Origin: Harriotta raleighana
Taxonomy: Eukaryota
DNA: 64,000 nt
NCBI GenBank assembly: GCA_050575255.1
Contig: JBNZDD010013726.1
Location: 8,498,302 to 8,562,301, forward strand
Reading direction: 5' to 3'
Part shown: positions 1 through 64,000 of the stretch, piece by piece
Layout of the letters: every line of letters begins with the position of its first letter
Position numbering within the stretch: position 1 is the first letter of the stretch
Program-made: the position numbers and the translations under genes
The notes under the pieces: model-generated
Told to the model about the DNA's origin: nothing
The model's database searches: none
What the model saw: only the letters and a program-made list of their open reading frames with translations

Positions 1-617
1 ATTTGTGATTCGAAATCAGATAAAATGTGGCAGTATGTAGTATATAACATGAAAATACCTAGCTAGCCTAACACAGACATACAATAAAAATCTTAAAGGT
101 AAAGAAAATATCAATAAAACCATCACTAAAAGTGAAATTTCACTACCTATACAATCCAATGTACAAAAAACTCTCTAGTACAGTATAGATATACAATTTC
201 AGCATTGCACTTCATGAGTTTTACATAAGGAAACAGTTTCTTACATTGAATAGGGACACTGTATCAGTTAAAATTATAAATGTGAGATATTTAAAATGTG
301 TAGTATATTCTACTCTTAGCGTTTGGCAACAAAACTGTGACACGTTTTAAAATTGTCCCACATTTAATTCAAGTGTCACAGGAACATATGAAATGGTGAG
401 GTATAGATGGCTGTCTTGTATAGACTTCAGACATCAAAGCAGAATGGACGATGAGCAGTCTGAAATGCGGCCTAAGAAATACAGTATCAACACTAGTTGA
501 ATTACAAGAATATTTGCAAGTTCTCCTGCCCTGCTCCCGCACCTCTCTTTCGCTTGCTGCAAATGGACTAGAGGGCAGGTTCTCGAAAGATCTTCTCATT
601 TCTTTGACATCTTTTGC
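1..617 (-). other. INPP5A: Terminal exon / 3' UTR of the INPP5A-family gene; its 3' end is not defined and may lie outside the window
   Basis: T-rich tract and CAG acceptor at 618-640; AU-rich downstream sequence; ATTAAA variant signal at 368-363. Confidence 0.75.
568..617 (-). CDS. INPP5A: Alternative C-terminal coding segment in the terminal exon, (G)KRCQRNEKIFREPAL*, used if the internal donor at 808 is chosen
   Basis: Acceptor tgtggcattcacag|GC at 618/617. The phase-1 junction with CAG|gtaaac (exon end 809) restores a GGC codon, and TAG lies at 570-568. Resembles a GKRCQR- tail I recall for a mouse Inpp5a isoform (unverified). Confidence 0.65.
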
Positions 618-764
618 CTGTGAATGCCACACAAAAAAAATTCAACACCGCAAGTTAGGTAATAAAGCTGACAGAAATATAAGAGAGTTAACATGTCAAT
701 TGAATACTGAAAAGAACATGGATGAATAGTAAAAGAAAAGAAAACATTAATATTTACCACCACA

Positions 765-845
765 TCACTGCACCACACAACAGTTGCGCATATTTGCATT
801 AGGTTTACCTGCCCCAGCAGCTATTCGAAAGAACAGGAAGACAGG
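765..845 (-). CDS. INPP5A: INPP5A-family last coding exon of the CAAX isoform (exon 15 equivalent), PVFLFFRIAAGAGKPNANMRNCCVVQ*; the exon extends to 758
   Basis: Acceptor ttttgtgcag|CCT; TGA at 767-765; donor GTG|gtaaat with the intron starting at 757; CVVQ farnesylation box as in human INPP5A. Confidence 0.96.
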   Translation of the reverse strand, partial: PVFLFFRIAAGAGKPNANMRNCCVVQ

Positions 846-2291
846 CTGCACAAAAATAAAACACATTGCTGGGTCAGTGATAACTATTAAAATGCAAGAT
901 CTATTCTACAAAGTAATTTCACATGCATCTTTTACTGACACTACTTCCTAAACAATTCAAACAAACCTGCATGATGGGTTAAAATGCTAGTCATTTCAAA
1001 ACAGTTGTAAGGAGAAGTTGTTCTTACATGAACATTTTGCTTTTGTTGTTCATCATATCTTGCTAATGGGACAATAGAAGTTCTGTCCACCAACTAAATG
1101 TCACAGATTTATAACTTCCAAAACAGTATTGAACAAGTATGTACTTTAGTCACATCAATTTGTTAGAAATTATATATTTATTGATATTTAGAGTTGTAAA
1201 TCTGTTAGCACAACCCTTAAAGATGTCTTTTTTCTCTCACTTTTTCCTATTTTCCCCCCTTGTGGCTGCTCAGTACCAATGCATTAGTTCTACACAGGAA
1301 AGCAAAATTGTATGGCTGAAGACTTTGCTATGTAAACCACCAATTACCATGTGGGCAGATAACACTGATCAATAATTGAGCTATAGTTTCTCTAATCTTT
1401 CAAATGTAACAGCTCAGTTTCATCCGGTAGTTTGAGTCAGTTGGGACATATTTATAAAATTTATATAAATACTAAACAAAAGATGCAGAGTTGGATGTTA
1501 CCATTTCACTTTAACACGACACATAAAGATCAATTTAAGCAAAATGCTTTACAACAATAACAACAACATTGTATTTATAGAGCGCCTTTACTATAAATAT
1601 CTCAAAGATTCCAAGACAGTTGGAAATTTATTCAATTTACATGTCATTTTTATATTCCTTTGTATGAGCAAAGATATGTAATCTAATCGTGACACTCTGT
1701 AATTCAGATGGCTGTCTTTCAACCAAATGTAGAGGAAAAATTACTAAAAGACTGCATTAAAATGTATCCGTATCTCGCTATTGTCTTTGTTTAAAAGACG
1801 TGGGGCCAAGACTTATTCAATATTCCAACTTGTCTTATTTTTATGTGAACTCAATAAACCTATCTGTAAAATGTATCCAAAATATACTTATACCTCATTT
1901 ATTTTTTTGTCACCAATTACTCAAACAACTGCTGTGGGGATTATTGTTGCTTCTTACATTCCCCTGATGGTTCACTGTTAAACCCGTGTCGACAGTATAC
2001 CCCCCACTCTAAGGAAAGCAGTACCCTATTGAAGGGCCCAACTGGTGGGTTTCCATGCACTGCGTTCCTTCCAAACAGTCATTTCAATTTAGCTCTACAG
2101 TTATTCAGTGAAAATCATCTAAATAAACAACACATTGAATTCTTTAGGTGTATATCGTTTGGTGAACAAATCATGGATGAAACCAAAATAGTTTATGCCA
2201 CATGCCATACAGTAATGTTACCAGTAAAAAGAGACAATAGCATTCAATGCATTCAAAAAACTGTTGAATTTAACAACAAAGTACTCTTTAC

Positions 2292-2360
2292 CTTGTGGTC
2301 CCCCATGCAAACATTTGGCCCCATGTTGTCATAGATAACTGACTTCTCATCATTTTCTGC
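2292..2360 (-). CDS. INPP5A: INPP5A-family coding exon (exon 14 equivalent), AENDEKSVIYDNMGPNVCMGDHK
   Basis: Acceptor tgttttacag|GCA and donor AAG|gtaaag; 69 nt; GPNVCMGDHK is diagnostic of INPP5A. Confidence 0.97.
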
Positions 2361-2689
2361 CTGTAAAACAGAGATCACTTTCTTTACAGACAGAGTGGCT
2401 ATTCACATAAGGATCCCTTCACAATTGCTCAGCTGCAAAGACAAATATTTAGAGCCAGTGAGAAAGCAATCTACAAGAGTTTCAACAAACAAGAGGAGAT
2501 GGAAGGCCAACCTTTATGTGGGTCTCTGCAGAATGCCACAAACTACATACAATTTGCTGCAGCTTTTGTACACTTGGGATAATGCACTATGTGGAAATAA
2601 AATGCCCTTATCCCTAAACTGAGGTAAGCTTCAGAGCATCAATTATACAAAGGGATACATAGTTCACAAAAAAAACTTTAGGATTAATA

Positions 2690-3066
2690 ATATTAATAAT
2701 ACCAATAATCCTTACATTTGATATAGTACCTAACCACATTTTCTAGACGGATCAAAGCACTTTGCACAGTAAAGTGAAATGATTGCATATTTTTGGGGTG
2801 AAATGTGCTCCCAATTGTGCACAGTAGTGTCCCACCAAACAGTTGTGGATTGAATGAGCAAATTATTATTTATTTATATTTATTTTGTGAAGGGATTATC
2901 ACCCCTGGAAAAGTGATCTGCCAATTGACTAACAAACAGGTTTCTACTTACTGAGAGGTAAACAGATGTGTAGACTAAGGAACCTTGCCTAACATTTCGC
3001 CTTGTGCAGGAATCCTCTCACTTGAGAGACAAGAGTGTTAACTAAAGTACTACATTACAAGACTCC
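2690..3066 (-). mobile_element. tRNA-derived SINE, degenerate near-full-length copy
   Basis: Reverse complement of the family at 39142-39460: (TAA)n tail with ccttacatttgatatag, core aattgtgcacagtagtgtcccac, head remnant ctacattacaagactcc. Confidence 0.7.
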
Positions 3067-3539
3067 CTGTAATGATTTCCTTGCTCTAACTTCTGCAGTG
3101 TCTTATTCATTGCTTATTCAATCTCTACAAAATACACAGTCACTACACTTTACAACAAAATTCCAGATTTGAAAAGAGTTGTTTAAATTAATTGTTGTAC
3201 CATATTAAAAGTTGGGATTCTATTTGCAGCATATAATTGTTTTAAATTCTACTACTTTCTATTAATCAAAGTGATCTAGGTTTAATTAAAAATTAAATTA
3301 TTTTACGTATTAGCAAAGATAATCATTTGATTTGGTATTGCACCTTTCACATCGGGAAGACGTGTCAAAGAGAAGGATTTACTGTAAAGTGAAGCGAATG
3401 TGCATCGATAGGTAAATGCGGCAGTCAATTTGCGCACAGCAAAATTTCACAATTTTGAAGAAAGGGACCAATTTTATCGCATAGATTTCTGACCAGGACT
3501 CCAGTCAAAACTTGCTTCTGTATTAAAATAGGCTTACGG

Positions 3540-3697
3540 CTGAATAGGCAAACAGGACCTTGAGTTAAGCATCTCATCCAACGGACATGATCTCTGACAA
3601 TGTAGCACTCCCCCAGCATTGCACCAGAATGTTAAAATCCAAATCCACAACCTTCTGACTGAGAGGTGAGCGTGCTACCAACAAAGCCAGGTTGAAA
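3540..3697 (-). mobile_element. Deu-domain SINE 5' half (SacSINE1/AmnSINE1-like)
   Basis: cacaaccttctgactgagaggtgagcgtgctaccaac is a reverse tRNA-like head; catctcatccaacggac and tgacaatgtagcactccc match the Deu core seen at 36075-36490. Confidence 0.75.
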
Positions 3698-4724
3698 TCT
3701 TGTAGTGGTCCTTGTTGTATTAAAATGAGTGGATCTAACTAATCAATATTTACTCCTCTTTCCCTCCTCATAGAACGTTCGCATTCACCTGAATACTAAA
3801 AATATAAATAGAATGAATAAACTATTCCTCCTACAAACATTGGAAAAAATAAAATCCTATCAATAATATCAAAATCTCTGGAAATAAATAATTATTACTC
3901 TATTAATGTACATCAACAGTGGAAAACCGATATCACTAGTGTGCATCAATATTCAAGCATAATATTTTTGAAGTAAATTCAGCACAGGCTTTTTAAAAAT
4001 ATATTTTACTCTTACTAATATTCCTGTCAATATTTGCCCTCAGCAGTAGTGGTTTTGCTCCAATAATGTGACAGTTTTCCCCCCTATTCTAGCCGTCAAA
4101 TGGGAGGAACTTTCGAGGGAATGTGTGCTATACCATCAACGCCATATTGTCTCATAAACTGAACTGAAGAACAGAAAGGTTAGTCTTTAAAAATTCATGT
4201 AATGTTCCTAAAAATACCACAAACTTTTAGAAGTCAACATTATAACATGATGATATTAGTTCTACTTGTACTCCATCCAATTTATGAAATTCACACCCTG
4301 ATATTTAAGACAGAAACACCCAGCATGCTTATCTTTGAAAATGAACAGCTTCAACAGAAGGCGAAAATGCCCAGACTGAAAGTTAGGTCTTGAAGCAAAT
4401 TTTGAAAGTAGGGGTGGGGATATGATGGAAGATTGTCTGAAGATTGGCATCCACAATGGGACACCAGAACTGGGGGATGGTGGGGGGGGTGTCTGGGCGG
4501 TGGATGGCAAGAAGAAGACCAGTGTTTGAAACAAGTAAACAAGATATTGTGACATTTGACAATATTTGAACTGTGTAAATATTGAAGAAAGCAAAAATAT
4601 GCATATATGGAACACCCAACTGAAACCTCTAGAACAACAACAACTTGCACTTTTATAGCGCCCTCCAAGCCAACTAATAACTAAGCTTGAGGTGTTTCCA
4701 AAAAGGCCAAAAGCTTTTAAATGT

Positions 4725-4925
4725 TGGGATTTTTTTTACTACAACAGAGCAAGTTAAAGGGGATCAGATGGAGCTTTTCAAAATTCGGAATGGTATTGAT
4801 AGGGGAAATCAAGAGTCAAATTTTTCTGATCAGTATCAATTCATAAGGGAGCATCAGTTAAAGATTATCAGGAGAAGAAAAAGAGGGATAGTTAAGAGTG
4901 TAGTTCTACATAGAATGTTGTTAAA
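4725..4925 (+). mobile_element. CR1 LINE ORF2 C-terminal fragment, degenerate
   Basis: Translation KGDQMELFKIRNGIDRG...REHQLKII resembles the CR1 motif RGDLIEVFKIMxGxDxV...RGHxLKI. Confidence 0.65.
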
Positions 4926-4928
4926 CTT

Positions 4929-5115
4929 GTGTGTCAGCCTGACGCAGTGGAAGCACACACGACTCTAAGTCAGAAAGTTGTGAGTTCAAGCCCCACATCG
5001 GGTCTTGGAATTACATCATCTAAACTACACTCCATTGCACTGCTGAAGATGTGTTGCATTGTTGGAGTTGCTGGATGAGACATTAAACCAAAGCCCCCAG
5101 TGTCCTGGCCAACAA
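4929..5115 (+). mobile_element. Deu-domain SINE 5' half
   Basis: gtcagcctgacgcagtggaagcacac...agtcagaaagttgtgagttcaagccccac (A/B-box-like head) followed by ggatgagacattaaaccaaagccccc. Confidence 0.75.
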
Positions 5116-5127
5116 ATCCCCTAAATA

Positions 5128-5335
5128 AAATAATAATAATAATCCATGCATTTAATGTAGTGCTTTTCACATCTTCTAGACATCTCAAAGCACTTCACAG
5201 AATATATTGTAAAGTTAATTGACTGTATATTTGTGGGTGAAACGTAGCAGCCAATTGAGCATAGCAGCATCCCACAAACAGTTATGGATTAAAATAACCA
5301 AGTTATCATAGATTTTTTTGAGGGATTATTAGAAT
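5128..5335 (-). mobile_element. tRNA-derived SINE 3' half
   Basis: (TAA)n tail, ttttcacatcttctagacatctcaaagcacttcacagaata and gcagccaattgagcatagcagcatcccacaaac are the reverse of the 39142 family. Confidence 0.8.
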
Positions 5336-5589
5336 AGTTTGGGAATGGAGCCTTACAACTGATGATGTACATTTGTCCTTCTTAAATATGTGAAACTTGA
5401 ATTGAATGCATTGAATTACATGCACAATTTCTCAGTTTACTTTATCAGTGGATTGATCTAGTATTATTTGAATTTCTGATACAGCTTCGTTCCTGGTATG
5501 CGTACTGAGCTTAGGTATCTTGTTCTGAATAGATTGAAGTGGGTGATGTCAGAGGCTTCAAATAACCAGACACTTGGAAATGGAAATTG

Positions 5590-5740
5590 GTCACTCACTC
5601 CATGGCTTATTTTTAGGACATTGCTGTGTACCAACTGGCTACCACGTTTCACCACAAAAATACATAGTCAACGCACTTTACGGTATATCCTGTGAAGTGT
5701 GTGATAAGGCGCTATATCAAATGCAACGATTGTTATTCTG
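5590..5740 (+). mobile_element. SINE 3' half
   Basis: ggacattgctgtgtaccaactggctaccacgtttc...tgtgataaggcgctatatcaaatgcaacgattgttatt. Confidence 0.75.
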
Positions 5741-6050
5741 ACTATTAATACTTCACCCCCAAATTGATGTCAAAGCTGAGTCCGCAACATAACTCAAAAG
5801 GGAATTGGATAAATACTGCAGAAAAAAATAGCATTGAAAGATGCGGACAAAGAGCAGGGAATTGACATAGCTTTAATAGGCAGATAACACCAGCAGAGAC
5901 ACAATGAGCTCAATGGCTCCCTTCTGTGCTGTAAACATTCTATGATACTATTCTGGATGTTCAAATTTGGATCCAGGACCATTGTGCAGCTGTGATTTAT
6001 TGTTTGTTCTCATGGTCTATAACCCACAGCCTTCAGATCAGATCCAGCTG

Positions 6051-6128
6051 CCCACCCCCCCCACCCCCCCCCCCCCCCCNNNNNNNNNNNNNNNNNNNNN
6101 NNNNNNNNNNNNNNNNNNNNNNNNNNNN

Positions 6129-6160
<32 letters not shown>

Positions 6161-6178
6161 CCCCCCTTTTTTTTTTTT
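6051..6178. other. Poly-C tract flanking an assembly gap (N run)
   Basis: Directly visible; it generates the poly-Pro and poly-Gly ORFs in the track. Confidence 0.95.
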
Positions 6179-7379
6179 ACAATACTTGTCTTTATCACAT
6201 TCACCTTAAGAATAATTGTTTTTAACACTCATCTAAATTGTGCAGAAATCCGAACCAACAATAACGTCTGATAATCAACTTTGATTTGACTCTGTTGTAA
6301 AAAACAAATTTGTGGGCATTCTGTGTCTAAACCAAGCTGAGCACAAAGCAACAATGTCTGGCTGCAATTATAGGGGAGAGTTTCCTACTCTTGACTCATC
6401 CCACTGGGAAACACAGAAAATATCGAGATAAACAGTACGGGGTATGGAGGAGAGAATTCGACTGGAGAAACTGCTTTAAAATGATCCAACGTTGTAAAAA
6501 CATTTGTCAAAAACACTCTATTTCATGCTTGTGATGTACAGTTAATGGGACACTTTAGAAAATTACACAAAGGCACCCATAAAACACCAGAAATCAACAA
6601 CCTTCTAATTATCTTTAAATGCAATGAGCTGCTTTAAGGTCAGACAGATTATTTTAAAGCACTGTTGCCTACAATCAAAAATGTAACCTTTTATATTTAT
6701 GCATGGACACTCTCCAATATTCCAAGATCATCATGCAGTCATACCCGGAAGTTCAAGTGCATTCATCAAATTCAAAATGATAATTTTCAAAAGCAGCATA
6801 AAATTGTAGATTTTCAGATACATAATCTTGAGACAGATAAACAAATTACAGCAGCACACAAGCAGAAACAAAAGTACACTTCACTGAGCATTCATTATCA
6901 CATGCTATCAAGCAGATATGCAGCTCCATAACAGTGGCCAACCTTTGGTATGTTAGGGCTCAGGAAGCATAAAATAACATGATGGTGAGGTAACGGACCA
7001 TGGCATGATAGATGATGTTGCATAGTAGCTGTTTACAGCTCCATGTCTGTACAATCTGTAACGGCTGGTGCATTGTGTTCAACATGCCGTTTGCTAATGT
7101 GAAACGATTCACACATTAGCTAGGCCTCTATCTATCTCTCCCAGTGCACACACTGAATTGCAGTGAGCTCTCTATCTAGCTCGTGTTAAGTAGCCAGGCA
7201 ATCACCGCAGGCAATAAAAATTAATGTGAAAAAATAATAAAAACAAATTACAATTCAAAGAGTGTTTTATGGTTTGTCTTTTCTCTGCCATGTTTTTCCA
7301 CCAGGACAGTGCACTATGCAAGGTCAGGATTGTAAGAGATGACTGCAGGACCAATTCAACACTGATAAGTTTGACTGTA

Positions 7380-7490
7380 TATTTCTCCCACAAAGGATAC
7401 AGTCAATTCACTGTCGAGTATATCCTGTGAAGTGCTTTGAGACATCTCGAAGATGTGATAAGATATCAAATGCAAGGATTGTCATATTAG
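7380..7490 (+). mobile_element. SINE 3' tail fragment
   Basis: cagtcaattcac...gtgaagtgctttgagacatctcgaagatgtgataagatatcaaatgcaaggatt. Confidence 0.7.
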
Positions 7491-8532
7491 AAGGAAAAGG
7501 CAGAACAAGTTAAAGGCAACAAAGTTCGACCAGCTAAACAAAAAGAGAAAAGTAGAAATAAATTAGCTGAGCTATACAAAAGCAGATTGGTGGTGGTCTC
7601 ACATTTGTCATTTTTATGGAAATTAAATTATCAGCCTGACATCTACATCATTTCTCAATGCATTGCTTGTTTGAACACAATGAAATACAATTCAGACAAT
7701 CCAAACTTTCAAACGCTAATACGGTTTGGAAGACAAATTGGTGCAAATTCTTCAGAGTACACTAGCACTTTACCAAATCCAAATATATTACAAGGTTGAA
7801 AGATTCCACTTTAAAGACTGATAAAAATGCATGGACTGAGTTCAATTGTACTTCTCAGCATTCAACATTCGAAATCTGCCCCGTGCTATTTTACAGTCAA
7901 CAAAAGAAGTTTTTTTTTTTAAAACCTTGACAGAAACCATAACTCAATGAGTTAATTGAGAATTCAGTCTGGCATTAAGTATTCTTGTCCATTTAATGTT
8001 CCCAGAAAAAAAAAACTGAGGGGGCACTGAATGGATGTCAGTGCGTCACTGAATCCATGACAATGCACTAGGGCTGCTCTGGAGTGATGAAAGCTTATGA
8101 CAGGTCAGGAAAGTCTTTCTCGCTGAGTGAAGGAAAATCGGCAGCACAACGTCAATGTCAATATTTTTTCCAAAAAAAAAAACCAGAGAGGACGCAAAAA
8201 CAATGTGATTGATGTCTCTGCATGCATTTACAATTGGAAATATAGAATTGCTCTGAAGATTTACCTAAAGTTAACAAACTGGCATAGGCCGTAGCCATTT
8301 CTTATTAGAAGATTTATTGTCAAATTCTAATGCTGCAGTTGTGGGTGGAACAGCTGCTCATGTTACTTGGCAATGGAGGCACTGATTAAGTTAATGCACA
8401 TGTATGCTTTGGTGACCCGACTGTGTGACAGATAGATGGTGCTGTTTTAGTAAAAGCGGATCCGTGACGAAGAATTATGATTGAGATTGCCTGATGAAGG
8501 AAGTGAGGATATGGAAATTCTGAAGGGGTAAT

Positions 8533-8550
8533 AGAGAGAGAGAGAGAGAG
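8533..8550 (+). repeat. (AG)n microsatellite
   Basis: agagagagagagagagag. Confidence 0.9.
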
Positions 8551-9609
8551 GACTGGATCAGATATACCATGTTTGTATTGCACACACTGCTTTTTTAGTG
8601 GGGGCATTAAAATGTAAATGAGGCAAGGATATTGCCTCCGGATACACTGACTATTGTGTGCAACGGTGGCATGTGTTTCTGCTTCTGGAGCTAGGAGTGC
8701 GAGAGACAGAAAGGGAAACCCGGCTTCCCACTATGGTATTGGTTGCCATTACTTTCTGGCCATTGATGGGCTAAAACGTGTGCAGACCAGTGGCATGTTT
8801 CCATATCGCTGGGCATCAAGGACACAGTGAAGAGGGTGTATCATCAGAAAATAAAATTGTAATATGTCATTCTAGGAATATCGGACAACATCCAAGTTTT
8901 TTTGGGGGGACTCAACTCTGCACGATGGCCGCCACACAAATGCAAGTTGTTGTTGTTGTTGTCATGTGGTCGATTATGTCTACAGTGCAGATTATGTGAT
9001 CTTTAGCACAATCGGTGGGCTTCTTAAACATCTCATAATAAACCCAGCAAGATGGATTCCATGCTGTGGATTAGAACAGGTCACAATGTTATTTTCTGTT
9101 GACAACTGTTTTGAATCAAGCCAAATAAAATCACCCTAAAAGTCCTAAAAGACCACAAGTGTTAGAATTGAATTAGAACTGAGATTAAAACAATTGGTCC
9201 TAGTTTTTTAAAAAAAATCCAAATACTATAGACTTATTTGATCTATTGATATTTCCTATTGTGATTAATCTGCTCAGTTTTTCATGCTTATGTATTCATG
9301 AGAAAACCACCAACAAAGAGGAAGGAAACGGTTGCAGTCTGTGAATAAGAATAGGTCTGTTATTTTCCTCATTCCATCCCCAGGAGCGCTGAGCTCAAAT
9401 TTTAAACTTACTCTGCAGGGAATCATTGAGGAGAACATTGACATGATCCATGGTGCAGTACATTAGCGTCCAAATGCACACGACCTCTGACCTTTTTGTG
9501 AATGGATGTCTAATACAAATCAATATTGAAAGTTTTAATAAACAGTATTGAAGTTGAATTCCAAGGCCACATGTCCCCTCATACTTCGGACAAAGCCTAC
9601 AGAGGTCTT

Positions 9610-9960
9610 AGGGCAGAAACATAGTAGTTAAAAGGCTTGGGAAAGATCATCTTGATTCATGTAGCCAGTCCCAGTATAAATAATAAAAGATGACTAGGGT
9701 TCATACATCTCATTTGTTTTTTTTCAATCAAAATTAATCAAATTATGTGTTATGCATCATTTCCCACCCCGTAAAGCTGTGATGAATGCCTCTTGGAATT
9801 GTACATTTCTCCAGGTGTTTCAATATTCCATCATTTTGGATGCTTCCCTACAACAGATGTCAGACTTATGAGCTCGTAGTTTCCCGTGTTACTTATTTGT
9901 CTTTTTTCCAATATCAGTGGTTCAAGCTTTTATTTTCATTCAAGTTAATGTGGTTATGCA
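9610..9960 (-). mobile_element. Probable CR1 LINE 3' region, old
   Basis: Loose resemblance to a reversed CR1 3' end (catagtagttaaaaggcttgggaaagatcat...); heavily degenerate. Confidence 0.35.
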
Positions 9961-10245
9961 GTCAAAACTCCATACCTCGAGTGCTTCAGTCTGGCAGCAA
10001 ACATTGAAAATGGTGATGTACTGGGACAAGTTAGGTGAACGATGGGAATTAAGGGAGAAATGTGAAAATGAACTAAAAAAGAATGCAGTCTGAACTGATC
10101 GTTGAGAAAAGAAAGTAACACATGGAGTTGGTCAGTGATGAAAAATGAGCACTTTGAGTCAGTAGGCAAATGTAAAGCCACGGTTTGATCCTTTGTCCAT
10201 ATATCTCACCGTTTGTTTTGTTGCTGTACAGAGTTGGCAAAGGTA

Positions 10246-10330
10246 CAGTGAGAGCCTCGATTATATGCTATAATGGAGGGTCTCCATCCCACATGTAATT
10301 GCAGCCAGAGTATAATCGAGAGTCTAAAAA
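10246..10330. mobile_element. Tigger/pogo-like DNA transposon terminal fragment
   Basis: TA followed by CAGTGAGAGCCTCGATTATA, with an internal inverted echo TATAATCGAGAG near 10311-10322; similar to the end at 43756. Confidence 0.45.
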
Positions 10331-10763
10331 TGGATTAAATCCAACTTCAACGAATAATACATCTTTGTCTCTTCTCCCAGTGGCAAAGATTTCTTTGGTT
10401 GCAATGAGACACAATCTTTTCCTCATTCAATCTTTTTTTTCTAGGTGTAATTTGTTTTAGTTTTCATTTTGACCAAATATGACCCAAATTGCTGAATTGA
10501 GAACGATGACGATTAAATCCAGCAGGTTAAGTGCAGGATTAGATGGGTTTCTGAATTCATGCCACTCTCTCTAGCAGAACAATGCAGTGATTAAAACTCC
10601 ACTGTCATCAACAAACCTACATGCATCGCATTCACCTACAAAATTCCCATCCTAACACTTTGCAATACGGAGATCTTTGAGAAGACATGAAAGGGGCTTT
10701 GTCAAACGATAATTTTATTTATATAGCATGGAATAAATAAACTGAGGGAGGTTACACACTCAC

Positions 10764-10875
10764 CTTGTGAATAAGATCCTTTGCAGAGTATGACAAAAGA
10801 ATGCGATCGCACCAAGAAGGACACCTTGTATTCATATACTGCTTTCCCTGACTAGAGTCCTCGCTGTATGGGTAA
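10764..10875 (-). CDS. INPP5A: INPP5A-family coding exon (exon 13 equivalent), (S)YPYSEDSSQGKQYMNTRCPSWCDRILLSYSAKDLIHK
   Basis: Acceptor tttatttcag|TTA and donor AAG|gtgagt; 112 nt; carries the catalytic P(S/A)WCDRIL motif. Confidence 0.97.
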
Positions 10876-12829
10876 CTGAAATAAAAAGTAATTAGATTAA
10901 GTACATGGTTATTTTATTCAAAAGGGAGAGGCAATAGAAAGGGGAAACTGTATACCAACATTTGTACTAAGTCTTTTCTAGAAATATAAGTTTGAAAACC
11001 ATCATCCTTATAGCTTTTAGGAGACGGATGCTATTTCTTGTGTACGTCAAAGGAATACTTAAAATTTAATGGAGAGTAAACCCCCCCTTAGCTATGATAA
11101 GCACACATCACCAAACTTGGGCAGTCCATTGATGCTTGCCACGTGAAGTTGTTAAAAAGGATCTAATTTGCCAATTCAAGTGACCTAGTTAACTAAAGTG
11201 GAATTTGCAATTGTTTAACATATTTTCACGCACCTACCAGTTAGTTACGATGTCCTCTTGATGTGAAAGGCGTTCTATAATTGTAAGTTTATTATTGTTG
11301 CTACTGACCAAAATTTAGCTAAACATCATCTTATCTTGAAATATCATCTAATCTTGAAAGAAAGTACTTGCCTCAGTAATTTTTCGGGCTTCAAATATAT
11401 ATAAATACACACATATAAATCAATCCAAAAATATATAAATATAGGGTATGTACATGAACTACAGAATAAGCAGTTATTAATTACATGAAACAATTTATGA
11501 GGTCCAGAACTAGATTCAGCTCATTTTAAATCTGATCACTTGCCTAAAATCTGTTAGATTTTATTACAAAGTGAGATGTTACATTTTTCTGGCTCGTTAA
11601 TAGGTCACTGAACGTTGTTAGAACAGCCTTTCTCTATAAGAATTACCGTTCGGATAACATTTGGCCAAAAAATAACGCCTGAAATCTGATGGAACCTTTG
11701 CTAGGCTTCTCCCGAATTAAGCAAGGGATGTTTTGCGACTTATATATATATTTTTTAAATCAAGATGGCAAATACAGGACTGCAAACATTACAGTTGAAG
11801 TACAATGTGTTAAACAGATGCTACTTGCAAATGTCACAATAACACCATGGTGACCAAACCAACAATGAGGTCAAAGGTCTAAGAAGAAAAGGAGGTCAAT
11901 CAGGCAATTCATGGGGGTTGCAGTAGCAAAATTCAAGAAGCGCAAATATGACTTGAGTCATAGGCTGCGGAGCAGATCAGATCCCATAGAATGGTTCCCA
12001 GCAATGCATCTGTCATCGAAAATCCCTGTGTAGAGTGTAATTTAAACTGATAGGTGTTCTTTATTGTAAGACTGTGGAGAAAACAGCCGCTAAGTAACAT
12101 GGAAAAGCTGAATGGTAAAAGTGGGACTCTTAAAAGGTATCTCTGTGACACTGATTTCTATTTGCCAGAGGAGGTGTAAAATAAATACTCCTTTTACCAC
12201 TCGGAGCTTTCAGTGATATTCTCTGACTTTGCCTCGACACATTTGCAGTCATTTGCTAAGGACAAATAAAATGTTACATTGGAAACGAAAAGGCACAGGA
12301 ACTCAACTGGCCGCAACGTTAAGGACCCAGTGAATGTCTTTGTGGATACGAACGTCTTATATATATCTCAGCAGATTGCACGGCAACCCAGTACAACGAT
12401 AAAACACGAGCAGGTCACTGCAGCCTGCTGATTCATATCTCCCGAGTAGTATTCGGAAACGTTTATCAGAATGCAAACTTTTACAATGGGGTGTGCACAG
12501 TGGCGGGGAAGGAAAGAGGGGGTGGGGGGCAAGAGAGAAGGGAATTCAGTTTTAACCAATGCCACATTCCAACCTTCCAGAGTCAATATTACAAATAATG
12601 AATCGGTTCATGAAGCAATAATTAAATGGCTTATACATTTGCCTCACTTTATGAAGTCTTCGTTTAGCCCTGCTTTGTGCTTACGGATTGAGTAAATATT
12701 CATAATTACAGGTGGTTCTAGCTTCACTGATGATACAGTGGATAGGACTGCCCAGACTATGTAATGTGACAACATTTTTAACGTGACAGATTTTTGCCTC
12801 TTGATTAAATTTCCCTTGCATTTCATATA

Positions 12830-13035
12830 ACACCTAATCAAATCATCTTAAAATGCTTCATAGGATTTGTTTTAAATTATTAGGTGTAGCAACTGTGTAT
12901 TTGTGGGTACATTTACCAATTGTACCCAATTTGTACAGAGCAATATCTCATAAACAGCCATGAAAGTGAATGACCAATTTTATCAGGGGAATAGGTAGAC
13001 AGAACCTCAGTTTAACATCTATTCTAAAGGCTGGT
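12830..13035 (-). mobile_element. Degenerate SINE (Deu/tail portion)
   Basis: aaatgcttcatagga, caatttgtacagagcaatatctcataaacagc and cctcagtttaacatctattctaaagg are reverse Deu-SINE segments. Confidence 0.6.
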
Positions 13036-14689
13036 ATGATGTGATGCTAACAGGATTCACAGCAAATGAATTCAGAGATTAACTCTGAATTGTATTGCTG
13101 GACCTAAAAAAAAACACATTCACTAATAATTCATAGAAACTTTGTGAAACACTTTGATACATCCTTGATGTTACAGGTGATGATATAGAAGCTACATGAA
13201 ATGCAAGCGTTATAATTCTTCATATGTAATTTATGTTAATACAGTTTATCAGTACCCATCCTTAAAGCATATATAGAATTTCAAATATTTCCCAGCATCA
13301 AATCAATATTCTGATAGCTATAAGTTATTTCCAATGTAATGAAAAACAACAGGCTAATTGTAAAACAATTTGCATAATGACATTTTACAAATTACTACAA
13401 CGCAATTGATTGTACATAGAATTGTACTGTGTGATTTATGATTCATGTAATGCAGAAATGTACCCAAACCAAAGCTGTCACAAGAATACAAATCACTCCA
13501 TGCTGAGTTCTCTCAAACTATTTCTTTTCTAAGTCCTTGAAGGAGTCAAATTTTTTGGTACAAATAAAGAGGAATTGTTTTATTAAAGGTGAATTTGGCA
13601 CCCTCAAACAATTGAATGTTCCCATTTATTGGTTGTTTCCAACCAGTGATAATGATTATTGCGTAGTTCCAGGCCAGGACCTAAGACAGGTATAATCAAT
13701 CCAATTGATTTATTGCGCCTAATTTCTATAATTGAAACTACAATGTGATATCTTGATCCCAACTTTTTCTGATTTTTTTTTTAAAAAAGCTCATTATTTA
13801 AATGTAACCTCGTGTCAGAATCCCTTTTTTTTTAAACAGGATTTTTTTTTTTTAGCAGTGTATCCTTTCTATTCAGTCTGTTGCCACCATATCTCATCTC
13901 ACAAACGTTACTTCTTCTCAAACATTTCAAGACAAGTACTTTTTGACCTGGCTTTCTAGACCTGCAATATCTAGGAGGAATGCTAACTTGCCAAGGCAGG
14001 CTTCAGCCTAGTCTCGGTCTACTACTTAAACAGCAAACGGTGAAGAGACAACTGTATATCATTCCCTTCTCCCATCGATGCTGTCTAGACTTGGCAAACA
14101 CTTCGATGTGGGAAAGGAGCCATTCATTTAATCACTATAGCCTCAACTACAGTGTATTCTTCTGCTGTACACGTTAGCAATCTTAAACTTAATCAATGCC
14201 TAATGGCTTCATAAATAATATAACTAGGCTCTTAACAAATTATCATTTACTTTTATGAACTGTGGAAGACAAATACTTCATTAGCTAACATTTAGTGCCT
14301 GTCCTTAACATTTTCCTCCTGCCTCACCACCTTCACTCACAAAAAAGTAGGTAGACCACAAACTCACATTAGTTTAACATGCTTGAAAACATTTTTGAGC
14401 TCTTTTCAAGGGCAAAATAATCTGGAATGATTAGTCCTATTTTGTGCCAGGCAAATATTTTGATTGGGTTTCAGTGTGCAAAACCAATGACTCAGACTCA
14501 GTTCTTGTTAAATTCTGGTCCAGCACATCCTATAGAACCTGATATTTTAACAAATAAATCTCAATGTTGGGGCAATTTCACAGTTATGCTTCAGATGCTG
14601 CTTGATTTTAATTTTATGAAGGATGATATCAACACAAAGGTAAACTATCAAAATAAAGAGAACAAAATAAAGGCAAGAACTGCAGGAGA

Positions 14690-14900
14690 AAAGTGTTTTG
14701 TGATGGATGATGCGAATATGGGGGAACAAATGTACTGCACTATCACAGATGTTGAAACAAGAAAATACAAAGAGTTTCAAAAAGAATTAGTCAAGTGCTT
14801 GTTAACTAAAATGATTCAATGTTGTTATAGATTTAGAAATAAACACATCAGAGGAATATTGTGGGAAATTGGATTGGAAGTCTGCATGGAGTGAATGAAT
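14690..14900 (+). mobile_element. Degenerate CR1 reverse-transcriptase fragment
   Basis: ORF 14427..14894 ends KEFQKELVKCLLTKM...HIRGILWEIG, resembling DFQKAFDKVPHxRLxxK...GIRG...WI. Confidence 0.45.
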
Positions 14901-15829
14901 CCCTGTTTGGAATTTACTTTGTAACCTTGTATTAAAAGATGTAACTGTTTGCAGCAAATTATGATTCTATGAAATTGATTCACATTCTTTCTAACATGAG
15001 TTTGCCATCATAAGTTGCTTGAAAATGTCCAGTCAAGAGCATACCACTCCATCATTTCCATGTTATGCCTCTCTGGCTCCAGAACGACCACTAACATGGG
15101 AAAGCCAAATTCAGCACAAGTATGTGTAGTGTTCAGACCTGTCACACCTGACCTGATGGATGACTTCTTGAGCATAAGCAATATGAATTTACAGCTTGTA
15201 TTGCATTCTTTAAATCTAAACACAAGACATGATAATGTAACTTTCTCCATTTCAACCCTGATGTGCTATAAGGTTAAGGTTCGCTCAACTACAGTTTGGA
15301 ATGTAATAATTAAAGGGAAAAGGATTTGCGATCAGTTCACACAAGTGACTGACAATTAAAAATAAACTGAAACAATCAATCAATCAATATTGCACAGAAG
15401 GAGCCTCTGCGTCCAGAATAAGATTCCTGGTGTAATTTAATTAGTTAATGAATCTACGGGTGTGTAATACCAATGAGTTGCATATCTTGTATCAGCAATT
15501 TGGGAGGATTTCAGTCTGATGCCAATTGTAATGAGTTCAGGAACAAAACCTTTATAATTAACAGAAAGCCACGTAATTTCACAAGTGTTAAAATTCTATT
15601 GAACTTAGACTCACTTACCATGACTACAAGATTGAGACAGGACAATGCTTTGCGTTCAAACAAGATATGTTGGTTCGGGGTTACAAGTTCAAAGTCAATC
15701 CTGTTTGATGGACTAACTCTGACCACAAAATGGGATTTGTCATATCAAACTAGAACCCTATACTGTAGCAATGGACAATTAACCAAAGGCCCAAGAAGAA
15801 GAAAGAAGTACAAAAGGGTACGGGGGGGT

Positions 15830-15950
15830 AATAAATAATAATAATAATCCTTGTATTTCATTTAGCCCTGAACATGGCTTCGACTCATCTCACAAAGTGC
15901 TTCACAGGATATACTGTAAAGTGAATTGACTGTGTATTTTGTGGGACAAT
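15830..15950 (-). mobile_element. SINE 3' tail fragment
   Basis: (TAA)n, atccttgtatttc, gtgcttcacaggatatactgtaaagtgaattgactgtgtattttgtggg. Confidence 0.8.
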
Positions 15951-17298
15951 GTGAGTGGTTTGGAGTGAGTGAGGATTTCTGAGAGTTTGGATTTACAAAT
16001 AAAGGAGCTTACGAACACACCCAAAGATTTGTGCTGAACTGTATTATTCCCCCGAATCAGTAATTATGGCATGGTGGTTTGGTGTACTACATCACCAAGA
16101 AGGGTCCACTTGGTGGAATACAAGCTTTGAGCCCCTCACACCGAGTGTACAGCCATCAAGAGTGACAGAGCAAAAGATGAACAGTTCAAACATAGGGAGA
16201 TGGGAAACTGGAAGGGTTGTTCCTGGTTTTCTCTTAGCACTTCTCTTAACAACTGTAGTGATCAGCAAGGGGTCAAAACACATCACAGCAACTTTCATCT
16301 ATGTTTTGTTCCATTTGACTTCTCTGAGGCTCTCCAAAACGTCATCAGTTAAAAATAGAAACTATTCCTTTCTAGTTCAATGTTGAGCATCCACTCTGTG
16401 AATCTGAGCAAAACCTTATATTGCTTCCAGGTTTAAAAGAAAATAGATTGCAAACGCTTTTACTTCATGTATTTAAGAGGCTACTGTAACACTACTGTAA
16501 TCTTTGAAAATCTAAAAATAACATAGTCAAATGCTGTTTACCACAAACTTTAATAGAAAACAGTATATGACCATGTCACGCTAGGATCTCAGCTATTTAT
16601 ATCCCAGCATAAGAAAAATATCCTTCAACTTCATATTGAATAGCTTCGGAAATGATACTACAAAACCGATTACTTGATCCAGTAAGCTGTTTATTGCAAA
16701 AACAAGCAAAATAACTGTTGTGTTGTAAAGTGATCAATGGAAATATATGTATATATACTTTAGTGAGGTATTGCCATATTTCAGATTGACTGCGATTGTG
16801 GGCAAATCCTGGAAATGCTTGCACTGAAGCCTGTTTGGACATTGGGATACATCTAATCCTNCCTGTTTGGACATTGGGTTACAGCTAATCCTCATCTTTA
16901 TGTGCTGCAGATTGCCTTTTGGTTTTAATTGTAAATTCCTTTACGAAGGAGACAGTTAACAAGAGTTTTTGTTTTTAACCTGTGTTTAATATCCTGGTGA
17001 ATGTCATCCAGGGACATCCCAATAAAGCGATTCATTAAACTATGAAAGCAAAGTTTGCTTGTCGATTAATACCATCTGAAATCCTCAATAGGTTTAACAT
17101 TTAAAATTCATTTTGAATTACACGTTAGTTGTAATTTGAGGTACAGGTTGAATGTACAAATGTAAGTGTTTTTATCTCCTCATGTTTACATGGCATTTAT
17201 GTAGCCTGTTGAAAACTATAGGCCCACTCGCTTTCAAATACAACTCACTTTCAAATAAATGCATTCAGAGGAACAATGAATCCTTAGAGATGTCATAC

Positions 17299-17372
17299 CT
17301 GGGTGGAAATGATATTTCTTGTTCACTCAGCTTGTCTTTAAATACGGAAATCTCCCTGTCAAATTCTAAAAG
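17299..17372 (-). CDS. INPP5A: INPP5A-family coding exon (exon 12 equivalent), LLEFDREISVFKDKLSEQEISFPP(S)
   Basis: Acceptor tctttttcag|CTT and donor CAG|gtatga; 74 nt; aligns to human LLEFDKELSVFKDRLYELDISFPPS. Confidence 0.96.
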
Positions 17373-19589
17373 CTGAAAAAGAAATTAAAGTCAATCATTA
17401 TACAGAAAATGATTGTGCATTATTATGGCATTTCATTGATTTATTTATCAACATTTTAATGGGTAGTTTGACCTGATTTAACTTAACAAAATCTGCAAAG
17501 GTAAAAGTAAACGCTTAACTGACTGTAGCTGGAAAAAAAAATTCACAAGTTTTCTGATAATTTCTGAATGCGCGAGATTTTCAAATTAATAATTTTATTG
17601 AATATTCTAACAGAATCATCTCCTGAATGTCTAGAAGGTGCAATGACAGGAAAGTGAAGTGTGCAGTGACTAAGCAAGCACAACCTCATTTCAGTGCCTC
17701 CATTATGGTGGTACTTTGCTTAAACCCTTAATGCCACAACTAAAACCAGGCCTTGTATAGCTTTTATAATTTATGTCTCTCAGTGCATGAAGTAACCAGT
17801 GAAAAGGACTGTTCTTACCTTAAACTCAGGGAGAAACAGAACTATTTATATGTATGCATGCATGTGTGATTGTGTGTGTGTGGGGGGGGGGGAGGCGGGG
17901 GGTGGGGGAGGGTGTGGGGTTATCTTTGGAGCACTGCCTGGTCTGGAAACAAATGGGCATTCAAATTGTTTGTAGCAGCCATTATCTTTGCATCAATATG
18001 TGTTTTTAGCACAGGTTGTAGGCGAATGAGGGACTTATTCACCTACAAAATTCTTCAAATAATCTCTTTTGCTACTGACCATCACTCTTTGTAAGTACCA
18101 TTTCCTATTCTGACAAGTATGTCATCAAAATAACACCTTTTATGACTACAGCATGTTTACTTGGCTGCCCATTAATCATCTCTCATCTCACAGCTGTGCT
18201 GATATCATTGTATGGGTGGCAGAGGTTCTGATCTAAATTAGATTATGTCCCTCTATCCCATGCCACCTCATAAATCATTCCTGAAATGCAAAATTAGCAG
18301 CTACTTGTACACATTAATTATCTGTGTGAAACTAGTCACCTGAAGCACCTGCAAAGATGACCATCTCTTCCCACCTTTTCATTCCAAAGCAGGAAACACC
18401 CAAATTGCCTCGCTCAAACAGTCTCACTGTGTCTGCAAACATGGGAGGTTCATCCAATTCACAGTGTCACCTATTTTATGGTTCGATTTCAAATTTGCAA
18501 AAAGCGTCCAGCTTAAATTTCTTATTTCTAACTTGCCCTTCGATTCAAACATGATTTCACTTTGAATTAACTTGATAGGAAAATGAACAGAATCTCATTT
18601 ATGTCTGTTTGATGTACAAGTGGGCTTCACGACACAAATGACTTGTGTGACTAGTCATGAATCACTACTGACTTTGACCTTAAATACCTCCAATTTTCGT
18701 TAGCAAACCTAGGTATGAATGGAGTAATATACTGCTGGAGTTCATTCATATTACAGATATAGGCTCCTATAAACCTTTGTCATTACAGATCATACAGATC
18801 ACTGAAGATGGCATCAGAGTGCCTTTGAGGTCTGGAAAAGTCACTCATTCATCAGATCTTTTATTTAAAGAATTATGAATGAGTCATTGAATGTAGATAT
18901 AGTGGGATGCTGCATCATAGGTTTCTCTCAATGGGATGAAGCTAAAAATTATACTTAGGACAGAAAATAAACAACTCTCTAGACTATAAACAATCTTTTT
19001 TATAAAAAAAATCACATTTGCATTATAAAACAATCTCTGAATTAGTAAATATTCCCATTTTAGTAAATATTCCAATTTACGTAACCAACGCAAAAGTTCC
19101 TGTGGTCGTATGACAAGAATTCACAAAGTTCCCTACTATTTCTTGAATCGTTGATTTCTTTAACACACCAGAGTCAGTGAAAGTGCAACTATTACTCTTC
19201 AGGATCCAAAGCCCAAATCTGCAGTGAGCCAGATCAAGAGGTGATACCACTTGCATTTATCACACTCATTGGCAGCATTCACTGGAGATTTTTCAGATGC
19301 AAACGTTAAATGATGTTTGGAAGAAGAGAAAAAATGTAATCAGCATTTTGGAAATGGTCATAAATAACACCAATTCTTACACTGAATTAAAAACATTATG
19401 CCATTTGTGTTAAGTCAATGTAAAATGAATTTATAAAAGCCAGTGCTAATATTTGGGGTCTGTTATCATGTTTATAACCTATTCCAAAGCACAACCCACC
19501 CTCATTTGAATGCTGTTAGTTTTAAATGAACACTCGCTTGGTTCTCATAGGTGCTAGATTTTGGAACTCATGCTACATATTGAAAAGAA

Positions 19590-20015
19590 AGATCTTATTT
19601 TATTACATTGATATGTTGTTTCCCAAGTGTTTCACAGGTAATTGCTGTCAAGCGTCTTGACTGCTTAGTAAGCGAACATTATAGAGACATTTGTGCAAGC
19701 AAGTAAGGCCAATTCATTTTTAGGAATGTTGGCAAGGACATTGGGAGAGAACACCCATTTATTTTTGAATAGCCTTATTCAAGTGGATGTCAAAGTTCCT
19801 GTTTAATTCTAAAAAAGAAGAGAGTTTCTCCAAGAATCCTTGCCACCAATTAAAATTGTTCATTCGCTTGTTGGCTATTTGTGGAACATTGTAGTGCACA
19901 AATTGGGGCCATGTTGTCCCGCAAAATACACTCTCATTCTACAATATAACGTGAGAATACTTTGAGACACCTTCTTACTGCGTAAGCACTATTTCAAATG
20001 TAAGGATTATTATTA
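19590..20015. mobile_element. Two degenerate Deu-SINE fragments in opposite orientations (about 19590-19790 minus, 19790-20015 plus)
   Basis: The plus part has tttgtggaacattgtagtgcacaaattggggcc...aagcactatttcaaatgtaaggattattatt; the minus part has cccaagtgtttcacagg. Confidence 0.55.
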
Positions 20016-22564
20016 GCATATTAAAATGTACCTGGTATTATAATATTTAAATGCACATACATGTATTAACTTTAATATTAGAGATAGCATATGTACAATA
20101 CAATACTAATCAGCAATTTATGGGTTCATCCTCGTTAGAATGCAACTTCAGAGAATGTTATTTCAATAGATCTTGCTGAGAAAATTTAGAAGGTGATGCA
20201 TCGAGTGGTTAAGAAGCAAAAGCAACATGAATTCCAATTAATTGCAGATCATCTCCAGTAACAAAACATGTTCTATTTTGTGTATGGTGCACTTAATAAA
20301 GAATGTATCAAAAGTAATACAAGGCTAAGAATGTGCTTTAGTAGACTGTGTGTGGGAGAGACTAAGAGGACAGTGACAAAGCAGTTTACTGACAAGAAAG
20401 TTTGTCAGTGATTGTTCAGTTCAAATAGATTCCAGTGTTACTGGAGAGACATCACACAGATAAAACCCAAAAATCAATGGCACTTCAACATGCAGCAAGT
20501 CAGAGCTTAAATAAGCAGGCAACGAGAACAACTCTATCCAGCAGCAGGTCTGTGAAATTCCCAATTCTACATCTGTATGGCAAAGGAAAATTTAATCTTC
20601 CCAAATACTCATCAGTGCATTCCATCCTCTGACCTGACAGCTACACTTATAATTAATTATACAATTTAGATGGGAATATCGACTAAACAAACCTATAAAT
20701 CATAGAAAAAGTCAATAGGCATGGACACATTCAATCATGTCCAAACCAATGATTACTGCTCTCAAAATACAATAATTATTTTCAAGAGCTGACTTGAATT
20801 AAATTTCTGTCAACCTGGTACAAGACTAGTGGTTGATGAAGGATGCGATAGATTTTTTTTGGGGGGGTGGTGGGGGGAGAGGGAATTTTGTATAGGAACA
20901 TTCATCCTGAAGAAGGGCAGTTTGTTTTTAGTGATCACACCGCTCTGTGTATAACTAGACCATGAAGATTAGATTATCTCAAATGGCTCATTAAATCATT
21001 TATCTTTCTCATGAAGTTGATCTGGCGAAGTCGCACACCTTCTTGCATTGCAATGAATTTAAATGTAATGAATTCTACTGCAACACAGGGAATGTTAAAA
21101 CACAAAGCGTTGGGTTTACAGGCAGGAAACCAGGCAGCCTGCGGAATGCACTGACTGAAAGTCTTTAGAAAATATTTGACTTCAGGGGAGCAACGCCATC
21201 TTAAACAAACACAAAAACAGGATATTAGTCAATTTTTTTGTTTGCATCAGATCAGGCCAAATCATAAACTTATGCAGTACTCCCATTTGCACAACAACAT
21301 CAAACACTAAACATGTTGACAAAGGGCTCTTCAGGAAAGCTAGAGAATTAGTGCTATTTTGTGATGCAAATTATATCTCCAGCAGAGAAAATCATATACC
21401 CCACACCGACGAGAAGACCATACGGCAAGGTTACCCTAGATCAAACTAAGGTCCCGTAAGCCACTGTGACACACGTGGGGATCCCTGAAGTAGTTAGAGT
21501 TCATCACATAGGTTGTTTTCTCCAATGTCAATGTCTCAGAAATGATACTACTTTTCTGAGAAGGGCACTTTCAACTCCACCATATGATCAAGAAAACGCC
21601 ATTTATCCATCTAACTTTCTTATCCTAGGGTTGATTTGGATATAAAATATTTTGCAACTCTTATTAGGAAGAGTAAATTATGATTTACAAATATTTTGAA
21701 AACAGGATAGAATCTGAGCGTATTCATTTCAAGCATATAATCTATATCTTTTCAGCGTACTTACATACTAAGCAAAGAAACGCATCTGAATAATGGGGGG
21801 AGCACAAAACATGAAATACTCCTCACTGCAATTAAATGAAGTGAAAAAGTGAAAAGTGTAAAAAGTTGACATGGTACAATGTTGTGTTTAAAGATAATCG
21901 CTCCGTGAAACAATGCTTTATTGTTGGAATGTCTTAAATGCATCTTTCTCACTTATGGAATAATTGGCTGTTCTAAGCGTCCCTGATGTAATCATTGCAG
22001 AAAATTTCTTCCTATGCTGATTCATAGATAGAACAAGAGGAGACACTCGTGCACTTTAACCTCATTTATACAACAGTGCAATCTATGTTTACTCTCAATT
22101 TGGAAATGTTTCACATTATAACCTTTGGTGAAAATTCTCTAGACTTATTTACTCAGATATTTGTTCAGATAAAAACTCCCACCTCCTGATGCAGCTTTAA
22201 AGTCGGTTGGGATTCACTGTGATTAAATTCAGAGTGGTGTAAACAGTCAGCTTTGAATCCCTGCTCACTTGCTGCCCCTGAGGGAAACCTCAGGGCATGA
22301 GTTAGGGGCTGATGTTTGATATCATCTGGCATGTGAATTATGTCAGGGCAGAGGTGAGTGTAAGTGCTGAGATATCACTTCAGTTTGGATCAACTCTGAT
22401 TTGATATGAATGTGACCGCCCATGGTAAAAGAGTCTTTAGATCATTTGTCCATTCTCCATCCCACAGAAGCTTTGTACAGCAGTCTTCCTGTAAAGTCCC
22501 CAAAGGCACTTTTCTGGTACACGCTAGCTCTTCACTAATATAATGAGCGCTACTTAGATCTATA

Positions 22565-23890
22565 ATACAACAACAACAAAATTACACTTGTACAGCACCT
22601 TTCACATTGGGAGGATGAGTGAGGCAGAGGGATTGCGGGATGGAACATGGAGCAGGCCGGAGCCCTCTAAGCGGAGGGAGTGGACAGGTTGGTAGGGGGT
22701 TAGGAGGTCGCAGAGGTAAGGTAGGGCGAGGCTTTAAAGGTGAGGACAAGGATTTTGAATTGAATCCTCTGAGTGATGGAAAGCCAGTGTTGTTGGATGA
22801 GAATGGGGATAATACAGTCGCTGAGTTTGGTACGGGAGAGGACACAGGCTGCAGAGTTATGGTTGATCTGCAGCCTATGGAGGGAGGAATTGGGGAGGCT
22901 GACAAGCAGAGCAGGCTGACAAGCATGAGAGTTTCAGTGGCCTGAGGGGTGAGGTAGTGGCGGAGTCAGGCAATGTTGAGGAGGTGAGGGAAGGCAGAGT
23001 GGGTCATCGCATGGATGTGGGAGAGAAAAGACAGTTGAAGATTAAACAAGACACCTGGGTCTGGGGAGGTGGAGTGTGCATCCATGGAGGTTGATGCTGC
23101 CAGTGTCTCAGGTGTGGACGCATGAGCCAATCAGGAGGGCCTCAATCTTGCTGACATCCAATTCTAGAAAGTTGGCTCTCATTCAGGACTTGATGTCTGA
23201 CAGGCAGTCTGTCAGGGCAGCAGTGGTCCTGAAATCAAGGGTGGAGGCAGATAGCGTTGGAGGTCATCCGCATATATATGGAAATTGGACCCATATCTGC
23301 GGACGATATCACCAAGGGGGTGCCTATAGATGTTAAAAAGGAAAGGGCCAAGGATAGAGTCCTGGGGATGCCACACGTGACAATGCTGCGGTTGAAGAAG
23401 TCATTAGTGGTGACAAAGTGGAGATGGTGGGAGAGGTAAGATTCAAATCAGGCAAGGGCAAGTCCACGAAGAATGAGCAGAGAGGAGACGTCGACCAGTG
23501 TTGAAGGCCACAGAGCGGTCAAGGCTGACAAGGAGGCAGAAAGAGCCCTGATCGCAGATGTTTAGTATGTCATTAGAGACTTTGAGCAGGACTGTTTAGG
23601 TGCTGTGGGCACCTGGGATTGGTTCAAAGAGGGAATTGCGAGAAAGGTGTATGAAGCGGTTTGGGAGGTGAGGAGGGCAAGTGAGTCACAGATGGAGAGG
23701 GAGTTGTGGAAAAAAAAGGGAGCTAAAAGAGGGTAGATCAGTCTGTGAAGGCCAGAGAGGTGAAGGCCAGATGACTCCATGGCAACGGAAAGGGAGAAGG
23801 AGATGTTTTTCCAGGGGCGGTATGTGCTGATGGAGGCTCAAGTAGGGGGAAGGGATACGGAGGTGTTAAGGGTGATGGAGTGGTAGTCTG
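22565..23890 (-). mobile_element. L2-clade LINE, 5'-truncated, internally deleted and frameshifted, with RT remnants and a (TTG)n tail
   Basis: Minus-strand remnants AHST*TVLLKVSNDILNICDQGSFCLLVSLDRSVAFNT (about 23500-23610) and NFHIYADDLQ (about 23257-23286, YADD motif). The tail gtgaaaggtgctgtacaagtgtaattttgttgttgttg lies at 22565-22610. Confidence 0.9.
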
Positions 23891-24109
23891 AAAACCCAGA
23901 CTTTACAAATATGCTTTTTATATGACTCCCAATCGTTGGGGGAATAGTTTAGCCTTATGTCGCTGCGGAAGTTAAAAAAGAAAGGAATAGTAGAAAATGT
24001 AACTGATTTAAAAAGTTATTTGGGGCCAATTGTACTTATACATACGCTTTGGCCCATTTGATCTCATCATCCACAAATAATAGCCATACCTACTTTCAAT
24101 GACACTATC

Positions 24110-24290
24110 ACGTTTTATAAATATACAGCACGGAAACAGGCCACTCACCAAAACGGTTCCATTCCGATACTTATACTCAACATGAGTCTCCACCCAGCCC
24201 TCTTTACTCTCTCCAATACCTTTCCTCTTGAATGGATCTGCACTATCTGATTCAACGACCACTCCAGGCCGCGACTTCCACAAATGGAAA
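24110..24290 (-). mobile_element. CR1 LINE 3' end
   Basis: atatacagcacggaaacaggccactc...cctcttgaatggatctgcactatctgattcaacgaccactccaggccgcgacttccaca, typical of a reversed CR1 3' end. Confidence 0.65.
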
Positions 24291-48834: not shown

Positions 48835-49030
48835 AGCAGCAAAATCTCAAAGCGCTTCACAGAACATATCGCCAAGTAAATTGATGCTATGTTTTGTTGG
48901 TGAAATGCAGCAGCCAATTGCGCATAGCAGTGTCCTATAACCAGTCCTGGATTGAATAACGAAATTATTATTATTTTTTAAAGGGAGTATTACCTCCAGG
49001 AAATTGACTAATAACCAGGTTCAAACTTAT
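48835..49030 (-). mobile_element. SINE 3' half
   Basis: tctcaaagcgcttcacagaaca...gcagccaattgcgcatagcagtgtcc, the reverse of the 39142 family. Confidence 0.8.
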
Positions 49031-49074
49031 TGCTAGATAAACAACCATTTGTAAAATACTTTACTGGATTGAGA

Positions 49075-49290
49075 AAGTAAATCTAATAAAACAAGACAGC
49101 ATAGATTCAGAGTTGTGAACGTCAAATTTAGGATAGACATCAAAAGGATTTCCTTACACGGATGCATTCAACAGCTGGAAGAAACTACAACGAAGCTGAG
49201 ACCAGATCACTGGACTCATTTAAGATAAAGCTACAAGCTAGTTGGTATACTTATAAGGATTAGATCAAATAAGGTTCGATCAGAACTATC
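49075..49290 (+). mobile_element. CR1 LINE 3' end, degenerate
   Basis: KTRQHRFRVVNVKFRIDIKR resembles the CR1 ORF2 C-terminal TRGHxxKL...FRxDxRK motif. Confidence 0.6.
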
Positions 49291-50000
49291 CTGTTATTTC
49301 TGTAATTGCAACACCACGAAAACCTTAGCTGTTGCAAGATTATCATCCCTGGTGCTCCAGCGAAGCCAGGATTCACTACAGCATTTTCAACTTTTCACCT
49401 TGAATCTTACAAGCTATGATTGAACATCAAACTATTAACCCTAGACTTCTGTGCGTATTTGCCATATGAAATTAGACTAAAACAGTGTTTGATGCCAGTG
49501 GTTTTGTACCACTATATTAACAAGCCATGACTTCAATTATTAGTTCGGTTATAAATCCACCATGCACCGAGCCCAGTACAGTTTTACTGTGCTTTCATAC
49601 CATAAATCATTGGGTTCATCCAAACATAGGTGGAAGTAAAATATATTCATTGGAATCAGTTTGTCATCTTTTGTAGTGCATCAAAAAAGCAGACAAAAAG
49701 CATTCATATGCTTCATTTTTGCAAACATTTATAAATCTAATCAAAGTGACCCACATTATGTTACTGGGAATACGGAAAATGAACACTGAAAATGAGCTCG
49801 TGGCTTCACTGAAAGTGGTGTGATGAGGAGAATGCATCTAAGAAAAACAAGCACAATCTAACCTTTAATCTAATCTTCTATCAAATTATGAGTTTTACTC
49901 CTGTTTATATTTTCAAATCATGTTATTCCCCCCTAACCAATTTTTGATCCAATCAATATCTTATCACATCTTTGAGATGTCCCAATGCATTTCACAATAT

Positions 50001-50360
50001 GGTGTATTCTGTAACTCACTGGTTAGCGCACTCTTCTCGCAAGCGAAAGGACCTGGATTTGATTGCCAGATGTTAGGCAAGCTTCCTTACTCCACACGCC
50101 TCTTATCTAGCAGCGAGGAGTAACACAGTTGCTAAGTCGCTTTTCCGCGGGAGAAATAATCCATTCCGAAAGGGCGCAAACAGAAAAATTTAATGATTTG
50201 GTTAATCGGTGGCTGTTTGTGGGACACTTACTGAGCGTAATTGGCTGCCACGTTTCACCCACAAAACATTCACTTCATTTTACAGTCTATTCTGTGAAGA
50301 GCTTTGAGACATCACAAAGATGTGATAAGGCGCTCCACCAATCGCGAGGATTATTATTAT
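50001..50360 (+). mobile_element. tRNA-derived SINE, full length
   Basis: Head tgtaactcactggttagcgcactcttctcgcaagcgaaaggacctgg; core gtgggacacttactgagcgtaattggctgcc; tail cgcgaggattattattat. Confidence 0.88.
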
Positions 50361-52639
50361 GGCATAAATATGTTCGAAACCCCGTACAAAGTCCATCTGG
50401 ACCAATATTATGTCTAACATGATACTTTTTTTTAAAAGATTGTCATCTTAAAGAGTAATGAATGAGTTACAAATGCTGTATCTTATTTGTCCAACACTTT
50501 CTTTTGTTGTTGAATTCCAAATTCAGTGTGGCTTGGGAAATAACCCCAATCTTGGGGTTAGACTGGGAAACATTTCCATATGTTTCTGCTTCTCTTCCAC
50601 AATCTTTCCTGTCCTTCCTGAAATTTTTTTTTTTGTTGCAAATATTCAATAGTGCCTCACTCAGAAATGAGAAAAAATGTGACCTGGCATGTTCACACTT
50701 AAACCTGAACTGAAACCTAGGCTTAGGAATAAAAAAAATTCAGACATTTCTACTGCTTCACCAGCAAGCGAATCCTAGTTATCAATGCAGTCAGAGTACA
50801 ACGTTTGTTGGTTTGTGTGATAAATTGCAACAATTATTTAATCATTAGTCAGATAATGTATATGTTATCTCTTCTGCGCTTTCCATCATATTCATCATTT
50901 TTCATACAGTATGATGTACAACATCTCAGGATTTCAGCCATGCATGGATTATAGGAAAACAGAATGCCTATAGTGCAACTAGGGCCACCCTACAAGATAA
51001 ATAAAAAGCATAGGTGATTCTTTTTCTTCTGTGTATGCTTTTTTTTCAAAAAAAATAGAATTGGAGATTTTTATTAGAAGATTATTCTATAAAAAAAAGG
51101 AAAGCAATCACAATTTTTTCTCGGCAATACAGACTTAACATAGAAAACATGTTCTCCAGTGAACAACTTCCAGACAGATTACTATAACATGAATCTTTTA
51201 AATCCCACTATAAATCATCAGATCGCAGTTCTCATACGATTCTCAAAACAACTGTGGCAGTTGTAACTTTGTATTTCAAGCCGCTCGGCTATGAAATTCT
51301 GTCCCCTTTAAAATATAGCGTCTCCCTTCAGTTTGGTCTTTTAATGAAGCGGTCCACCGTTTTCTTTTAAATGACTAGAAATCCAATCACAGATAATGCA
51401 TTTCTTGTGCTGTTTGAATGTTGTCTGTCTTGCTGCCAGGTCCTCTTTGTAAACTAGCCGTTGGGACTAAATGGGGCCAAGACTGTTTAAAGAGGTTTTC
51501 AATTAAATAAAACAGAATAAAATCACGTCACTCCTGGCCAATCGGGAATGATGTTTACTTGCACGAGAAGACAATATTTAATTGTCGATAGCTGCAACCC
51601 ATGGAACTTTTCAAGCAGCTGAACGCTGCATATTCGACCAGCAACTGCCAATTGCAACAATGCACTTGGCAAATGGAAATCTTCTCCAAGAACCAAGGGT
51701 TACACATTCACGTTGGTCTGTTGAGAAATTTTCTTTTTCATGGAATGCAATGATGACTTATAAAAGCATTTTATTTAAATATAAGGGTATTCAGCCAGTG
51801 AGAGAGAGAACTATTTTTGAACAAACGACTCAATTTGGGTCACGCAAGATAATTTTTACCCCCCAGCAAAAGAGAGCATCAATCTCATTTTAGAAATCCG
51901 TCCCTAAACTCCCTGTACAAAAGCAGGCTGGCGATAAAGCAAGAATTTGCAAAGATGAATGAAAATGTATTCTTGGAACATAAAACCTAAGTAGGGAAAG
52001 GAAATTATTACATGTTACCAACCAGATAAAGTCTTTCTGCTGGCTGAAAGAATGAGCTTGGGCAATCTTAATGCAATTCACTATTAGGATTCGGGGCCCC
52101 AAGCAGTAAACCAACCCACAATTTTGTGGTATCAGAAATGCCACAAGGCTAACTCGTGTGACAAAATGAAGTGTCATCATAGGGAATACTCTTCTGAGGC
52201 TGGAAGTAATGCAAAACATTGGGGCAAACTGGTTGGGGCTTTCTTTACGCAGCTATTTGTGCAGGTGCCTAAATTGGGAAGCGCTCAATACCTCAATACA
52301 GTACTATTGTTCCTTACCTTGGAGAGCAACAACGACAACAAATTACATTGAGCATAATTACCAACAACAACAACTTTGATTTACATAGTTCATTCCACAT
52401 CGAACAGTGTCTCAGAGCGCTTCAAAGGTGACCATGTCAGCGGTAGACACCGACAGAAAATGCTACATTTCTGTTTTTTTTAGATTTTTTACATCAATAC
52501 TTAAAGCACATGTTTATTTATAAGCATTGCATTTATCAACCATTCAAATACCACAAATGAGTTGTGAAGTCACAAAGATCACTGACAAGTGCATTGTCCT
52601 TAGATACTTGACTCACATTTACTTCTATTCCTTTTAAGG

Positions 52640-52845
52640 GCAAAATCTTGCGCAGGTTTCCTTACTCCACATGCTTGATAATAATCCCTCAAGCAAACCC
52701 CCCAATAATAATCATTTTCAATCCACAACTCTATGTGGGACCTCGCTGTGCACAATTAGCTGCCGCGTATTCTGTGAAGCGCTTTGAGACTTCTCAAAAA
52801 TGTGATAAGTCCATATCAAATGTAAGAATTCTTCTTCTTCTTATT
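52640..52845 (+). mobile_element. tRNA-derived SINE, 5'-truncated and internally deleted
   Basis: ggcaaaatcttgcgcaggtttccttactccacatgc...gtgaagcgctttgagac...tcaaatgtaagaatt. Confidence 0.85.
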
Positions 52846-52924
52846 GGGTACGGTTTCACAGTAAACCCTCTGGGGCCTTACCGAATGCCCTTCATTCAAA
52901 CATACCAAATCATCTTACACACTA

Positions 52925-53295
52925 CAACAACAACAACAAACAAAATTACATTTGTATAGCGCCTTTCACGTCGGGAGGACGTCCCAAAGCTCTGAACAGT
53001 CAGGTCGGGACCCGAGCATGGGGGGCGGGATTGGGGGTAGGGGGAGGGGGAAGGAGAGTGGGAAGAGTTAGGGTGGGAGGGAATCGAAGGCGCGGTCGAA
53101 GAGGAAGGTCTTGAGATCGGCCTTGAAGGAGGAAAGGGAGGAAGCAAGGCGGAGGGACTGCGGGATGGAATTCCAGAGTGAGGGGCTGGAGAGGCTGAAA
53201 GCCCGGCCACCGATGGTTGGGTGGTTAGGGCGGTGGACGCGGAGCAGGCCTGAGTCTGCTGAACGGAGGGTGCGGGCAGGCTGATAGGGAGACAA
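52925..53295 (-). mobile_element. Young-looking L2-clade LINE 3' end: open ORF2 C-terminus, 3' UTR and (TTG)n tail
   Basis: ORF 53068..53295 PYQPARTLRSADSGLLRV...GGRAFSLSSPSLWNSIPQSLRLASSLSSFKADLKTFLFDRAF is the typical L2 ORF2 end. It is uninterrupted and retains CpGs. Confidence 0.93.
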
Positions 53296-56200
53296 AACTA
53301 CTTGGTGGTGCTTCCGAGTTTAATTCTTCCAAGGTGCAAATTCAATTTGCTCACAATGATTTCAATGCAAGATTCTTGATTGACCACATCTCAGGGTGAA
53401 AGCATTGCACTTCCTGACATTCCATCAGTCTGTGCATGACTTACAGCCCCAATCGATGGGCACGCCACTTGGGCTCGGTCCTGTTCCAATAAGATTCTGC
53501 AGTTACTTGCTAGGAGGTGTGAGAGATCACCCCCATGTTGACTTGCCCCTGTTTGCCCAGCCCCCCCACCCCCTCCCCCCCACCCCCCCCAACCACCACC
53601 GTGTGTGGTACAGTGTGGAAATACACCCACTCCTGACACGGACCTCATAACTCACTCGTGCCTGTTGCTCTTGTCAGTCTCATTCAGCCAGATATTTTCC
53701 ATCCACCACGGATTCCTATTGTGTGTCCTCTGCATATAGAGAAGTCAATCATGCTGCAGTGATATCTAAGAGATTCAGAATTCTCTCGTTCATTGCAGTC
53801 TTTGGAACTCGAATAAAATATACAGTATATTCAATTCGTTTTTTTTTTGCTGCAGGGGGGGAGGGGGGGGGTGGTTGGAGGGAGGGAAGAAGAATATTTT
53901 TCTTCAACTATAGAATCAAAAATGAAGTGGGAGAGAAACAAAATCTATCAAATGTACATCATCATCATCATCATCCCCCCTCCCCCAAAAAATCTCTGGT
54001 GAAAGCAGGATCCTTAAGGCTGCCTGTGTCTTTGCCTAGAAACTGAGTCGCTTTTCTTCCCTCATTCAGCTACTCATTCTGGGAAAAGCCAAAAGGGAAA
54101 CATTTAGATTGGAGGGTCTTTGAAATGTGGTGACAGTTGACTGATGAGCATCTATAAAATGACAAAGAATTGTTGTGTGTAGCCTGTGCATCACATAGCC
54201 TCTCCCTGGGAAACTAATTGCTTTGAATTGTTAATAGTAACATTGTTTTTCTGGCAATCATTTCTTTAGAATACGCAAAATGAGCATGAAACAGCTCTTT
54301 TGACTAGACATAAAAGTTGAATGTCCCAATGTTGATCAAATTAACTTCAGCGATGTGACAATGGACTATATTTGTGAGACAATAATGGCAGGAACAAAGG
54401 GCTGCTTTATGCCAAGATTTCACAGTTGTAATGTAAAAATGTTGCAGTTGAACTAGGCCGGAGAACATTTCAAAAGGCAAACAGAAGAGGACTGTCACTT
54501 TTAGAAATCTGGCTACTCAGACCTGAATACACAGGACAATTTCAGGAAGTTTCAATGGCTGGCACATCCAAGCGCACTAGTGTCCAGGGCCGCAACCAGA
54601 AAGACCGGAGGTGAGAGGGGCAAACTATCCCACTTGTAGGGCATTTTTCAGACCCATATCTTCTACTTTAGTGGTCCTTTAAACACGTACTGCAGTTTTA
54701 AAGAAAAAGTTTTAAAATAACAGCAAGAACAGTTCAACTGAACTAATGTGCAGAAACTCAGCAGGAAGCAGGATATTTTTAGGCTGTGAATCTCATTCAG
54801 AATCTGTAAGGAAAACTGCCTCAGTAAATACAAAATGAATTAAAGCCTACTGATCTGCCTTAAAACGCTTTCTTTCAGTGCTGTTTATGTATACACTACT
54901 AGCTAGAAACGTTTTAGCCCTAAACACGCTTTTAAGCAAGTTGAAAGGCTTGAGAAAAGACAATCGCTACTTTTTGAATGGGGGTTAAAGCCGCTCTGAT
55001 TCATACAGAGAAGTAATTCAAAAGCTCAGCTTGAAACTTCTCTTCTGTGATTATCTTACATCACATAGCTACTGTAGCTCAGTTGGAAATGTCGATCTAC
55101 ACAGCTTTTAAGAGAGATTAAAGCTGAAAAAGAGGTTTACACCATAGATACTCTCACTTTCTCTTTCCTTACTGTCGGCAAGAGTAATGATAGACAATGG
55201 CCAAAGATGGTTCCCAAAACCCTCTGAATGGCCACACTGTTGGTGGCAGCATTCATTCAAACTGAGCCCAGGGTATTGTCTACTCTATCAGTGGATCAGA
55301 ATAGAGTTTGCTGGTGGCTGCCAAAAGGTTAGCTACACTGATGAAAGGAGTTTCCCATTATTCACTGCTCTACAGAGCTTCCCTATTATGCCTTCCTGCC
55401 GCCGTTCCTGATGGAGGTCCGGATCTGTGGCTGGATGATCAGTCAGAATAATTGATTTGTGCAAATGAAGCCCACAATGGCGGGCACAACATAAAATCTA
55501 GCTTCCTCCAAAGACAAATGATTTTGCCTGATTTGGTGTGGTCGCATTCTGATCATATATATCATAACACTTCTGATTAATGGAGGGGGGGGGCAAACTG
55601 CAAGCCTCCCAGTACATTGTGGGAGGGCCCAAATGAGAGTACGGCTTGTTTAAAAAAAAAGAAACGCCTCATCTTCTGCGCACACCAACACTCTTCCAGA
55701 CTGTCAATTAACCTTTTGTAATCTTTAACAATTCTGCTAATACACTTGATATCTTTGAGCCATTCTTATGATACCACTTCATTTATTCTCAAGCACTCCT
55801 CGAGTGGATCATCTACTATTTCCTAGTTATAACCATGCTGCATCTCTATCATTAGAACCCCCGCCATATAATAGCAGACTGCAGCTATACTCCACATTTG
55901 CAGTGTGCTCTTTTTACATCTCAGCAATCCAGATGGGTGGTATAACGCTGAGGCTTTCTGCGGCTGAAACTGGCAGACCACCTTGAAGCATAGTCTCGGA
56001 GCACTAGCATTCCTCAGCGACTGCAATTGGGACACAGCCAACATAACATGTTAAACGTTGACGTTAGACACCAGGACGACACACATGAAAGGCAAGAGCT
56101 GATTATCCCATCACCTTGTTTTTAATCACTGACTTTTTTTTTAAACAGTCAGTCGTCCAAGGACCCTGTGAGCAGGTCTGGAGATATGGTGTTAGCTACT

Positions 56201-57202
56201 GCACACTCTCCTCTGTTTTATTGTGTTCCACAACTGTGCAAGCAAGCAGAACTGGGCTGCTGATTACTTACACAATTCTCACTAAGCTACCACACCAAGT
56301 GCTGCAAAACTACGCAATCCGGGTTTATTGATTCCTGTCTCAAAACAGAAGAATTTCACTGAACATTTCATTCTTCCTGAATAAAAATACCACAACTAAT
56401 GGCCAATCTATTTTTGTGTTAAGTATTATCATTCCTGCTCATTCAACTATTTATTCATACGATGCTTGTAACATAAAATGCAAAGCAGCAGAGCATCAGC
56501 AAAAATTTACAAGTGTCCTATAGATATACTGAATGTCAATGTATAGAATGAGATGCCAGAGATTATTTACAGTTAATCTTACATCAATTGTTTCCAGGCT
56601 ACCATTTCATTGTTTTAAATGTGTAGCCTTCAAAAATATTATATTGCATTAGAGCTAGAAGTCCTCACTTGACTCAAACCCAGAATCCAACTTGGTTATT
56701 GTACAATAAGGTACAAATGAAATGCTTAACCAGCACCTCCTTCTGGCTGCTCCACAGGCTGCATTGTCAGAGGGTAGCTCAAGGAACTTGCAATGCAGAG
56801 ATTCACCCACAGTTAAAGAGTCTGCCAAAAATCACAGATAAAGAATGACCACTTTGGATGACGTACTTTGTGGACCCATACCTCATCGAAGACACAGTGC
56901 CTTTAATAAAGGAAAGAAATGGGGAGAAAATGGGAAAAAAGTAAATCACTTAAAAGCAATTTTCGTTGAACCATAATTAACCTGGATGCACCAATTTCTG
57001 GTTCAGATAGAATTGCTTATTAGAGTGATTTTGCTGAACAGCACATTTTGTTTTATAAAAAAAAATATTGCTTCTCCTGGTAGGAATTGAATGTTCATAT
57101 ACATTAGCCTGTACAATTTATACATTAATCACTGAAAGAATAGGACAATTAGCTGATTGAAATACAGTTTCAGTCTATTATTATGGTATATTCAATTCTC
57201 CG

Positions 57203-58190
57203 AATTTTGTAAGTATTATGTCAAGTACCCACACGCCAAAAGACGACTTGGAAACTGGTTTCGCATGTAAAATCCTGAGAAATCATGGACAATAACCATT
57301 GATAAACTATCCGCAAGAACAGTGAACGTTACTTTTAAGATGAAAAGGGTTAACAACTACATCAAACTGCATTGATACGGTACCTTTCACATCGCACAAT
57401 GTCCTCAGGCGCTGCTTAAGTGTAACACTATTTTATCCTGTTAATAATGGAACCAAACCTAGTCAATAAGAATAAATTCTGTAACAGGTTTGATGCTAGA
57501 AAAAACAGGTAACCTTCAGTGGGATGAAATAGATCTTAAGTCTTGATGTGACCACTTACTTGCTTAAATGACTACAGATTTAAAATGACTATTTATGCTT
57601 TGCAAACAAAAAACTGCACAGAATAATGATACCAAATCCATCCTACTTGATTCAGTTAATTGTATTTCTCAGTCTCATGCGATCATGGTTCACCAAAGAA
57701 CTATTATGTGTGACTTCCATGAAGATGGTTGAACAGAAGCATGCAAAAAGCCATTGTCTTTATATAAATTATGACTCTTAAAGACAGCCCATGATTAATC
57801 ACAACAGTATTTATTTCTCCAATATACTTAGAACTCAAAGAATGGTAAATTGAATTGCTATAGTCTGCTCTAACAGATCATCTTATGAAAATGAAGAAGG
57901 CTGCAGAGATAAGCATTTTTTCTGAAAACAATTTCTAATTTGAAAGGAAGGGCTTTAGTACAGGAAATGGGGCCTAAAACCATCTAATGGAGCCATTATA
58001 CAATTTATTACTTCTATACAGGTTGGATACCTACTCCTGTAAATATGAGTAAAATGGAATATATTTATAGTGCTTTGCTTAAGAATTCTTTTGTAAGTAT
58101 TGTGTGAAGTACCCACATGCTATAAAGACGACTTGGAAATTGTTCTGGTTTGTAAAATCATAATAAATTCACTGATAAACTTCCGACAGT
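57203..58190 (+). repeat. Diverged direct repeat pair of about 100 bp (about 57203-57315 and 58088-58190)
   Basis: ttttgtaagtattatgtcaagtacccacacgccaaaagacgacttggaaactggtttcgcatgtaaaatc versus ttttgtaagtattgtgtgaagtacccacatgctataaagacgacttggaaattgttctggtttgtaaaatc; both are followed by tgataaact. Confidence 0.85.
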
Positions 58191-59597
58191 TGCCTCAATC
58201 GCATAGGAATCCTATGTCACATTTAAAAGTCTCCAGTTCGAGCCAGCAAAAAAAACTACAAATATTCATCTGCCATTTCTACAATGCGCACTTTCTACCT
58301 GTGGAGATATAAGCCTTTTTTCAAATATATGAAAGAGACATGATTCATGAAACCCAAAGTCCACATTGTTGGAAATGACACAACTAAAACGCATGTAGCT
58401 TTCGCAGTATCAAACAAAACGTATGCTCGGCATTGTTTGTTTCATCGGGTTCATTCACCGTATAATAAGGTATTTTATTCAGTAGCAGTTTAGGAAGAAT
58501 AATTTCATCAAGCCCATTGATACGTCAGGTAGTTCGATCGTCCATCAACAGCACCTTACAGCACTGCAGACCTGAATTGATTCAGGTATTGGATTAGCTC
58601 ATCCAATATGGAGAGTAAACTCAACATCATCTAGGATCCAGCCTCTCTTCGAGGACATTCCACATGCCTTCTCCCCTCCCCCATCCCCCATCCCCCAGGA
58701 TTATAGTACAAAAAACAATTAGACATCCTAGAAGTATGGGGTAATGTAGGCAAGGAGAAATATTAAGGTAAGCTTCCTATATTTTAACAATTTGGTTCTG
58801 TATTTAAACTATAAAACATTTTAAGGATCCCTTTGAAATAGATTGCAGTTTGATGATTATGAGATAGCTTTTTTATAGCTAAACCTTTTTAAGATATGCT
58901 TGGACAAAAGTAGTTCTTGCCAACATTCCAGATTTTAATGCATCCCTTGCTGTTAATTTTAATATAGTCCATTAGTCATATTACTTTATACTTCCAGTCA
59001 ATTTTTTTTGGCCTTCGAGAATCCAAATGGGTCTTAACGGAAATCAACTGAATTATGTTTTCCCAAAATAAGAAATAATGCAATAGTTATTTGCCAGACC
59101 TTCAAATTAATTTGTAAATCAGTTAACAGTATATCCTGTATTTAGTGCTCACATTTTGATTATGCTTAGAACCATAATCAGAACACAAAGTAAATTTTTG
59201 ACAACATGACTTTTAGACCTTGTAAGTTTATACGCACAATTTGGCTACGTTATACAAAATATCAAATCCAGCTTCCATGAATAATGGATTTGCAACATGT
59301 TATTAAAGCAGTACAAATACAACATTAATACATTCACCTCTATTTAAACATTGTATGTTTACAATGTATGTTTATTCCATGTTTTTTTTTTTAAAAATGA
59401 ATGTTTTGAAACTCTTTCATGAGAGATGGGTCCCATTTACCAATAACTTGCCAGGCAATACTTAATTTAGTTATACCATTTTTAAGTGTACATAAGCAGC
59501 AAAAACATTTCACAAATGGTCACCAAACTCACTCAAAACCATTTCTGTAATTCCATTAAATAACTTGGTTTCCGAGTGCAAGACATGAAATGCTTAC

Positions 59598-59717
59598 CTG
59601 TCCAGCACAAAACTGAGAGCTTTCTGTCGTGTTCCTGAGTAGACGGATGGGCTTGTTTCCCAAGCAATTAAATTGGACGCATCATGGAAAAGATGAATGT
59701 TCACCAAGTCAAAGGCA
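59598..59717 (-). CDS. INPP5A: INPP5A-family coding exon (exon 8 equivalent), (C)AFDLVNIHLFHDASNLIAWETSPSVYSGTRQKALSFVLD(R)
   Basis: Acceptor ttcttgacag|TGC and donor CAG|gtaagc; 120 nt; near-identical to the human peptide. Confidence 0.97.
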
Positions 59718-60789
59718 CTGTCAAGAAAATAACCAACACAAAAGTGAATCATCATGCAAGGATTCGTATGATCACGAGAGAATTTTTTTTTAAATGTTGC
59801 ATATCAAACTTCGATAATAGCAAGCTGTCCAAAATTTTTTTTTTCCCGATTAAGGCCTCTGCCAATGCTGGGATTTACTCTGATGGCAATACTGTTACGA
59901 TAGTGAGGTCTACCCATTCTCCTTGACAATATTCATATTTGCTTACGAAGCAAAGCTGTCACTGTCGTTTTAATGGAGAATTGCTTTTAAACAATACAAA
60001 GTAAGTAAACTCTGATATCCATCACGATGCAGCTGGAACCTCATTATACCTGTCAACTGACACCGCATATATTGAATGTTATTGTCATCTAATCCATGAA
60101 AAACAAATAATACTTCTACACATCCAGATTTTAGAAAGCAGCTTCCAAGGGAGAACAAAACAATCATAAGGAAGAGCCATTTTGTGTATTAGTTTACTAA
60201 GTGTTATTAAAAATCTCTAAAACCAAGCTTCATTATTTTAAGTGTTTTACAGCCTGCGCCTTGCAACAGTTTCATGTGAAAGGGAATTGAAGATGAGGAC
60301 TGTAGCGGCATTTTTCAGCCAAAATAAAAGAAGGGAAAGCCAACTACTGAATCCCAAATGCAGTAATACTGTAGTAGCAAAAATCTAAATTCACAAATAG
60401 CCTCAGCTGCCAAGGGCATTGGAAGTCCAAATGTTTGTTTCCATTTACAACATCAAATTCCAAACAGAGAATACCTGTTGCACTGCACAGTGTAATACCA
60501 CACATTTTACACGTTGAGGTATAAGCAGAACAATGGATATTTAAATGGCATAAATAAATCTACATTACAAATGTCTTCGCCAAGAATCATACTAGGGGGC
60601 CGACAGGGGTAACGCCTAAAATAAATCAATAGGCTGATCATGTTAGGCTTTAAATACTTCAAGCTTTAAGTGCTCTGAGACGCTATATAATGGAAGTTGT
60701 TGTTACTACTGGAAACTCATTACTGAAATCAACTTCTATCCAGTGATAGAGAATAAAATCAACTTTATTCTTAAGGGAAACACATGAGG

Positions 60790-61130
60790 CACAGCTCCTG
60801 AATGGTAGATATACTGGTGCACTCTGGTTTGAAGATCTCAGATCTTTGATCTCTCGTTTGTCCTGAGTATATTTTTTACTCTCTGATTGGCAAACAGAGG
60901 AGGGGATGGATACACGCCACTGAGGTACTTGGAGGGGAAGGTAACGAAATCACCCAGAGTGTCTGTTCCTGGTGGATGGAGAGTAACTCCAGCTGGAAAT
61001 TGTACGCCTACATGGAGTGAAGCCCGCAATGCATCTTCATCCCTCCCATCACTAAGAAAAAAGTAGTCCACTGACAATCACTGTAGGCGGGTGGTCAAAT
61101 CCCCATTGAAGAGTGGATGAGACTCGAGGT
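60790..61130 (+). mobile_element. AmnSINE2-like SINE, highly diverged
   Basis: gaaatcacccagagtgtctgttcctgg...ccagctggaaattgtacgcc...ctgacaatcactgtaggc is collinear with the recalled AmnSINE2 core and with the reverse complement of 37945-38250. Confidence 0.5.
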
Positions 61131-63231
61131 GACTGCTGGCAATCATTCAATCATAATTCAGGATTGAGGGAGGTGAGATGGAGGAGGGAGGGGTAAAAAG
61201 AACAAAGCAACTATGGGGTGGGGGCAAACCCAGCCACATTTAAAAAGAATGGAATCTATTGTCTATTCAAGTGTTAAGTGATTCCCTCCGTCAATCTGCA
61301 TGGGATTTAGAATGACTGTGTGAACATCTGATCCCATGTAGTAACAGCAGAAAATCAAAGGATAAACTGTTGAAGTCAAGATCAGTAGAGCATGTTTCTG
61401 TAGAAATGGTCTGATTGATATTTATTGACCAACACAATAATTAACTTTTCAGAAATAAACTACACCAAAACTAAATGAATTACTATGTCATAATTAAATA
61501 ATGATCTTTGATTAATCTTATTTTCAGCGCCCGTTCTGTTCATTCTGTTCCTCTGCCTAAATGGACAGTAACTGTGCTTAATGCGGCGAAATTAGCATTG
61601 TATGACAATAAGATTTAAAATACACACATTTATGTTCACAAATCAGTGGAAAAGATAGACATGATAACTTAAATGAGTTCAAATTGCATTACTTGTACCT
61701 ATCGTACTGTACTAACAATGTTGGTGTACAGATGATACCTTTGAAGCTGAAGGAAACTGTACAGTCTAAAATATAATTTATTGCCAGAAAAACTACCGAA
61801 GCACACGCAAATGTTTAAAATCTCAAATGAATGTGCTTTGTCATTCCGTTGGCAATTTGACCAATATAACATGAGAAAGTCAGTTTATTAGAAGCTGTAT
61901 CACATTTGGGATTGTCACTAGTATGAGGTGAAAACCCAGAGGTTCTTCATTGCCACTAGATTTGGGCCAGGTTCTACTTTTTTCATAAAACACAAAACGT
62001 CCACATTTTGACGATGTATTTTCTATTGTTGATTGTGATTCTTTTAGATTTCAAAGCGGTAGCGTTGATTCAAAACCAAACGGTTCAAGGAATGAAAATT
62101 ATGAGGGAGGGTTGCAATGAGTCAGAAATGCTTCTTGTTGCTGCCCAACTCAGCATCGTGTATATCGAGCAACACAAAGAAAAAATGGAAATACAAATGC
62201 ATTCTTTGGTTCACGACAAATAATACAAAAGTAAACATTTTCCCATGATACTGCATCTTACATGAAGTTCAGATTCGTTGGAAGCATGAAAAAAAAACGG
62301 AATTTTTTTTTAAACACACACTTTCACTCATTTAGATTTATGGGAAATCTACTGGAAGCTTTTGGAACAAATTATATAGTTTGACTCAAAAGGACAGATT
62401 TATCAGATCTGATTTGTCATAGAAATTGTTAGTCTGGTAGCCAGGAAAAGCTAAATCTTTCATCAGTATGGAAATCCTAATCATTCCATGATCCTAATAA
62501 TTCTGTTTTAACTCTGATTCTTGGCCAAGCCATTAGATGGAGGCCCTTACAGTTATGAAGAAGCACTTAAACTTGTTGCCAGGAAATATGGTTGAGGTCA
62601 GGACACTGGATTTATTTGAAAAGCAGCTTGATGCTGTGCTAGGAGGATGCTAGGGTGTACATTCATTTGGGATGGGATCAGATGGGCCAAATCCAAACCC
62701 ATGTTGTGGTCTTGGAATGGTCTGGGATAGAGAGAACCAGACAATGTCTTGTTGGCAGCAATTGCACGTAAATAACTGTACAATGGCTCAGATGAATCCA
62801 CCTCCCAAATCAAGTATTGAAATGTCATAGCTGACAGATTAAAGTGGAAACGTTGGCAGTAGAGAGGCAGCAGCATTGAAAATGATGTGAGTATTGCAGC
62901 AGAATATCTCAGCCATTCGAAATGGGGAAATTTTAAGGGATCCCTGATTTGGTAATCTGAACCCCAAGTTCATTTACTGGAACTTTCCTAAATCAAACAT
63001 ACAATATTGAGGCAGAAGATGTTGGAAGCTTTATGTAAAACATGCACAAAGTGATCAAAACTGATGGATTAACCCTTTCAATCATGAACGCAGTTTTCAA
63101 GGACGTGCGATGCCGCAAATGATAGGCAAAGGTCAGTGGGTCAAAATCAAGCCACTACCCAATCTAATTGTGATATAATTAAATAAACTAAAATTAATGT
63201 ATCAGTTAAAAATAAAAACATGGAAACATAC

Positions 63232-63284
63232 CAATCAGTGACACTCCATCGTGTTCTGATGAAGCCTTTCCTGGACCATTTAGA
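63232..63284 (-). CDS. INPP5A: INPP5A-family coding exon (human exon 7 equivalent), SKWSRKGFIRTRWSVTD(C)
   Basis: Acceptor ttttattgatag|TCT and donor TTG|gtatgt; 53 nt; matches human CKWSRKGFIRTRWCIADC. Confidence 0.95.
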
Positions 63285-64000
63285 CTATCAATAAAAAAAA
63301 CACACAAGGAAAGTGTCAATTTCAGATCACAAAATATACTCTCCATAGTGCGTAAACCCAACCTAAATATTCAACGTGAATTAGCTTCTTCCACGTAAAA
63401 TCTCAACCCATCAGAAGTATTGTAAATGTCATTTATAACATAAGCACAGTTGAAGACTATCAAAATGCAGAGGAAAATTACTGAACCAGAAGAGAAAAGG
63501 CTTTTGATTTATTTGTGCAGCAATAATTTATCTTTGGTTATAAATCACTGTAATCACACGCAGTTCATTCCACTAGATGGAAGGAAAGTAACAGCTCTGC
63601 AAGGAAATTAATCACCTCACACTCACTACACTTAGTGAAGATGCAACTGCAACATACCTCAACACAAACATTTACACAAAACTGACAAGGAAAAGAAAGA
63701 CTCATTTTATACTGTCAGAATATTGTGCATTATTCCATAACTCCGCAGAATAGGTGTCTAGAGATGCAACAGATTCACAGGATGCTGAGCAGCGGCTTCT
63801 ATTCTGCAGTATTTAAAGGTCAAAATCCAATCTATTAACAAGCACCATCGCTTCTCTTAAGAATGAAGCAACAATTGAAGAAAGAAGAGCAGAGGTGTTT
63901 TAAAACCAGCCTGGGATCATTGAATACATCTGTACAGTGGGAATCAGTTAGTTCAAGCATTTGGTGGATGATCATTTTCAAGAGCAGCTTTTTTCTTATA

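Follow-up and report, generated by a model that had tools for sequence, protein, structure and literature searches.

C-terminal targeting signals can be switched by splicing, as in CDC42. In K-Ras A and B, according to the available text of PMC13524398, alternative 3' splicing changes the membrane anchor and leaves the catalytic core intact, as it would in INPP5A; K-Ras, however, exchanges signals of the lipid type, whereas INPP5A would likely exchange its lipid anchor for protein docking, by means of a donor that lies within the penultimate exon. INPP5A determines how long IP3 lasts and ends IP3 calcium signals, and it has been studied as a single farnesylated protein, with work on Purkinje-cell disease (PMC7046734) and on GNAQ/11-mutant melanoma, in which it is a farnesylation-dependent weakness (PMC12450637, PMC13524398; available text). 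For the human enzyme, the available text of Onken et al. 2025 (PMC12450637) reports that C408 is palmitoylated and C409 farnesylated, and that the C409S variant is lost from membranes, appears in the nucleoplasm and has a weaker damping effect on calcium oscillations. This agrees with a preliminary sequence-only reading of the DNA analysed here, which had stated that farnesylation targets INPP5A to the membrane: its loss takes the human enzyme off membranes. That part of the paper treats a single C terminus ('splic' occurs 0 times in it). The human CCVVQ is identical to one of the two endings encoded at our locus, whereas the alternative form lacks both cysteines.

A second C terminus is on record for the mouse. 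The supplement of Liu et al. 2020 (PMC7046734), in its available part, describes an isoform B of 422 aa with another C terminus and expected PCR products of 272 and 221 bp; isoform B was undetected in cerebellum and prefrontal cortex, and no function is assigned to it there. The PCR product of isoform B is 51 bp shorter, which is the same 51-base offset as between the two donors described below, and the reverse primer, when translated, gives the alternative ending found in rodents. The mouse isoform B tail differs from the tail described below in being frameshifted and without the conserved ending, and the word 'farnesyl' is absent from the available main text. The idea that the rescue construct of that study was the CAAX-less form, its primer ending at the isoform B stop, was rejected as unproven, since isoform A would be amplified too and B was undetected in brain. 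Within open-licence papers and bioRxiv we found no description of a CAAX-less or PDZ-binding form of INPP5A, a scope beyond which older subscription papers may cover it; the available text of PMC10834251 and PMC7555182 says nothing about an alternative isoform. The CAAX-less isoform is thus already annotated, without a function, and what appears to be new is a predicted PDZ-ligand ending shared with invertebrates.

The window, by which we mean the whole stretch of 64,000 nucleotides of Harriotta DNA analysed, contains nine coding exons on the minus strand, from 63284 to 758, that join into one open frame; the 5' exons of INPP5A lie outside it. The joined frame carries the motifs GDFNFR and PSWCDRIL, instances of GDxN(F/Y)R and P(S/A)W(C/T)DRIL, which we take to be the 5-phosphatase catalytic motifs, and exon numbers 15 and 16 are presumably those of human INPP5A. 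The PF22669 domain was found in relatives, and the profile matches solved 5-phosphatases. The features of the locus are as follows, all on the minus strand, with a slash marking the splice point.

63284-63232, 59717-59598, 44322-44238, 27594-27499, 27399-27325, 17372-17299 and 10875-10764 (minus strand, spanning 10764 to 63284): seven upstream catalytic-domain exons.
2292 to 2360 (minus): preceding exon, 69 bases, terminating in GDHK.
809 to 845 (minus): shared part of the penultimate exon, with the last catalytic-domain beta-strand, together with the base that opens the split Gly codon.
801 to 811 (minus): internal donor CAG/GTAAACCT, at residue 16 counting from the D of DHKP.
758 to 808 (minus): 51-base exon extension encoding the lipidated tail, with the C-terminal CCVVQ of INPP5A at 782-768, TGA at 767-765 and 7 UTR bases before the downstream donor.
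750 to 760 (minus): downstream donor GTG/GTAAATAT, intron beginning at 757; a 140-base skip is seen in 4/4 runs of a relative.
618 to 757 (minus): last intron, 140 bases from the downstream donor or 191 from the internal one, with a branch-point-like CTAAC at 658-654.
568 to 617 (minus): first part of the last exon, which belongs to the 3' UTR when the CAAX form is made and encodes 16 residues in the internal-donor form.
571 to 591 (minus): terminal motif IFREPAL, to be compared with IFRET(T/A)L in sharks, amphibians and birds and [IL]F[KR]ETxV in invertebrates; Pro stands for Thr at position -2.

The top match of the window is a Callorhinchus milii model, with 95% identity even across a translated intron. 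In a tree of 45 rows the window gene falls inside a single jawed-vertebrate INPP5A clade (support 100/99), its nearest rows being Callorhinchus (94-95% identity) and elasmobranchs (90-91%); the chondrichthyan fork has support 83/99, with one long unnamed row falling inside it. Since it is placed with Callorhinchus and elasmobranchs in one jawed-vertebrate clade, the gene is, by phylogenetic placement, the INPP5A ortholog and no paralog. It had been suggested that this copy might be a paralog and that the switch would then predate the gene duplication; we rejected this, as the tree follows the species tree without a separate paralog clade and near full-length matches are divided by an identity gap (about 76-88% versus 50-55%). 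One further segment, 51618-51562 on the minus strand, matches an extra exon of one Callorhinchus model (P0002); it has no counterpart in a second model (P0427) and is dispensable for the open frame, and the extra exon is likely a modelling artefact.

The exon at 845-758 translates to PVFLFFRIAAGAGKPNANMRNCCVVQ, which is closed by the TGA at 767-765. It contains two donors 51 bases apart, the internal CAG/GTAAAC, whose intron begins at 808, and the downstream GTG/GTAAAT, whose intron begins at 757; both share the acceptor AG at 619-618, so that the last exon begins at 617. The 809>617 join is in phase (split Gly codon, G/GC) and translates to GKRCQRNEKIFREPAL, which ends at the TAG at 570-568. 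Both donors, the acceptor and both tails are exactly as the sequence-only reading had stated them. When the 20 GTs between 845 and 620 were scored against the U1 5' end, the two donors were the best matches with 8/11 each, the next best reaching 6. The predicted U1 duplex is -8.3 kcal/mol for the internal donor versus -5.3 for the downstream one, and the eight constitutive donors of the gene range from -5.3 to -12.6. Under the rule of 50 bases for nonsense-mediated decay, neither form is a predicted target: only 7 bases separate the CAAX stop from the last junction, and the stop of the alternative form lies in the last exon. The sequence G(T/C)AAA occurs at each donor and again where the last exon begins (808-804, 757-753 and 617-613), from which aligners move the junction by 5 bases and from which Gly-Lys opens both isoform tails. 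An open frame at the acceptor is in itself common, since 179/407 acceptor-like sites of the window give at least 16 open codons in the same phase. We therefore rejected the open frame as evidence for the switch, and the case beyond chance rests on cross-species conservation; the presence of the full motif at 1/407 acceptor-like sites is a post-hoc count and was not taken as support either.

To place the switch point within the fold, we used the AlphaFold model of the catshark protein (mean pLDDT 91). The beta-strand encoded by the shared part of the penultimate exon corresponds to E389-395 and is the last strand, ending at 395; the switch point is at residue 400, and residues 402-415 are disordered (pLDDT below 50). 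Because the last strand ends before the switch point and 402-415 are disordered, both forms keep the catalytic domain and expose the tail. The window gene thus encodes a predicted IP3 5-phosphatase with an intact catalytic domain in both splice forms.

The alternative tail was then followed across vertebrates. The exon-15 anchor is present in 231/265 proteins (34 are without it), of which 162 have a CAAX ending and 69 a non-CAAX ending. Our tail table comprises 66 named alternative-tail rows and 4 unnamed ones, with unrelated endings and same-species repeat models left out; most rows are automatic gene models and related to one another, and are not independent counts. RefSeq automatic INPP5A isoforms, often labelled X1, encode the tail in sharks, rays, teleosts, lungfish, amphibians, reptiles, birds and some mammals, whereas it is present in 0/4 Callorhinchus and 0/3 human models examined. 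Examples are the tails of catshark (AKRYQRNEKIFRETAL), perch (GKCCQRGEKIFREAPL), tree frog (GKRCQQNEKIYRETTL), cuckoo (GKRCLRNEKIFRETTL) and macaque (GKRCQRHERTLREPSL). The tail is exactly 16 residues long in 58/66 named rows, with the stop position kept in those 58, and of these, 53 have E at -3, 52 have L at 0, 49 have I at -6, 45 have F or Y at -5 and 45 have R at -4. A CXXX ending occurs in 0/70 alternative-tail rows. The tail had been described as a short basic one that leaves a soluble enzyme; the loss of the CAAX box holds, but the net charge is only +3 versus +2 for the CAAX tail, on which account a 'polybasic tail' was rejected, and the resemblance of its end to a PDZ ligand had been missed. 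In muroid rodents a frameshift lies just before the conserved motif. The rodent isoform that the sequence-only reading had mentioned is real and of the CAAX-less type (a hamster model ends in GKRCQRLERILERPPCSSVSNSSS, and mouse isoform B is the 422-aa form), but its tail is frameshifted and degenerate and has lost the conserved ending. As a separate observation, the tails of pipefish and seahorses (P0034, P0055, P0069, P0081, P0233) end in C-E-A-P-L/M, with Cys five from the end. Prenylation signals of five residues exist as a concept, and this ending is possibly one of them.

Constraint on the tail was assessed at the level of codons. Bird bases are fixed almost fully (2-4 solutions) by two frames, the tail frame and that of exon-skip models in another frame, the paired models possibly coming from different species of one group. 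Between the window and birds, 12/16 residues are identical in the tail frame versus 5/16 in the shifted frame of the same bases, and 8 of 13-15 or 10 of 15-16 differences fall at third codon positions. Random placement of the same changes gives P of 0.00025-0.0014 in the comparison with passerines and no more than 0.0001 in that with galliforms; among birds alone the test has little force (P 0.04-0.08). The lagomorph tail keeps 3/16 residues with 13 non-synonymous codons, that is, no constraint. The tail without a CAAX box is genuine, and its codons have been constrained from chimaera to bird. The proposals that the GKRCQR frame would show codon-level constraint and that an ancient alternative 5' splice site removes the CAAX box both hold up, the former with P at most 0.0014 for window versus birds and none in lagomorphs, the latter in that the frame is conserved across jawed vertebrates.

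RNA of the chimaera lineage is represented by four contig sets of a close relative, from four of 22 listed runs, which we guess to be RNA and whose contigs drop rare variants. The 845>2292 join is found in 4/4 sets, as is a 140-base skip that corresponds to 758>617 but is drawn 5 bases off, an offset for which a single changed base at 616 would account. Absent is the 809>617 join among the listed joints (15 of 56) of these four RNA-like sets, and a contig of each of the four runs passes the internal donor unbroken. As contigs drop rare variants, these samples either lack the internal join or have it as a minor or tissue-restricted form; we infer that the internal donor is used in the chimaera lineage and that the alternative form is restricted to tissues outside the brain. 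In one run (X4), contigs break on either side of the 845>2292 join (at 845-847 and 2292, with depths of 1869, 1620 and 760), a pattern that points to a branching path, for example through an intron 14 left unspliced. In other vertebrates, full-length alternative-tail proteins are encoded on Logan contigs of 1.8-3.4 kb (P0071, P0085 and P0230, which are teleost-type and known only from Logan contigs); these contigs must be spliced RNA. Logan-derived P0193 likewise carries the internal junction of other vertebrates, and in the bullfrog 18 contigs have the alternative form and 100 the CAAX form. The internal junction is thus present in RNA of other vertebrates, namely teleosts and a frog.

The conserved part of the tail is its last seven residues, I-F-R-E-x-x-L. 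Class I PDZ ligands follow the rule X-S/T-X-hydrophobic (PMC7138185, available text), and a class I ending is present in all elasmobranch (6/6), amphibian (12/12) and sauropsid (6/6) rows, 24/24 of which end in I-F-R-E-T-x-L. These endings, R-E-T-x-L in shark, frog and bird and K/R-E-T-x-V in invertebrates, resemble the class I motif RRETQL of HPV16 E6 given in the available text of Amacher et al. 2020 (PMC7138185). In contrast, the rule is followed in 0/26 teleost (mostly A-P-L), 0/1 lungfish and 1/15 mammal rows, and the Harriotta copy, with R-E-P-A-L, departs from the class I motifs of that paper by the Pro at -2. The close relative keeps Pro at -2 and has Thr at -1. The window tail still offers Leu at position 0 with a free C terminus, in a segment that is disordered in the catshark model.

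We favour, with a probability of roughly 0.6, a reading in which INPP5A switches between a CCVVQ lipid anchor and an unlipidated 16-residue scaffold tail of the PDZ type. The downstream donor yields the CCVVQ tail and with it the lipid anchor; the internal donor would replace CCVVQ by the 16-residue tail, a form presumably without lipid, whose last residues would act as a PDZ-type docking motif, so that a lipid or a protein scaffold would decide where the same IP3 5-phosphatase is placed. Where a lineage has Thr at -2, the tail ending is likely a PDZ ligand that docks on a scaffold, whereas the Thr-to-Pro change in chimaeras likely weakens class I binding; we would rather not expect class I binding by the Harriotta copy on its own, and the chimaera copy may be mostly a soluble enzyme or may have changed its partner. 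Several points weigh against the switch between lipid and scaffold: the E-P-A-L end of the Harriotta copy and the Pro of its relative, the scarcity of class I endings in teleosts and mammals together with the decayed lagomorph and muroid tails, the CAAX junction of the relative's four assemblies without 809>617 among the joints listed, the lack of the tail in the Callorhinchus and human models and of isoform B in the two mouse brain regions (PMC7046734, available text), the possible convergence of short motifs, and the fact that G/GT is also possible at an acceptor.

The alternative that survives best is that of the sequence-only reading, namely that use of the internal donor does no more than free the enzyme into the cytosol or nucleoplasm, the tail being a cap that lacks the two cysteines and stops in the last exon. 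Non-farnesylated human INPP5A indeed behaves in this way, being off membranes and in the nucleoplasm and damping calcium oscillations less (PMC12450637, available text), and the variation at -2 (T, A, P), the drift of the tail in mammals and the departure of the Harriotta copy from the class I rule all fit a soluble enzyme. In chimaeras and mammals the alternative form may indeed be largely soluble. A neutral cap, however, needs neither I-F-R-E-x-x-L nor a fixed length from chimaera to bird, and the same ending is found in snail, scorpion, fly, copepod and flatworm homologs. As a general account we consider it unlikely, though it deserves to be kept in sight.

The invertebrate homologs bear on the age of the switch. 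The best 150 of 1168 representatives were analysed, of which 147 were new and 105 reach DHKP; removal of 8 vertebrate-type tails left 97. Among these 97 homologs from the best 150, 25 end in CXXX and 19 in E-[ST]-x-hydrophobic, versus 0.17 expected. Of the 19, 17 carry K or R at -4, 12 carry F at -5 and 16 carry I, L or V at -6, all at positions outside the rule by which they were selected. Named endings include RVFRETSV in a snail, RIFRETTV in a scorpion, IFKETAV in a flatworm and MLETSV in an octocoral, with others in moth, fly, copepod and weevil; the octocoral ETSV hints that the putative PDZ ligand is older still than bilaterians. In Littorina, Centruroides and Pectinophora, the long and short isoforms of one gene part 16 or 17 residues past the D of DHKP, at the codon split by the internal donor of the window, and the long forms end in CPCVVL (snail), SNCIIV (scorpion) and KCTS (moth, not a strict CAAX box); a copepod pair diverges at another place. 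At this codon, Gly followed by a codon beginning with A, the signature of reading through G/GT-A, is present in 24/26 CXXX forms versus 6/19 ETxV forms (Fisher P 5e-5). The donor architecture that these invertebrate genes would have is read from proteins only.

A choice between lipid and scaffold is thus likely common to snails and scorpions and old among bilaterians, and descent of the vertebrate switch from a bilaterian ancestor would follow from such a history. Rather than by descent, a functional vertebrate switch could have arisen separately and the invertebrate likeness could reflect convergence on a common PDZ motif, with which it agrees that only seven residues align, that invertebrate tails measure 38-366 residues from DHK versus 31 in vertebrates, and that a jawless-fish or amphioxus form was not identified; but the same switch codon and the same read-through signature recur, and the match reaches -4, -5 and -6, past the PDZ rule (scorpion IFRETTV versus bird IFRETTL), which leaves separate origin improbable. 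The full historical proposal is that a switch older than the split of protostomes and deuterostomes set CAAX read-through against an [IL]-F-[KR]-E-T-x-[VL] scaffold tether, and that the scaffold arm persisted in sharks, amphibians and birds while teleosts and chimaeras rewired it and mammals let it decay; we hold it tentatively, at slightly under even odds. Under this bilaterian-old history, work on mouse and human would have missed the scaffold arm because it has decayed in mammals. Among the strong targets through which Drosophila ELAV acts on the choice of poly(A) sites is 5PtaseI, with a Kd of 24 nM (PMC11551757, available text), and ELAV control of its 3' end could govern which tail neurons make.

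Palmitoylated splice forms are known for small GTPases, and the alternative tail might by the same token still be a membrane anchor, through a palmitoylated Cys beside basic residues. Cys indeed occupies tail position 4 in 48/58 rows, with Lys and Arg on either side; but the residue is Tyr in 6/6 elasmobranch rows, invertebrate counterparts are without such a Cys near the end, and the net charge is only +3, so that a second anchor of this kind seems very improbable. Splicing noise at a cryptic GT, the peptide being conserved through RNA-level conservation of the 3' UTR, would agree with the failure to see the join in the relative's four assemblies (15 of 56 joints listed) or in mouse brain (PMC7046734, available text), with the conservation of further UTR blocks and with the existence of bird exon-skip models in another frame, but it appears largely refuted by the codon test, the constraint being specific to the frame and visible at third positions, with the stop kept in 58/66 rows and the form assembled as the main path in teleost and bullfrog RNA contigs.

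A switch between lipid and scaffold would have consequences for calcium signalling. A conserved lipid-free second form would place IP3 breakdown under the control of splicing. PDZ scaffolds hold receptors and phospholipases, and if the tail is bound by such scaffolds, IP3 would be broken down next to them. The alternative form would be insensitive to farnesyltransferase inhibitors. Older biochemistry describes a soluble pool of the type I enzyme, for which the alternative form would offer a genetic source.

The end of the gene shows further features in the window. Skipping of the penultimate exon (2292>617) opens a frame of 82 codons at 617-369 on the minus strand, a join that is used by bird, turtle, rabbit and elephant models; its product is likely non-functional, because the last beta-strand is dropped and the frame is less conserved than that of the tail. 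Two 3' UTR blocks, at 464-444 and about 404-369 on the minus strand, are conserved in a shifted frame as FRLLIVH in birds and IPH..CS[CW]D in elephant and bat, and are likely regulatory elements. High-copy repeats lie near 1504-1670, 2673-3173 and 4510-4676. Far from the switch, Rfam gives two weak tRNA matches on the plus strand, at 28418-28490 and 39146-39216 (41.4 and 33.6 bits), which are likely tRNA-derived repeats.
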